The notes under the pieces: model-generated
The model's input: only the letters and a program-made list of their open reading frames with translations
Database searches by the model: none
What the model was told of the DNA's origin: nothing
IMG/VR virus record: IMGVR_UViG_3300025736_000026
Location: 1-61,347 of that record
From: a virus
Taxonomy: Duplodnaviria; Caudoviricetes
Length of the DNA: 61,347 bases
Direction: 5' to 3' (one strand)
Translations under genes and position numbers: made by a program
In this document: positions 1-61,347 of the stretch, piece after piece
How the letters are laid out: every line of letters starts with the position of its first letter
How positions within the stretch are numbered: the stretch's first letter is position 1

Positions 1-1
1 C

Positions 2-154
2 ACAGCATTTTTTGTATTTAAAGCCGCTTCCGCAACTGCAAGGGTCGTTACGACCCACTTTAATGCCATCAACCTTTTCTGGTCCTCGGCAGTTAACGAT
101 CTTACGCATATGCTCAGGTAGTTTAGAGGAGCGCTCGCAAAATCTAGCGATCAA
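2..154 (-). CDS. SEC-C motif (Zn-binding) protein, truncated by window edge
   Basis: Not in ORF track. Reverse strand reads ...[36 protein letters not shown], the canonical SEC-C motif. Start is TTG 154 (overlapping the upstream stop) or ATG 109. Confidence 0.8.
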
Positions 155-429
155 GTCTCCGAGTTCGGGGTCAACATCTTCGAGTCTTTCGGGAGTCTCT
201 TCAACCATGATTCATAATCCTCTTCGCATATATGATGCCATAGTTCGGGGTTTTCCTCGCCGAAACTTTTTAAAGTTTCAGCTAGTTGGGCCATAGTAGT
301 ACCACCCAGCTTGATTGCGTCATACATTACTTTAAATATTTTTCCGAGGTCATTTTCGAGCATTGCTCGTAGAGCTGGATTGTGTTCTAGCGGGTCGTAA
401 GGCTTTTTGTCTTTCGTATCTTCAGTCAT
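151..429 (-). CDS. hypothetical protein
   Basis: 92 aa ORF, ATGA-coupled to the upstream gene. Confidence 0.7.
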
Positions 430-635
430 TGTTTTGCCTCTTTTACGTTTTGCGCGGGTGGTAAGTAAGTTTTCGACCAGATTAATACTTCAATTGTTTT
501 GTAACGTTTACGTCGCTTAGGATCTTTGCGATAGCGTACGGTTACAAGTCTATCACCGAAACGTTCCGATACGCCTTTCGTACCAGGCTGACCTGCTTGA
601 AGAGTCTTAACAACATTTGAGTCTTGTATACTCAT
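426..635 (-). CDS. conserved hypothetical basic protein
   Basis: GQPGTK...FGDRLVTVRYR...KRYKTIEV pattern resembles a widespread small uncharacterised family (recognised by eye). Confidence 0.7.
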   Translation of the reverse strand: MSIQDSNVVKTLQAGQPGTKGVSERFGDRLVTVRYRKDPKRRKRYKTIEVLIWSKTYLPPAQNVKEAKQ

Positions 636-702
636 TGGTTAGGCCTCCAAATCTTCGTCGCCTTCAGAACCTTCAGCACGCGTCTCCGCGTGGCTGGGCC
701 CC

Positions 703-972
703 TCATTTTCCGTGACGCTGTGTTCGTCCTTTTGTTCCACGGTTTATCCTCCTAGAGGCCAGTGTCATTTTATGTTTGGACTTTTCAAGTTTACGAACTC
801 TATGCGCATGGGGTTTTTGTTGCGTATGTTTCTTCGAGGGTCTTTGCGCTAGTAGTTGGGTAAAGCTAAGCCAGTTACGTACCTTAGTTGGCGAGAGTTC
901 TTCTTTAGGCATTTCTTCTTTAAAAACTTCGGGCATTTCTTCTAGATCATAAGCTTTACGTGCGACTTTCAT
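703..972 (-). CDS. hypothetical basic protein
   Basis: 89 aa ORF, AAAGGA RBS, in the minus-strand gene run. Confidence 0.6.
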   Translation of the reverse strand: MKVARKAYDLEEMPEVFKEEMPKEELSPTKVRNWLSFTQLLAQRPSKKHTQQKPHAHRVRKLEKSKHKMTLASRRINRGTKGRTQRHGK

Positions 973-1148
973 ATAGGTAGTCCTTTCTTAGCAGATATTA
1001 AAACTAGTTTCGGGGGGTTTGTCTTAGTGATGCGTGCTTTTAGTAAGGGGCCGATAAAGTGTATATGTTTCGAGTATTTTACTTGTAATATGATATCGAT
1101 ATCATCAGGCAAACCTTTGAGGCATGAATTTATATCTTTTTTAGTCAT
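969..1148 (-). CDS. hypothetical protein (59 aa, MTKKDINSCLKGLPDDID...)
   Basis: Not in ORF track; GGAGG RBS; fills the gap with ATGA overlap to the next gene. Confidence 0.6.
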   Translation of the reverse strand: MTKKDINSCLKGLPDDIDIILQVKYSKHIHFIGPLLKARITKTNPPKLVLISAKKGLPI

Positions 1149-1160
1149 TTAGGTGCCTCC

Positions 1161-1664
1161 TCATGCGGTAAGATTCTTTATTGCGTGACGAATTTTAAAT
1201 TCTGCTTGTTGGTATTTAAAGAATGATATATCTAATTCTGCGCATATGTCTTTGATTGTAGTTTTTTCACATGCAGATGCGATAAGTTTGTCGAGGAGTA
1301 TTTTAGAGGTAGGTTCTACAAGTTTCGTACGTAAAAAGTTCAGATGTTCTTCTGTAGAGGTTTGGAGGGCTTCAGTAGCGCGACTTTCGATTTCCGTGAT
1401 CTCCTCCCCCGCAGCTGTGAGATCGCGTATATAACGATTCTGTAGATTTAAAAAGTGGTTGCGTACTGCACCATAGAAGACTGTTGAGAAGGATGCTTGC
1501 GAGGTTCTATCGGGGTCGTAGCAAGTTTTGATCTCTTCAAATTTTATAAGTGCTTCGTTAATTAGGTCTTCTTGTTCTAAGCCGGGTTTGTTTTTAGCGA
1601 ATCTAAATGCCAGAGCTGTTACTAGGCTACGTGATTTCGTATCAAGCTCGTCCGGAAATTCCAT
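1161..1664 (-). CDS. sigma-70/ECF-like RNA polymerase sigma factor
   Basis: Region-2-like EQEDLINEALIKF...YDPDR...FSTVFYGAVRNHF, plus C-terminal HTH (TIKDICAELDIS). Confidence 0.75.
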   Translation of the reverse strand: MEFPDELDTKSRSLVTALAFRFAKNKPGLEQEDLINEALIKFEEIKTCYDPDRTSQASFSTVFYGAVRNHFLNLQNRYIRDLTAAGEEITEIESRATEALQTSTEEHLNFLRTKLVEPTSKILLDKLIASACEKTTIKDICAELDISFFKYQQAEFKIRHAIKNLTA

Positions 1665-1778
1665 AGAATTGTCTCCCCATTACAAAGGTCCCTATACGGT
1701 ATTTATTAAATTTAATACTTTTAAATTGAAAAATCAACTGAAATTTGTTGGAAATCTTTAAAATTTTATAGATATTCC

Positions 1779-2030
1779 TTATCTGTGAATCCTAACCGCA
1801 GGAGGTGTAGTATTCGATATATGACATTTGGCTCTGTAAATCTGGAAACTTTCAGCTGGAAAGTTTTGTTTTAAAAACTCAACGAATATTGTAGGAACGT
1901 CCTGCCGGCCGTGGAATTTAGCTTTGATGTAGTCAGTATCGCTGTAGACAGCTCCGTGCATAGCACGGGCGGCTTTACGAGTTTCTTTTAGTAAAGCCTT
2001 ACTGGCGTTTGACTGGAGTAATTTTTTCAT
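1779..2030 (-). CDS. hypothetical protein
   Basis: 83 aa ORF with AAGGA RBS. Confidence 0.6.
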   Translation of the reverse strand: MKKLLQSNASKALLKETRKAARAMHGAVYSDTDYIKAKFHGRQDVPTIFVEFLKQNFPAESFQIYRAKCHISNTTPPAVRIHR

Positions 2031-2042
2031 CGAGGGTCCTTT

Positions 2043-2294
2043 TTAAAGACTATCCAATTCCTCTAGAGCTGTGACCAGCGCAGGTATGATTCTCTGCGCG
2101 TCTTCGTAATTCATACGTCCTATAGCTGCATGGTATTCGGTACCTTTCGGAGTTGTACCATGACGTGTAACACCGATCTTAGGCTCACCAGCGTTGTAGG
2201 AATAAATTCCTACAATAGCCTCTTCGGTATCTTTTGTTCTGACACGTGCTATCTCTTTGAGACATTTATCTTTTGATGGGTCGAACGATGCCAT
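2043..2294 (-). CDS. small protein, possibly PC4/PUR-like nucleic-acid binding
   Basis: FDPSKD...VGIYSYNAGEPKIGVTR pattern; AAGGAG RBS; fold is inferred. Confidence 0.55.
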   Translation of the reverse strand: MASFDPSKDKCLKEIARVRTKDTEEAIVGIYSYNAGEPKIGVTRHGTTPKGTEYHAAIGRMNYEDAQRIIPALVTALEELDSL

Positions 2295-2312
2295 AACTTT
2301 GACTCCTTATGA

Positions 2313-2657
2313 TTATACCGCAGGATGTTTTCTTGTAAAGGTTGTTACTTTAGAGCCTGTGATATCTTCGATGGCTACAAGTTCTTTGAGATCCTTAATA
2401 TCGATAATTTTTTCGTCGTATACAAAATCTACGTTATATATTTCGACGTTGTCGTTGTCATAAGAAACATCCCAGTCGCCATCTTCAGAGTTGTAAACGT
2501 TCATAAGAGCTTCTTGAAATCTCTCTTCGCGTAACTCTTCAGCAGCACGTTCTGTGATTTCTTCTGGGTGATGTTTCTTTTCATGGCTTCGGACCACTCG
2601 TGCACTCTCGTTACGAAACGTACACCAATCGCATAAATAGATTTTTGATTCATGCAT
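2313..2657 (-). CDS. C2H2 zinc-finger-containing protein
   Basis: YLCDWCTF-x-SHEKKHH matches C-x2-C-x12-H-x3/4-H. Confidence 0.65.
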   Translation of the reverse strand: MHESKIYLCDWCTFRNESARVVRSHEKKHHPEEITERAAEELREERFQEALMNVYNSEDGDWDVSYDNDNVEIYNVDFVYDEKIIDIKDLKELVAIEDITGSKVTTFTRKHPAV

Positions 2658-2950
2658 TTTAAATCTCCTATAATATTATACATTGTTTTATATAGTAAGT
2701 TTTATCCCGCATAGGTGTAATCCAAAAATGAGTTTGGAGATTTCAACCGTGCAGAGTAACAAACCAAAACTTACCTCCTCAACTTTTGCTATATGGAGAA
2801 TGATGTACATTCTCCGTGTAGTGTTTATATTTGTTAGTGCTTTCTCCTTAAACAGACCCACATGATAAGGTGCCTACATTAAGGTAAATGCCGGTAGTGA
2901 TGAATACTTAAGTGGAAAACCTTTTTAGAAGTTTCCGGCTTATGTGTTCA

Positions 2951-3181
2951 TCAATAGGGGTATTTTTGTAGTGTAAGTTCCCATTCGCTGAATTTACCCT
3001 CATTGAAAATGGGTGTAAGGGTTTTCACATAGGCGTTGTGTTCCGCACAAGCAAATTCCATAGCTGAGAGGAGCTCGTCAAGTGTACTGCTTTCTCGAAC
3101 TTGCTTGAAGCGTATTGTGATAAATTTTTCTTGTGATGTAGCCACGATTATACTCTCCTTATTTAAAGAAATCTTTGACAA
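2951..3181 (-). CDS. hypothetical protein
   Basis: 76 aa ORF in gene run. Confidence 0.5.
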   Translation of the reverse strand: MSKISLNKESIIVATSQEKFITIRFKQVRESSTLDELLSAMEFACAEHNAYVKTLTPIFNEGKFSEWELTLQKYPY

Positions 3182-3335
3182 ACGGATCTACGGCAGCGCC
3201 TTCGAATCTCTGCTGCAGTAGGAAAGTTCTGCATTGCGCTTTCGTAGGGTTGTGATTTACAGTATTGCGGACCTTAATCCACGTTTCAAGTGTGCGTTCC
3301 ATGTTTAATATTGGTCTAGAAGTTTCAGTATACAT
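3159..3335 (-). CDS. hypothetical protein
   Basis: GAGGAGGT RBS before ATG 3335 (MYTETS...); the longer track start is unlikely. Confidence 0.6.
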   Translation of the reverse strand: MYTETSRPILNMERTLETWIKVRNTVNHNPTKAQCRTFLLQQRFEGAAVDPFVKDFFK

Positions 3336-3345
3336 TGTTACCTCC

Positions 3346-3513
3346 TCACTTATTATGATTGATTTGAGGAATTGTATGCGAACTATTTGGATCACATTCG
3401 GAGAAGTCTTGCATTTCCGCATACGTCTTACTGTAGGGTTTAGCTTTTACAATACCCCTACGTAGCAGGTATTTATAAAAGCCGTGGGTGAAATCTTAAA
3501 GATTTCTTGACAT
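3346..3513 (-). pseudogene. small gene with in-frame TAA at codon 6
   Basis: AAGGAGGT RBS, then ATG TCA AGA AAT CTT TAA, then 49 more open codons ending at the RBS of the next gene. Confidence 0.4.
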
Positions 3514-3524
3514 TCGATACCTCC

Positions 3525-3677
3525 TTATCTTTTCCATAACGCAAACTTACCCATCTTCTTCATGATAACTTTATTCACAAGGAAATGGCGTACTATCTTT
3601 TTGGGCTGCATTGATAGTAGGACTTCGTAATCTCGGGAAGCCCTTGCTAGCTTATACAACGTACCTGCTATCTTCAT
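3525..3677 (-). CDS. small basic protein (MKIAGTLYKLARASRDYEVL...)
   Basis: Not in track; 50 aa; first gene behind the leftward promoter. Confidence 0.6.
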   Translation of the reverse strand: MKIAGTLYKLARASRDYEVLLSMQPKKIVRHFLVNKVIMKKMGKFALWKR

Positions 3678-3720
3678 AAAGTGTTTCACCACCTTTCAGG
3701 GTTTCTGATGTTTATGATTA

Positions 3721-3749
3721 AATATACAAATTATTTATATAACATACAA
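3721..3749 (-). promoter_or_regulatory. leftward sigma70 promoter
   Basis: TTGTAT-17-TATATT on the minus strand. Confidence 0.55.
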
Positions 3750-3786
3750 ATGAATTCATTTAGATGCCTAATTTTAGGCGTCTAAA
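3748..3786. promoter_or_regulatory. palindromic operators between divergent promoters
   Basis: AAATGAATTCATTT (3748-3761) and TAGATGCCTA-ATTT-TAGGCGTCTA. Confidence 0.5.
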
Positions 3787-3795
3787 AGATTTCAC

Positions 3796-3824
3796 TTGAT
3801 TTTTAAAAAGTTTTCTATTATAAT
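3796..3824 (+). promoter_or_regulatory. rightward sigma70 promoter
   Basis: TTGATT-17-TATAAT. Confidence 0.65.
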
Positions 3825-3834
3825 ATAGATGTAA

Positions 3835-4095
3835 ATGTTTTCGCTGTATATAGACATAGAAAGGGGTATCGTGGTTAAAACGCTTACATATAAGAATACC
3901 GAGTCTCTGTTGAAGGTTGTTAGTGACTTACAGGATATGCGTGATGGCTTTCCAGAGATGGTTATTCAAACTGCTTGCATCCGACATATTACCGACGCAG
4001 GTATTGTTAGGATCGAGGTTTTGTTAACTCCAAATGACGTAAGCCACGGAGTGCAGAAAGTCGATGTGGGATGTGCTATTGAGCTAACAGCTTAG
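3835..4095 (+). CDS. hypothetical early protein
   Basis: ORF directly after promoter; true start may be GTG 3871 after GAAAGGGG. Confidence 0.55.
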   Translation: MFSLYIDIERGIVVKTLTYKNTESLLKVVSDLQDMRDGFPEMVIQTACIRHITDAGIVRIEVLLTPNDVSHGVQKVDVGCAIELTA

Positions 4096-4128
4096 GGAGC
4101 CTAAAGTTTGTTATATGTAAAAATTTAC

Positions 4129-4157
4129 TTGCTATTTTGAAAATTAGTTTGTATAAT
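4129..4157 (+). promoter_or_regulatory. sigma70 promoter
   Basis: TTGCTA-17-TATAAT. Confidence 0.7.
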
Positions 4158-4218
4158 ATAATAGTAAGAATAAACAAGATAAAAACAAAAAGCCAGAATC
4201 GAGAGGAGGTGATTAGAC

Positions 4219-4497
4219 TTGAAGACAACTTGTCCACATTGCAGCAAGGAAATTGAGGTCAATGTCAAGGAGACCGATCAGTATGGTTTCGTTGTGAACT
4301 CCAAGGGTTCATTCATCGCCGATGCTATCGCAAAGGCGGGCGCGAAAGGTACCAAACTGGTCGACCTGATCATCGCTACCGATGTCAAATACCCAGGTAA
4401 GAACAACGTCGGGCGTATTCAATCGGTCGTCAACAAGATGAAGAAGGCTGGTATGATCAATGACGCTGAGGGTGTCATTCGTTTCCAGAAGGCTTGA
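4219..4497 (+). CDS. small CPHC-motif, winged-helix-like protein (paralog 1)
   Basis: GAGGAGGTGA RBS; clearly homologous to 6515-6784. Confidence 0.8.
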   Translation: MKTTCPHCSKEIEVNVKETDQYGFVVNSKGSFIADAIAKAGAKGTKLVDLIIATDVKYPGKNNVGRIQSVVNKMKKAGMINDAEGVIRFQKA

Positions 4498-4517
4498 TCT
4501 TTCCTACGCACCGTACA

Positions 4518-4546
4518 GAGGGGCTATCCGTAACTGGATAGCTCCT
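4518..4546 (+). terminator. hairpin after paralog 1
   Basis: GAGGGGCTATCC-GTAACT-GGATAGCTCCTC. Confidence 0.5.
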
Positions 4547-4591
4547 CAGTGATAAAAATCTTTACGATGTTACACATAGATGCTCCTTATC

Positions 4592-4626
4592 AAAAGGGTC
4601 GGCTCCGGGCAAGAGTCGGCCTTTTA
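4592..4626. terminator. probable bidirectional intrinsic terminator
   Basis: AAAAGGGTCGGCTC...GAGTCGGCCTTTT. Confidence 0.6.
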
Positions 4627-4770
4627 TATTATACATATGTAGATGTCATTTATGGCCCCTTGACAGAGTGAGTTCCTTGGTCAGCTTAGGCGATCCAACG
4701 CTTCGCATGTTTTTTCCTTCCCGCTTGCACCTGTTATCATCTACAGGTGCCCAGACATTCCACACATCTT

Positions 4771-4976
4771 ATATTCTCTTCCTAGATATCTGCCTATCAA
4801 TCTACATTCTCTTCCTAGATATCTGCCTATCAATCTACATTCTCTTCCTGGATACCTGCCCATCAACCTATATTCTCTTCCTAGATATCTGCCTATCAAT
4901 CTATATTCTCTTCCTGGATACCTGCCTATCAACCCACATTCTCTTCCTAGATATCTGCCTATCAATCTACATTCTT
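4771..4976. repeat. 33-bp tandem repeat, about 6.2 copies
   Basis: Unit A(T/C)ATTCTCTTCCT(A/G)GATA(T/C)CTGCCTATCAATCT at 4771, 4804, 4837, 4870, 4903, 4936, partial at 4969. Confidence 0.95.
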
Positions 4977-5281
4977 TTTCTGCCGATACGCCCCCCACAA
5001 CACTTGTTCTGGAACACCATATAAGCGCGGCACCGCAATCGAAAAGTGAGATCGAACCCAATAGTAAGCGCCTAGTAGATTAGAGTTGCTACCTCCTCGC
5101 CCGGATATATAGGCGCCTCCAAAGGATCCTGACGTTATGTGGTACACGCGTTGTAGGAGGCGCTTGACAGAGATTTGGAAGAACGCCTTACCATAGGAGG
5201 CGCCTAAGAAGTGGTTATTAAAAAGATGTTAAGGCGCCTGCTAGTGTATAGGCATTTTATTAGGCACCTGAATGAATTCAT

Positions 5282-5310
5282 TTGCCATTTTCGTTTTTAG
5301 TATGTATATT
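5282..5310 (+). promoter_or_regulatory. sigma70 promoter with AATGAATTCATT palindrome abutting -35
   Basis: TTGCCA-17-TATATT. Confidence 0.6.
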
Positions 5311-5337
5311 ATTATAGAACAAAATAAGGAGCGTCTT

Positions 5338-5505
5338 ATGTTAAGTCCAGCAAGTTATCAAACCATGAAGTACGCAGTCGAGCAGCATGCAGACGATTTT
5401 TGGCAACCTCAACCTGAAGGCGAACACAATATCTTCTTGTTGGAGGATGTCGAGGCTGCATTGTTCAAGGAAGGTTACGAACTTGTGTTACGCAAGAAGG
5501 AGTAA
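5338..5505 (+). CDS. hypothetical early protein
   Basis: AAGGAG RBS before ATG 5338 (MLSPASY...). Confidence 0.65.
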   Translation: MLSPASYQTMKYAVEQHADDFWQPQPEGEHNIFLLEDVEAALFKEGYELVLRKKE

Positions 5506-5507
5506 TC

Positions 5508-5612
5508 ATGAAGCTTAGCATTCTTAAAGTTCGTATTCAATATTATCGAATCAAAGCCTTTGTATGTGGCTGTATCGCGAATGTGTGTGACGCGTTAATA
5601 GGGGAGGCGTAA
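5508..5612 (+). CDS. 34-aa peptide
   Basis: AAGGAG RBS, tight spacing; not in track. Confidence 0.5.
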   Translation: MKLSILKVRIQYYRIKAFVCGCIANVCDALIGEA

Positions 5613-5616
5613 TCAA

Positions 5617-5709
5617 ATGGAATGTTTAATCGTCGCTATTATCATCTGGGGTGCCGTTCTAGCCAGCCGCCCCACAAAAAGAAATCCTTTCTCGAAACCT
5701 TCCATATAA
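5617..5709 (+). CDS. 30-aa single-TM peptide (paralog A)
   Basis: GGAGG RBS; MECLIVAIIIWGAVLASRPTKRNPFSKPSI. Confidence 0.55.
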   Translation: MECLIVAIIIWGAVLASRPTKRNPFSKPSI

Positions 5710-5902
5710 ACCACATTGAGAGGTGGGCGAAAGCCTACCTCCTCGTCTAGGCGTATAGTGGCGCCTCCAGACGGGAGGCAATCCAAAAATGGATTGGTAC
5801 TCTTAGGAGGCGCCTTAAAAAAATCCAAAAGTTGACCTCCTCAACCCGGCAGCAAGCCCGGCGCCTGCATGTATTGGCGTATCATGAATAGGTGACTACA
5901 TC

Positions 5903-5960
5903 TATAGGCATATGAATATGTACATATATAGGCATATGAATATATACATATATAGGCATG
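5903..5960. repeat. 24-bp tandem repeat, about 2.4 copies
   Basis: TATAGGCATATGAATAT(G/A)TACATA repeated. Confidence 0.8.
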
Positions 5961-6117
5961 CATGTATATTTGTAAGCATTGTATAATTATATGTGCATCC
6001 ATTAGGAGGCGCCTAAATAGCATTATTGAAAGTTTATGTACGAAGCTTTCTATTATTATATATATAAAAGCCTTTTAAAATCGAGTTATGAAGAATTCGC
6101 CATATGCCAAGTTTTAC

Positions 6118-6146
6118 TTGCTTTTTTGATATGTTGTATGTATATT
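6118..6146 (+). promoter_or_regulatory. sigma70 promoter
   Basis: TTGCTT-17-TATATT. Confidence 0.6.
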
Positions 6147-6171
6147 TATATAACGATGAAAGGAGATAGTT

Positions 6172-6249
6172 ATGTTTTTAGAATCTTTAATCTTAATAGT
6201 TTTTGTATTCGTAATTCATCATAGTCTAAAAAGTTTAAAATCATTATAA
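6172..6249 (+). CDS. 25-aa hydrophobic peptide
   Basis: AAAGGAG RBS; MFLESLILIVFVFVIHHSLKSLKSL. Confidence 0.5.
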   Translation: MFLESLILIVFVFVIHHSLKSLKSL

Positions 6250-6264
6250 GAAAGGAATAATTCA

Positions 6265-6357
6265 ATGGTTAGTATAATAGTATTTATAGTTGTTTGTGGA
6301 ATAGTAATATGTGGAAAACCTTCTACACAAACATATAAGGTTAAGAAATCCTTATGA
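6265..6357 (+). CDS. 30-aa single-TM peptide (paralog B)
   Basis: AAAGGA RBS; MVSIIVFIVVCGIVICGKPSTQTYKVKKSL aligns without gaps to 5617-5709. Confidence 0.55.
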   Translation: MVSIIVFIVVCGIVICGKPSTQTYKVKKSL

Positions 6358-6503
6358 AACAAGTAACTAATATTCCCTTTATTACATTACAACTTTATAA
6401 CGATCAATTTGGCTCTACATTAGTAAGGCATAATTTAAGTTATTATATTTGGATAATATTCGATAAAATATATCGAATATTAGAGAGCGCTAACATTCGA
6501 TAA
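6354..6503 (+). CDS. 49-aa hypothetical protein
   Basis: ATGA-coupled; fills the gap to the next gene. Confidence 0.45.
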   Translation: MKQVTNIPFITLQLYNDQFGSTLVRHNLSYYIWIIFDKIYRILESANIR

Positions 6504-6514
6504 GGAGAATCATC

Positions 6515-6784
6515 ATGATTACGAATTGCCCACATTGTAAGAAAGAGATCCAAATTTCAACGAAAGAGTTGAATGAGTATGGATTGGTTAAAGGGAGTAA
6601 AGGAGACTTTATCTCAAAGTTATTTACTTCCAAGGGTATTACCTTAACAGGTATTATCGAAAAAGTGGATACGAAGTATCCAAACGCAAATTCCATTGGG
6701 AGAATATTACGTGTTATCAATGAACTGAAGAACAAAAAGGTAATATACCAGAAAGACAATATGTATTTGTTAAACGTTAAATAA
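6515..6784 (+). CDS. small CPHC-motif, winged-helix-like protein (paralog 2)
   Basis: AAGGAG RBS; homolog of 4219-4497 (CPHCxKEI, YG, SKGxFI, DxKYP, GRI). Confidence 0.8.
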   Translation: MITNCPHCKKEIQISTKELNEYGLVKGSKGDFISKLFTSKGITLTGIIEKVDTKYPNANSIGRILRVINELKNKKVIYQKDNMYLLNVK

Positions 6785-6808
6785 TATACAAACGTAAGCG
6801 CTCTCACA

Positions 6809-6838
6809 TATAGGGATAGACTAATGTCTATCCCTATA
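6809..6838 (+). terminator. hairpin after paralog 2
   Basis: TATAGGGATAGAC-TAAT-GTCTATCCCTATA. Confidence 0.55.
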
Positions 6839-7108
6839 TTATTATATGTATACATTAGAGGGGGGTTATATAATAGAAAATGAATTGAGACCTCCTAGTG
6901 CAGGTCCGGCCATACACATATCGTACAATTTTTGAAAACGGGGTGCCTCTTGCCGAAATCCACCATCGCAGGAAATAACCCCCACATATAGGGGGGTGGT
7001 CCAATTTTCCTATTACTTGGACTCCTAAGTTTTTCAAAATATCTCTTGATTTTAAGTTATATTATATAGAAATTTTAAATAGTTAATTTAAAAGGATTAC
7101 TTTATAAA

Positions 7109-8422
7109 ATGGCTACCGAAGAACAAATAGAGTGCTTAGACAAAGAGATTGAATACCAAACTAACTATAAGGTAATGGGGCGCGCTAAAGGTGTTTTCAC
7201 CGAGGCGCAGTTGATAGCTGTTAAGACATATTTAGAAATGGGTTTTACAGGTTCTAAGATAGCAAAGCTTACAGGTGTTCCTCAAGATTCTGTTTACAAA
7301 TTAAACGCTGGTAAATTTGGACGTTTGCACGAAGTAGCAACGGATCCCGAACTTAAAAAACATTGGAATACAAAACGTAAGCATTTTATTGATGTAGCTT
7401 ATGAAAAAATTGAATTGATGTTAGCAGCCGTTGATGCTGATAAAGCCAAATCTGCCAATCTTAAAGATACAGTCGCTTCTATAGCAACCCTCGTACAGCA
7501 AATTGTTAATATGGTGGGAAGTACTAAACAAACAGTTGAAACGACTGAAGAGGCTGGTATAGTTAAAAACATGGCAGATAGTACTTTAGATGCGTTTATA
7601 ACTTCTGCGACAAAAACTTTAGGAGACGGCGGTGGAGTCATGCTGCGTAGAACAATCAAAAAGACCGTTGAGGAAAGCGCGGGGTTCAATGACGCCTCCG
7701 GCGCCGCAGCCAGTTTCCCTGGAGAACCCAACGATAGAGACACTGGAGAACCCAACGATAGAGACACTGGAGAACCCAACGATAGAGACACTGGAGAAGC
7801 CAGCGATAGAGACACTGGAGAACCCAACGGAGAAGCCCAGGAAAAAGCAACCGCGCTCCTCAGCACCACCCCTTCCGCCGGAGAAGCCGCTGGATACGAA
7901 TTTAGTGCAGGCGATCGAGGACATCCTAACGGGCAAGACGGAACATCTGAGCAAGAGCTTACTCGAGGACCTAGTGAGTCAGAAGCTATCAGCGGAGGAG
8001 GCGGTAGCCCAGATAGATGCTCCCCCGCCCAAGACTCTGACGCACAAAGTGGAAGCGGAGATGGAGATCGAGGAACCCACGTACTTGAAGAGCATCTACG
8101 ACCTGACGATAGAGCAGAAAGAGGGTCTAACTCGAGAGAAACAGAAGAGTCTGATACATTCGCTAAATACAAAGATGTGGAGGGCGTACAAGAAAGAGCT
8201 GGACAAGAGAACTCGTGCGCAATCACGCCGCCGAGCGAATCTGAGCTTCGGGGAACAGATAGACAAAAGTTCCGAGCCGCTGTCAAAACTGTCTCCAGTG
8301 GAGCTGGGCACCCACTTGATAAAGAACCCATCGACCCCGACTCAGACGGAAGCGGGTGCACTCCGGTTCTTGAAAATGCAGGAGACTACGAATCAAAAGC
8401 GCCTGTTAGCGCAAGCGCTTGA
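7109..8422 (+). CDS. putative terminase small subunit with long overprinted C-terminal extension
   Basis: N-terminal HTH (GFTGSKIAKLTGVPQDSVYKL) and helical region, directly upstream of TerL; C-terminal ~245 aa overlap TerL in another frame. Confidence 0.65.
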   Translation: MATEEQIECLDKEIEYQTNYKVMGRAKGVFTEAQLIAVKTYLEMGFTGSKIAKLTGVPQDSVYKLNAGKFGRLHEVATDPELKKHWNTKRKHFIDVAYEKIELMLAAVDADKAKSANLKDTVASIATLVQQIVNMVGSTKQTVETTEEAGIVKNMADSTLDAFITSATKTLGDGGGVMLRRTIKKTVEESAGFNDASGAAASFPGEPNDRDTGEPNDRDTGEPNDRDTGEASDRDTGEPNGEAQEKATALLSTTPSAGEAAGYEFSAGDRGHPNGQDGTSEQELTRGPSESEAISGGGGSPDRCSPAQDSDAQSGSGDGDRGTHVLEEHLRPDDRAERGSNSRETEESDTFAKYKDVEGVQERAGQENSCAITPPSESELRGTDRQKFRAAVKTVSSGAGHPLDKEPIDPDSDGSGCTPVLENAGDYESKAPVSASA

Positions 8423-9785
8423 TGAAAGATTAAAAAGGCAGGCCCATAATGATATCGACGCATTCTGCTTATACGTATTCGGATGGGAAAACGACTGGTT
8501 CCATCGAGAGTGGCATAAGGCTGTCGATAAAACCCCCTATACCCTTATTATCTCACCACGCGATCATGGAAAATCTTCTCAAATGTCAGTGGCCCGCGTT
8601 CTCTACGAACTCGGTAAAAACCCAAACCTCAGAGTTAAAATCGTCTCCCAAAGTGATGATAGAGCCTCCAATCTCCTCTCCGAAATTGTTGAACATATCC
8701 GTACCAATAAAAGATTACATGTCATATTTCCAGATATGCGGCCTGCACAAGGTAAACCATGGACGCAACATAAAATATATATACAAAGGCAGCTTATCTC
8801 CAAGGATCCATCTATTGAATCCCTTGGAATTCTTAGTACTGCAACCGGTGCTAGGGCAGACCTCATCGTCTTCGATGATGTTGTTGATTTCCGAAATGCA
8901 ATCCAAAATCCAAAATTACGTGATGTTGTCAAAGAAGCTTTCTTCTCTGTCTGGGTCAACCTACTCGAAGCGAGTGGAAGACTCATTTACATCTGTACAC
9001 TCTGGCATAGAGATGACTTATCACACGCACTTATTACAATGGATGCATACAATACAGTATTTTATTCAATTCCCGCAGGCAGCTTCGATCCCATCTGGGA
9101 AGAGCATTGGCCTCGAGAAGCTTTGGAAAAAAGATGTGAGGAGATAGGATTACGTGAATTCGACCGATCGTTCAGAAACATTGCTCTATCTGCAGAAGAT
9201 ACGCTCTTCAATGAGGAGTTTATCAAATCTTGCTATGTCGCTACAGAATGCCCCTCGGGACTTAAATTGTTCGCGGGAGTCGATCTCGCTGCAGGATTTG
9301 GTAAAAAGGCAAAGTACAACGTCCTCTTCACCCTCGGAGTCGATAGAATAGGCAGGAAGTGGCGTAAAGAAATTTTGAGGGGGAAATTTACTTCTCCTCA
9401 ATTTGCGAAGTTAATTATTAGTGCTTATGATAGATTACATCATCAAGTGATAATGGTTGAAAATAATGCATATCAACAAGCAATGATTGATTGGTTCGGC
9501 GAGTTAGGAAGAAAAGATGTACCCATAAAGGGATTTACGACTGGTAAGAATAAGCTGGACCTTAATATAGGTTTACCCAGTATCGCAGTAGAGTTTCAAA
9601 ATAAAGCGTGGGCGATACCGAGAGCTCAGAAACATGCTCCAACCTGTTTATGTAACGATTGTATCTGGATCAACGAGTTAACATCGTATCCAATAGGTAA
9701 AACATCCGATATCATCATGGCGCAGTGGTTGGCGCGAGAAGGTGCTCGTAAGTTTATGAATTTTGGTGGTTATGCTACATGGTAA
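7689..9785 (+). CDS. terL: terminase large subunit with N-terminal extension
   Basis: Walker A SPRDHGKS, GARADLIVFDD Walker B, ICTLWH coupling motif, nuclease GVDLA and VENNAYQ; start ATG 7689 is uncertain. Confidence 0.93.
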   Translation: MTPPAPQPVSLENPTIETLENPTIETLENPTIETLEKPAIETLENPTEKPRKKQPRSSAPPLPPEKPLDTNLVQAIEDILTGKTEHLSKSLLEDLVSQKLSAEEAVAQIDAPPPKTLTHKVEAEMEIEEPTYLKSIYDLTIEQKEGLTREKQKSLIHSLNTKMWRAYKKELDKRTRAQSRRRANLSFGEQIDKSSEPLSKLSPVELGTHLIKNPSTPTQTEAGALRFLKMQETTNQKRLLAQALDERLKRQAHNDIDAFCLYVFGWENDWFHREWHKAVDKTPYTLIISPRDHGKSSQMSVARVLYELGKNPNLRVKIVSQSDDRASNLLSEIVEHIRTNKRLHVIFPDMRPAQGKPWTQHKIYIQRQLISKDPSIESLGILSTATGARADLIVFDDVVDFRNAIQNPKLRDVVKEAFFSVWVNLLEASGRLIYICTLWHRDDLSHALITMDAYNTVFYSIPAGSFDPIWEEHWPREALEKRCEEIGLREFDRSFRNIALSAEDTLFNEEFIKSCYVATECPSGLKLFAGVDLAAGFGKKAKYNVLFTLGVDRIGRKWRKEILRGKFTSPQFAKLIISAYDRLHHQVIMVENNAYQQAMIDWFGELGRKDVPIKGFTTGKNKLDLNIGLPSIAVEFQNKAWAIPRAQKHAPTCLCNDCIWINELTSYPIGKTSDIIMAQWLAREGARKFMNFGGYATW
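7721..7828 (+). repeat. 24-bp tandem repeat, about 4.5 copies, in the dual-coding region
   Basis: GGAGAACCCAACGATAGAGACACT; reads GEPNDRDT in one frame and LENPTIET in the other. Confidence 0.95.
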
Positions 9786-9803
9786 TTGTCAGTTACTTGA
9801 GGA

Positions 9804-10076
9804 GTGGCAATGAGCATTTATAGATGGATTCAATGTAACGTGCCCGATTGGATTTTGCATATTCTTTTGGGATTTGTCTTTTTCGTTATAGGCTTTCTCG
9901 TAGGAAGTTTTAAAGGCGAAGGGACGTTTGTGGGACTTTACAGCGCTTGTCTCGGTAACTTCATCGTGGAGTTCTCTCAATGGGATGTTTTACAAAAAAC
10001 ATATAATTTTAAAGATGGCTTCGCCGATTTTGCTTTTGGAACTTTAGGCGCGTTAATTGGTTATATAATCCTTTAA
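9804..10076 (+). CDS. membrane protein (about 3 TM)
   Basis: Hydrophobic helices; GAGGAG RBS. Confidence 0.65.
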   Translation: MAMSIYRWIQCNVPDWILHILLGFVFFVIGFLVGSFKGEGTFVGLYSACLGNFIVEFSQWDVLQKTYNFKDGFADFAFGTLGALIGYIIL

Positions 10077-10087
10077 GGAGGTGTATC

Positions 10088-10261
10088 ATGGACGATTATG
10101 AGCGTACTATGGAAAAGGTTCGTGGTAAGGTAAAAGGCTTGTTATCTGAGCAGTACAAGAATGCGGTTAACAAAGAGCAGGTTTTTAACACCGTGACGGA
10201 TCTTATGTTGCAGGAGGCTGGAAGCTTTACACTCCTGCAAATAATCACTGGGTTGAAATAG
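10088..10261 (+). CDS. 57-aa hypothetical protein
   Basis: AAGGAGGTG RBS; not in track. Confidence 0.65.
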   Translation: MDDYERTMEKVRGKVKGLLSEQYKNAVNKEQVFNTVTDLMLQEAGSFTLLQIITGLK

Positions 10262-10272
10262 GGAGGCATTCA

Positions 10273-10788
10273 ATGTCTACGATCTCACAAGCTCAAGAAG
10301 CTGTTTTTCAAGGTTTATACGCGCATTTACTGACTGATTCTACTCTCGGTCCTCAGGAGAAGGCTATCAAGATTGCTGAACATCTCTATGGCGAGGAAGG
10401 CTCCGAGGATCTACGGAAAGTTATCGGCCGCGGCACACTGGCTCGTTTTACCGGGATTTCCGAATCGATCGCAACACGTATATTGAAGAGCGTTCGCGAT
10501 GGTACGACGATGGCATACGAGTCGTGTCTCAAGGGTGCCATCGCTGTGGAGGACTTTATCGAAAAGAATGACGTTACCCTACAGGTTCGGAAAGGTCTTG
10601 AGGAGCTCACGGGATCGTTAATTCCAGACATGCAGTTTCGGGATGCCCTCGGCATTTCTCCTACAATTTGGGCGCAGATACGCGAACGCTCAGAGTTCAG
10701 TATGTTTCAGGTCACTGTACGTAAAACGCTGTATTGGGCGAATCCTAAAGTCATCGATAAAGTGAGAGGAAAACTCGATTACTTATAA
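10273..10788 (+). CDS. hypothetical protein (possible HTH)
   Basis: GGGAGG RBS; IGRGTLARFTGISESIATRIL is HTH-like. Confidence 0.7.
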   Translation: MSTISQAQEAVFQGLYAHLLTDSTLGPQEKAIKIAEHLYGEEGSEDLRKVIGRGTLARFTGISESIATRILKSVRDGTTMAYESCLKGAIAVEDFIEKNDVTLQVRKGLEELTGSLIPDMQFRDALGISPTIWAQIRERSEFSMFQVTVRKTLYWANPKVIDKVRGKLDYL

Positions 10789-10799
10789 GGAGTTAAATT

Positions 10800-11903
10800 A
10801 TGGCTGGACTAAAAGGAGTAACACCGGAACAACTTAAGAAGCAAGTTGAACCTGATCCCAAATTGCGCGCTCTCAAAGCGGAAGTTGGGGAGCTTAGAAG
10901 TACAATCGACAGACTACGGCTCGACGAGGGGCAGATTCTAGCGATGACTGATGAAATTGTCAGCCATCTCAAACCTATTCAGCCGCCCCCTCTGGTTTAC
11001 GCGCCACCTGAAGCGAAGAAGGCTGTTGAGAGCCCCATATCTCTCGTAGTGCATAATACCGACTGGCATTACGGCGAGTACCAAGATCCTGACGAAGTTG
11101 AGGGCTTCGGGAGGTTTTCACGTGAAGTTTGTAAAAATCGCATCCTTAACAAATTCGTGCCTGGGCTGGTGGATTGGACGGAGCTTCATCGAAAGAGTTA
11201 TATCGTGGATGAATGTGTGTTGTTATACACAGGCGATATGATCTCCGGAGATATCCATCAGGAGTTAAAGGTTACGAATGAAGTACCCTCCACCGTGCAA
11301 GCTGTTGAGGCTGCGTATCTTATCTGTGATCAGATTCTCATGTTAACGCCGCATTTTAAAACCGTGCGCGTAGAATTTATCATCGTCGATAACCATTCGC
11401 GTTTGACTATCAAACCCCAGGCGAAGGAAGCAGGTCTTAATAGCTTCAATTATGTTACAGCGCGCATGGTTGAAGCTCTCTTGAAGAAGGCTTCGAATGT
11501 AACATTCAATTATTACCCGACGCTACAAAAAACCGTCGCCGTGCAGAATACACAATATCTCTGTATGCACGGACATCAAATCAAAGGTTGGGCTGGTTAT
11601 CCTTACTACGGTATGGATAGACAGGTCGGTAAAGAGGCTGTTCGACGTATGCAGAAGGCCTCGGCAGGAGATATGACATGGGGAGAGGTATTCGACCTGT
11701 GGAAGACACTCCGCTTTGATAAGATGTTGATGGGACATTTTCACGCGCCTCTTAACGGACCTTGGTGGTCCGTTGGCGGCTCAGTTTCAGGTACGAGTAC
11801 TTATGATCATCAGTTTGGGCGTTATACGCCCCCGACACAGACTGCATGGTTCGTGCATCCAAAGAGGGGCGAATTCGATTGGACTGTCTTTAATTTAACA
11901 TAA
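10800..11903 (+). CDS. calcineurin-like metallophosphoesterase/exonuclease
   Basis: Motifs DWH, GD, NH, HGH, GHFH in the expected order. Confidence 0.85.
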   Translation: MAGLKGVTPEQLKKQVEPDPKLRALKAEVGELRSTIDRLRLDEGQILAMTDEIVSHLKPIQPPPLVYAPPEAKKAVESPISLVVHNTDWHYGEYQDPDEVEGFGRFSREVCKNRILNKFVPGLVDWTELHRKSYIVDECVLLYTGDMISGDIHQELKVTNEVPSTVQAVEAAYLICDQILMLTPHFKTVRVEFIIVDNHSRLTIKPQAKEAGLNSFNYVTARMVEALLKKASNVTFNYYPTLQKTVAVQNTQYLCMHGHQIKGWAGYPYYGMDRQVGKEAVRRMQKASAGDMTWGEVFDLWKTLRFDKMLMGHFHAPLNGPWWSVGGSVSGTSTYDHQFGRYTPPTQTAWFVHPKRGEFDWTVFNLT

Positions 11904-11927
11904 TTTTCCCTCATGCGGTGCGGGCAA

Positions 11928-11987
11928 GGATGCGGCTAGAATGTTTGGTGGTAGCGACCTAATACCTACAAGCTTATAGCCGCATCC
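11928..11987 (+). other. intergenic stem-loop (11-bp perfect stem)
   Basis: GGATGCGGCTA...TAGCCGCATCC. Confidence 0.55.
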
Positions 11988-12008
11988 ACTCTAAAAAGGA
12001 GTTTTACG

Positions 12009-12269
12009 ATGGGTAAGGTTATACGCTATGTACACCACGACATTAAAGTAGCCGTGGATGAAACCCTTAAGGGTACGCATAGAGAACAATGTCTTTGCTA
12101 TCGCTGTAGACGTTTTAAGCCCTCTAAAGGAATTTCGCGTTGGTGGCGAAATTGCTTTAGGGCTAACCTTCTTTACAAGTTCTGTGTATTATTCAGTATG
12201 ACTACTCCGGTCTTCGAATGCCCAGCAGATAAATTCGAACCGAAAATAGAGCTACAACAGATATCTTAA
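12009..12269 (+). CDS. small Cys-rich protein
   Basis: CLCYRC...C...C...ECP; AAGGAG RBS. Confidence 0.7.
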   Translation: MGKVIRYVHHDIKVAVDETLKGTHREQCLCYRCRRFKPSKGISRWWRNCFRANLLYKFCVLFSMTTPVFECPADKFEPKIELQQIS

Positions 12270-12320
12270 AAAATCTGTGGATTTTAAATAGAAAATTTTG
12301 TATTTTATTAAGAGGAAATC

Positions 12321-12956
12321 ATGATCATTTGGCTTACAGGTCCTAGATATGAAGATATGACTAAAATTGCGGAGGAGCTCCGGATAGGAATGCCGGCTGC
12401 CATTCTATACTTCTTTGAGATTTTAGATCTTAAGACTATGTCCTATGTAGCCAGATCCTTGGAAGCTCAGATGATGACGGTTATCGCTTGCGGAGGTGCT
12501 AATACTATAGCCAAGCGTCATGAGGTATCTCAAATATGTAATCCTACATGGATACATGTACATCGAAAAGATCACAGTAATGTTGAGTATGAAGAGCCTG
12601 ATCCTGTTAAAGACACTCATCGTCTCGCGCAGGATGAGATGACGCATTATGAGTCGGTTAGACGTATCAGATACATAACGGGCTATACTGCTGAGAAACC
12701 CTATTTGATGTTTATAGGCAATTTTAACCATCTTACAGACGAAATATGCGCAAAAATCCGCTCTTTTGAGGTCGAAAGTACCATTATAATCGCCTTGAAT
12801 GATATACGTAGAGCGCCCGAAAATCCTACTATTACACCCATAATAGCGCGTTTACAAACACTTAGAAGAGAGTTTGGCTCGTCAGTAAAAGTGATAACTA
12901 TTCCCTATGCTGCGAATATTATAATTGAGAAAGACGGAAAGCTTTTGGGGGTATGA
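12321..12956 (+). CDS. degenerate adenylylsulfate-kinase-like + cytidylyltransferase-like fusion
   Basis: MIIWLTG start and YEEP as in APS kinases, but P-loop lost; C-terminal MFIGNFNHLT resembles FIGRWQPFHxGH without the HxGH. Confidence 0.55.
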   Translation: MIIWLTGPRYEDMTKIAEELRIGMPAAILYFFEILDLKTMSYVARSLEAQMMTVIACGGANTIAKRHEVSQICNPTWIHVHRKDHSNVEYEEPDPVKDTHRLAQDEMTHYESVRRIRYITGYTAEKPYLMFIGNFNHLTDEICAKIRSFEVESTIIIALNDIRRAPENPTITPIIARLQTLRREFGSSVKVITIPYAANIIIEKDGKLLGV

Positions 12957-12957
12957 T

Positions 12958-13668
12958 ATGAGTAGAAGCGTGTGCGTAGGTACCGGCTGGTACTCGGATA
13001 ACGAACGTAGAAATAAAACGAATCCCGCATGCGCCGCAGAATTCTTCGCTCCCGATTATCTTTGGCGTGTATGGTTACCGCATGTAACAAATTCTATAGA
13101 ACCTGGAGCTATTTTTGTTTATGAATCTATATGTGAACTTCCACTTACAAATCCTCCTGAGAATATAGAAGTTATTAGAGGAAAACGTTCGAATGCATCA
13201 AGACCATATTTACGTGATGAGCCGCATGACTGGGGAGCTTCAATAATGATGGGGGCGCAATACGCATATTGTAATGAAATGGACTTCGTATATTTTGAGC
13301 AAGATTGTTTGTGTTATAGATTGGATAAAGCTCTTGAGTGGGCTAGAGGAAAAAATCTTATCTACGGTTTTGGACCTTCAGCGTCATGGCAACCCGGATG
13401 GGCTGAACTAAGTTTTATATATGTTGCTTATAATTTTATACCTCTCTTTATGAAGCGTTTATATAATTTTAAATTGCATATATGGAATAACGATTTTGAT
13501 CGTGTTAAACATCCTGAAATCTGTATACATAAATTATTTCGTGACGACGCGGAATATTGGCCTTTTGGATATGGCCGGGTACTTCCTATCGATTGGAATC
13601 AAGAAGTTTTTTACGCTCAGCAGATGCAAGCAGGTGATCTGAGGAGATTTAAAGGGAAAGTATTGTAG
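12958..13668 (+). CDS. putative GT-A-like glycosyltransferase, unrecognised family (paralog 1)
   Basis: GWYSD...HDWGA...YAYCNEMDFVYFEQDC...WPFGYGR shared with the 17489 C-half and 20360. Confidence 0.6.
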   Translation: MSRSVCVGTGWYSDNERRNKTNPACAAEFFAPDYLWRVWLPHVTNSIEPGAIFVYESICELPLTNPPENIEVIRGKRSNASRPYLRDEPHDWGASIMMGAQYAYCNEMDFVYFEQDCLCYRLDKALEWARGKNLIYGFGPSASWQPGWAELSFIYVAYNFIPLFMKRLYNFKLHIWNNDFDRVKHPEICIHKLFRDDAEYWPFGYGRVLPIDWNQEVFYAQQMQAGDLRRFKGKVL

Positions 13669-13678
13669 GAGCTTTGTT

Positions 13679-15055
13679 ATGCCAGAACTTGAAAATGCTG
13701 TAGCAACTGCTCGTAAGCGGGTGCCTCGTACAACCAAAGGGGGTAAAGCTAAGGTTAGCGGGGTTGAAACTTGGAGTAAAGAGGCTTTATTACGACGCAC
13801 GGGAGATTACGTACAAACTCCGGATATATTACGTAAGTGTTATAAACGTTGCGCCTCGTGTCGGTGGTGTGCTGATACTATTGCACGTGAAACTGCTGCG
13901 TTACCTTGGGCCTTTGTACCGAATTATCAAGGTAAGGTAAAACCTCGTACGATACGTAACATAGTGGAACTCACGCAGCTATTTAACGATCCCAATGTTA
14001 ATGAAGAGAGCTTCGCGGATTTACTTCAACAAGCTCTCTTAGACGTTATGGTTTTAGACCGCGGCGTTATTGAAAAAGTTTTTAATGTCGGAGGCCATTT
14101 ATCTGAGCTGTGGGCGCGTAACGGGGCTACTTTCTTTCCCGTTCAAGATGATCATGGTGTTCTACACGGTTACATACAGAAATTTGATGCTGCTAGCCGT
14201 AATATTGAATTCGCGCGTGAAGAAGTTGTATTCATACGTTTATATCCCACTACATATTCAAAATTTGGCCTACCTATTATTGAATCCGTCATTAACGAGA
14301 TTGGCGCATTATTATTCTCAATCGATTGGGTTGCTGAATCCTTTACCGAAGATGATATACCTCCCGGAATCCTTACGCTGGGCGAGATAGGCGAGGAAGC
14401 TTATAAAAGAGCCCGCGCAGATTTTCATGAGGGTAAGGGTCAATCTGGTAAGGGAAAAATACGCGTAATCGATAACGTAAAGGATGCTAAGTGGATACCT
14501 CTTACGCGCTCAAATTCTGAAATGCAGCTTATGGAGCTTTCCGAAAGGCTCGATCGTATTGTTTATCGTAATTTCGATATTGAATATGACGTGGCGGGAA
14601 GTGATACTACAGGCCTTACGCTTACTGAGAAACTTCAAAAGATAAAACTTATTAAGCCTCTCGCACGTAGAGTTGCTTGGAAGATAAACAACGAGATCGT
14701 GCAGCCTATGGGCTACGATGATGTAAGGTTTCAATTTATAATACGCGATACCGTTCCCGAGCAGCAAAGAGCTGCCGCGTCTAAAACTTACGTAATCACA
14801 GGGCAACGTTCAATTAATGAGGAACGCTCAAAAGATGGCTTTCCGCCTATACCGGGTGGAGATAGACGTTTTATATTGATAGGTAAACGTATGGTCTTCG
14901 TTGATAATTTAAATGCGTTACCTTCTGAGACTTTGAATGAAAAGAAGACTGCTACGCGAGAAGGTACTACCGAGCAAGCTACCGAGCAAGAACAAAAAGA
15001 AACTGATGTCGGGAGTAGTCGTGAAGAACAGCCTGTTGAAAGGACAAGGGAGTAA
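13679..15055 (+). CDS. portal protein
   Basis: DPN, GLPIIE, PPGIL, SINEERSKDGFPPIPGGD are typical of HK97-type portals; position after TerL. Confidence 0.9.
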   Translation: MPELENAVATARKRVPRTTKGGKAKVSGVETWSKEALLRRTGDYVQTPDILRKCYKRCASCRWCADTIARETAALPWAFVPNYQGKVKPRTIRNIVELTQLFNDPNVNEESFADLLQQALLDVMVLDRGVIEKVFNVGGHLSELWARNGATFFPVQDDHGVLHGYIQKFDAASRNIEFAREEVVFIRLYPTTYSKFGLPIIESVINEIGALLFSIDWVAESFTEDDIPPGILTLGEIGEEAYKRARADFHEGKGQSGKGKIRVIDNVKDAKWIPLTRSNSEMQLMELSERLDRIVYRNFDIEYDVAGSDTTGLTLTEKLQKIKLIKPLARRVAWKINNEIVQPMGYDDVRFQFIIRDTVPEQQRAAASKTYVITGQRSINEERSKDGFPPIPGGDRRFILIGKRMVFVDNLNALPSETLNEKKTATREGTTEQATEQEQKETDVGSSREEQPVERTRE

Positions 15056-15058
15056 ATT

Positions 15059-15676
15059 ATGCCTGTGAAACCTAAATTGCCTCCGGGTATAAATCCTCAG
15101 ATCGCACAAGCGTTTGAGGGGGCACACGTATTTAAACTGGATGGTAAGGAGGATCCTGCTAAGATGGAAGATCAGGATCTTTACTTTGCACATTCAATAT
15201 GCCACGCTTTTTATCGAAATATGTCCAGAGCAATTAAAATTGCAGGCTGGACACAAGAAACTCTTGTCGTTTATTATAAAAAGCTTGTCAAGGAGATGGT
15301 AGCCCGGGCAATGATAGTTGTGCCTACTGATGATATACTCGGCGAGTCTATCGTTGATATAGTACAGGTTCAAGTTACTGAGAAAGAGCTTGGTACGGAA
15401 GATGCCGGGGATGTTCTCACACAGCCAAAGATTCAGGGAGCTAAAAAGAAAAAACCTTCTGAGATGCGTAAAGTTCTCGATTCTACAGATCCCGCAGAAG
15501 TGATGTCGAAAGCTCTAGTATTCTTTCAAAAGTATGATGCGCGTTCCATTTTGTCCGTACTACAAATTGCTGAAGAAGCTGAAATGCTAAAAATGATGGA
15601 GGAAGCACCTGATGCTCAAGCAGCCGAGGAAGAAACCTCAGATGCTCTTAATTCTGGGGGGCCTACGAATCGGTGA
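15059..15676 (+). CDS. hypothetical protein (head module)
   Basis: 205 aa, GGGAG RBS. Confidence 0.7.
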   Translation: MPVKPKLPPGINPQIAQAFEGAHVFKLDGKEDPAKMEDQDLYFAHSICHAFYRNMSRAIKIAGWTQETLVVYYKKLVKEMVARAMIVVPTDDILGESIVDIVQVQVTEKELGTEDAGDVLTQPKIQGAKKKKPSEMRKVLDSTDPAEVMSKALVFFQKYDARSILSVLQIAEEAEMLKMMEEAPDAQAAEEETSDALNSGGPTNR

Positions 15677-16472
15677 TACTTTTCATATTATACCGTTTCT
15701 TAAGCGTGCCTGTCAAAAATATCATGTTCATTGGATTCACGGTAAGTATGCCGCCCCCGCGGTAGAATTTATTCGTGATTGTATTGTAGGGATGGATATC
15801 TCTAGTGAAGCGCGTTCCGAGATGAAAAGTCTTCCTGGAGGCTATCCCGACGTAAAAGAATTCGCGCTATTAAACATTCAAGATGTTGATATAACTAGTT
15901 ATGATGTAGTAGTACCCCCCGTGGAGAAAATTGATGTCTGGTTTCCCGAGCTTGTATGCCCTAACATGGTTCATACAAGCTTTAACATAGCAGGTGTTGA
16001 ATTCGATAGACGCACGGATGCACTTGTTGCCTTGCGAGATCCCGCACCTCTTCAAGATCATATCGTTGTACAACCTACTACAGTATCTACATGGAAGTGC
16101 AGTGATGCTTTATACTCTATACATTCCAATGCTTTTAGAGGTCGTACTGTCTATAGTGTGGGTAGAGAGAACGAACGCGGTATTCCCGGGCCACAAGTAG
16201 TTTTTAAAGGTTCACGCTCTTTTTCCGAAGTCGCGCAGTTACTCATTTCTGCGCGTTTTGTGGTTACGTTACATAGTGCGATAGCTTGTCTAGCTTATCA
16301 TTTGGGAGTACCTTTAATTTGTGTATCTTTTGGACCGAATCTTTTCCCTTTTCATATAAATCGTCCTAATAATATGGAGCTCATAAAACCTACGGTACCT
16401 CCGTTATTAGAGGCTATTCGTTCTTATATAGATACGCCCCGTAAGCATATTAAAGAGGGAGAACTCACATGA
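15612..16472 (+). CDS. GT9 (heptosyltransferase-like) GT-B glycosyltransferase
   Basis: RIGDT at N-terminus; IVVQP; FSEVAQLLISARFVVTLHSAIACLAYHLGVP resembles the GT9 DSGxxHLAxAxGxP region. Confidence 0.75.
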   Translation: MLKQPRKKPQMLLILGGLRIGDTFHIIPFLKRACQKYHVHWIHGKYAAPAVEFIRDCIVGMDISSEARSEMKSLPGGYPDVKEFALLNIQDVDITSYDVVVPPVEKIDVWFPELVCPNMVHTSFNIAGVEFDRRTDALVALRDPAPLQDHIVVQPTTVSTWKCSDALYSIHSNAFRGRTVYSVGRENERGIPGPQVVFKGSRSFSEVAQLLISARFVVTLHSAIACLAYHLGVPLICVSFGPNLFPFHINRPNNMELIKPTVPPLLEAIRSYIDTPRKHIKEGELT

Positions 16473-17476
16473 GTTTTATAGCCGTCGTAGTGCCCACTAT
16501 ACGTAAAGATTGTATAGAGCGTTTTCTAAAGGAATGGTCTCAAGAATTTACAGAGCAGAATGTGCGCGTATATATTATAGAGGACAATCCTGATATTACT
16601 TTTGATGTTGGAGAACGTTCTTTTAGATACGCACATTATAGTTGGAGGGAGATCGATAAAGATTTAGGCGGTTATTCATGGATAATACCTCGTAAAACTG
16701 ATTGTGTACGTTCATATGGATATTGGAAAGCTTATCAGGATGGAGCTTCTCATATTATTACTCTGGATGATGATTGTTATCCCCCAACGCAGCTTCAATA
16801 TGAGGGGCGAGAAGAGCATCAACCTTATGGAGTGATTGCAAAACATATCGAGCAACTTACAACTCCTGCGAAAGAGAATATTTGGCGTTCTACTATCGAG
16901 GGTTTACGTCCTCGAGGTATTCCGTATAAAAATATTACTAAAGCGCGTCAAGTTATGATTAGCCATGGTTTATGGTTAAACGTACCCGATTTAGACGCTT
17001 TAACACAACTTACGCGTTCGGACAGTTCGTATGTGTACGATTTTATACAGCAGATTGTTCCTTTAGGTTATTACTATCCCATGTGTGGTATGAATGTAGC
17101 TTTTACAAGAGAAGTAGTTCCAGCTATGTATTTTTTACTTATGGGTAAAGGTTACGTTTACGACAGATTTGGTGATATTTGGGCGGGTATTTTTACGAAG
17201 AAAATAGTCGATCATTTAGGCCACGCAGTAGTATCAGGGCTTCCCGTAATATGGCATGAAAGGGCTTCAGATCCTTGGAAGAATTTAGACAAAGAAAAGC
17301 CTGGCTATCACGTTAACGAAAGTTTGTGGGAAATCGTCGATAAAGCCTATTTAAGAGGTACTACTTATTCTGCATGTTATAAAGAGTTAGCTATGCATCT
17401 CGATAAATCTTTGTCGGGTAAATATTGGAATCTTACGACCGCCGCAATGGTGTCTTGGCTAGAACTTTTTGAATAG
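16469..17476 (+). CDS. reversibly glycosylated polypeptide / UDP-arabinopyranose mutase (GT75) homolog
   Basis: TLDDDC, RGIPY, SHGLWLNVPDLDA, PMCGMNVAF, RFGDIWAG match the RGP/UAM family motifs. Confidence 0.88.
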   Translation: MSFIAVVVPTIRKDCIERFLKEWSQEFTEQNVRVYIIEDNPDITFDVGERSFRYAHYSWREIDKDLGGYSWIIPRKTDCVRSYGYWKAYQDGASHIITLDDDCYPPTQLQYEGREEHQPYGVIAKHIEQLTTPAKENIWRSTIEGLRPRGIPYKNITKARQVMISHGLWLNVPDLDALTQLTRSDSSYVYDFIQQIVPLGYYYPMCGMNVAFTREVVPAMYFLLMGKGYVYDRFGDIWAGIFTKKIVDHLGHAVVSGLPVIWHERASDPWKNLDKEKPGYHVNESLWEIVDKAYLRGTTYSACYKELAMHLDKSLSGKYWNLTTAAMVSWLELFE

Positions 17477-17488
17477 GAGAGTTTAGTA

Positions 17489-19078
17489 ATGAAGACAATG
17501 GTTATTTCCTGCTTAGAGCCACATCATTTGAAGAATTGTTTAGATGCTCTTAAGATGTGGTTACCCGAGGAAGAAATTTACGTTCTTAATAATGGTAATA
17601 CGGACTCACGTACGCATAAGATCGCAACTATAGCTCAAGAGGCTCATGTTAATACGATAAGACCTGCGTACGTCGAAGGGCAGAAAAATACTAAGCCTTT
17701 TATACAGCGTATAACTAATGATTTCGCTAAACGCTTCCCCGATGAAGTTATCCTTAAGGTAGACGAAGATAATATACTTATCTCAGAGCGTGATAAATTT
17801 CTCTTTGAGAGGGGAGCATTTTTCTTTCCGGTATCCACTATTAATAATTATACTACGCGTATATTTTTAAAAAAGTTCTGGCCGGATCTTTTGGAGAAGC
17901 TTGAAGAATGTACGTGGATGTGGCACGAGCCTGATCCTATAGAGTTTAAAAATGTTTTATTCGATGCGATCTATGGAGCACACCCGAAAGATCTTATTAA
18001 ATTTACGGAAACTCAGAATACCCGCGAATATATTACGAGTTCGAATTACGAACAATACGCATTAATGAGTGATCGGGGTATTTCAACGCACGCGGTAGCG
18101 TTCCACGCGCAAGATCATATTGATCACTACGGAGAAGATTCTGAGAATCAAGAAATGTATTTTTTCCGTTTGGTACGTGAAGGTAAAATGCATTATGTTG
18201 TAGATCATAGTACTTTTTGTCATCATGTTAATTATCATACTGTGCGTGAACTTGTACAGAAGAAGCCTGAGTTAGTTGAACTTTTTCATAAGCGTATTTT
18301 TGAGTACTACGCGAAGAAGCCCTCCGTAGCTCGTACAGCATCCGTACGTCCGAAAGTCTGCGTAGCGATCGGTTGGTACGCTGACAAAAGAGGCGGTACG
18401 CGTGGTAGTATAGAATTGGCTCCACAGCTGTTTAAACCTCAGTATTTAGCGGAGACTTTGGTCCCGAGGATTAAAACTCAGCTTAATCCTGAAGCTATTC
18501 TATTGTATATATCTGAGTGTGAGGTACCCCCGGATCCTATACCTGAAGGTGTTGAAGTATTACATGGCAAGCGTCATGCTAAGCGTGATACGAGCCCTGG
18601 AAGAACTTCACCCTATATTATGGGAGCCGCTCATGATTGGGGGGCTACTATGATGGCCGGAGCTATGTATGCGTATTGTAACGATTTAGATTATGTCTTT
18701 TATGAACAGGATTGTCTTATACATAATTTTAGGGCTGCATTGGAATGGGCAAGGAATAAACCCATTGTTTACGGTTACGGCAGTCAAGCTTCATTTAAGT
18801 CGGGATGGGCCGAACCTAGTTTTACATTTGTATCTCGAGAATTCTTACCCGAAATGATGCGCCGCTTAAATCAAGGATTGTGGCATCAGTGGAATAAGGG
18901 GCTCGAACGTTTTATAAATCCCGAGATACAGTTTCATAATACCTTCGCAGACATTGCGGAGTACTGGCCTTTTGGACATGGTATGCTACGGCCAATTAAT
19001 TACGATCAAGAGATTTATTTCGCGCAACGTTTCTCGGAAAAAGACTTTTTGGAATTCTTAAAAAAATCCCCTGTGTAA
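17489..19078 (+). CDS. two-domain putative glycosyltransferase (GT-A N-domain + paralog 2 of unrecognised family)
   Basis: N-domain VILKVDED (DxD); C-domain GWYAD...HDWGA...YAYCNDLDYVFYEQDC...WPFGHG. Confidence 0.65.
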   Translation: MKTMVISCLEPHHLKNCLDALKMWLPEEEIYVLNNGNTDSRTHKIATIAQEAHVNTIRPAYVEGQKNTKPFIQRITNDFAKRFPDEVILKVDEDNILISERDKFLFERGAFFFPVSTINNYTTRIFLKKFWPDLLEKLEECTWMWHEPDPIEFKNVLFDAIYGAHPKDLIKFTETQNTREYITSSNYEQYALMSDRGISTHAVAFHAQDHIDHYGEDSENQEMYFFRLVREGKMHYVVDHSTFCHHVNYHTVRELVQKKPELVELFHKRIFEYYAKKPSVARTASVRPKVCVAIGWYADKRGGTRGSIELAPQLFKPQYLAETLVPRIKTQLNPEAILLYISECEVPPDPIPEGVEVLHGKRHAKRDTSPGRTSPYIMGAAHDWGATMMAGAMYAYCNDLDYVFYEQDCLIHNFRAALEWARNKPIVYGYGSQASFKSGWAEPSFTFVSREFLPEMMRRLNQGLWHQWNKGLERFINPEIQFHNTFADIAEYWPFGHGMLRPINYDQEIYFAQRFSEKDFLEFLKKSPV

Positions 19079-19091
19079 AAGAGTGTGTAAT

Positions 19092-20363
19092 ATGCATATA
19101 AATTTGATTAATCCACCCTCACCGCATTTAAAACAGCCTGGAGCTCAAGTGCCTCTGGGTATTTTATACATCGCGGCACAATTAAAAATTTTTAATTATT
19201 CTGTTGAGGTTTTGAATTTAAGTTTTTATATTAAAGAGATCGCAATTGATTTAGTAGAGAAAGCTGATGTTTATGGTATCACGTGCACATCTATGCAACT
19301 ACTGGAGGCTGGGAGATTTGCGAAGCTTATTAAAGAGAAGTTTCCTTTAGCCAAGGTTATTTTAGGTGGTCCTGGTACTATAACACCTGAATATGTTGAT
19401 TGGAGATATGTCGATGCTATAGTAGAAAAAGAGGGTGAATATGCTTTTTTGAAGGTCTTAGATGACATTCAAAAGGGCAGGCTTAAAGAGTATTATGTAG
19501 GAAAGTCCATTCAGAATTTAAGCGTTTTGCCTATCCCTTCTCGAGATTTAATTCGGCATCAAGGTGGTGATATATTTGCGTATGGAAAGAAGTATGACGA
19601 AGGTCAAAGTACGCAGATTCTTACAAGTAGGGGTTGTCCGTTTTCATGCGCTTTCTGTGCAGCTAAAAAATTAAATAAAGGTGTGCGTTTTCGCGATTTA
19701 CGTTCTATAGAAGATGAACTTATTGATATTACACAGAATTACGGAATACATCAGTTAAGAGTTGCTGATGAAAACTTTTTTACAGATCGTAAACGTTGCT
19801 TTTCACTGATTGAATTATTTGCTAAGTATAACATTAAATTTCGTATTTCTACACGTGTAAAACCTTTAGACGAGGAATTATGGCGTACGGCCAAAGAAGG
19901 GGGTTTAAAAGAGTTTTCTTTTGGCGTAGAAAGTTTCGACGATGCGGTCTTAAAAGGTTTAAATAAGAAAGCTACTGCGCTGGATAGCATTAAAGCTTTA
20001 GAACTCGCGCATAGGTTGGGAATTTCTTCGAGAGTTTTATTAATGATTCGTACGCCTTTTCAAACACGCGAAACTGTACGTTTGAATATAGAAGCTTTAA
20101 AAAAAGTACCTTTTAACATTATAGCATGCACACATTTTTTACCTTTACCTGGATGCGATATATGGTACAAACCTGATAAATATCGAATACAGATCGTTGA
20201 TAGAAATCTTGATCATTATAATTTTTACGGTTATGGACCTGAAGGACGCAGACATATTTTAAAGATATTCGAGTATATAGATCGTGATACTACTGAGGTA
20301 AACAGGGAATCAGAAGACTTTTTAACTTACTTGGAAGAATCGGGGAAGGTTAATAAAGGATGA
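19092..20363 (+). CDS. B12-binding radical SAM enzyme (class B methyltransferase-like)
   Basis: PLGILYIAA, VILGGP, TSRGCPFSCAFC (CxxxCxxC), GVES. Confidence 0.92.
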   Translation: MHINLINPPSPHLKQPGAQVPLGILYIAAQLKIFNYSVEVLNLSFYIKEIAIDLVEKADVYGITCTSMQLLEAGRFAKLIKEKFPLAKVILGGPGTITPEYVDWRYVDAIVEKEGEYAFLKVLDDIQKGRLKEYYVGKSIQNLSVLPIPSRDLIRHQGGDIFAYGKKYDEGQSTQILTSRGCPFSCAFCAAKKLNKGVRFRDLRSIEDELIDITQNYGIHQLRVADENFFTDRKRCFSLIELFAKYNIKFRISTRVKPLDEELWRTAKEGGLKEFSFGVESFDDAVLKGLNKKATALDSIKALELAHRLGISSRVLLMIRTPFQTRETVRLNIEALKKVPFNIIACTHFLPLPGCDIWYKPDKYRIQIVDRNLDHYNFYGYGPEGRRHILKIFEYIDRDTTEVNRESEDFLTYLEESGKVNKG

Positions 20364-21058
20364 GAAAAGTAGCTGTTACAGTAGGTTGGTACGCCGACTC
20401 TAAAGGTCACAATAATACAAAAGTGACCTCCCAAGTGCAGACGGCATCTTTTTTAAAGGATACCTGGATGCCGCATATAAGAAAGCAATTGGCTGAGCAT
20501 TTAGGCGCGCTTGTTATATACCAATCTGACTGCGAAATAACAGCTTGGATTCCTCCCGAAAATGATGTCGTGGTTATACGAGGACAACGTTCTCCCACGC
20601 AACACCACCATAACGATTCTGGTGCTACGCAAATGACCGGCGCTATGTATGCTTACTGTAACGAAATGGATTTTATGTTTATTGAACAAGATTGTTTTGT
20701 TGTGGGATTATTAGGCGCCTACAATTGGGCGCGCCAGAACAATGTTAATATAGCATTCAGTACGACGCCGCACTTACAAGATCTTTCGCGGGGCGAACAT
20801 TGTTTTACGTTTGTTTCGTATAAATATTTACCGACTTACATTGATAAATTACTCGCAACACAATGGCATAGTTGGGATACTGGTAGAGGCTTTCCTGAAT
20901 TGAAAATAGAAGAACTCTTTATATGTGATGGAAAACGTTGGCCTTTTGGATACGGACGTATAAGACCTATTAATTGGAATGCTCCTATATTTTATTTCCA
21001 GCAACCCACGCTGGAGGAACTTCAACAAGTAATTTCCCATATGGACAAACACTTTTAA
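20360..21058 (+). CDS. putative GT-A-like glycosyltransferase, unrecognised family (paralog 3)
   Basis: GWYAD...NDSGA...YAYCNEMDFMFIEQDC...WPFGYGR. Confidence 0.6.
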   Translation: MRKVAVTVGWYADSKGHNNTKVTSQVQTASFLKDTWMPHIRKQLAEHLGALVIYQSDCEITAWIPPENDVVVIRGQRSPTQHHHNDSGATQMTGAMYAYCNEMDFMFIEQDCFVVGLLGAYNWARQNNVNIAFSTTPHLQDLSRGEHCFTFVSYKYLPTYIDKLLATQWHSWDTGRGFPELKIEELFICDGKRWPFGYGRIRPINWNAPIFYFQQPTLEELQQVISHMDKHF

Positions 21059-21156
21059 CTTTGTAATTTACTTTGTACGTAATTTTATTAATAGAAATAC
21101 TTACTAAACTAAAAATGGCTAATTAAAGTTTCTATAAAGAGATTTAACCAAGTAAA
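21054..21156 (+). promoter_or_regulatory. composite site copy A
   Basis: AACTTTGTAATTTACTTTGT (ends 21076), then GAGATTTAACCAAGTAAA from 21139. Confidence 0.7.
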
Positions 21157-21189
21157 TTTCGATTTCGCCCATAAACAGGAGTTGTAATC

Positions 21190-22692
21190 ATGCCGCATAG
21201 CAGCGTATCTACAGCGCCTTCGAGTTTGAAAAAGCCTGATGGAGATCATGTATGTAGTGTACCTTTCGATGCACCATTCTCCATTACAAAATATTGGTCA
21301 GAACCTTCGACGAATGCGGAGAAGGGGACCGAGGAAAAGTGGTATATCGAAGGCCGCGCAGTTATTGATAAGATGGATTATCAAAACGATGTAGTGTCTC
21401 CTATTGCGATGCAAACAGCCCTGCCAGATCTTGATATTAATTCCACTGTATTATATAATCATCATAACGACGAAGAAGTGGGTAAGATAGCCGCTTATAA
21501 ATTCTTAGGTGATGCTATTTATATTAAGGTGCTTATTTCGAAAACTCGCGCGGATGTCTGGCAAAAGATTCAAGAAGGCGTTCTTCGAAAGTTTTCCATG
21601 CGCGGGAAAGTTCTTGCGTTTGATATTCGTTATGTACCTCAAATTAATACACTTATTCGTTATATTAAAGCGATGACTATTAATGAAATTTCTATTGTGT
21701 CGGTATCGGCACAGGCTGAAGTAGACTTCAAATGGTATGTTGAGAAGCAAGATCAGCCTATGGCGTACCACATAGAGAAAGCCTTCAAATCATCCCAGGA
21801 AGGAGGTGACACATTTATGAAGAAGGCACGCGAAAAAAAGGCTTCCCCGATTCAAATCGTAAAGGCCGAAGACGGGACGCAGACGATTACACTTCAGGTA
21901 CCTGAAGGGTTTGAGAAAGCCGATGGTGCAGCCGCTGCAGATGCTGTAAATCTGGGTGATATTGAGAAAGCTATCCAGGCTGCCAACACCAACATCGACG
22001 CTATCATTCAAGCCGCAGGCCAGGTACCCGAGGATGCTACGGATGCGATCAAAGCTCTGTTCGGCAAAATCGGCGAAGCCGCCGAAGCGCTTAAAAAGAG
22101 TGGCGTAAGCGCAGAAGAAGATCCCGCCGCTCAAAAAGCCTCGGAGGAAGAAAAACCCTCCGGAAATACGCTCCAGATTGTACTGCCCGGCAATGCAGCT
22201 GTAACGCAAAAAGCCGACGAAGCCGCCGCGGAGGAAAAGCCTCCGAAGACGGATCTCACCGCGGACATCCTGGCCGATGCGAATTTCCAGAAGGCTTTAC
22301 TGGGCTACGTTGAAAAGGGCCTAAGCATGGACGAAGCCATTTCCAAGGCCTCAGAAGACCTGCAGAAGGCCAGCGAAGCCGCAGCCGGCGATCAAACCGG
22401 GATTGTCAAATCCCTGGTAGATGCGCTCGCGAAAAAAGACCAGCATTCCGAAACCGTCAACACGGCGGTGACACAGCTGGCAGAAATCGTAAGCGGACAG
22501 TCCGCTTTGATCGATACCCTGCAAAAATCCGTTAATGCTATCCCGATCCGGAAGGGTCTACAGCTTACCGATGAGCAGGTTGAGACAGAGCGCGACGGAA
22601 TCGCTAAATCCTTGGAGGGCAAAGAACCTCGGGATCAGTTAATGACGATCCTGTCTTACGCCCTCAAAGACCAAATGCAGCCAACGACTTGA
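21190..22692 (+). CDS. prohead protease fused to scaffold
   Basis: IEG, VLYNH, GVLRKFSMRG, EISIVSV are HK97-type protease motifs; Ala/Glu/Lys-rich C-terminus. Confidence 0.88.
   Translation: MPHSSVSTAPSSLKKPDGDHVCSVPFDAPFSITKYWSEPSTNAEKGTEEKWYIEGRAVIDKMDYQNDVVSPIAMQTALPDLDINSTVLYNHHNDEEVGKIAAYKFLGDAIYIKVLISKTRADVWQKIQEGVLRKFSMRGKVLAFDIRYVPQINTLIRYIKAMTINEISIVSVSAQAEVDFKWYVEKQDQPMAYHIEKAFKSSQEGGDTFMKKAREKKASPIQIVKAEDGTQTITLQVPEGFEKADGAAAADAVNLGDIEKAIQAANTNIDAIIQAAGQVPEDATDAIKALFGKIGEAAEALKKSGVSAEEDPAAQKASEEEKPSGNTLQIVLPGNAAVTQKADEAAAEEKPPKTDLTADILADANFQKALLGYVEKGLSMDEAISKASEDLQKASEAAAGDQTGIVKSLVDALAKKDQHSETVNTAVTQLAEIVSGQSALIDTLQKSVNAIPIRKGLQLTDEQVETERDGIAKSLEGKEPRDQLMTILSYALKDQMQPTT
21817..22692 (+). 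CDS. nested in-frame scaffolding protein
   Basis: AAGGAGGTGA SD before in-frame ATG 21817; codon usage shifts to GC-rich here. Confidence 0.7.
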   Translation: MKKAREKKASPIQIVKAEDGTQTITLQVPEGFEKADGAAAADAVNLGDIEKAIQAANTNIDAIIQAAGQVPEDATDAIKALFGKIGEAAEALKKSGVSAEEDPAAQKASEEEKPSGNTLQIVLPGNAAVTQKADEAAAEEKPPKTDLTADILADANFQKALLGYVEKGLSMDEAISKASEDLQKASEAAAGDQTGIVKSLVDALAKKDQHSETVNTAVTQLAEIVSGQSALIDTLQKSVNAIPIRKGLQLTDEQVETERDGIAKSLEGKEPRDQLMTILSYALKDQMQPTT

Positions 22693-22709
22693 GAGGAGGT
22701 GAGTTAGCA

Positions 22710-23639
22710 ATGGTCGACATCCGCAAATCTTTGGGCACTGATGACGCCGGAACGGTTCTTATCCAGCCGGAAATCGATAAGGTATTGCAACACCTCGTCG
22801 AGTTCAAGAATCCGCTGCGTCAGAATTTACCCCGAAAAAGTGGATCAGGTCCTTCCTGGTATTTGAATCGTCGAACGCCTGGCACCACAGGTGCACAGTT
22901 CGTCGCCGATAAGGATACGATCGACGAGGATCAGGGTAGTTACGCCCGTGTTGAGTTTCCTTACAAGACTATTGCCGCAAAGGGCAAAGTCACACGTAAG
23001 ATGCAAGCTATCGGGCGGAGTTACATCGATGTCCTCGCTGAGGAAATCGAGGCTCGCGTAGTCGAATTCAAGGACTACGATGATTGGGCCCTATTCCGTG
23101 GAAGTATCACCAGCAGCGCCAATCAGTACGACGGATTGGACATCCTGGTCACTCAGACGGTATCATGTGCCACTACGACAAGTGCCGGTCCGATGACGCT
23201 GGCAAAACTGGATCAAGCTATCGATACTTGTTCCGGGGATCCTAATATGATCATCGCGTCGAAGCGATCGCGCCGGGTACTCAATCAACTCCTGCAGTCC
23301 CAGCAGCGCTTCGTAAATATCGTTGAAGTCCGCGGCGGTTTTAAAGTCATGACTTACAACGGTATCCCGATCTTTACGTCCACGAACATCCTCGATACGA
23401 TGTTAATGGCTTCGGGAGGCGCCTCGGTAGCGGCATACACAGGTGGGGATGCTTCGTCACTATACATCCTGGACACCGAGTTTGCCTGGGTCGGGGAATT
23501 AACGCCCCTCACGATCGAACCCCTGGCGAAAACCAGCTCGCAGTTTGACGAGTTCGATCTGTATTGTGATGAAGCGCTCGTTATTGCCAACGCAGAGAAG
23601 CATGTGCGTTTGATCGGAATCAGCGGCAGCACTTCATAA
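22710..23639 (+). CDS. major capsid protein (HK97 fold)
   Basis: GAGGAGGTGA RBS; QYDGL, YNGIPI, PLAKT motifs; follows protease/scaffold. Confidence 0.9.
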   Translation: MVDIRKSLGTDDAGTVLIQPEIDKVLQHLVEFKNPLRQNLPRKSGSGPSWYLNRRTPGTTGAQFVADKDTIDEDQGSYARVEFPYKTIAAKGKVTRKMQAIGRSYIDVLAEEIEARVVEFKDYDDWALFRGSITSSANQYDGLDILVTQTVSCATTTSAGPMTLAKLDQAIDTCSGDPNMIIASKRSRRVLNQLLQSQQRFVNIVEVRGGFKVMTYNGIPIFTSTNILDTMLMASGGASVAAYTGGDASSLYILDTEFAWVGELTPLTIEPLAKTSSQFDEFDLYCDEALVIANAEKHVRLIGISGSTS

Positions 23640-23699
23640 TTCGGTAACTGGATGACGTGCATGACGCGATAGTATCCGAATTGATAGGAGAAGGTAAAT

Positions 23700-23954
23700 A
23701 TGATTTATATGAAGCATACACCCAGTAATGGAATTGAAGTCAAAGTTCCTTTTAAGGAAACTTTTTACGACGGCGCAATCGATATTGTAAACTCGGTATG
23801 CGAAATTCCCGACGACAAATTTCTCTGGGCTCGACGCCTTGAAGGCTTAGGTTTTAAGTACACCGATGAAAAACAATTTCGACAGGCCCGTGGTTTGCTG
23901 TCTGAGGAAACAGTGCAAACTGAACCCTCTAAAATGCCGAGACAGCCGAGGTAG
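23700..23954 (+). CDS. hypothetical head-module protein
   Basis: 84 aa, RBS present. Confidence 0.65.
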   Translation: MIYMKHTPSNGIEVKVPFKETFYDGAIDIVNSVCEIPDDKFLWARRLEGLGFKYTDEKQFRQARGLLSEETVQTEPSKMPRQPR

Positions 23955-23958
23955 CCTG

Positions 23959-24029
23959 TTAAGAACTCCGGAGCTACTGCAAGTAACTCGGTGGTATACT
24001 TGCAGAGTAAACTCTGGAGGGTCTCTTAA
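23959..24029 (+). other. long imperfect intergenic hairpin
   Basis: TTAAGA/TCTTAA, CTCCGGAG/CTCTGGAG and TGCAAGTA/TACTTGCA nested pairings. Confidence 0.6.
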
Positions 24030-24043
24030 TAAGGAGTTTACCG

Positions 24044-24427
24044 ATGGCGAATGAAATTGCTGCAAGGGATTCGAACCATGTACCCGCTTTACTGGCGTAT
24101 ACAGGTTCTGGTATTAAGATGCTTCGTTGTGATACTAACGGGCGTCTTCTCGTAAGTACAGCTGCATGTTCTAATACACCTGAGCATCACAATGGCTCAG
24201 TTGGCCTTACAGCCGCTACTATTACCCTCGGCGGTACTTCCGTAAACCTTAATATCCATAATACACATGCTAGTAATAATCTACTCGTATCCTTCGATGC
24301 TGGGACTACCTTTTATACGCTCGAGACAGGCTCGTATTGGAACGTTGAGCTTAGCGTAGCCTCTTTTAAAATGAAGGGTAGTGGTGCGGGTACAACTTAT
24401 GAAATCGTAGCCGTAGTGGCTTCTTAA
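24044..24427 (+). CDS. putative virion (decoration-like) beta protein
   Basis: Gly/Thr/Ser-rich, beta-prone; position after MCP. Confidence 0.6.
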   Translation: MANEIAARDSNHVPALLAYTGSGIKMLRCDTNGRLLVSTAACSNTPEHHNGSVGLTAATITLGGTSVNLNIHNTHASNNLLVSFDAGTTFYTLETGSYWNVELSVASFKMKGSGAGTTYEIVAVVAS

Positions 24428-24450
24428 TAGATTTTTGACGGAGGTAAATC

Positions 24451-27400
24451 ATGAAACGCGTAATTATAGGGTTATGTATTTTAGCCCTTTGCGGTGTAAG
24501 CTCCGGGCAGTCCCGAGATCCGAAGAAAGTGATCGAAAAAGCCACGTCACTGTCCTTGCGAGGTAATTTCGGTTTTGCCGGTGAGAACGCGCGCTTCGGC
24601 GTGCCGGGTTTTGCTTCAGCTCCAGGAACTACATTGAGCAATGGGATGTTTTATTACAATTCCGTTGCGCATAAGTTCTACGGCTACATAGGTGGAGTTT
24701 GGACAGAGATGTCAAGTGGTGGTACCGTTTCATACCCTATAGCTTTAGGCTTGGGAGGTACTGGTGTTGCTCTTGCAAATGGTACAGCTGGTCAGATTAT
24801 GCGTTCATCTGGAGCAGGAGCAGTCACTTGGAGCACAGCAACATACCCTACATCAGTAGGCGCATATGAAATATTATATGGTACTTCAGCCAATATAGTT
24901 GGAAGTTTGGGTATTGGAACTGCAAACTATCTTTTGGCAGTAAATGCGACAACCAATGGTTATGTATGGAAGAACCCGGCAGACTTTGAGCCTGTTGTAA
25001 GTTTAACTGCGAGTAGAGCTTTGGTGTCAACTGCTGGAGGGGCGTTGGGTGTATCAGCTACAACCGCAACGGAAATAGGGTATGTATCTGGTTTAAGTGG
25101 TGCTGTTCAAGGTCAAATTGATGGGAAGGAGCCGGCATTAAGTAAAAGTAATTTAACAGGAACGACTCCTGTCAATGTTTCTAACTCCCCACAGATTATG
25201 GGAGTGTCTGCTTCTGCAATTACAATAGATGATGCAGATGCTAATGGAGCAACCAAAGGTGCTGCAGCATTCGCAACAAATGATTTTGATGCAGCAGCAG
25301 GAGTAATTTCTATTGATTATACAAATGGGCAAGCAGCAGCCACTGGGGTAAAGGGGTTTTTAACAGGCGGAGACTGGGATACATTTAATAGTAAAAGTGA
25401 TTTTGACCCATCAAGTACTTTTACTGTAGGTGCAACGGGTTGTGATTATACTACAATTCAAGCGGCAATTACAGCAGGTTCTGGTGGAGAGACAATTCTT
25501 GTTTTTCCTGGGACGTATACAGAAACAATAACATTTGATATTGATAGTGTGAGCATTATTGGGATGGGGCATGGTCAAAATATTATTTTGACTCAAGCGG
25601 ATGCCAACATCGTTGATTTTGCCACTTTTACACACAATTCCATTTCTAATATGGCTATTCAATTAACAGCGCCGACGGACGGTACTAAAGATGCGATTAC
25701 AATTAGTACTGGTTCGGCCAGTGTACGCGAATGTGCATTATATCTTGCAACAGCGTCAGCAATTGCCGGTGTGGATCAGCCACATATTGCAAATGTAACA
25801 GGGGCCGGGACGTTAAATATCCATAGAGGGAAAGCGATATATAGACATACAGGCGCAACTACTAATGGGATGAAGACGCCGTTTTATTGTGGTGCAGGAG
25901 CGACTCTTAACTTATACAAGATATCTAACATTGATATTGATAATAGTGGAACGGCAACTGCATCGGGAATCTTTGCTCACACCACAACAGGTACAATAGA
26001 TATGAATTTCTGTACTGCGGATGTAGACGATAATGATGCAACGTTTACAGTTGGTTTTGGGTATATTGCAGGTACAGCAACAACACTTGAATATTCTTAT
26101 AATGATATACATGTTCATGCACATGACAATAATGCGTATGGTATTTATGTTTTGAGTGCAGAGATTAGATTAATGTTTAACCATATCCACGTGGAGGAAG
26201 ATGGTACCGGTGCTGCATATGGATTAGTGGAAGCGGGTTCTGGAACCATAGACAGTCAATTGGATGATATTGTGGCATTAGGAGGATCATCTGGAAATAT
26301 TGTTTATGTACATTCAACGGCGGATGGAGATTTTGGGGTTTCCGGCACCCTTAGTGCTACGCGTACAATGGGTGTCACTCCCAATGATGCACTTGGTTTA
26401 AGGTTACAGAATACCACAAATGCAGCGGCTGGAGCACAGCAATGGAGTCCAGGTTTAACAATGCAGGCTAATGGATGGAAAACAGATGCAACAGCAGCAA
26501 GCCAGCCAGTTGAGTTTATGTTGGATGCTCGATCAGTACAAGACGCTGCGGCGCCAACTGGGTACTGGGGTGTTTACCCCTCAATAAATAATGCGGCGTA
26601 CAGTGCAACACCGGCTCTTTCGGTTTTATCTAGCGGTAACGTCGGCATTGGGACAATAAGTGCTCTCGGGCATTTAAATATAGAAACTTCTGTTACTAAT
26701 GCCGCATCAGGAAATTCGTATGGCTTTAGAAATATCGTAACTAAAACGACGTCAACAGGTGATAGAACCATATCAGCATTTAGCAATGTTGTCTCGGCGG
26801 GAACTGATGGTAGTTGTGTAGGCCTTTGGGGAGTGGATATCCAAATCAACAATGAAAGTACTGGGACAGTTCCAAACCTTTATAGTACATATAATGGTAT
26901 TTTAATAGGTTCTGCTTCTGCAAGTACTGCTGCGTACGGTACTAAAACTTATATTAACAACGAAGGACTTACTACAAATGCTTATGGCAATAATATATAC
27001 GTACGCAATAACTCCAATAATGCTGTTTTGACAAATGCTTATGGAGATTACATTTATGTGCAAAACAGTCGTGGAGTTCTTAGCAACGCTTTTGGTGTAT
27101 ATATAGAAGATGTTCAGGGAGATACACTTTCATACGGTATATATCAGGCTGGTGGAGATGATAATTATTTCAGTGGAAATACAGGTTTCGGGACAGCGTT
27201 TCCAGAAGCAGCTTTACATATATTGAATTCAACAGCTCCGCAACAAATATGGACACATACTAATGGAGCGGATAGTTTAACACTTGGAGTTGATGGTGAT
27301 GGTGATGCCACATTAACACCTAGCGGTGGTGATTTGAGTGTAGCAGGTAATTTTGCAGCTACTACGTACGAAACGGATGTATCTGCGGCGGAGTTGGGAT

Positions 27401-27876
27401 ATATAAGTACGGTATCATCCAACGTTCAAGATCAGTTGGATGCAAAGTCCGCAGTTCAATGGAACGCTGGCTTGACTGTAAATGAAACTTATTCAGGCCA
27501 GACAACTTCTATTACGGTTGGAGAAACTGTAGTATTCGGCCAGGCATTAGTTAAGAAGGATGATGGTGAATACTATTTAACAGATGCCGATGCTATAACC
27601 ACAATGCCAGCAATGTGTGTTGCACTAGAAGGAAAGGCCGATGGAGAAGCTTGTATTGCTTTAGTGCTAGGATGGGTTTGTGACACTGATTGGAGTTGGA
27701 CTGTTGGTGATGGAATGGCAAATCTTCTATATCCAGATGATACAACATCAGGTTCATTGGTACAGCAGGCTGGTAAACCGTCGGACACGGGAGATCAATT
27801 AGCACCGTGCGGACATGTAGAATCAACTACATGTATTTATTTCAATCCGTCTTACGTGGTAGTAGAGGTAAATTAA
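24451..27876 (+). CDS. large fibre/adhesin-like protein with N-terminal signal peptide
   Basis: MKRVIIGLCILALCGVSSG|Q; beta-helix start DYTTIQAAI; GNVGIGT; twice-repeated EI/LGY(V/I)S...VQxQ(I/L)DxK. Confidence 0.75.
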   Translation: MKRVIIGLCILALCGVSSGQSRDPKKVIEKATSLSLRGNFGFAGENARFGVPGFASAPGTTLSNGMFYYNSVAHKFYGYIGGVWTEMSSGGTVSYPIALGLGGTGVALANGTAGQIMRSSGAGAVTWSTATYPTSVGAYEILYGTSANIVGSLGIGTANYLLAVNATTNGYVWKNPADFEPVVSLTASRALVSTAGGALGVSATTATEIGYVSGLSGAVQGQIDGKEPALSKSNLTGTTPVNVSNSPQIMGVSASAITIDDADANGATKGAAAFATNDFDAAAGVISIDYTNGQAAATGVKGFLTGGDWDTFNSKSDFDPSSTFTVGATGCDYTTIQAAITAGSGGETILVFPGTYTETITFDIDSVSIIGMGHGQNIILTQADANIVDFATFTHNSISNMAIQLTAPTDGTKDAITISTGSASVRECALYLATASAIAGVDQPHIANVTGAGTLNIHRGKAIYRHTGATTNGMKTPFYCGAGATLNLYKISNIDIDNSGTATASGIFAHTTTGTIDMNFCTADVDDNDATFTVGFGYIAGTATTLEYSYNDIHVHAHDNNAYGIYVLSAEIRLMFNHIHVEEDGTGAAYGLVEAGSGTIDSQLDDIVALGGSSGNIVYVHSTADGDFGVSGTLSATRTMGVTPNDALGLRLQNTTNAAAGAQQWSPGLTMQANGWKTDATAASQPVEFMLDARSVQDAAAPTGYWGVYPSINNAAYSATPALSVLSSGNVGIGTISALGHLNIETSVTNAASGNSYGFRNIVTKTTSTGDRTISAFSNVVSAGTDGSCVGLWGVDIQINNESTGTVPNLYSTYNGILIGSASASTAAYGTKTYINNEGLTTNAYGNNIYVRNNSNNAVLTNAYGDYIYVQNSRGVLSNAFGVYIEDVQGDTLSYGIYQAGGDDNYFSGNTGFGTAFPEAALHILNSTAPQQIWTHTNGADSLTLGVDGDGDATLTPSGGDLSVAGNFAATTYETDVSAAELGYISTVSSNVQDQLDAKSAVQWNAGLTVNETYSGQTTSITVGETVVFGQALVKKDDGEYYLTDADAITTMPAMCVALEGKADGEACIALVLGWVCDTDWSWTVGDGMANLLYPDDTTSGSLVQQAGKPSDTGDQLAPCGHVESTTCIYFNPSYVVVEVN

Positions 27877-27877
27877 C

Positions 27878-30289
27878 ATGAAAAAGCTTATACTATTGAT
27901 AGCATTTTTATTGTTTGTCCCGCAGGTCTCTGCGCAATTTGGGCAAATTGTTTTAGTTGATAGTTTGGAGTTTGAGTCTGGGCAATGTAGAAGTGGCATA
28001 TCCGTACAGATAGCAACGGACACTTTTGCTATTGCATATCGTGATGAACCTGGATATTTAAAGTTTGTTATAGTAGATATGGGTGAGGACGCTGTTATAG
28101 GTGGAGTCATAGATACGCAACAATTTGGAGGTTGGTTAATCCGCGAAGGGCATGATATGTTTTTCGAGCAGGTTGGGTCTACAGATTACTTTGCCATGGG
28201 TATATTAGAAGATACTGGCGACGATCTGTGGGTGTGTACCATGGATTTTTCTGATGCAACCAACATTTCAACAGTGTTTAATGATTCTTTAGAAATAGAA
28301 ACAGATGATGCAAGGCATTCATATGCCAATTATGTTTCGGGAACAGAACATTGGGTTATTGGTTCAAGTCCGGAAGCTACCGCGCAACCTCACTATTATG
28401 GAGTTACTATAGCAGAGTCCGATGGTTCTATCACATTGAATAATGAAGTTGATTCAGGCGTTAATGGAACATTGAGGGGATTAGAGTGGTGCGGTGGTAT
28501 TGCTTTTGCATCAACATATATGAATGCTGCATCAGATCCAACTTGTAATTCAATGACTTTAAATACCACAACAGGTCAAGTGTCAAGTGTTGTTGAGACT
28601 ATAGTACTTAAGGAAACAACAGGTAGATACCCAAGACCTGTTAGGATACCCGGTACAAATAATTTTTTAGTGATATCAGATATTGCGAATAGAACAGAAT
28701 TGGATTATTATACAATGTCTATAAATCCAACCACGGCTGATTTATCAGATACCCCTCTTGATAGTTGGCTGAATTTGGCTTCTTCTTGGATTACTCCAAT
28801 AACAGGACCTATATTTGATAATGTTGTTGATTCACTATGTTATTCAGGATATATCAATAATACAACAGATAAGCAGTTGTACTTGCATACATTTGTTTTA
28901 AGTAAGGAATCAGGAGAATTTCCCGTAGGACTTAGAAGTTCTAAGTTCATAACAACTTCGGATGGGTATTTTGATATACGTAAAGGGGCAGGGCAGGCAA
29001 ATTTATTGGTGGTGTCTAAAGCTGATGTTGATGGTTGGGTATATTCTTTTACGACAGAGAACGTTGGCGAGATATTATATTTTGCATCCGCGGTTGTACA
29101 ACCTTCTAAAGCATCTCTTTCTACTTTTTCTTTAGCAACAGCATCGGGGGCAATATCAGATGCACCTATTGATACATATACACTTGCAACTAATGCCGTT
29201 AATTTAGAAGAGCAAATTGATATGATCAAGATTACTGGTACAGACCAATATGTTGTAGTGTGGTCTGCTTCAGATAATGTAGGCAAAATGGCAACGATTC
29301 AGATATCCGCTGAAGGAGTGATTGCGGCTTCGGCTACAGATTCGATTGACTTTGCAGTTTATGGTAACTCGCCGAGAATACATCAAGTACCGTCTTCTAA
29401 TTATTTCACGATGTCCTATTTTGACGGAGCAGATACAAAAGCAGCCACTTTTTCTATTACAGATGCGGGAGATATTAATCCAACGAAAGTGGATTCATTG
29501 GACATAACAAATGTAACTTACGTCCCCGAGTTATGTTATCTGGGAAGCAACCACTATATTGTAACAGGTTGGGGAGCAGGTTCGGATGGTTTCTTATCTA
29601 CTTTTGGAGTAAATGCGTCTACTGGTGTTATAACTGCTGTTATAGATGCGTTTGAGTTTCATCCATTGAATTTCTATTCTTCAGATAAAATGTATCAGAT
29701 TTCAACATCACAATATTATATCCTTGCTTCTCGTGCAACGGGGGCGAATCATTATACTTTTGATATCACAGCTGCAACTGGAGATGTAGTGGGAGATGCA
29801 GTTGTAGAGAGCGGAACTAATGTAGTTGCATATAAACCGCGTTCGATGGCACCCACTACGGTAGACACACTTATTGTGCAATCTTATGTTGATTCCGATT
29901 CTGATGCTTGGTTACGTACATTTAGGGCAAACAAGACTGATGGGTCTATTACAGATTCATATAGAGTAGCGGTTGATAGCATCGAATTTGAAGTTTCACA
30001 AGGAGACCCGTTTTATATAATGGCAACAAGTGTTCCAGATTGGTTTATTGTTGGAGGTCAGGGAACTACAGATGCGGATGGTTACGTGTATTCATTTGAT
30101 GTAAATGTAGAGGGTGGAATAACAGGTCCCGCAGATAAGCTCGAAGTAGAAACTGTTTATTGCCAAGGAATAGTGGTAGTTGAGTTGTCGGAGGCGGCAG
30201 GGTGGGGGCATAAAATAATGGGGATTGAACCTGGAAAAGTTATGGGCTTGCTTAAAGCAGAAATTGCCAAAGTGATGGGAGTTGAATGA
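27878..30289 (+). CDS. large repeat (beta-propeller-like) protein with signal peptide
   Basis: MKKLILLIAFLLFVPQVSA|Q; recurring DSLEF/DSLEI/DSIDF/DAFEF/DSIEF blades; C-terminal K(I/V)MG repeats. Confidence 0.75.
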   Translation: MKKLILLIAFLLFVPQVSAQFGQIVLVDSLEFESGQCRSGISVQIATDTFAIAYRDEPGYLKFVIVDMGEDAVIGGVIDTQQFGGWLIREGHDMFFEQVGSTDYFAMGILEDTGDDLWVCTMDFSDATNISTVFNDSLEIETDDARHSYANYVSGTEHWVIGSSPEATAQPHYYGVTIAESDGSITLNNEVDSGVNGTLRGLEWCGGIAFASTYMNAASDPTCNSMTLNTTTGQVSSVVETIVLKETTGRYPRPVRIPGTNNFLVISDIANRTELDYYTMSINPTTADLSDTPLDSWLNLASSWITPITGPIFDNVVDSLCYSGYINNTTDKQLYLHTFVLSKESGEFPVGLRSSKFITTSDGYFDIRKGAGQANLLVVSKADVDGWVYSFTTENVGEILYFASAVVQPSKASLSTFSLATASGAISDAPIDTYTLATNAVNLEEQIDMIKITGTDQYVVVWSASDNVGKMATIQISAEGVIAASATDSIDFAVYGNSPRIHQVPSSNYFTMSYFDGADTKAATFSITDAGDINPTKVDSLDITNVTYVPELCYLGSNHYIVTGWGAGSDGFLSTFGVNASTGVITAVIDAFEFHPLNFYSSDKMYQISTSQYYILASRATGANHYTFDITAATGDVVGDAVVESGTNVVAYKPRSMAPTTVDTLIVQSYVDSDSDAWLRTFRANKTDGSITDSYRVAVDSIEFEVSQGDPFYIMATSVPDWFIVGGQGTTDADGYVYSFDVNVEGGITGPADKLEVETVYCQGIVVVELSEAAGWGHKIMGIEPGKVMGLLKAEIAKVMGVE

Positions 30290-30654
30290 TGAAATTTCGA
30301 GATACTGGACGCGGAAGTTCTGTCGATTTTGCTCACTGGTCGAGTAGGAAAGTAAAAATGCTAGTAAGCTTTACAGTGATAATCGTATTCCTGGTAAACT
30401 GCAGTACTGTTTTATGGAGTTTGGGTTATAAGTCAAGAGAATACATGGAATTGAGAGAAGCAGTGTCAAGTAATACAAAAGGTATCGGTGGTTTAACATC
30501 CGCGGCAGTGGATCATAGAACTGCCTTAAGAGTCATATTGAAGCAGACACAAGCAATAGCCAGAAAAGTGAATGCGGAGGTAGCTGAAATAGTTGCCGAT
30601 GATTTATTTTCTGCTGGTATAGAGTCTCTTGTCGGAGATCGTAGTGATAAGTAA
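30286..30654 (+). CDS. single-TM membrane protein
   Basis: TM segment followed by coiled coil. Confidence 0.6.
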   Translation: MMKFRDTGRGSSVDFAHWSSRKVKMLVSFTVIIVFLVNCSTVLWSLGYKSREYMELREAVSSNTKGIGGLTSAAVDHRTALRVILKQTQAIARKVNAEVAEIVADDLFSAGIESLVGDRSDK

Positions 30655-30672
30655 TCAAAGAGGGAGATTGTA

Positions 30673-31239
30673 ATGAGCCTTTTAACAAGTGCTCAATTTC
30701 AACAATTTTTATCCGTTGCGGGCGAGACAATGTCTGTTGCTGATATTGCTGTAGTTACTGATGTATCTGAATCCCGCGTAGATAGTTTATGCGGACGTGA
30801 ATTTTTATTACACTGGGAGAATGAGACTATTGAAGTTGCGCCTTGGGATACGCGGCGTTACCAGATAAAGACGAATAATTATCCTATCATAGCTAGTTCG
30901 GTTATGCTGACTAATACTAGTGCGCTTATTACAAATGATAATTTAATTATTGAAGCTTCTACTGGTATAATTAAGCGGCGTTCAGATAATTATTATTTTG
31001 ATGTGGGCCGCGATGCTATTCTATTAATGTATCAAAATGGTTATGCATCCGGAGAAGCTCCGAAAGATTTACAGTATTTGATATACAAAGTAGGTTACGC
31101 TATTAAGGCTATGCCAGGTGTAGTTTATCAAGCGGAAACTTCTGGCGATTATTCCTATAAAATGGCTAACGAAATGATTTTAAAGGGTCTCGATAGTATT
31201 GCATTAGCTATTGTAACAAAGTATAAAAAGGTAATTTGA
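30673..31239 (+). CDS. head-tail adaptor (gp6/gp15-like)
   Basis: VDSLCGREF, YQNGY...PKDL, ETSGDYSY. Confidence 0.75.
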   Translation: MSLLTSAQFQQFLSVAGETMSVADIAVVTDVSESRVDSLCGREFLLHWENETIEVAPWDTRRYQIKTNNYPIIASSVMLTNTSALITNDNLIIEASTGIIKRRSDNYYFDVGRDAILLMYQNGYASGEAPKDLQYLIYKVGYAIKAMPGVVYQAETSGDYSYKMANEMILKGLDSIALAIVTKYKKVI

Positions 31240-31829
31240 TGAGCTTTGATTCGTTAATGCGCGAAGTAACACATTCTAGGGATAGCTCTGATTTAGTATC
31301 TTCAACAGCTATTTCAACATCTATTCCTATAACATACCAACCCTCAGAATCCTGTATCTTACGCGTAAGCGTATTGGATTGTAGTATTTATGGTGAATGT
31401 TTAATTTCGGGGACCGATCTAAGTGATGTTTGCATAGCGGAACGCGTAGTTTTTACCAAGGCAGATAAACGTATAAGTCAAAATCTTTTTAAAACTCTAG
31501 TAGGCATAACAACGGCCAATTTCGTCGTGGGTACTATGCGTGTTCAGGGTGCATTACGCTCCGGCGAAAATTTAAATGTGCGTAGAAGTTTGGGTACTAT
31601 TTATGGTCGTATATACGAGCCGCAACCCCGCGAAGGTGTCCGTGTAGTAGGAGCTGTACAAGATCAACCTTTAAAATTTATGTGCCGCAAGGAGGACTCT
31701 TCTATTATAAAGGGCGATTATTTAATCGATGGGGGTATTACATACTGTTTAGAATCTAATTTACAACCTATGTATGGTTCAAGTAGTATTCATCATTACG
31801 AATCTATTGTTTCGCGTTTAGAATCCTAA
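31236..31829 (+). CDS. putative head closure/stopper protein
   Basis: Position; C-terminal IKGDYLIDGGITY...IHHYE. Confidence 0.55.
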   Translation: MMSFDSLMREVTHSRDSSDLVSSTAISTSIPITYQPSESCILRVSVLDCSIYGECLISGTDLSDVCIAERVVFTKADKRISQNLFKTLVGITTANFVVGTMRVQGALRSGENLNVRRSLGTIYGRIYEPQPREGVRVVGAVQDQPLKFMCRKEDSSIIKGDYLIDGGITYCLESNLQPMYGSSSIHHYESIVSRLES

Positions 31830-31843
31830 GGAGGATCAAAAAC

Positions 31844-34171
31844 ATGAAGTACAGCGTAGTTATTCCCACAATTGACGGAGTACGTTTACTCTCCGAATCC
31901 CTTCCGCGTATCTTTATCCATACGCAAGATTTTGAAGTTATCGTCGTCGATAACGGTAGCACGGATGGTACCGAAGGTTATATCAACGATCTATCCAAGC
32001 AACATTCTAACCTTAAATATATACGCTTCGATACGAATAAAGGTTTCGCGGGCGCCTGTAACGCGGGTATGCAAATGGCTCAGGGAGCCTTTATTATACT
32101 CTTGAATAACGACGCCTTAGTTACACCTAATTGGACGTCCCAGATGTTTACATCTATGAGGCGTTTCGAAAAGAAAACGGGCCTCCGTATAGGCTTAGTA
32201 GGCCCTGCAACAAATTTTGCGGGAGGGCGTCAAGCTGTTCCGAATGTAAAATACGACATCGCAGCTCTGGATGAGTTCTCGATAGAATTTCATAAACGTA
32301 ACATCAGCCAGGTCGATGAAGCCGGTTTTTTATCAGGCTTTTGTTTAATGTTCAAACGTGCAGTTATGGAAGACGTAGGTCTTCTAGACGAACGTTTTTT
32401 TCCGGGAGGTTATGAAGATAATGATTTTTTACTGCGCGCGAATGAATCCGGCTGGTACGGTTTAATTGATGGCTCCACGTTCGTTCATCATCACGGTTCG
32501 CAAACTCTCCGTAGAGATGAATTTAAGGATTCTGAGGGTGGGTTGGCTCCTCGAAATATCTTCTTGGATAAGTGGACGAAAAAGAATGCGGGACCTAAAA
32601 AGCTTGTAGGTATTTATCGGGTTAAGGGTCCCGATCCATACTTTACAACTAGTTTGCAGAAAGCTTCCGAATTCTGCGATGAAATTGCCGTATTGGTCGA
32701 CAATCCCCTCGCAGGCGATAGATCGGTAGAAATTACGAAAAAGTTTCCCAAAGTTACGCGTACAGAAATTACCGATAGGGAATTTGACGAACGGCGCGAT
32801 CGTAATCAACTCGTACAAATGGCTTACGATATGGAGGCCGACTGGGTTATATCTATCGATGATGATGAAGTCTTCGAGGATAAATTCGATCGTGCGTACG
32901 TAGATCGTTTGATGCACCCACCTAATCCGCATGTAAAAATGTACGGATTTCATTGGAGAACTTTCTTTGATGGTACGGAGCGTTTTCGTGTAGATGGGAC
33001 TTTCGGAAAAATGGCTGGATTCCGCATGTATAAAGCAGAGCCTGGTAGAAAAATCTTCTCCGGAACCGATAAAGGATTTCACTGCGGTAATATTGCCCTT
33101 TCTGCCCGCGATTGTGCTCGCTGGACAAATATTCGTATAAAGCATTACGGATATTGTACTCCTGAAAAGTGTATGCGTAAGTATAAATTTTACGAGCACG
33201 CCGATACTGAAAAGACCGCGGGTCTCATCGGTGCAGAAGATTATTCACACCTCATACAACGTAAAATGATTACATATCCCTGGGTAGAAAATGATTCTCT
33301 TTCTTTGGTAATATGTGTGCGTAATGGGGGCCATAAGCTTTGGGAGTTATTCGATCAAGTCGGTTATTTTGCCGATGAGATTATTTTTGGCGATAATCAA
33401 TCTACTGATGACTCTGTTAAAACAGCGAAACTTTTTAAATCAAAAATAATACCCGTGAAATTTGAAGATGATTTCAGTAAATTAAAGAATCAAGTAATTG
33501 AGAAAGCTTCTAAGGATTGGATTTTACTTATGGATTGGGATGAAACTTTCGTACACGCCGAAATTCCTTCCATACGTAAGATGATGGATAACGATTGTGA
33601 TGGGTATATGTTTCCCGTATACAACCACCAACCTGGGGGAGCTGTATCACTTTCCGAAGCTGTAAGGCTTTTTCGTAATATACCCACAATGCGTTATACC
33701 GGGCGTGTACACGAAAATTTTGATGCCGCAATGCATGCAAATCTTGTTAGCATATTGCGCACGGATATGATTTTACATCATCACGGATTTCTTTCAGACG
33801 CAAAACGTCTCGATGGCAAGTTGAATCTTTATGAGCGTTTGAATAAACTGCAGTTACAAGAAACCCCCGCAGATCCGCGAGCGGCATTTAATCTGGCTTT
33901 ACATTATATAAACGAGGGAAATCGTATTGAAGCGGAACGCCTTTTAAAATATGCTATTTCGTTAAATGAGAATTTTTATCAAGCACATAAAGAGCTGGGC
34001 CTATCTTATATAAGAAAAGGTCAAGCTTATGTAACGAATGCGAAGGCTTTAATTCCTGAAGAGCATCCTATGAAACAGATGCTAGAAAGATTAGTGCAGA
34101 GTATTACAGGTATAATCGGCGAACAGGATATCATTATAGGATCACGCGGACAAGATGGCCCAAAAGCTTAA
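31844..34171 (+). CDS. multi-domain GT2 glycosyltransferase with C-terminal TPR
   Basis: SVVIP/VVDNGSTDGT/LLNND/YEDND; second domain ADWVISIDDDE; third domain DNQSTD/DWILLMDWDE/GRVHE, then TPR helices. Confidence 0.9.
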   Translation: MKYSVVIPTIDGVRLLSESLPRIFIHTQDFEVIVVDNGSTDGTEGYINDLSKQHSNLKYIRFDTNKGFAGACNAGMQMAQGAFIILLNNDALVTPNWTSQMFTSMRRFEKKTGLRIGLVGPATNFAGGRQAVPNVKYDIAALDEFSIEFHKRNISQVDEAGFLSGFCLMFKRAVMEDVGLLDERFFPGGYEDNDFLLRANESGWYGLIDGSTFVHHHGSQTLRRDEFKDSEGGLAPRNIFLDKWTKKNAGPKKLVGIYRVKGPDPYFTTSLQKASEFCDEIAVLVDNPLAGDRSVEITKKFPKVTRTEITDREFDERRDRNQLVQMAYDMEADWVISIDDDEVFEDKFDRAYVDRLMHPPNPHVKMYGFHWRTFFDGTERFRVDGTFGKMAGFRMYKAEPGRKIFSGTDKGFHCGNIALSARDCARWTNIRIKHYGYCTPEKCMRKYKFYEHADTEKTAGLIGAEDYSHLIQRKMITYPWVENDSLSLVICVRNGGHKLWELFDQVGYFADEIIFGDNQSTDDSVKTAKLFKSKIIPVKFEDDFSKLKNQVIEKASKDWILLMDWDETFVHAEIPSIRKMMDNDCDGYMFPVYNHQPGGAVSLSEAVRLFRNIPTMRYTGRVHENFDAAMHANLVSILRTDMILHHHGFLSDAKRLDGKLNLYERLNKLQLQETPADPRAAFNLALHYINEGNRIEAERLLKYAISLNENFYQAHKELGLSYIRKGQAYVTNAKALIPEEHPMKQMLERLVQSITGIIGEQDIIIGSRGQDGPKA

Positions 34172-34637
34172 ATACATCGAAGGTTTAGTTCCTTTGCTAC
34201 TCAATTTTGCGATCCTAGAAGGATCCATTGATGATGAATTCGAAAAGGCCGAGTTACTTGCCCAAGAGTATACTTTTGAAAAAATGCGCGCGAATATAAG
34301 TCTTACATGTCACTCACTTAAAGATTTGAGGGCTTTAGATCATCCATACGCGAAGCGAGACCCTCAACCTATTCATAGACCTCAGTGGCTTGTTCACCTG
34401 CAAGACGGAACTCTTGTAAATGCTTTAGAAAAAACTGGTGAGGATTTATCTGATGGTACTAAAATACGTAGTGTAGGTATTGATGAAAGTAAAGCGCCTC
34501 ACGCAACTGATATTATTTATGGTACAAGTAAGATGGTGGGTCGCGATTTTATAACTGAGACCTTCGCGCAAGTTGAGTCCACATTAATGGGCTTTTACGA
34601 AGCAGCACAACAGAATGCTTTAAAGCACTTTGAATAG
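34155..34637 (+). CDS. putative tail completion / neck protein (HK97 gp10-like)
   Basis: APHA..IIYGTSKMVGRDFI motif. Confidence 0.65.
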   Translation: MAQKLKYIEGLVPLLLNFAILEGSIDDEFEKAELLAQEYTFEKMRANISLTCHSLKDLRALDHPYAKRDPQPIHRPQWLVHLQDGTLVNALEKTGEDLSDGTKIRSVGIDESKAPHATDIIYGTSKMVGRDFITETFAQVESTLMGFYEAAQQNALKHFE

Positions 34638-34647
34638 GAGATGTATT

Positions 34648-34932
34648 ATGTCTAAACCTAAAGCAAACGACACTCTACAGCTTGGAGCAAAAGATGTTCC
34701 GTGGAAATGCGAATGCGGTTTTTTGTTGGGTGTTTTATCTCCTGATAAAAATACTTTGCGTATTAAGTACAAAGATTTATACCTTTCCATCGAGGGTAGC
34801 GACGTGAAAGTTACCGAGCTTTGTAGAAGGTGTGCAACGCCTAATAAAATCGAAAGTAATTCTGGGGTACCTCAGGTACCTCAAGAACATGAAGAGGCTT
34901 TTAAGCAAACAGCTTCAAAGCCTAAGCAGTAA
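34648..34932 (+). CDS. Zn-ribbon (Com-like) protein
   Basis: WKCECGFLLG...CRRCATPN. Confidence 0.65.
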   Translation: MSKPKANDTLQLGAKDVPWKCECGFLLGVLSPDKNTLRIKYKDLYLSIEGSDVKVTELCRRCATPNKIESNSGVPQVPQEHEEAFKQTASKPKQ

Positions 34933-34964
34933 AATTCTAACACGCTGGAAGGAGGTGAGTTACT

Positions 34965-35051
34965 ATGGCGTTTAACGTACCCTCGTATAACACGGATCGA
35001 TTTTCATTCGGTCCGGGTATTTTGTATGTCGGGGCTGTCGGATCTACGCCT
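34965..35051 (+). CDS. major tail (tube) protein, exon 1
   Basis: AAGGAGGTGA RBS; MAFNVPSYNTDRFSFGPGILYVGAVGSTP; missed by ORF track. Confidence 0.85.
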
Positions 35052-35696
35052 CAAATTGGGGGCCTATAATCAGTGATGATTATAGCAAATCCTGCTCGGT
35101 CAGGGAAACCTAAAGGTGAGAGCCTAAGGCAATCCTGAGGAGTTAGAGTTGAGAAACTCGAAGCTTTGCAGAGACTTTCTTAAAGGAGACTGGCGTGTTT
35201 CAAAGTGTTCATATCGACAGTAAATTTGGTAAGTTTACATTACTACTAGATGCGGAAGACCTTGATATTACTAAAGTAGGTTTACGTGTACATAAAAATC
35301 GGGTCGCCTCAGGTTTAATTCTTTATATACCTACCGCGTCTAAGAACGGTTTTAACCGTTGTAATCAAGATTGTCGATTTGTACATCTACTCGTTGTAGA
35401 AAAGTGCTTGGGACGTTCGCTTAAAAAAGGTGAGGTTGTACATCATTTAAATGCTAATAACTTTGATTGTAGACGTTCAAATTTATTAGTATGCCGACAA
35501 AACGAACACGCAAGCTTGCATATACGAATGGGTATTATGTATGCCGAAGCAACTTTTCAGAGTCCTTTAAGCGGCGATCAATTTCAGCTTTTGCGCAAGC
35601 TGCTTGGTCGTAATACGCAGGACATCTCGGGAGTAAATTTAGTCATCTGAGATGGTGGTATAGTCCAACCCCCGGTGAAAGTCGGGATGTCAGTTG
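35052..35696 (+). mobile_element. group I self-splicing intron (645 nt)
   Basis: P1 with U.G at 5' splice site, P2 GUGA tetraloop, P3 TCCTGC/GCAGGA, P4 TCAGGG/TCCTGA, GCAGAGACT and TAGTCC (P7), P8, P9 GAAA loop, terminal G, P10; splicing restores the frame. Confidence 0.93.
35195..35650 (+). CDS. intron-encoded HNH homing endonuclease
   Basis: VHHLNANNFDCRRSNL...HASLH; own AAGGAG RBS. Confidence 0.88.
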   Translation: MFQSVHIDSKFGKFTLLLDAEDLDITKVGLRVHKNRVASGLILYIPTASKNGFNRCNQDCRFVHLLVVEKCLGRSLKKGEVVHHLNANNFDCRRSNLLVCRQNEHASLHIRMGIMYAEATFQSPLSGDQFQLLRKLLGRNTQDISGVNLVI

Positions 35697-36158
35697 TCAA
35701 TTGACATTGGCGCTGTAACAGTCGGAGCTAAGCTCGCGGTCACGCGAGAAATCCTTGAGTACAGACAGGGATCTCCCGCAACGGTTGTGAAGAAGTTCGC
35801 GGTTCAAGAAGCTGTTACATTGGATGTCACGGGTCTGGAATGGAACGTGCGTAACCTGGCCCTCGCGCTTGGCGCGGGAGTTACATCGTCTGATGTGTCC
35901 TTGGAAACGTTCGAATTCGGTGGGTCCATGGATGTGGATCAATACGCACTGAAATTCGTCCACGTTACCCCGGCAGGACAAACGGTTTCCATTTACCTGT
36001 GGAAAGCCGAAGCCGGTGGAGGCTTCGAGGTCGCTTTTGCGGAAGGACCTCATGAGTTCCCCATGACATTCGATGCGGTAGAATCTACTACTGATTGGAC
36101 CGGCGCAGCTGTCGCAAGTAACAAGCGGCTTATTAAATTGGTGTACGAAAAGGCTTAA
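35697..36158 (+). CDS. major tail (tube) protein, exon 2
   Basis: SIDIGAVTVGAKL...LEWNVRNLALALG...FPMTFDA; spliced product 182 aa. Confidence 0.85.
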   Translation, partial: SIDIGAVTVGAKLAVTREILEYRQGSPATVVKKFAVQEAVTLDVTGLEWNVRNLALALGAGVTSSDVSLETFEFGGSMDVDQYALKFVHVTPAGQTVSIYLWKAEAGGGFEVAFAEGPHEFPMTFDAVESTTDWTGAAVASNKRLIKLVYEKA

Positions 36159-36187
36159 TACAAGTCTATAAGAGGAGAGTGACTTCT

Positions 36188-36742
36188 ATGAACACCGAGA
36201 AAAGCAAAGAAGATTTGTTTGATCCTATCGAAGGACTTGGCGAGCTTCTCTCAATGCCCACCGAGATTAAAACTAACACAGATGAAACTGTGGAAATACC
36301 TGTAGCAAGTTGGCGTATGGAGCTACAGGTAGTTAAATCCGTTGGTAAACTCCTGGGAGATGTACGTCAGCAACTAGGCCTTACTTGGGATACTATTATA
36401 AAGCTTCAGAAGCCGGCTACTGGTACTTCTGCTGAAGATACCGAGGTTTTCAAAGAAGCCGAGTTAATGCGTAAGGAAAAACTTTTAGACCTGATTTTGA
36501 AAATTGCGGAACTGGCTCCCGATGAGATAACACGTATAACTGCTACTATCGTCGGGAAAGACATACAGTTTGTCGAGGAGAAGCTTGAACTAGGCGTTAT
36601 TATTCAAGTATTACTCCCTTTTTTGCTAACGAGGATGACCAGGCTACTCAAATTGATGGAGAGTATGGACGTCGACTTCGAAAGTGCTACGCGAAAAATA
36701 CGGGCAAATCTACAGAGTCGGACGAACAAAAGCCCCCGTTAA
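36188..36742 (+). CDS. tail assembly chaperone (gpG-like)
   Basis: Between tail tube and tape measure; contains slippery site. Confidence 0.75.
   Translation: MNTEKSKEDLFDPIEGLGELLSMPTEIKTNTDETVEIPVASWRMELQVVKSVGKLLGDVRQQLGLTWDTIIKLQKPATGTSAEDTEVFKEAELMRKEKLLDLILKIAELAPDEITRITATIVGKDIQFVEEKLELGVIIQVLLPFLLTRMTRLLKLMESMDVDFESATRKIRANLQSRTNKSPR
36616..36622 (+). other. -1 ribosomal frameshift site C CCT TTT
   Basis: X XXY YYZ heptamer in the correct phase; -1 frame open from 36589 to stop 37032. Confidence 0.8.
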
Positions 36743-37032
36743 CCGTAGCAGATGAAGTTTCTCTCATCCTCGCATACTTCGCGGCAAACTGTCATTATAC
36801 TCCCGAGCAAGTTCTTAGTATGCCTCGGGGTGTTATAAGGCGCTTAATACCCGCTATTTCTTCTATGAGAGAAGCTGCCGCGGACATGCAGAAAGAGGAG
36901 TATGAAAAATCTTCAACTCAAAAATCTAAATTTCCACATGCTAGTAATGACGGTAAGGTTGTAGATCATGACGGTGCGAATGCATTAAAGCACAATTTAA
37001 GCGGTTTGTCCGATTTGGTTGAGGCAAAATAA
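36622..37032 (+). CDS. tail assembly chaperone frameshift extension (gpT-like)
   Basis: In frame with track ORF 36820-37032; HYTPEQVLSMP motif typical of gpT parts. Confidence 0.75.
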   Translation, partial: FANEDDQATQIDGEYGRRLRKCYAKNTGKSTESDEQKPPLTVADEVSLILAYFAANCHYTPEQVLSMPRGVIRRLIPAISSMREAAADMQKEEYEKSSTQKSKFPHASNDGKVVDHDGANALKHNLSGLSDLVEAK

Positions 37033-40000
37033 ATGGCTTTAGGTATTTTAAAAATTAAGCTCGTCGCAGAGATTTGGGAGTTTATTAAGCGTTTTCGCAT
37101 AGCGAAAGTAACTATCCTATCTTTCTCTAAGATAGCTTCCGCCGCTATAGAAATCGTAAATACTAAATTGGGTAAGATGGGACTTATTGCGGCTGGAGTA
37201 TTCGCCGCAATGGCTGCGGGGGCTTTACTATTACGTAGTCAATTAAAACCTGCGATCGAGTTGCAGAAGGACATGGCTAATGTCGCAACTCTTTTACGTG
37301 ATGAGGCTGGGCAAGCTTTTTCTTTTGTTAATAAATGGGTAAAAACGTTCACGCAGAATGTTATAAATCTCTCGGCGGAGTTTGGAGAAACTGCCGCTGC
37401 GACTGCAAAAGGTCTTTATGATATTTTGTCCGCGACTATTCCGGCTTCTGATGCTTTGAATGTTTTGATTGTTTCTATGCGTGCTGCTAGAGCAGGTCTT
37501 ACTTCAACTGCTACAGCTACCAAAGCGATTATTTCCGTATTGATGGCCTATAATATGTCGTTCGACCAGGCCGCAAAGGTTTCTGATGTTTTCTTCGCAA
37601 CTATTCGAAGAGGTGTTACAACTTTTAAAGAACTCGCTCCTGTTATAGGTCGCGCTACCGCTACTGCTGCTGCTGCGGGTGTAAGTTTTGAAGAGCTAAT
37701 GGCCGCAGTTACTACAATGACTCGAGCAGGTTTAGATACGGGCGTGGCTATTACATCTATTAATCAAACGCTGTTACAGTTCTTTAGACCTACTGAAGAT
37801 GCTGTCAAGGCAGCCGCACGCCTGGGACTTAATTTAGATTTGACCACATTGCAGACTGAAGGCCTTGTTTCTGTAATGGAAAAATTGAGTGATCTTCTTC
37901 CCCAGCAGGTCGGACAGATGTTTAGACAGATGCGTGCATTGCGTGGTGTTAACGCTTTGATTCAGCAGGTATCGGGCTTCGCGGAAGATTATAATGTAAT
38001 GCTCCATGCCGCGGGGGAAACACAAGCTGCGTTTGAAAAGCAAGCAAAAGCTATGGCATTTTCGTTAGATCGACTAAAACAAAATTTCAATGCTCTCCGT
38101 ACGCAAGCTGCCTTACCCTGGTTAGGCACAGTAAAACGTTTAGTGGAGGGTCTTAATTCGCTTATGGGGGTTCTAAGGAAAATTACTCCAGCAGTCGCGC
38201 AATTTTCCGGCGATTTGTTATTCGCCGGCGCCGCCGCCGCAGGACTCACAGCGGCAGTGACACTTACTATAGCAATACTGAAAACACTCGGTATAGCATT
38301 TGCGCCTTTCTTATTATTGGTAGCTAAATTTGCTTTAATTGCTGCGGCTATATTTGTAGTTGTTAAAGCGTTAATTTCTTTAGAGAAGGAGCTTCAGTTA
38401 CTCTCGGGAGCTTTAGACGTATTTTATAGGACAATCACACTTGGTATAGCTGGTTTAGAAGATGTTACCGCTGCTGTTAAACTCTTAGGTAATTCTTTTA
38501 AATGGCTTTTACGTCAGATAGGTCTTGTACGTGAAGAGTGGTCCGAACTTGCGGCATCTAGAGAGTTAGCAAGCGCTTTAAAGGCCTTAACAGAAGAAGT
38601 TGATAATTCTGTAAAACCCACAGATGAGCTTCGCGATCGCTGGCAGTCGGTTATTGAATCTCTACAACGTGGCGCACCAATGACTTTAGAAGTTAAAAAG
38701 GCTTTGGATGATTTAGGCGCAACGTTAAAGAATACACCTGTATACACGGATGCGACAAAAGAAGGTTTACTTGAGCTAATAGATGCTGTGGGTGAGGTAG
38801 GTAGGGTTACGCCAGGTACAAAGGCTCGTATAGCTGAGATTTCCGCGGAATTGGCTGCAGGTAAAAAGAGTGGTTCTGACTATGTTCAAATGTGGGTAAG
38901 GCTTCTTGATGGTATATCAGAAGGTGATATGCTCACAGATAATTTCCGTAAATCTTTAGTTTCTATGTATACGGAACTCTCAAATTCTAAAGACGTTTCT
39001 GCAGGTCTTAAACAACAAATTTCTGAGCTTGTTTCGGAGTTATTAAATACGGCAAATGTATCCGACGTAGTACGAGCGAAGATGCGTGAAATGCAAAGGG
39101 CGTTCAATGAAGGTAGGGCTACTACCGCGCGTTTAAAAGCGTCTTTTGAGATACTCGGTATGGATATGCCCCAGCACTTAGCTGCTATTGCCAAAGAAGC
39201 TGATTGGGCTTTTAATACTATATGGCGCGACGGAGGTTACTCAGCTGAGAAATTATCCAAAATTTGGGTAGAAGGTTTTGTACCTAAGTTAATGAATGCT
39301 TTTGGAAAGATTCCCGAAAAGTATCGAGCTCTTACGCTACGTATGACCGGATATACATTAGAAATGATACAGGCTCTGTCTACGCTTGATGTTGACATGC
39401 CCTCAAAATTACAAAAAGAAGCTCGCGCAGCTGCCGCCGCGTTACTTATACTTATACAAGAAAATAGACGTCTTCCGGAAGATGCTCGTTTATCAGCCAA
39501 GGTTATCGGGGATGCTTGGGAAGAGGTTGTTGAAAAAATTGAAAGAGCCTTTGGGAGAGTACCTCCCGAATTTAATGCGTTGGCACAAGAGATTGCGAGT
39601 ATTTCAGCTGCTACTTTAAATAACTTTAGGGCCCTAGGAGAAGAGCCTCTTGATATATTACGTACGAAGGCCGATTCGATGCTTAAAGCTTTTGAGGCTC
39701 TTTATAATCTACGCGCGTCGGGCGAGCTTAATATAGATGAGTCACAAATTCGTGATCTTTGGGAGGGCGTACGTAAAGCTATTGAAGAGGCTTATGGAGC
39801 TTTTCCGGAGGAGTTATTAGATCGTATAAGAGAACTTCAGGAATTGTCTTCTAAGGTAATGGGTAGTCCGAAGCTCGTAGCCGATATGCGACAGCAGTTT
39901 GCCGAGTTAGCTGTTCAACTTGAAGTTGAAATGGATAAGTTACCTCCTGCCGCGCAAGAGATGTGGCGTAAAATGGTTCTTATACCTGAGATCGAGCAGC

Positions 40001-41070
40001 AGGCAGCTCTTAATACATGGAAAGATTTTATAGATCGTATTGAAGAGGGTATGACTGTAAAAGAGTGGGAAACCTATAAGCGTTTAAAGCCTATGATTAA
40101 AGGTTGGGAACGTGCGTTTAAAGATATACGTAACTTAGAAGATGTCTCAGCTGAAGATCGTTCTAAAGCCTTTACAAAATTACTCTCTCAAATCGAAGTT
40201 GCTGGCGGGAAGTATACAGATGTATGGCGAAGAGTTTACAGCGCTTTGCAATTAGTTAATGAATCTCAGGTACGTAGTTTTGAGGAAATCGTTAAAGATG
40301 TTTCTGTAGAAATACGCCGTGAATTGTCAAATGCTTTTGTAGATTTATATGAAGAATTATTCGAGCAAAGTCGAAAGTCATTAACTCTTGTACAGATGGA
40401 AGCTGATGAACGTAAGCGCTCTTTACGGGATCAACTCGTTGAGGGTAAAGTTACAACAGCGCGTTACTATCAGGAATTGGCTGAGTTAGACAGACAATAT
40501 ACAGAAGAGAAGAAAAAGTATATGAACAGTTTCCAGAAGTTCTATGTAACTATCTGGGACGGTATGAAAAAATATTGGATTAAACTTTTAAGTGAAATGC
40601 TCGCTGAGTGGATTACACAACAGCTTAAAATGATGGCAATGTCTCTTAAGCGTGCTATTGTTGAAATAGCTGCTGACTCGGCTGCGGCCAAAACGGGTGC
40701 TGTAAAAAGCGCTGCAGGGATTCCGTTTCCATTAAACCTAGTGGCTATTGGAGCTGCGGTTGCTGCGGTAACAGCTATTCTAGCTTCGGTTACGAAGTTC
40801 GCTGCAGGTGGTATTGTAACTAAGCCTATGTTAGGTATTATAGGCGAAGCAGGCCCCGAAGCTATTATACCTTTAGGACATCCATCCGCGAGGGGTTTAG
40901 GAGGCGCAAGATCTATAACTGTACATTATAACGATCAATTTGTATTCGAAGGTCCTTCTATGGTAGATGATCAGGAAGGCTGGGATCGTATTTATCGTGA
41001 TAAGGTATTACCTGCGAAGAGACGTAATTTAGAAGAGTTAAGAGATATTGCTGGAGAGAGTGTTGAGTGA
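37033..41070 (+). CDS. tape measure protein (TP901 family)
   Basis: 1345 aa, Ala-rich; AKGLYDILSA, GVTTFKELA, FAAGGIV...IGEAGPEAIIPL. Confidence 0.95.
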   Translation: MALGILKIKLVAEIWEFIKRFRIAKVTILSFSKIASAAIEIVNTKLGKMGLIAAGVFAAMAAGALLLRSQLKPAIELQKDMANVATLLRDEAGQAFSFVNKWVKTFTQNVINLSAEFGETAAATAKGLYDILSATIPASDALNVLIVSMRAARAGLTSTATATKAIISVLMAYNMSFDQAAKVSDVFFATIRRGVTTFKELAPVIGRATATAAAAGVSFEELMAAVTTMTRAGLDTGVAITSINQTLLQFFRPTEDAVKAAARLGLNLDLTTLQTEGLVSVMEKLSDLLPQQVGQMFRQMRALRGVNALIQQVSGFAEDYNVMLHAAGETQAAFEKQAKAMAFSLDRLKQNFNALRTQAALPWLGTVKRLVEGLNSLMGVLRKITPAVAQFSGDLLFAGAAAAGLTAAVTLTIAILKTLGIAFAPFLLLVAKFALIAAAIFVVVKALISLEKELQLLSGALDVFYRTITLGIAGLEDVTAAVKLLGNSFKWLLRQIGLVREEWSELAASRELASALKALTEEVDNSVKPTDELRDRWQSVIESLQRGAPMTLEVKKALDDLGATLKNTPVYTDATKEGLLELIDAVGEVGRVTPGTKARIAEISAELAAGKKSGSDYVQMWVRLLDGISEGDMLTDNFRKSLVSMYTELSNSKDVSAGLKQQISELVSELLNTANVSDVVRAKMREMQRAFNEGRATTARLKASFEILGMDMPQHLAAIAKEADWAFNTIWRDGGYSAEKLSKIWVEGFVPKLMNAFGKIPEKYRALTLRMTGYTLEMIQALSTLDVDMPSKLQKEARAAAAALLILIQENRRLPEDARLSAKVIGDAWEEVVEKIERAFGRVPPEFNALAQEIASISAATLNNFRALGEEPLDILRTKADSMLKAFEALYNLRASGELNIDESQIRDLWEGVRKAIEEAYGAFPEELLDRIRELQELSSKVMGSPKLVADMRQQFAELAVQLEVEMDKLPPAAQEMWRKMVLIPEIEQQAALNTWKDFIDRIEEGMTVKEWETYKRLKPMIKGWERAFKDIRNLEDVSAEDRSKAFTKLLSQIEVAGGKYTDVWRRVYSALQLVNESQVRSFEEIVKDVSVEIRRELSNAFVDLYEELFEQSRKSLTLVQMEADERKRSLRDQLVEGKVTTARYYQELAELDRQYTEEKKKYMNSFQKFYVTIWDGMKKYWIKLLSEMLAEWITQQLKMMAMSLKRAIVEIAADSAAAKTGAVKSAAGIPFPLNLVAIGAAVAAVTAILASVTKFAAGGIVTKPMLGIIGEAGPEAIIPLGHPSARGLGGARSITVHYNDQFVFEGPSMVDDQEGWDRIYRDKVLPAKRRNLEELRDIAGESVE

Positions 41071-41438
41071 AGAGTGTAAGTGACACTTTTATACAGAAAC
41101 TAAAGGCTGAGTCAGTATCCCAGCCTATTATGCGTATAAAGGCCTACGCAAAGTATCCGGGGCCTATACGTTCTATTGTAGGAGCTTGTTATACGCTCGG
41201 GGGCGTAGTAGCACGTACTATTAGTGTATATGGCAATGCGGCACGTTTCTTTCAACAAGATGATAGTATTCTTATTAAAACGACTCCTCTCGTTAATATA
41301 GGAACTATTTTAAATACTCCCGCGTTTGACGGTACTGATACTTATTTTAGTATAAGTACGATATACTTGGATCAGACTAATGTAGGGGGGCATGTTCTGA
41401 GGGATTTAGATTTTAAATTTACCGTGGGTACGACTTGA
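41067..41438 (+). CDS. tail protein, N-terminal fragment of hub/Tal-like protein
   Basis: MKSVSDTFIQKLKAESVSQP resembles N-termini of post-TMP tail proteins; GTGA-coupled. Confidence 0.55.
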   Translation: MKSVSDTFIQKLKAESVSQPIMRIKAYAKYPGPIRSIVGACYTLGGVVARTISVYGNAARFFQQDDSILIKTTPLVNIGTILNTPAFDGTDTYFSISTIYLDQTNVGGHVLRDLDFKFTVGTT

Positions 41439-41471
41439 TTATCCAAATCTTTGAGAATTTCATATAAGGTT

Positions 41472-41581
41472 CCAATTACATACAAAGTAATTTACTTTGT
41501 TAAGGTTTTAAATCGATATAATATATGAGGTTATAAGATATGCTAAGGATTTTTAATATAAAGAGATTTAACTTTGTAAAC
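41472..41581 (+). promoter_or_regulatory. composite site copy B
   Basis: TACATACAAAGTAATTTACTTTGT (ends 41500), then GAGATTTAACTTTGTAAAC from 41563. Confidence 0.8.
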
Positions 41582-41606
41582 TCAATTTTTGGCGGAGGTA
41601 ATTAGC

Positions 41607-42179
41607 ATGCCACTCAACGAATGGGAATGGAGAGGCGGTAATTTAAGTACTGTTGTAGGTTCTAGTGAGGCTATTTTATTTACGGGTCCCGGCGGCGGTT
41701 TTACTACGCCTCTTATTACTGGAGATACACTCGGCCAAGAGGGTACTTATGTTCGTCATATGGTTTTGACGACTTCTGGGGGGGCATTGCCTAACTGCCA
41801 GTTTATAAGTAATGCCCAGGCGGGTGTTGGAGGAAGTACTGTTGCTATAAGTAACGTCTCTGCTGCAGAGAGTACATTACGTATACGACTTACGACGCAT
41901 GCGATGGGTGCTGTAGGTACTACGAATAGTTTCTTCGACGCTTACGGTGCAGATTCTTCGCACGTACCCGCTGATGGAGATGTAAGCCTTTACGGATTTG
42001 AAGTAGGCAATTCTGCGTGGTCCACTCTTAATTATATGAATAATGATCGTTTGAGGCTTACTATAACATCGGTAGCAACTATGACGCATGATTGGCATGT
42101 AGCGGTATCCGCCCGTGCGAAAACCTCTGGGACTTTTGAGGATATTACGTTTAGGGTGGTTACCGAATATGTATCTTAA
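41607..42179 (+). CDS. putative tail structural protein
   Basis: GGAGGT RBS; beta-rich. Confidence 0.7.
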   Translation: MPLNEWEWRGGNLSTVVGSSEAILFTGPGGGFTTPLITGDTLGQEGTYVRHMVLTTSGGALPNCQFISNAQAGVGGSTVAISNVSAAESTLRIRLTTHAMGAVGTTNSFFDAYGADSSHVPADGDVSLYGFEVGNSAWSTLNYMNNDRLRLTITSVATMTHDWHVAVSARAKTSGTFEDITFRVVTEYVS

Positions 42180-42189
42180 GAGGTAATTT

Positions 42190-42552
42190 ATGTTTATAGG
42201 ACGTTTTATTGCGAAATTGTCGGATGGTCAAAAGGTTATTGAGAAGTATCCGAATGAAGAAGTTATGGGTGGGGATAGATGTTTACGAATGGGTTGGAGG
42301 CGCCTTAATAAGTTTTGCGAAGAGCAAGATTTAAAAATCGTTGCCTTAGGTATACATTTTAGTAACGGTTTTTTTCATAAGGCCCCTGATATGGCTGAAG
42401 AGTATTTTACGCATATGCAGCAACAAGCTTTTTTAAAAGATGTACCTGCCGTATCTTACCGAGGTTTAGGATTTAGAAAAGACGATAAATGGTTTATTAC
42501 TTGGTTTAATTCTAAAGGTGTTATGAAAGCTATGGAAGTTAGGGATGTATAA
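42190..42552 (+). CDS. hypothetical protein
   Basis: AAGAGGT RBS, 120 aa. Confidence 0.7.
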   Translation: MFIGRFIAKLSDGQKVIEKYPNEEVMGGDRCLRMGWRRLNKFCEEQDLKIVALGIHFSNGFFHKAPDMAEEYFTHMQQQAFLKDVPAVSYRGLGFRKDDKWFITWFNSKGVMKAMEVRDV

Positions 42553-45500
42553 TGACAACTTATTCTTACTATATAGATTATATTAACGGTGACGATGGAA
42601 ATAGCGGTGACGAGGGTTCTCCTTGGAAAACCTTGGTAAAAGCGAAAACTGTTTTAGAAACGTATTATGCCGTAAATGTGTATGTAAATTTGTATTTAGA
42701 GCCTGGTGTACATTATGTAGAGGCTCCTTTTATAATTCTTAATATGGCGGGAACCCTTAATATTATTGGACGTGTAGATTCTAATGGCGTGTTTCCTACG
42801 GTACTTATTAGAGGATCATATTCTGATCTGGGATATAGAGGACAATTTGATATTAGAATGTACGAATTATTTACTGCGGCGTTGAGTGTAAAACGTATAA
42901 TTTTTAAGTTTTATGGTTATGTAGAGTCTACACCTACTCCTACTGGAGATACCTTTGCCGCGAATTGGCGCGCTCGGTATACAGAAGTCTCACAGTGCGC
43001 TTTTCTTGGAAGGCCTTCTCCTATAACTAATTCTGTACATCAATCAGGACTTAAATTGTTCGCGAATGCCGGAGGGTCTCACTACCCCAGGTACTTTTAT
43101 AACTGTGTATTTGATCATTTTTATAGGGGTGTGATGCTTAGAGCTTACTACGATCCTACCCATCCTTATGCTTCCAATATTTTACCGTATTACTTTAAGA
43201 ATTGTTCTCTTTCTAATATAAGGGGAATAGTTTTACAAACCCCCGATTATGTCGGAGTACTTGAAGTGTGGCCTTTTTTCGATGAAGCGTGCGCGTTAAA
43301 AGCTTTTAATTGTAATTTTTATAACTGCGGTGATTACTTATCTACGCGAACCTACAAAGGCAAGCTAATACATGAGTATACAGATATTTCAACCCTTGAT
43401 CCTTCATTTTTAAACCAGGCGGCTCGAGGTACTATTGCTAACTATATTGAAGATAGAATTGAAGTTCCCGTTCCTGGAGCTTTTGACGCCTATTGTTATC
43501 CTGTACAGCGTCATAAATGGGCACAATCCGGTAGCGTTGATAGTTATACAGGTAGCGCTTTTCCCGTTTTTGATTACGTATTAGGTGATTGCGGCGATAC
43601 AGTTTATATAGAATCTCCTGATGCTATTGCTATCGACGCCGACACACGGCAGTACTTGGTGATTGAAGGTGTTGTACAGATGCAAAGCGGTGATGATAAT
43701 AATAATCCTTTTATACAATACAAAATAGGGTCTACGTGGTATACAAAAATATTAGGTCAAAACGATCTATATGTATTTGATAGTGCTTTGGATATCGAAA
43801 ACGAGCAACCTCAGACTGTTACGGTTGATATGTCGGGCGAGGGAGATTGGTCGGGTACTGTAACACAGCTACGTTTCGGCGCGTGGAAAACTGCTGTGGC
43901 GGGGCAAGATCCGCGAAGTGCCTGTTTACATAGTATAATCCCTTTAACAACTTCTACTTACGATGCATTAGGTTTTGAACGTATATATCCAGATTCTGAT
44001 TTTGTAGACGTAGGAATTCCTGCATTATTTGATGATTATATAGATAGTTTGTTTGCCTATATAGGCCGAGGCGTCGCTTTTTCGGATATAGGCGTTTACG
44101 GCGGTGTAGCAGATGAATCTCACGATGGAGAAGCTTCGGCTCGCTTAGGACGTGCTGTAGGTGAGCCTGAGAGTAGTACTCCCCGTACAGGTTATGTAAC
44201 TACTGAGGGTCTCTTACTCGATACACGTGGAGGTCGTTGCGTAGGCGCAGAACCGTCGATCACGACGGTAGGTTTTACTTCGATGTCAGAACGCCTTATT
44301 GAATTAGGCGATATGCGTAAGAGTATAACCGGGCAGACTTTGCAGCGCACTGCTTGCGATTCGACTACGGCTGAATTCGATAACGAAGATAGCGCTTTGT
44401 ACGATGAAGATAATGAAGAGGGTATTTTATATCCGACAACTTTTGATGGTACGTTAACGGCTGTGGCAAACGATATATTACGCGATACGGCGCAAGATTT
44501 TACAGGATTTACTTTAACAGGTTTTTGTGAAATTCTATCTGGCAAAGCTATCGGTAAACGTTATTATATTATTTTTAGCGATACGAATTCCTGGGCAGTA
44601 TTACCAGATTTCGAAGATAGCTTTTCGACTAATCCCGAAGCCGATGGTGTACAAGCAGGAGATTTTTATCGTATTGATGCCTCTTACGAGATCTGGTTTC
44701 AAATACATACTGGTTATAGAAATCTACCCAGTGACAGACTTTTATGGATGGGCGGTATAGCTAATCAAAAACAAATTGATCATGCGTTAGCTTCAAAATC
44801 TGTAATAGCGCGTATTTTAGGCTTTGAAAAAGTACTTGAAACTTATGATGCTTTTGATGTTTGTCGCGAAGAAGGTCTTTTCTATTTTATATCGGGTATA
44901 AAAGCTCTTAGATATGTACCTTCAGCGTATACACCGCTACAGTATGGTCCACGTATAGTTGAATTTAAATGGAAAAGTGCGCGTATCGAAGGTGCTGAAA
45001 TTTATGAAGTGCAGGTGGGTAACAAGCCGGGTTTGAAAACTTTAGAATATCGACCTCCGTATTACTTTAGATATGATGGCGGCCCCTGGTACGAACGTCA
45101 GGGCGAGCAAACCGAGTATTTATACGATGCAGAGGGTAATACTATTTCTGTAAAGCATTCGGGTCGTTACCCAGACGAATGCGGTTCTATATTTTTTATA
45201 GTACAAGATGAGTATAAACCTTACGTACATAAAGAAGGTTTACCCACTCTAAGACTCGGAGAAGGCCTTCCTATAGAACTGTCAAGATCTTTCGTCGCAG
45301 TATTACTACATGAAAATGGTTCTTGGACAGATATAACTGATCGTGTAACTTATGGTAAGCATGTTAATGTAGACGAAAATTCGCTTGTTTCATGCCTCGC
45401 AGGTTATGATTCTGAAATATATTTACTGTGTAGTAAACCTTTTACAGGCTTTGATTTAACACTGGATAAGAGTTCTACTTTTTCAGGTTGGCTTTCATAT

Positions 45501-47732
45501 ATGTATTGGCGCGGGGGAGATTATACCGCTTTCGACGCAGACGAGTTAACGGATGAAACTAGTAATTTCTTTAATAACGGTAAAGTAACTTGGAATATTC
45601 CACATGACTGGGTTCGTACAGATGTTTATGCTGGAGCCTTGGATACATATAGAGCTGTCTATGCTATAAAAGTGCGCAAGGATTCTATGGTATCTGGTAC
45701 GGCCGTTATCTCACAAATTCAAAGAGCTTTTCGTGTAATGGATTCCGACGGTATGGGCGTCGATGTGGCCGTATCGCATGATCAGATACCTTTGGAAGAT
45801 GTTGAAGACGCTGTTGTTATAAAAAAGAATGGCATAATTGGATCTTGGTATCATATGATCGATTATCATACATTAGCCCAAAGAGCCGCAACAGCATTTG
45901 GTTTCCCCGAGAGCTGTCGTACAATCGATGCTATGAAGTATACATGGGATTCTGATAAAATAGGTGTGTGGGGTAAGTTACCTCGAATAACGGGTTCTAA
46001 TAAAATACCTACAGCGCTTGCGTGGGATGATCAAACCTCTACATTATATGTGGGCTTAGAAGATGAGCTATGGCAAGTTCCTGAAAACGGCGACGCGGAA
46101 CGTATTGCGATCGTACCACGTTATGAAGAGTTTATACTGCATATTTTTCGTTTAACTATCACGCAGGATTCCGGTTGTACCTATGTAAGAGGAGTTGCGT
46201 GGAAACCCTATGACGATAAATACTATAACATAGACGAAAATACCCCGCAGTCTGATGATAACAACGCATGGATGAACGCCCCCGCATGCGCATTTAGCTG
46301 CGATACGGAACAATACACATTCGTACATTCGTTCTTAGAAGCTACTGCGGGATGGGATGGTGAGGATTACGCATCTCTATATCCAGGTGTGATGACTACA
46401 AGGTCGGGTAGCCAAAAGCCTGTTGTATGGAGTCCCAGTTCTACTTACAAGGATTGTATGGTCGGGCAAGCTCAAGTGGACGGAGGTCCTATGGAAGCTG
46501 CATGGCCTAATGGAGCCGGCGAAAATATAATTGTACCGTTTACGCATAATAATTATTTACGTCTTGGCCCCTACGGTGTAAAGCCTGGTATGTATCAAGG
46601 TCACGCGCTTGCACGAAAACGCACGGATATTTTTGGATCGGGGCGTATAGGTAATGCATATGGAGATTGGGGCTTTCAATGGAGTTTGACGGGTGGCGGC
46701 TGGTCTATGATCGATACTAAGGGACCTTTTTGGTTACCCTCAGCAGGATTTTATTCACTCCAAGATAACGTGCAAGATTCTACCGTGGGCTATTTTCAGC
46801 CTATGTGGAAGTTAGGGCAGCCGGGTTATGTTGTATGGGATCCTACAAATAAAAAATGGATTGGACGTTTATGGGATGGTAATCCTAGTACGACAGTTTT
46901 AGGCGATGCGTGGTACGATAAATACTTTGATCATTTAGGGAATACTACAACACGTAGTACTCAAGGTAATACACCCCATGCGCAAGTATTACATGCGGCA
47001 TGGGATAGTACAAATCAAACTTTATACGCAAGTATGATCTGGTGGAGAGATCATTTTCAAAATGAGTTAATCAATTCGCGGGCTTGGATTGTAAAATTAA
47101 CTGAGGGGGGCTTCGAGGATAAATGGCTATTTTATAGCGGGGATGCTTTTGAAGAAGGTTCTGCGATGAGTATTAATGTATATACAATGGCTTTAGAACT
47201 TTGCTATAGCGTACAAGAGAACGTTTTTCATGGGTGTATTTTAGATAGAACTACTCTTAAATATTATTACATGGTATATGATCATATAAATAATAAAATG
47301 TACGCTATTGATATAGGAAGCAATCCATACTACCAGCTTAAATCTTTCGCATATAATGCTAATGATAAAAAGATGTATTTCGCCGTATGCGATGTACGCT
47401 TTGGCCAGGTAGGCGCTGTAATAATGCGGGCTGATTTTGACGCAAGTCGTACAGCAGGGCAGTGGCTTGAAATTGAAGAAGTAGGTACTCCAGATGAAAA
47501 TGAATTTGATATACCTACTATGATAGCCGCATCAGATCGCGTGTTGGGTTTTACAGGGCCTCATAAGGGTAATATTTTTCAGATAAGCAGTACATTTTAT
47601 CCGCGTATTCAGTATGCAGATCTGTCTGATATGAATGGGCGCGAGATGTTCGAACATTTATGTGCGCCCCTCGGAATGCATATGCGTGTGCACGAAGATA
47701 ACACTATAAAAATAAAGGATCTACATTTATAA
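42552..47732 (+). CDS. large tail tip protein: beta-helix + CBM-like module fused to hub/Tal middle part
   Basis: YYIDYINGDDGNSGDEGSPWKT (DUF1565-like start), SDIGVYGG, propeller-like region, hub-like end. Confidence 0.75.
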   Translation: MTTYSYYIDYINGDDGNSGDEGSPWKTLVKAKTVLETYYAVNVYVNLYLEPGVHYVEAPFIILNMAGTLNIIGRVDSNGVFPTVLIRGSYSDLGYRGQFDIRMYELFTAALSVKRIIFKFYGYVESTPTPTGDTFAANWRARYTEVSQCAFLGRPSPITNSVHQSGLKLFANAGGSHYPRYFYNCVFDHFYRGVMLRAYYDPTHPYASNILPYYFKNCSLSNIRGIVLQTPDYVGVLEVWPFFDEACALKAFNCNFYNCGDYLSTRTYKGKLIHEYTDISTLDPSFLNQAARGTIANYIEDRIEVPVPGAFDAYCYPVQRHKWAQSGSVDSYTGSAFPVFDYVLGDCGDTVYIESPDAIAIDADTRQYLVIEGVVQMQSGDDNNNPFIQYKIGSTWYTKILGQNDLYVFDSALDIENEQPQTVTVDMSGEGDWSGTVTQLRFGAWKTAVAGQDPRSACLHSIIPLTTSTYDALGFERIYPDSDFVDVGIPALFDDYIDSLFAYIGRGVAFSDIGVYGGVADESHDGEASARLGRAVGEPESSTPRTGYVTTEGLLLDTRGGRCVGAEPSITTVGFTSMSERLIELGDMRKSITGQTLQRTACDSTTAEFDNEDSALYDEDNEEGILYPTTFDGTLTAVANDILRDTAQDFTGFTLTGFCEILSGKAIGKRYYIIFSDTNSWAVLPDFEDSFSTNPEADGVQAGDFYRIDASYEIWFQIHTGYRNLPSDRLLWMGGIANQKQIDHALASKSVIARILGFEKVLETYDAFDVCREEGLFYFISGIKALRYVPSAYTPLQYGPRIVEFKWKSARIEGAEIYEVQVGNKPGLKTLEYRPPYYFRYDGGPWYERQGEQTEYLYDAEGNTISVKHSGRYPDECGSIFFIVQDEYKPYVHKEGLPTLRLGEGLPIELSRSFVAVLLHENGSWTDITDRVTYGKHVNVDENSLVSCLAGYDSEIYLLCSKPFTGFDLTLDKSSTFSGWLSYMYWRGGDYTAFDADELTDETSNFFNNGKVTWNIPHDWVRTDVYAGALDTYRAVYAIKVRKDSMVSGTAVISQIQRAFRVMDSDGMGVDVAVSHDQIPLEDVEDAVVIKKNGIIGSWYHMIDYHTLAQRAATAFGFPESCRTIDAMKYTWDSDKIGVWGKLPRITGSNKIPTALAWDDQTSTLYVGLEDELWQVPENGDAERIAIVPRYEEFILHIFRLTITQDSGCTYVRGVAWKPYDDKYYNIDENTPQSDDNNAWMNAPACAFSCDTEQYTFVHSFLEATAGWDGEDYASLYPGVMTTRSGSQKPVVWSPSSTYKDCMVGQAQVDGGPMEAAWPNGAGENIIVPFTHNNYLRLGPYGVKPGMYQGHALARKRTDIFGSGRIGNAYGDWGFQWSLTGGGWSMIDTKGPFWLPSAGFYSLQDNVQDSTVGYFQPMWKLGQPGYVVWDPTNKKWIGRLWDGNPSTTVLGDAWYDKYFDHLGNTTTRSTQGNTPHAQVLHAAWDSTNQTLYASMIWWRDHFQNELINSRAWIVKLTEGGFEDKWLFYSGDAFEEGSAMSINVYTMALELCYSVQENVFHGCILDRTTLKYYYMVYDHINNKMYAIDIGSNPYYQLKSFAYNANDKKMYFAVCDVRFGQVGAVIMRADFDASRTAGQWLEIEEVGTPDENEFDIPTMIAASDRVLGFTGPHKGNIFQISSTFYPRIQYADLSDMNGREMFEHLCAPLGMHMRVHEDNTIKIKDLHL

Positions 47733-49963
47733 TGGCTACGCATTACGTATATCCTTATACCGGTGACGATTTAGGCGCCGTTATAATATCCGCGAACGAT
47801 GGTGATACAATTATCGTAATGCCGGGTACTCATATAATATCAGTACCTGATACTACTACGGGGATTCCATGTAATAAAAGTTTGCTTATTGAAGGTCGTG
47901 TCGATGCACAAGGCTCGTTGCCTGTTGTAGAAATAGGTCATGTATATAGGGCGCATCAAATTATCGAAGTAGATAACGCGAGTGCTCTTTTACATATAAA
48001 ACGTATCGTATTTAGATATTGGGGTGTAAATGCTCAGCCCGTAGGTAAAACTTATAGACCCCTTATTTATTATAAAAATGCTTTAGGCGTACAATTAGAA
48101 CAAGTTGCTATTATAGGACCCGGACGTAACGATTATAGCGGTAACTGGCCTATAGGAATAAATTGTGATGTGGTAGGCTCACAAGGTATTTTAATACGTA
48201 ATTGTACCTTCGCACAGCTTAATATTGTGATAAGAATACAATCCAACTCCGGGCAACACATCGTAAATGATTGTGCATTTCAAACTATTAATGAATACAT
48301 ATCCTATTTACTAACAAATCAAAAACTTACGTTTAGTTATTGCAATTTCGAGGATTGTCCTACACCGCGCCATTATGAAGATTCAGGAGCCTCGGCTACT
48401 GAATCTAATACTACTACACATGAAACACGCATGTGGGCTAGTGAAGGTATAACGCAACGTTTGTATGGAATTAGTACTGAAGGATGGTCAGTAGGTTCTG
48501 GAGTCGTATATGCGGCGTACGGGATGAATCGCTTAGCTTTTGGATATTATACGTGGAGTAGCGGTGAAGGAGGTTCTCATCAAGGCCCTTATGTATTTAT
48601 GCTTAAAGATGTTGACGTAGCAATCAATCCCTTTAAGTATAAACACGTTTATGTTGGAGCCGTCACGGTAATTCCTAATTCGATGCTAGGCGTGAATAGA
48701 CCTTTTTTGAAGTGGAAGCAAGGAGGTAACTGGTATTCATCTACGTGGGATTATGATGATGGTTATACACGTAGAGACGATTTTCTTGATGGGCGTGATG
48801 TTCCTTTGTATAAAACGCCTTTACATATACTGCATAAAGATTTATCTAAAGATTCTAACTGGATTAATACGATTACGCAATTATCCTACGGACCTTTTCA
48901 TGAATTTAACGCTACTTTTCCATATATAGCATGGACCGCATTAGGTTTTATATTGGTGACTACGCACGAACTTGCATGGGATGATTTGTATGAAAAGCTT
49001 ATTCAAATGGGTTTCGGCTATTTAGAGTCTGGGGATTCTAAGCTGATTAACATAGGTAGTCCGGATAGATACGATGATCGGTTAAGTCCCTACTCTGAGT
49101 TTTATATGGGTAAACTCGGTCCTATGCATGATATAGGTGCCTATGGAGGTTTAACAACTAAACCTTACATACAAGGCAGACCTTATTTTGAGGATCTCTT
49201 ACCCACTACGGATCAAACGTTAAGTAATTTAACATCTGTATCTATACATTTAAAATACAATCCGATAACATATATTGACGTCGATTGGGCCTCTATACAA
49301 GTAGAAGCTTTTGGATTTGTTTATACACAAGCTAATCCTACGGATGTAAACGCTACCTTAACTTTAACGGGTACAATACGAGATGTTCTTATAACTCTTA
49401 CATTAGTAGATTCTATACCTTCAGATCCATTCATTGTAGTTTTTAGAGGAACGGATGCCTCTGGTACAGAAGCCGACCCTGTAATAGCTACTTATTATGT
49501 ATGGGAGGGTCGAGGTACTATTGACAAACCTTTTACAATAGATCCTACGATGGGTATTGCTGCCTATGCTGAGCCGGGTCCAGTACCTAAGCGTTGGGAG
49601 CATTGTTACGATAAAGTTACCGTAAGTTGGGCATTTGAAAATGAGAGCGGTGAAACAATACGAGGTGTTGCGAGGGGTGAACAAAGGACCCTTGCATTAG
49701 ATAGTAATCCTTTTATACAGATACAGAATTTATCGGGGCATGCTGCTGATATGCTTTTATGTAAATTTGGACGCGAACGAAAAGCTTTAACTCAGGTATT
49801 ACCTTTTGCACCCTTTTTAGATCCATTTGATATAGTACAATTGTTATACCCGACACGTTTTTATCCTTTAAATAGAGACCGTAAATGGGTACTTGCAGAA
49901 TTAAGATTATCATCTAAAACAGGCAAACTCAGTATAAAAGGATTGGAAAGTCATGAGTCTTAA
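47732..49963 (+). CDS. tail protein: paralogous beta-helix module fused to hub/Tal C-terminal part
   Basis: ANDGDTIIVMPGTH, HDIGAYGG, C-terminal YDKVTVSW...SNPFIQ...PFLDPFDIV. Confidence 0.75.
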   Translation: MATHYVYPYTGDDLGAVIISANDGDTIIVMPGTHIISVPDTTTGIPCNKSLLIEGRVDAQGSLPVVEIGHVYRAHQIIEVDNASALLHIKRIVFRYWGVNAQPVGKTYRPLIYYKNALGVQLEQVAIIGPGRNDYSGNWPIGINCDVVGSQGILIRNCTFAQLNIVIRIQSNSGQHIVNDCAFQTINEYISYLLTNQKLTFSYCNFEDCPTPRHYEDSGASATESNTTTHETRMWASEGITQRLYGISTEGWSVGSGVVYAAYGMNRLAFGYYTWSSGEGGSHQGPYVFMLKDVDVAINPFKYKHVYVGAVTVIPNSMLGVNRPFLKWKQGGNWYSSTWDYDDGYTRRDDFLDGRDVPLYKTPLHILHKDLSKDSNWINTITQLSYGPFHEFNATFPYIAWTALGFILVTTHELAWDDLYEKLIQMGFGYLESGDSKLINIGSPDRYDDRLSPYSEFYMGKLGPMHDIGAYGGLTTKPYIQGRPYFEDLLPTTDQTLSNLTSVSIHLKYNPITYIDVDWASIQVEAFGFVYTQANPTDVNATLTLTGTIRDVLITLTLVDSIPSDPFIVVFRGTDASGTEADPVIATYYVWEGRGTIDKPFTIDPTMGIAAYAEPGPVPKRWEHCYDKVTVSWAFENESGETIRGVARGEQRTLALDSNPFIQIQNLSGHAADMLLCKFGRERKALTQVLPFAPFLDPFDIVQLLYPTRFYPLNRDRKWVLAELRLSSKTGKLSIKGLESHES

Positions 49964-50822
49964 CTGGTCGACAGTTCTCGGAGGGTCAGGCCGCCCACGA
50001 TTTCTTATTTGCGGCTCTGAACTTATTGCCAATCAAAGTTTTGAGGCTAATACTAATGGATGGGCTGGTTCGCCTAGCGCAAGTAAAATTTCGCGTGTAT
50101 TAGACTCTGATACTTTCTGGGGAGATTATTCATGTAAAATCGTAGACGCTGGAGCGCAAGTATCGCGTTCTAGAGCTCGATATGCAATACAGGAATCTTC
50201 GGCGTTGGCTGGAAGATCTTATGCGTTATCTTTCTATGTTAAGGGTGCTGCTGCTGCAACTTGTAGTGTATTAATATCCGCTGTAGATGAATCCCTTGCA
50301 GCGCAGACGAAAGTTATTACGGCAGACTATAAACATTTTTTCGGAGTCTTTGCTTTTACGACGTCTACTTTACAAGCATTTAATGTCGATATTTTTGCGG
50401 TGGCTGGAGGCAGTTACGCGAATGATACTTATATAGATAAAGTTTCCTGTAGAAGTATTACGACAGATTTATATTCGGAATTTCCATATAATCCGAATAA
50501 AAATGAGCCTATCTACGATGAAGATATTATGTCTTCAGCGCGTCTTGTAGATGGTACTTTAAAAGAATACGTTAAAGGTTGGGCACCTAATTTCGTATTG
50601 GAATATGATTATCTCGATGCTCAGACTGAGTATTATAGATTACTTTTATCCGAAGCGGCTTTTGTATGGTTGCAACCACATTACGATTATGAATACTGGG
50701 TGGCGGTTAAATGGGATAGAAGATTTGAGCAAAAATATTTCGGAGACGTTTATGCAGGTCATGTGGGTAAGATGATATTCAAACCTATATTCTTGTTAGA
50801 AAGTAAACCTTTAAGCGTGTAG
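49953..50822 (+). CDS. distal-tail-like (Dit) protein with inserted carbohydrate-binding module
   Basis: ELIANQSFEANTNGW...LSFYVKG...YIDKVS (CBM4/9-like); SARLVDGTL. Confidence 0.6.
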   Translation: MSLNWSTVLGGSGRPRFLICGSELIANQSFEANTNGWAGSPSASKISRVLDSDTFWGDYSCKIVDAGAQVSRSRARYAIQESSALAGRSYALSFYVKGAAAATCSVLISAVDESLAAQTKVITADYKHFFGVFAFTTSTLQAFNVDIFAVAGGSYANDTYIDKVSCRSITTDLYSEFPYNPNKNEPIYDEDIMSSARLVDGTLKEYVKGWAPNFVLEYDYLDAQTEYYRLLLSEAAFVWLQPHYDYEYWVAVKWDRRFEQKYFGDVYAGHVGKMIFKPIFLLESKPLSV

Positions 50823-50835
50823 GAGGTAAAATAAA

Positions 50836-51402
50836 ATGAAATGGTCTACTATAATTTATACGGTACTTTTAATTGTATTATCATTTTTCACGGTTTTATA
50901 CTTTGTCAAACCTCGAAAGATTGAGGTTATCGTTGAAAAGCCCGTTTGGGATCATATCCCCGATGAAGTTCTTGTACGATTCGCTCCCGTACCTCCTGAT
51001 ACAACGTGGAAAGTAGAAATGGCCGAGTTAATCGAACGTATTGGGGAGTTGGAAAGCGATGTTGAAGAACTTCCAGCGAAGATTGGTCCTGATACTACGT
51101 TTGTACCATCTGAGGTATCTCCCACGGAACTTATAGTATCGCAAAAAACATTTCGTGAGGTATTACTAGGCACTGAGGGTAGATCTTTGGTGGATGTAGA
51201 ATCCGTTGTAAAAGCCTACGGATTTATGCCCGCAAAGTATTTTGAGAATAATTTAAGTATAACGCCCCATAAAGAAAATCTTATTAAAGAATATTTTGAG
51301 AAGATTCCCAAGCCTAAGTCCAAATTCTGGACGGGTGTTGGGATCGGGGCTGGCACACTTGGAGGACTCATCCTCGTAGGTTTTCTTACAGGAGCTTTCT
51401 AA
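50836..51402 (+). CDS. membrane-anchored lysis accessory (spanin-like) protein
   Basis: N- and C-terminal TM segments, coiled coil, near endolysin. Confidence 0.5.
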   Translation: MKWSTIIYTVLLIVLSFFTVLYFVKPRKIEVIVEKPVWDHIPDEVLVRFAPVPPDTTWKVEMAELIERIGELESDVEELPAKIGPDTTFVPSEVSPTELIVSQKTFREVLLGTEGRSLVDVESVVKAYGFMPAKYFENNLSITPHKENLIKEYFEKIPKPKSKFWTGVGIGAGTLGGLILVGFLTGAF

Positions 51403-51803
51403 TGGACGTTCGCAAATTGTATAATGCAGTACGCTACTACGGACTCGACGCGCAAGCAGTACGCGATTTAATTGAGGATCGTTTTTATCCGTCTGAGCTC
51501 GCGAAGGTATCCAATCCTGTATACCCCTGCGCGAACTTGGAAGTTTTACAGGGGCATGCCGTAGGTCGTACGAAAGAAACTTTCGATGGAACTTTACAAA
51601 TATGGGGTTGGTCGACCGATGGTTATGATGAAGCCAGCAAAATCTTAAATACTTTGGAAACTCAATTGGCTAACGCTCGTATCGAAGCGATTGAGATGTT
51701 CGCTGTGCTAACTATTAGATTAACCGCGCAGCAATTATACGATGAAACAGCCAAGGCTTACGGATATGTCATGCGCTATGATGTATTTGCTATTGAAAGA
51801 TAA
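51402..51803 (+). CDS. tail terminator-like protein (DUF3168/gp17-like)
   Basis: RFYP...YPC...LQIWGWS...YDEA pattern. Confidence 0.7.
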   Translation: MDVRKLYNAVRYYGLDAQAVRDLIEDRFYPSELAKVSNPVYPCANLEVLQGHAVGRTKETFDGTLQIWGWSTDGYDEASKILNTLETQLANARIEAIEMFAVLTIRLTAQQLYDETAKAYGYVMRYDVFAIER

Positions 51804-51831
51804 TTTATGCGTATTTGGAAGGAGCATTACG

Positions 51832-52374
51832 ATGTCAAAAGAAGCCCGCGTAAAACCTATTAAGCTTACGGATAATTTCTATTTAGACGAGTTCGCGGCG
51901 TCAGAACAATATCCAGAGCTAGCCTCGCAGATTACTTTCGATGCCCTTGAAAAGTATAAGAGTTTTTTCATCGCCAAGCTACTCCTACAACCTGTACGTG
52001 ATAAATTTCAATGTCCTATGGCTATTACGTCCGGAAAACGTTCTCAAGAGTTAAATACTAAAATCGGAGGTAGTAAAACTTCACAGCATGTTTTATGCGA
52101 GGCTGCTGATTGGGGTTTTTTAGATCCCACGTATAATAATAACTTGCTAATACAAGCATTCGATTTTATCGAAGTGCATCTTCAACATAACTGGCATCAA
52201 GTTATATTATATATAACAGATGATTATCGTACAAGATTTATACATGTATCTATACCCAGCTATTTGAACTCTAAGAAGCCCAAGGCGATGTTAAATTTTA
52301 AAGGTAGATTCTATATCTGGAACGCTACCACTATAAAAGAGTTTTACAATAAAATAATGAATACGATATCATAA
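51832..52374 (+). CDS. endolysin, peptidase M15 family
   Basis: LTDNFYLDEF, ITSGKRS..LN..IGGS.TSQH...AAD, FIHVS. Confidence 0.9.
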   Translation: MSKEARVKPIKLTDNFYLDEFAASEQYPELASQITFDALEKYKSFFIAKLLLQPVRDKFQCPMAITSGKRSQELNTKIGGSKTSQHVLCEAADWGFLDPTYNNNLLIQAFDFIEVHLQHNWHQVILYITDDYRTRFIHVSIPSYLNSKKPKAMLNFKGRFYIWNATTIKEFYNKIMNTIS

Positions 52375-52398
52375 TGTAAAAATAGGGAGATAACTACG

Positions 52399-52515
52399 GT
52401 GGCGACAAAAAGTGTTCCGAAACGGGACGGTTCGGGTAAAGGTACACGAGCCAATCAAGGACGCGGTGGATGTCCTACTACGCGTAAAACGGGTCAAGGT
52501 AGTGGCCGAAAGTAA
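52399..52515 (+). CDS. 38-aa Gly/Arg/Lys-rich basic peptide
   Basis: AGGGAG RBS; (M)ATKSVPKRDGSGKGTRANQGRGGCPTTRKTGQGSGRK; not in track. Confidence 0.6.
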   Translation: MATKSVPKRDGSGKGTRANQGRGGCPTTRKTGQGSGRK

Positions 52516-52756
52516 AACGCTACAGCGTATAAAGGCGTTCGACAAAACAGTTCGAACGCCTTTACCTCGCTATGCTAAAATATCGGTCTTGCGAAGATTC
52601 TTGCGTGCATTTATCCCGCAAATACCCGCGGCAGTGTTAGCGGGTATTAAAGCGGATAGTTTTTGGGTAGGCTTCGGCCTCACAGTACTCGGAGCATCTG
52701 GGACTGCCTTGGATAAATGTTTGCGCGAAAAGAAAAGAGTGCGGGATGCGTTATAA
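52502..52756 (+). CDS. putative holin
   Basis: RRFLRAFI + hydrophobic helices + ALDKCLR; start probably GTG 52502 rather than 52412. Confidence 0.55.
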   Translation: MAESKTLQRIKAFDKTVRTPLPRYAKISVLRRFLRAFIPQIPAAVLAGIKADSFWVGFGLTVLGASGTALDKCLREKKRVRDAL

Positions 52757-53519
52757 CGTAGATCTACGTAAAGAGCCTATAAATATCGCTTTTATTGTAT
52801 TGGACTCTCTTCGTTACGATATCGCATATAAAGCGTTAACGCCTAATATAGATAAATTAGGTAAATTTACGCAAGCATGGTCTTGTGGATGGTTTACGCT
52901 ACCTGTACATCTTGCATTATTTCATAACGCATGGCTTCCGCAAAGTACGAAGCCCGGAATCTATAATTATAAAACCGAGCGTTGGTTTCAAGTATTTAAC
53001 GTGCGTACACACCATCCAGGTTTGGGCATACGACATCATTATCGTATACATGATGATGTTAATTTTGTGAAAGCTTTAGAAAGCTTAGGCTACGAAACCG
53101 TCGGTATAGGCGGGGTTAGTTGGTTTGATACTCGTGCGTGTTTATCGCGAGAAATTTGGCGACAATTTTTTAAAGATGGAATTCATTGGCAAACGGATTT
53201 CTCCGAAAAAGTTTCCGGAGCATTTGAGAACCAATTAGCGTACATGGAAGGTTTATTGTTACCTAAGAAAGAAAAATTATTCTTCTTTATAAATATTTCG
53301 GATACACATATGCCCTATTCATTCAGAGGTCAGATGCCCGCAATACACTATGTAGATAGCCATTTTCCAAAATTATTGTCACTGTTACCGAAACCTATAC
53401 ATATTTTTGTATTCGCCGACCATGGAGATTGTCGCGGTGAAGATGGACTGTACGGGCACAAAATATATCATCCAAAACTTTTAGAAGTACCTATTCTTAA
53501 TAGAATTATAGAGGCGTAG
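52746..53519 (+). CDS. sulfatase/alkaline-phosphatase superfamily enzyme
   Basis: IVLDSLRYD, FTLPVH (Thr nucleophile), THMPY, ADHG, GH...EVP. Confidence 0.85.
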   Translation: MRYNVDLRKEPINIAFIVLDSLRYDIAYKALTPNIDKLGKFTQAWSCGWFTLPVHLALFHNAWLPQSTKPGIYNYKTERWFQVFNVRTHHPGLGIRHHYRIHDDVNFVKALESLGYETVGIGGVSWFDTRACLSREIWRQFFKDGIHWQTDFSEKVSGAFENQLAYMEGLLLPKKEKLFFFINISDTHMPYSFRGQMPAIHYVDSHFPKLLSLLPKPIHIFVFADHGDCRGEDGLYGHKIYHPKLLEVPILNRIIEA

Positions 53520-53567
53520 TAGCCTCTTAATGCCATAAGGCAAGAATTCAAAAAAAGGAGTAACATC

Positions 53568-53882
53568 ATGAATGAGAAATTCAAAATCCTGGCAGCGAAG
53601 TTCACCGCAGTCGCCTCATCCGGTCTGAATCCGGTTTTTTTGATGGTTATGGGCTACATCTCCAACGTTCTCCTGATGCTGTACAATACCGGTGCAGAGA
53701 ATGCAACCGTCGTCCGGATCGTGCGGATCATGTCCTTTGCGGTGAACGAATTCGAAGCTGAACTCCGTGACGCCGTCGCAAAATCGCCGACACCTTATGA
53801 CGATAAGCTCATTGATGAGCTGTTCGAAGTCGTCGATGAAGTTCTGGGAGATGTCGATGCAGTTCTGGAAGATGGGGCCTAA
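53568..53882 (+). CDS. hypothetical protein
   Basis: AAGGAG RBS; GC-rich codons; SPTPYDD motif. Confidence 0.75.
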   Translation: MNEKFKILAAKFTAVASSGLNPVFLMVMGYISNVLLMLYNTGAENATVVRIVRIMSFAVNEFEAELRDAVAKSPTPYDDKLIDELFEVVDEVLGDVDAVLEDGA

Positions 53883-54742
53883 AAGAGTTGTGCTAACGTA
53901 ACCTTTTGAGCTTCAGCGATTAGTTTTAGAAGGACCTCGCGATTCATATCAGCGGGGTCCTTTTCTTTTGGGAGAGTAACGTTGCAAACGTCTATGGTAG
54001 GAAATATTTTACGTGAGGCTTGATACATACCGCGTTTGCCTGCGCGATCTGGATCGAATACAAGCGTAATACGTTTTGGATGTAAGCGATTGATAAGGTC
54101 TACTCTATATGTCGATAAAGCAGTACCCATTGTCGCGATTGCATTGAAACCGACGCGCATCGCGTCGAAAAGCCCTTCTACAATTACGATATGATCATAA
54201 TGTTTAGCCCGGTCCCAATTATAAAAAATTTGAGCATAAACACCTGAACCCGCGCGGTTCTTGTATTTGGGTTTTGCATTATTTAAAGTACGTGCCTGTA
54301 ACGCTACTAAACGTCCGTTAAAATGTACAAGTATAACAAGACGGTCTTCGAAAGCCCCATGCGTACAATAGCCTAATTCCCAACCTTGCAAGTCTTCCCA
54401 ACGAAAATTTTTATCCCGCAAGAGATTTCTAATAAGAGGCTTTTCACGTATTAAAGAATGAAATATATTTTTTGGCTGGGGCATCAGCTCTATATATCCG
54501 GGAGGGACTCGAATTAACTGTAGCGTGGCTGGAGGCACCAGACGTATGTTATTGCTAAGGTCTTTTCGAGGCCCTCCCCCGGAATTACATACTTGACAGA
54601 AATATTTTAATGTTGAACGGTTTACATAAAATTTACCATCCGCCTCACAAAAAGGGCATGTGAAACACATTTCATTTGCGTTGGAGCGTCTTTCGATAGA
54701 CTCACTAGTTTCTACGAATTTTTCGATGTTAAAATAGGACAT
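53879..54742 (-). CDS. DNA primase (Zn finger + TOPRIM)
   Basis: CPFC...CQVC, PKYKN, IVEGLFDA, FDPDRAG, KDPAD. Confidence 0.92.
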   Translation of the reverse strand: MSYFNIEKFVETSESIERRSNANEMCFTCPFCEADGKFYVNRSTLKYFCQVCNSGGGPRKDLSNNIRLVPPATLQLIRVPPGYIELMPQPKNIFHSLIREKPLIRNLLRDKNFRWEDLQGWELGYCTHGAFEDRLVILVHFNGRLVALQARTLNNAKPKYKNRAGSGVYAQIFYNWDRAKHYDHIVIVEGLFDAMRVGFNAIATMGTALSTYRVDLINRLHPKRITLVFDPDRAGKRGMYQASRKIFPTIDVCNVTLPKEKDPADMNREVLLKLIAEAQKVTLAQLF

Positions 54743-54743
54743 C

Positions 54744-55043
54744 TCAATCTCTTATGTCTAACGTAATACGTCCCTCGTTATCGATAGTAAGAAGCGTTTG
54801 CATAATTACATGCTCACCTATATAAAATATTTCTTCGCGTCTATACGTGCTCATATCAGTTTTTATAGATACTTCTTTTGTGAGACCTATAGGTATATTA
54901 GCTAATGTACAACTCTCCGCACTAGGTATTTCGATTATATTAAGTTTTGACCGTAGATAAGCCTCAACTTTTGTATCAGCCGTATAAGTATTTATGCGTA
55001 TATCATTAGTTATATCAAAAATGCTTTCCGGTAAACTTATCAT
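54744..55043 (-). CDS. hypothetical protein
   Basis: GGAGGT RBS. Confidence 0.65.
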   Translation of the reverse strand: MISLPESIFDITNDIRINTYTADTKVEAYLRSKLNIIEIPSAESCTLANIPIGLTKEVSIKTDMSTYRREEIFYIGEHVIMQTLLTIDNEGRITLDIRD

Positions 55044-55045
55044 GT

Positions 55046-56317
55046 TTAACCTCCAGCATTTAATGCGCTACTGCGTATGTCTAAATTCATAGTAGCAAAA
55101 TCGTATTCACTTTCTATTTCTTGACCCTTCCTATTATTACGATTCTTCGCAACAAATAAACGCCATGTATTATTTTTATGCTCATCCTCTGTTTGGCATA
55201 TAGTTATAATGACATCTGTAATCATTACTTTTTCGAAGGATTCTGAAACATTTTCCATCCCATAAATAATTTTATCCACCGCAGTTCTATTCGTTTGTGT
55301 GGCACTCCATACCGGAATTTTTCTTTCTGCGGCGATCATACGAAGGCCTTCCGTATTTGCACCTAAGCCATCGCGTTTGTCCATACTTCGATCCCACATA
55401 ATAAGATCTAGATAATCGACAATGACTAAATCGGGTACAAAATCTTGGTCGGCTAGCATATCAAGATGCGTTTGTATTTTAGCAATGGGGCAAGTTTTAG
55501 TTGGATATTCGACTATGTAAATACTATTATCAAATTTGTTGTCAGAATTGAGTTTATGTATACGTTTACACTTTTCTTCAAAACGTATACGCAATTCATT
55601 TATAGGAATTTCGGATAGACTCGCTTCGTACCTCATGCGAGTTCGCTCCGCAGAGAGTTCGAATGTAAAGTGTGCTACCTTATAGTTATGTAAAACTGCT
55701 TGCTTCCCTAAATAGCATAACATCATACTTTTACCTACGCCTGGAGGAGCCATTATAAGACCTAGCTCACCGAGGCCTAAACCACCGCCTAAAGCTTCAT
55801 CAAGAGGTTCGATAGAAGTAGCTACCTTACGTACATCTTCAGTGTAAGGCTCTCCAATAGAAGCGAATAAATTTAAACCTGAATTTGAACTGGAACGTGA
55901 TAATTTTGAGGTAGCTTGGATTATCGAAGTGGCCTTATCGAAATCTCCCTTTTCAAGGGCCGAGGCAGCTTTAACGAGGTTATTTTTAAAATTTTGTTGC
56001 TGTATAAATTCGTATACTTGTTGGGTATACCAATCAGGGTTTTCTACTTCTACATTAAGGGCTGCTTGAATTGCCTTTTGTACTTGAACGTGGCCTCTTT
56101 TCTCAAGTTCAAATAGTAGTTGCTCTTGCGTAGGTAAATTATCATATTCCTTATAAAAAGCAAATATTATATCTACACACGCCTTCGAAAGATCATCCTC
56201 AAATACATGAGATAAATCTTTCAAATGTCTTAATTTAGTAACTACATTTTTATCCTTAAGAATAAGGGCCAGAAGAGTTAATTTAAATTCGTTACCGAAT
56301 ATTAAACTCTCCGGCAT
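55046..56317 (-). CDS. DnaB-like replicative helicase
   Basis: APPGVGKS, FTFEL, IVDYLD, SATQTNR, KNR. Confidence 0.93.
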   Translation of the reverse strand: MPESLIFGNEFKLTLLALILKDKNVVTKLRHLKDLSHVFEDDLSKACVDIIFAFYKEYDNLPTQEQLLFELEKRGHVQVQKAIQAALNVEVENPDWYTQQVYEFIQQQNFKNNLVKAASALEKGDFDKATSIIQATSKLSRSSSNSGLNLFASIGEPYTEDVRKVATSIEPLDEALGGGLGLGELGLIMAPPGVGKSMMLCYLGKQAVLHNYKVAHFTFELSAERTRMRYEASLSEIPINELRIRFEEKCKRIHKLNSDNKFDNSIYIVEYPTKTCPIAKIQTHLDMLADQDFVPDLVIVDYLDLIMWDRSMDKRDGLGANTEGLRMIAAERKIPVWSATQTNRTAVDKIIYGMENVSESFEKVMITDVIITICQTEDEHKNNTWRLFVAKNRNNRKGQEIESEYDFATMNLDIRSSALNAGG

Positions 56318-56891
56318 TGTGCGCCTCCAACCAACTTATTTGTGCCGCTTCTAGAGTCGAGGTACTACCACATGCATAGTAGCGTGTCATAAGTGAGATT
56401 GCATAAGCATCTGCTATATGAGAAATAGGATTAATATCTTTTTTTAATTTGGGTGTTGGTATCCAATCGATCATGTCTAAAGCTTTATCAATCATATCTT
56501 CTTTGGGGGCATTTCCGCTACTAGTAAAAAATTTCTTGATTTGTCCTATACCAAATATAAATAAAGGCATGCGTGTTCTGTATAAATGCATTTTATATAC
56601 ACCAGTGATTTCACCTATGGTAAAAACTGAACGTGAATTTTTCCCCCCTTTGCCATAAGCGTAATCTTCTAGGCCATAATAAGCATTTGGATATTGCGAA
56701 ATAAGTTCTAAGAAGCGTTCGTAGTAAAAATTTACGCGTTTAATACCTTTAAGAGGACAGTCCCATATCTCGGATATGACCTTATCGCCTTCAGCATTAA
56801 TACCCACGATACCAGCATTGCGCACCATAATGTCCAACCCAAAGAATACGGAAGGATTCACAATTTTTGTTCTGGGTATTTTCACAAGCAC
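56292..56891 (-). CDS. RuvC-like Holliday junction resolvase
   Basis: FGLD, LEDYAY, GEITGV, IKKFFTSSGNAPK, IADAY. Confidence 0.88.
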   Translation of the reverse strand: MLVKIPRTKIVNPSVFFGLDIMVRNAGIVGINAEGDKVISEIWDCPLKGIKRVNFYYERFLELISQYPNAYYGLEDYAYGKGGKNSRSVFTIGEITGVYKMHLYRTRMPLFIFGIGQIKKFFTSSGNAPKEDMIDKALDMIDWIPTPKLKKDINPISHIADAYAISLMTRYYACGSTSTLEAAQISWLEAHNAGEFNIR

Positions 56892-56928
56892 AACCTTTTT
56901 TCAAATCTACTTAAAAATTGTATTATTT

Positions 56929-57040
56929 TACCAAGTACATACAAAGTAATTTACTTTGTCCCTATTACTATTAATGTTATTACGTAAGATTCTAAAATAT
57001 ACCCATTAAACTTTAAATATCGAGATTTAACTTTGTAAAC
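56929..57040 (+). promoter_or_regulatory. composite site copy C
   Basis: ACCAAGTACATACAAAGTAATTTACTTTGT (ends 56959), then GAGATTTAACTTTGTAAAC from 57022. Confidence 0.8.
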
Positions 57041-57097
57041 CATCTTTTAAAGTCTTTTAGGCTAAGAACTTCAGGAGTAGATGAAACTTTTAGAGTT

Positions 57098-57146
57098 AAA
57101 AAGTACGCCGCCTATGAGAGCGTATAAATACATATAAGCGGCGTAC
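57098..57146 (-). terminator. probable intrinsic terminator
   Basis: GTACGCCGC...GCGGCGTAC followed by a T-run on the minus strand. Confidence 0.55.
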
Positions 57147-57166
57147 TGACACCAGGAGGTTGCTGA

Positions 57167-57547
57167 TTATTTTTCGACGCGCTGTAAGATTCCCCGTACC
57201 TTCTCGAAAAATTCCGCGAGCGTCATATCCAGATTGAAAATGCGTACAGCGATAACATTCGTAGCGTGCTCCTTGCCCGGAGGTTGCTTACCTCCAGTAT
57301 GTCCGAACCATTCAAGGTTCAAAGCTGCTGACATAATTGCCGCGCAGTGCTCAGGAATACGGCTGATAGATACAGGATCTTCCTGCGCTGTGGGCAAAAG
57401 TTGTTTAAGCATTTCTTGAATGATACGCACATCTTCAGAGGCAGTGCGTGCGGGAGGCTCGGGCTGCGTTTCTGTTTCCACCACATCCGTATCACGTGCG
57501 TCCTCTGCTACCTTTGCTACCTCTTCCTCTCTCTTCCTGCCGATCAT
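57167..57547 (-). CDS. hypothetical protein
   Basis: AAGGAGGT RBS. Confidence 0.75.
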   Translation of the reverse strand: MIGRKREEEVAKVAEDARDTDVVETETQPEPPARTASEDVRIIQEMLKQLLPTAQEDPVSISRIPEHCAAIMSAALNLEWFGHTGGKQPPGKEHATNVIAVRIFNLDMTLAEFFEKVRGILQRVEK

Positions 57548-57559
57548 GAAATTACCTCC

Positions 57560-57763
57560 TTATATCAAATGTAAAAGTATAAGTCCGATACAAGCAATTA
57601 AAGTTGTTCGCACGAAAGCCATTGTCCAATTCGCTATCTCCCAGATGCTACGTTTACAGCGATCCGCTGGGGGAGGAAGTATCCCGAATAGATTAGTAAA
57701 AGCGTAATAAACCGCGTATAGAAGCAATATACTTCCGGCTAGCTTACTGATGGTACTCACCAT
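57560..57763 (-). CDS. small membrane protein (2 TM)
   Basis: MVSTISKLAGSILLLYAV...; start just after SSB stop; longer track start overlaps SSB. Confidence 0.55.
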   Translation of the reverse strand: MVSTISKLAGSILLLYAVYYAFTNLFGILPPPADRCKRSIWEIANWTMAFVRTTLIACIGLILLHLI

Positions 57764-57764
57764 A

Positions 57765-58574
57765 TTAAGAGGCCGGTGTATCGATTTCGCAATCGAAATT
57801 GTACTCACAGGCTTTACATTTTTCGTCATCAGGATTGTACTTCTTGTAACACTCCGGCTTTCCCTTTTTCGCCGGCGGCGATTTCTCGTTGCTTTCTGTA
57901 TCGGATGAAGCCTCAATGGGTGGAGCCTCTGCAGGGGCCGACGAGGTAGCTTCACCCGCGACAACAGCGTGCATTTCATCGTAGGTATAGTAATCGATGA
58001 TATCTTCGAGATTGAGGAGGGCCTCGATAGAAATTTCTGATGGTGAAGGATCTTTCCGAGCCCGAATGGATGGATACGTGGTATCGAGACCTTCTCCGAC
58101 GCGCTCGATAACGATGTCGTAACCCGTCTTTATGTCCAGCAAACCTGGACCCCAATCCTCGTCATCGAGGAGAGCGACAATACCCTTGAATACCGTCGCA
58201 CCGGTATTGAAAATTTGCACTCCGTTTTCGGGAGCCTTACGATCAACAAGCTGCAGGTAGTAACGCGCGGATGCGTTAAGTCCGCTAGCCTTTTTACGAT
58301 CGCCAGCTTCGCGGAGCCTATCTACCTCCTCGCAAAGGGCGCATTTCTCGCCCTTCATTTTACTGAGGCATGGAAAAGAAGTGCTTTTCGAACGCACCCA
58401 ATGTCCCCACACCTTGTGATAGAAAGGTTTCCCCTCCGCTGAGGCGGGTAGAACACGTACAACGTTCTTACCTACTTGAGGCGTCCAATAAGGACCCCGC
58501 GCAGATCGTCTCTCGATATCTTTCATCTCTTGTCTGAGATCGTCGATATCGACACCATACTTATTCACGGCCAT
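57765..58574 (-). CDS. single-stranded DNA-binding protein, T4 gp32-like
   Basis: VRVLP, HW, C...CALCE, GYDIVIERVGEGLDTTY; AAGGAGGT RBS before ATG 58574. Confidence 0.85.
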   Translation of the reverse strand: MAVNKYGVDIDDLRQEMKDIERRSARGPYWTPQVGKNVVRVLPASAEGKPFYHKVWGHWVRSKSTSFPCLSKMKGEKCALCEEVDRLREAGDRKKASGLNASARYYLQLVDRKAPENGVQIFNTGATVFKGIVALLDDEDWGPGLLDIKTGYDIVIERVGEGLDTTYPSIRARKDPSPSEISIEALLNLEDIIDYYTYDEMHAVVAGEATSSAPAEAPPIEASSDTESNEKSPPAKKGKPECYKKYNPDDEKCKACEYNFDCEIDTPAS

Positions 58575-58680
58575 TTTCAAAACCTCCTTCGTTACAGTAA
58601 GATTATTCTCTATATAATTATACAAAATTTAAAATTAAAATTTAATCGAGAGCCTTTATTATGTATTTTCCGAAAGGTTT

Positions 58681-59079
58681 TTACCTATGATTTAAAACGC
58701 TTAAAGACTTTTTATAAGCTTCACGACGTTTAAGTATTTTTTTGTCTCTAGGACTTCTGCTTCCTCTACCAAGTTTATACAACCTTTTATACCTGTAAAA
58801 ACTCAATACTAATAATGCTCGGCGCTTTTTATCGTGTAAATAGGGTAATATCTCATATAAAAAGTTTGCAGCTGCGCTACCGCTTAAATTCAAACGTAAA
58901 ACCCTTCTTTTTGAAGTGGGAGCTCGAAATTCATAAAGATTCCCGCCCCAGATTGAATGTAGCCACTTTATTGTAGATAGGCACGTATTCCCTATCGAAA
59001 TACGTAATGTATAATCTACTGTAATCTGAATGGAGCCCTCGCCATCGAAATAGCCCGCTGTGTAAGCCTTGAAACTCAT
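58681..59079 (-). CDS. free-standing LAGLIDADG homing endonuclease
   Basis: YTAGYFDGEGSI...ILPYLHDKK. Confidence 0.88.
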   Translation of the reverse strand: MSFKAYTAGYFDGEGSIQITVDYTLRISIGNTCLSTIKWLHSIWGGNLYEFRAPTSKRRVLRLNLSGSAAANFLYEILPYLHDKKRRALLVLSFYRYKRLYKLGRGSRSPRDKKILKRREAYKKSLSVLNHR

Positions 59080-59666
59080 CCATTCGAAGCCCCTTCCTCA
59101 GGTACTATTCTCGATTCCCAATCAGCCGAAGCTAAAGCTACTATACCGGGACATTTTTCTAAGGCATCATTAAAAGCAAATTTATGTGGGTAGAAATGTG
59201 TAGCAGCATCAAACGAAGACATATGCCAACGGATCAATAAAATTTCTACCTCAGTAAGCGCAATATATTTCTGTAGTACAATAACGGATTTTTCTCCGTG
59301 GCCTACTGGGAATTGATCTTCTACTTGCCATACGTCTTGTTGAGCCCACTTCCAATTCGTGGATTCGTCCTTGTACCACTTTTTACCCATTTTGTAATAA
59401 TTTATTTTACATGCGTCGTGTAATAATCCTGCTATACGGATAGTATCCCCAGGTAGGTCGAGTTTATAAATACCATTTTTATGCTTGAACAATCTGAAAA
59501 CAGTCCAGCTATGGTATGTCAAACCTCCAGGTTCCGAATCGTGATATCGTGTTGAGGCTGGTGCGGTGAAGAAGTCACTTTCTTCAAGGTACTTAATTAA
59601 TTCAGGTATATCTGGACGCTTTACCTGCACCAGTTCTTCAAGAATTTGATCTTTATAGTATGACAT
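59076..59666 (-). CDS. HD-domain phosphohydrolase
   Basis: FFTAPASTRYH, LLHDACK, GHGEKS, IRWHM. Confidence 0.9.
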   Translation of the reverse strand: MSYYKDQILEELVQVKRPDIPELIKYLEESDFFTAPASTRYHDSEPGGLTYHSWTVFRLFKHKNGIYKLDLPGDTIRIAGLLHDACKINYYKMGKKWYKDESTNWKWAQQDVWQVEDQFPVGHGEKSVIVLQKYIALTEVEILLIRWHMSSFDAATHFYPHKFAFNDALEKCPGIVALASADWESRIVPEEGASNG

Positions 59667-60511
59667 TAGAAATCCTTCATTGTATTAATGACTGCTACAT
59701 TATGTAATATATTAGTCAGTTGTTTACCGCTAATTTTTTGAATGGCGAAATCCATTTTGTGCTCCCAGTCTTTCTTGACGAGACCTTCCTTACCGTAACG
59801 TATACCTTGATAACCGTGTATGAACGCTGAAGAACTATCGCATGACCTTATTAAAGTCATATGTTGATTCGTAGCAAAAGCAAGTTCTCGTCCTAATGTA
59901 AGTCCTAGGAGATGTATAGCTTTAAAGCTACCCTCTTTAAGTTTATTATGTTCTGTGAGTGAGGCGTTTATATTTAACATAACTGTAGAACGAAAGCGGC
60001 ATACACGATCGGTTTTTTCCAGCTTACTTAAATCTGGATGTTCCCAATCCATAAACATATTGATGCCGATTACGCTAAGTTCGTTGTAGCGTTTCATAAG
60101 TTGAAAACACAGCATATACTCCGCAAAGGTACTTCCTTGAGGTACACCCATAAATTTAGCTTTGATACGTCCATGATACTTTTTAATAAAAGCTTCTGTG
60201 AGATCAAGGGTTTTCTCGCGTTGATAGGGATGGTCTAACACTACGATGCAGTCAGGCGAGAAAAATTCATAGGCACGCATAAAATCTTTTTCGGGCATGG
60301 GCTTACCCAGTAAGTACGCAGAGTTATCCATAATGATATACATATTGGGATGCAACGTACGTAGCCGCAGTATATAATCAAAATATTTTTTATTCTCCAA
60401 AGCCATAGCCGCTTCGATGAATAAAAAGTCTTGATGGTCTTCTAACTGCGGCATGAGGGCAACGGGTGCTGTATGAAACATTTTAACACTACTTATCATT
60501 AGATCCTCCAA
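59666..60511 (-). CDS. TIM-barrel protein, TGT/DpdA-like
   Basis: IMDNSAY, GVPQG, IHLLG, RSCDSS resemble the transglycosylase-fold motif order. Confidence 0.55.
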   Translation of the reverse strand: MEDLMISSVKMFHTAPVALMPQLEDHQDFLFIEAAMALENKKYFDYILRLRTLHPNMYIIMDNSAYLLGKPMPEKDFMRAYEFFSPDCIVVLDHPYQREKTLDLTEAFIKKYHGRIKAKFMGVPQGSTFAEYMLCFQLMKRYNELSVIGINMFMDWEHPDLSKLEKTDRVCRFRSTVMLNINASLTEHNKLKEGSFKAIHLLGLTLGRELAFATNQHMTLIRSCDSSSAFIHGYQGIRYGKEGLVKKDWEHKMDFAIQKISGKQLTNILHNVAVINTMKDF

Positions 60512-61043
60512 AGATTTGGATGCGTTTGGCTAATATATGCTTTACAAATTCTAAGCGTTCTACTAAATCGACGCGGGTTATTTCATATATTACTAATTGT
60601 TCTTGATGTAAAACATGTTTGATAGCCTTGGCTACGCTTAGCTGATATTTAACATCCTTCGGACGGTGGCCTTCGCCTTTTAAAGGTATTGCAATAGGAA
60701 TATAGAATAGTATATGTGCGTCTTTACGTGTTGCTTCTAAAGCTATTTTATACGTACCAGGATGAAAGCATTCTTTTTTAACAAATTGATAACCTAATGG
60801 ATCTATAAGGGATCTATCCGAAATAAAATTTTCATGCTGCATAAAAAGTTCTTTGCGCCGTTGAATAAGTATACTTTCATAAAATGGGTCGTACTTGGGG
60901 ATATCCTTAACCGCTTTATCGGTACTCTCACAAAACAATTTACAAGGTATACGCTTTTCACGCTCGAGCCATTTATGTACTTCAAAGGCTAGAGTAGTTT
61001 TACCAGTTCCATGTGCACCCACAAAACAGATTTTTATAGACAT
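60489..61043 (-). CDS. P-loop nucleotide kinase-like (AAA_28/NadR type)
   Basis: GAHGTGKTT, ISDRSLID. Confidence 0.8.
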   Translation of the reverse strand: MSIKICFVGAHGTGKTTLAFEVHKWLEREKRIPCKLFCESTDKAVKDIPKYDPFYESILIQRRKELFMQHENFISDRSLIDPLGYQFVKKECFHPGTYKIALEATRKDAHILFYIPIAIPLKGEGHRPKDVKYQLSVAKAIKHVLHQEQLVIYEITRVDLVERLEFVKHILAKRIQIFGGSNDK

Positions 61044-61047
61044 TTTG

Positions 61048-61344
61048 TTATCCTAAAAAAAGTGCTCCGTTTAAAAAAACGTCGATTGCTTCCCGCGTAC
61101 GATTTTCACCGATAGGCTCGAATACTTTCGCGCTCGCGAAACCGCAATTACAAAATACGTGTAGAGCGTGTCCTTTTAACGCATTAGATCCGTCTTCTCC
61201 ACGAACTTGCCATGCTGCAATATTTAAAACATGGCGTACATCTCCTACGTGTTTATAAGGACAGATGTATTGACTTAGAAAGTTTTCTATATCCGGCTGG
61301 TCTTCAAAATCGACATCATCAAGCTTTTTCATTTCGCACCCCAA
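61048..61344 (-). CDS. hypothetical protein
   Basis: 98 aa ORF at window edge. Confidence 0.55.
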   Translation of the reverse strand: MGCEMKKLDDVDFEDQPDIENFLSQYICPYKHVGDVRHVLNIAAWQVRGEDGSNALKGHALHVFCNCGFASAKVFEPIGENRTREAIDVFLNGALFLG

Positions 61345-61347
61345 TTG

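Follow-up and report, generated by a model that had tools for sequence, protein, structure and literature searches.

The tail-tube gene of an uncultured salt-lake phage of the siphovirus type (IMGVR_UViG_3300025736_000026) is interrupted by a stretch carrying an HNH gene, which raises the question of what kind of insertion this is. The window, i.e. the whole stretch of DNA analysed, comprises 61,347 nt. Judged from the sequence, a group I intron of 645 nt with an HNH gene very probably interrupts the gene after its 29th codon; splicing of this intron, the exact junction and self-catalysis are predictions. An earlier note had combined a group I core, an HNH gene and a tail-tube host gene in this reading. 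All three parts were supported and the observation as a whole was confirmed, with three corrections of coordinates or layout. The parts of the split gene are arranged as follows:

34950..34957, + strand, Shine-Dalgarno sequence of the tail-tube gene (AGGAGGTG), 7 nt upstream of ATG 34965, conserved in the intron allele L009
34965..35051, + strand, exon 1 of the tail-tube gene, 29 codons ending ...GSTP, last base U35051, aligning with homolog residues 1-29
35052..35696, + strand, predicted group I intron, 645 nt, from Rfam alignment, folds and covariation
35195..35650, + strand, HNH homing-endonuclease gene, GTG start, 151 aa, own ribosome-binding site AAGGAG, intact
35697..36158, + strand, exon 2 of the tail-tube gene, 153 codons plus stop, starting with the palindrome TCAATTGA

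Exon 1 ends with ACG CCT (35051), and G35696 is followed by TCA ATT GAC. Reading through from exon 1 is terminated by an in-frame TAA (35067-69) five codons past the 5' splice site. The exons join in frame as proposed, the 29 and 153 codons giving 182 aa (...GSTP followed by SIDIGAV...), and the resulting P-S junction is exactly that of uninterrupted homologs. Exons 1 and 2 tile without gap or overlap onto uninterrupted homologs of 181-191 aa in 10 of the 15 relatives found; homologs lacking the exon-1 sequence had been named as the observation that would speak against the reading, and in these 10 relatives the sequence is present at full length. A syntenic phage contig with the same gene order (L001) carries an uninterrupted tail-tube gene of 182 aa. 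L009 likewise has the exon-1-terminal U, the intron-terminal G and the in-frame stop. Truncation by gene callers had been expected and does occur, the database proteins P0001, P0006 and P0008 (154-155 aa) beginning at the exon-2 boundary. In the homolog alignment, residues 1-29 rank with the best-conserved positions of the tail-tube family. The exon bases beside the intron are 82% alike between the window and L009, those of distal exon 2 61-74%; this similarity was not counted as evidence for homing, since conservation of the protein is highest in this very part.

The host gene encodes the tail-tube (major tail) protein, an assignment of the earlier note that is borne out by the fold, by Pfam and PHROG matches of a homolog and by the position ahead of chaperone ORFs and the tape-measure gene. 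According to the structure model of P0002, a 92%-identical homolog (pLDDT 74.5), the protein has a siphophage tail-tube fold. The model gave 17 matches at E<=1e-3 to solved siphophage tail-tube proteins, the best being the tail tube of phage Mystique, and 89 BFVD matches at E<=1e-3, the named ones of which are mostly major tail or tail tube proteins. Pfam Phage_TTP_17 and the major-tail PHROGs were passed only by P0014 (45% identical). No Pfam tail-tube match was obtained for the window's exons or P0002, both of which match PHROG 2175, labelled "protein with Ig domain". The gene order comprises an adaptor (30673-31239), a weak tail-completion-like match (34155-34637), the split gene and the tape measure (37033-41070), the two small ORFs between the latter two being read as the chaperone ORFs.

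The RNA elements assigned to the intron are given in the order of the sequence:

35048-52 with 35059-63, + strand, P1, 5 pairs, U35051-G35060 wobble at the 5' splice site, identical in L009
35053-58, + strand, P1 loop, putative internal guide (Rfam alignment, sequence reading)
35064..35085, + strand, P2 hairpin, 9 pairs, one A-U changed to G-U in L009
35090..35095, + strand, P3 5' strand, pairing with 35617-35622 across 520 nt, C-G changed to U-A in L009
35100-05 with 35133-38, + strand, P4, both-side changes seen
35109-10 with 35128-29, + strand, P5 (Rfam alignment, RNAalifold)
35114-17 with 35122-25, + strand, P5a, both-side changes seen
35139-44 with 35162-67 and 35146-50 with 35155-59, + strand, P6 and P6a, GAGA loop, 4 pairs changed on both sides in three alleles
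35171 and 35173-76, + strand, P7 5' strand within the conserved CAGAGACU, A35172 bulged, pairing with 35662-35666, invariant in three alleles
35179..35191, + strand, 5' strand of a P7.1-type helix, holding the HNH ribosome-binding site AAGGAG (35183-88), pairing with 35559-35571, 6 of 11 pairs changed on both sides in three alleles
35559..35571, + strand, 3' strand of the P7.1-type helix, inside the HNH gene, encoding FQSPL
35574..35611, + strand, P7.2-type hairpin (35574-81 with 35604-11; 35585-90 with 35597-602), inside the HNH gene
35617..35622, + strand, P3 3' strand, inside the HNH gene
35623..35654, + strand, P8 hairpin, its 3' strand containing the HNH stop codon 35648-50
35662..35666, + strand, P7 3' strand within the conserved AUAGUCC element
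35671..35686, + strand, P9 hairpin, GAAA loop, 5 of 6 pairs changed on both sides in three alleles
35696, + strand, omega G and predicted intron terminus, a G directly before exon 2 also in L009 and L069, the junction agreeing with the homolog alignment

The helices follow each other in the order P1-P2-P3-P4-P5-P6-P7-P7.1-P7.2-P3'-P8-P7'-P9. Both domains of a group I core, P3-P8 and P4-P6, are present, and its pseudoknot is made up of P3 and P7. P1 with its U.G pair (U35051-G35060) is read from the sequence as previously described, and the proposed P2, P3, P7, P8 and P9 were recovered by whole-intron energy fold, RNAalifold or Rfam alignment. The 5' strand of P4 stands at 35100-05 as assigned, whereas its 3' strand had to be moved from 35132-37 to 35133-38. 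A P10 pairing of exon 2, also suggested before, comprises 6 pairs in the window but is not conserved and counts as weak support, since only about 3 pairs are formed in L009. The J6/7-P7 element CAGAGACU and the J8/7-P7' element AUAGUCC align to the Rfam consensus and are invariant in the three alleles; with the bulged P7 base they form the predicted guanosine-binding site. The layout is IA-like. Two covarying helices stand between P7 and P3', where P7.1 and P7.2 are a feature of subgroup IA2; the ORF loop, however, is closed by the first of them, a long-range helix, and the linker reads CG, G-U-A being reported for IA2 in the accessible part of PMC3428280.

In a local search of 901 nt, the whole Rfam model Intron_gpI (RF00028, positions 1-253) was aligned at 35042-35687 with 30.2 bits (E 1.2e-5), which falls below the gathering cut-off of 50 bits, an annotation threshold and not a biological feature. 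The alignment must span 440 unaligned bases (35177-35616). The same low scoring of endonuclease-bearing phage introns is reported in the available text of PMC11878797. Rfam searches of the whole window at the gathering cut-off and at E<=1 missed the tail-tube intron, as did a search of the genome collection. The Rfam alignment was placed differently in L009 (931-1150), and no match at E<=1 was obtained with L006-L009 together or with L069.

The comparative evidence is stronger support for the intron than this match. An energy fold of the full 671 nt recovered P1, P2, the long-range P3, P4-P6, P7.1, P7.2, P8 and P9, with a z-score of -4.15 and none of 20 shuffles folding as well. A comparison of the window with L009 shows all 88 pairs preserved, 11 of them changed on both sides and 8 on one side (0-1 with slid controls), and 176 of 176 cells are paired compared to 35-49% with the partners slid. 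When L069 was added, 56 of 56 pairs were kept, 24 of them changed on both sides and none broken (slid controls 0-5); the structure was derived in part from the same three alleles, the helix coordinates of L069 were placed by eye, and its copy is 5'-truncated, so that P1-P5 are excluded from the three-way comparison. P7 does not contribute to the covariation because it never varies among the alleles. The pattern is more than chance.

The presence of an intact HNH gene within the intron, as claimed before, agrees with a Pfam HNH_3 score above the cut-off (32.9 bits versus 24.8 in the window; 44.4 bits in L069). The family comprises 10 clusters of 147-153 aa, and H83, H84, N96, H105 and H109 are invariant in all of them. 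The gene is under purifying selection: outside the overlap with ribozyme helices, differences are found mainly at third codon positions (62/121 versus 38/122 and 24/121 at the other two). Inside the overlap they are spread evenly over the codon positions (5/29, 8/30 and 6/30). The position of the ORF had been given as between P7 and P3', which is incomplete, as it lies in the loop of the long-range helix 35179-91/35559-71, which is followed by the hairpin 35574-35611. A stretch with a dual coding and ribozyme role does exist as noted, but since the ORF lies in the P7.1-type loop with P7.2 following, it is not restricted to P3' and P8 and comprises the last 92 nt of the gene (35559-35650), which form P7.1', P7.2, P3' and most of P8. 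Apart from the catalytic residues, conservation in the HNH protein is highest at FQSPL (P7.1') and RNTQ (linker and P3'), and in L069 FQSPL is replaced by FQSSS precisely where both P7.1 strands change.

The split form of the gene stands on 10 contigs and is contained in contigs of several DNA runs, and thus is not an assembly artefact. None of the runs listed for the locus is an RNA run. The intron-less joint 35051/35697 was not seen in the contigs of four DNA runs, a material that cannot show absence. The tail-tube gene of L069 contains more than one intervening sequence, two different ones. Searches of the viral contig collection gave no match with the exact 19-nt P2/J2-3 word, and 57 loci with a degenerate J8/7-P7' word, none of which shared more than the word with the intron (blastn). 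P0008 and P0042 had no match among the viral contigs, neither had the tail-tube alignment among the genome contigs nor the tail-tube protein in the phage collection. The 5' half of the ribozyme had a single 40-nt match in the phage collection, under the DNA-polymerase gene of an Aeromonas phage. The HNH protein and the HNH alignment found nothing among the viral contigs beyond L010 and L011, which were rejected as relatives; they are chance matches in a tail-fibre-like gene and had no Rfam match at E<=1. As to the host, no tRNA genes were found in the phage record, and the large terminase is only approximately 25% identical to those of phages of several bacterial phyla. One allele is located on a short contig assigned to the bin of a Woesearchaeota genome; circulation of the lineage in viruses of DPANN archaea as well, as this binning might suggest, is highly improbable.

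A decayed, splicing-dead relic in a tail-tube pseudogene, carried by a defective phage or a dead-end variant, would fit a phage record estimated to be only approximately 53% complete, the sub-threshold Rfam score and splicing that is only predicted. Compensating changes, however, preserve every helix in alleles whose HNH proteins are only 53-63% identical, and no copy has a damaged exon or HNH gene, the form being found on 10 contigs and in contigs of many DNA runs; this makes decay quite unlikely. Somewhat less likely still is insertion of a free-standing HNH gene into the tail-tube gene with nothing being spliced; a C-terminal piece of 154 aa (from TTG 35694) would then act together with an N-terminal piece of 34 aa, or be used alone. 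Genes split by insertion of homing endonucleases are known from T4-type phages, both pieces of the interrupted gene are present as ORFs, and the 154-aa product is the one reported by gene callers. Against this, the flanks of the HNH gene make up a complete group I core covarying in three alleles, TTG 35694 is not preceded by a ribosome-binding site, and L009 and L069 differ in the bases of this "start" while the G before exon 2 is kept in all three; the first 29 residues, moreover, belong to the best-conserved part of the family. Removal at another level (group II splicing, intein excision or translational bypass), for which nothing speaks beyond the interruption itself, is effectively refuted by the exon-1 frame stopping five codons in and the HNH gene having its own start and ribosome-binding site (intein), by an insert length of 645 nt, far above the 50 nt skipped in T4 gene 60, the known case of translational bypass, and by the absence of any other Rfam family at E<=10 in the intron region, where the HNH ORF is the only sizeable one and no reverse transcriptase is encoded (group II).

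If the insertion is a group I intron, it must leave the late mRNA to yield the 182-aa tail-tube protein. Translation would end at the TAA that lies in frame five codons past the 5' splice site, and the RNA would then fold; exogenous guanosine would attack after U35051, and the freed exon 1 would attack after G35696. By analogy to intron-encoded HNH enzymes, the HNH protein may cut or nick intron-less tail-tube alleles of co-infecting relatives, whereupon the intron would be copied in; candidate intron-less target sites are present in L004, L006 and L007. The folded ribozyme would be expected to hide the HNH start, as the ribosome-binding site is one strand of P7.1, and translation of the HNH gene would be expected to unfold the ribozyme, as the last 92 nt of the gene form ribozyme helices. 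Since P7.1 pairs the HNH ribosome-binding site with codons lying 370 nt downstream of it, splicing and HNH translation may be mutually exclusive: folded, splicing RNA could not start HNH translation, a translated HNH gene could not splice, and FQSPL would be fixed by RNA pairing rather than by enzyme function. This switch is put forward tentatively, with a chance slightly short of even; if true, it would tie tail production to the life cycle of the intron, in a gene whose product each virion requires in hundreds of copies.

The tail-tube gene is mis-annotated wherever it is present, as seen in the three shortened database proteins. Since gene callers truncate it and Rfam defaults miss the intron, virome pipelines lose both the N-terminus of a hallmark gene and a ribozyme. 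The approximately 90 nt under double constraint by protein and ribozyme are a clean natural example for studying the evolution of overlaps. An endonuclease-bearing and apparently still mobile intron, from a phage lineage without cultured relative, would be added to the short list of those in high-copy virion genes.

Among known systems, the T4 td intron with its endonuclease I-TevI, whose ribosome-binding site is occluded, is comparable to the proposed switch. Gibb and Edgell reportedly found in 2010 that repression of this endonuclease's translation permits the ribozyme to fold. I-TevI is a GIY-YIG enzyme encoded in the P6 region of an intron in a nucleotide-metabolism gene, whereas in the present intron the helix predicted to occlude the site belongs to the ribozyme. 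With regard to the host gene, the earlier remark on novelty was too strong, as introns in tail-tube, tape-measure, capsid and minor-tail genes have already been published, and the present intron adds to those described before in phage tail-tube genes. As far as the available text of PMC11878797 describes it, orf142 of Staphylococcus phage Twort, later recognised as a tail-tube gene, contains three self-splicing group I introns, comparable to the predicted one described here. The multiple introns of orf142 resemble the situation in L069, whose two different intervening sequences suggest that tail-tube genes are repeat targets. Twort differs in being a myovirus of a low-GC Gram-positive host; the window's tail-tube protein is without match in the phage collection. 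Tourasse and Kolsto (2008, PMC2504315) also report group I introns in prophages of the Bacillus cereus group, located in tail-tube and tape-measure genes. In the accessible part of that report, the tail-tube intron likewise has an early stop codon and is inserted in a conserved part of the gene, but is described as lacking a complete endonuclease gene and judged immobile, in contrast to the intact and conserved HNH gene found here. [quoted passage not shown] Spliced introns found via intron-less relatives are reported for mycobacteriophages LittleE (capsid) and BAKA (minor tail) and for lactococcal phage Tuc2009 (capsid), which are highly expressed virion genes as in the window, but different ones; according to the available text of PMC3706429, the opposite strand of the LittleE intron carries a LAGLIDADG-like gene, and that of BAKA is an intron without an endonuclease.

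The interrupted gene begins in the window with a 29-codon stretch that starts with ATG at 34965, 7 bases after AGGAGGTG, and ends with ...ACG CCT at 35051. This frame continues for five codons to TAA at 35067-69, forming a 34-aa ORF, and is followed by an ORF of 151 aa that opens with GTG (35195-35650) and a 154-aa ORF running from TTG 35694 to 36158. When 35051 is joined to 35697, an in-frame gene of 182 codons results, and the earlier note, which had described these exons, the enclosed ORF and the in-frame join, agrees with the direct reading. A search with exon 2 retrieved 15 relatives among 372 candidates, 10 of which are 181-191 aa long and carry an N-terminal peptide matching exon 1. The closely related protein P0002 has 92% identity to the product of exon 2 and shares its first 21 residues with exon 1. 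In the homolog alignment, the exons meet at P|S with neither gap nor overlap, and most homologs of full length have two residues separating the conserved TP from D-[VI]-G; the junction is exactly the one demanded by the homologs. An uninterrupted 182-aa tail-tube gene is found in L001, a locus with the same gene order as the window (glycosyltransferase, two small ORFs, tail-tube gene, two small ORFs). The predicted truncation by gene callers was borne out by P0001 (from the window), P0006 and P0008, database proteins of 154-155 aa that all start exactly at the exon-2 boundary. A library-wide search yielded 219 representative clusters of the tail-tube family, including another short form, P0042 (45% identical), with the same starting residue. 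Three family members of 379-388 aa (P0050, P0055 and P0057) contain an insertion of about 200 residues after about residue 105, which matches no Pfam family; these are decorated tube proteins. In another locus, L007 (3001-3545), the tail-tube gene lacks an intron and has a one-base frame shift early on, the starting frame stopping after about 23 codons; its bases at the insertion site (ACGCCT followed by TCA) are identical to those flanking the intron in the alleles that carry one.

The gene and its surroundings in the window are arranged as follows.
30673-31239: head-tail adaptor, upstream of the tail-tube gene
34155-34637: weak tail-completion-like ORF, upstream of the tail-tube gene
34965-35051: exon 1 of the tail-tube gene
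35052-35696: insert of 645 nt with the HNH gene
35697-36158: exon 2 of the tail-tube gene
Downstream of the tail-tube gene: two small ORFs, then a 1345-aa tape-measure gene

No Pfam family was matched by the two pieces from the window or by P0002, and the only PHROG matched by them was number 2175 ('protein with Ig domain'). The points at which they enter this profile are telling: position 29 for exon 2, but position 3 for full-length P0002. A more distant homolog, P0014, scored above the cut-off of Pfam Phage_TTP_17 (29.9 bits versus 27) and also matched several 'major tail protein' PHROGs. The AlphaFold model of P0002 (pLDDT 74.5, pTM 0.71; made from 14 sequences) gave 17 PDB matches at E<=1e-3, nearly all of them siphophage tail-tube proteins (Mystique, SPR/DSR2 tube complexes, YSD1, T5 pb6), and 89 BFVD matches at the same threshold, of which the named ones are mostly major tail or tail tube proteins. 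On the basis of this fold, the P0014 profiles and the gene position, the assignment as major tail (tail-tube) protein made in the earlier note is accepted. Between the adaptor and the tail genes, the head-tail module also encodes a 775-aa protein with two glycosyltransferase regions (31844-34171), which is kept in the syntenic L001. Elsewhere in the window, the long ORFs 7109-8422 (437 aa) and 7632-9785 (717 aa) share about 790 nt, each read in a frame of its own; a large-terminase profile covers only residues 146-641 of the 717-aa ORF.

Searching the whole window against Rfam gave nothing at gathering score and no match at the intron at E<=1, nor was the intron found in a genome-level search. 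With 34900-35800 alone, Rfam Intron_gpI was matched across its full length (1-253) at 35042-35687; the score of 30.2 bits (E 1.2e-5) is below the cut-off of 50 bits, and support from Rfam is qualified to this extent. The bases between 35176 and 35617 form an insertion in this alignment, which otherwise places P1, P2, P3, P4-P6, CAGAGACU, P3', P8, AUAGUCC and P9 where the earlier note had put them. Stronger evidence for a group I intron, independent of Rfam, is provided by fold and covariation. The minimum-energy fold of the full 671 nt recovered P1, P2, P3 (over a 520-nt range), P4-P5-P6, P8 and P9, with a z-score of -4.15 and none of 20 shuffles folding as well. A second intron-bearing allele, L009, originates from a metagenome contig (intron 650 nt; exon protein approximately 76% and HNH protein 63%, 95/151, identical to those of the window). 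An 88-pair structure including the P7 pseudoknot, derived in part from the same sequences, is 100% paired in both alleles; 11 pairs differ on both sides and a further 8 on one, compared to 0-1 changed on both sides in slid-partner controls, where 35-49% of cells pair. The third allele, L069, is GC-richer, with an HNH protein 53% identical, and its contig ends inside P5; with helix coordinates placed by eye, it retains 56 of 56 pairs of P6, P6a, P7, P7.1, P7.2, P8 and P9. When all three alleles are compared, two-sided changes affect 24 pairs and no pair is broken (slid controls 0-5), P7 being invariant in all three and P1-P5 compared in two sequences only. The architecture is conserved among the alleles, and so are its boundaries: a G immediately precedes exon 2 in all three, while both alleles spanning the 5' end have the U-G pair of the 5' splice site and, at an identical position, a stop after five intron codons. 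The proposed P10 can form six pairs in the window, owing to the palindrome TCAATTGA with which exon 2 opens; only about three pairs are formed in L009, and P10 is therefore given little weight.

A 40-base segment of P4-P5 (35100-35139) shows 87.5% identity to sequence that lies under the DNA-polymerase gene in Aeromonas phage vB_AsaP_MQM1 and may itself be a group I intron. The 18-position J8/7-P7' word is present in 57 viral contigs (L012-L068), which by blastn have nothing beyond this word in common with the intron. The L069 contig, which measures 3.2 kb and has the same HNH intron in its tail-tube gene, was assigned by binning to a Candidatus Woesearchaeota genome; for a contig this small, that is weak evidence of such an origin. 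If the binning is right, the intron lineage would extend to archaeal viruses; PMC6125680 (excerpt) reports group I introns from the genomes of archaea. The L069 tail-tube gene is interrupted a second time by about 1040 nt (700-1800, after ...RGLE and before WNL...), containing a LAGLIDADG endonuclease gene (787-1782, 331 aa; Pfam LAGLIDADG_2, 5.9e-14), the end of which overlaps the next exon. For this second insert, no Rfam match was obtained and no junction placement combines a U before the 5' splice site with a terminal G.

A helix not listed in the earlier note, 35179-35191/35559-35571, was present in both folds and both comparisons; closed off by it, the ORF forms a loop of some 370 nt. 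The helix is followed 3' by a hairpin (35574-35611) and then P3'. Helix and hairpin appear to lie where subgroup IA introns have P7.1 and P7.2, as portrayed in excerpts of PMC3984707 and PMC3428280. Six of the 11 pairs of the P7.1-type helix are changed on both sides across the three alleles. Its 5' strand holds the HNH ribosome-binding site, which reads AAGGAG (35183-88) in the window and GAGGAAG in L069. Its 3' strand codes for FQSPL, a peptide shared by all of 10 HNH clusters whose identity to the HNH protein of the window is otherwise just 45-81%; L069 has FQSSS instead, exactly where the P7.1 bases differ on both strands. The helix is an additional feature, in which the ribosome-binding site of the endonuclease is paired with its own codons. 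In total, ORF and ribozyme helices overlap by 92 nt (35559-35650). Outside this overlap, window and L009 differ at 62 of 121 third codon positions versus 38/122 and 24/121 at the others, an excess characteristic of selection acting on a protein; inside it, the differences are even (5/29, 8/30, 6/30). The endonuclease gene is intact: the HNH domain scores above the Pfam cut-off, every HNH cluster retains the motif's His and Asn residues, and the start codons of the three copies are GTG, TTG and GTG.

Taken together, the insert is very probably a splicing group I intron, as the earlier note had read it, with coordinates now refined. By analogy with established group I introns and intron-encoded HNH enzymes, the late transcript would be spliced in two guanosine-initiated steps. 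Ribosome arrest at the early stop codon might leave the core free to fold, as argued for bacterial introns (excerpts of PMC3984707 and PMC2504315), and ribozyme folding and HNH translation could exclude each other through P7.1. Homing would proceed by the cutting or nicking of alleles that lack the intron, in the course of co-infection. Among the runs listed for the locus, none is an RNA run. In salt-lake metagenomes, an L009-type allele occurs alongside that of the window in contigs of four DNA runs, among which no intron-less joint was seen.

No counterpart of the intron or of the phage lineage was found in the phage collection. Phage group I introns are mostly located in DNA-metabolism, terminase and lysin genes according to PMC11878797, as had fairly been remarked beforehand. 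Introns in virion genes are nevertheless an established category with precedents in print, as described in excerpts: Twort orf142, a tail-tube gene, has three (PMC11878797), a tail-tube group I intron is common to prophages of B. weihenstephanensis KBAB4 and B. cereus B4264, and tape-measure genes hold several more (both PMC2504315). Introns are spliced in LittleE (capsid) and BAKA (minor tail), and Tuc2009 has one in its capsid gene (PMC3706429). The value of the present case lies in annotation and in a tidy example of dual coding, for which cyanophage Pf-WMP3 offers the parallel, its HNH reading frame supplying ribozyme helices as in the window (PMC3428280, excerpt).
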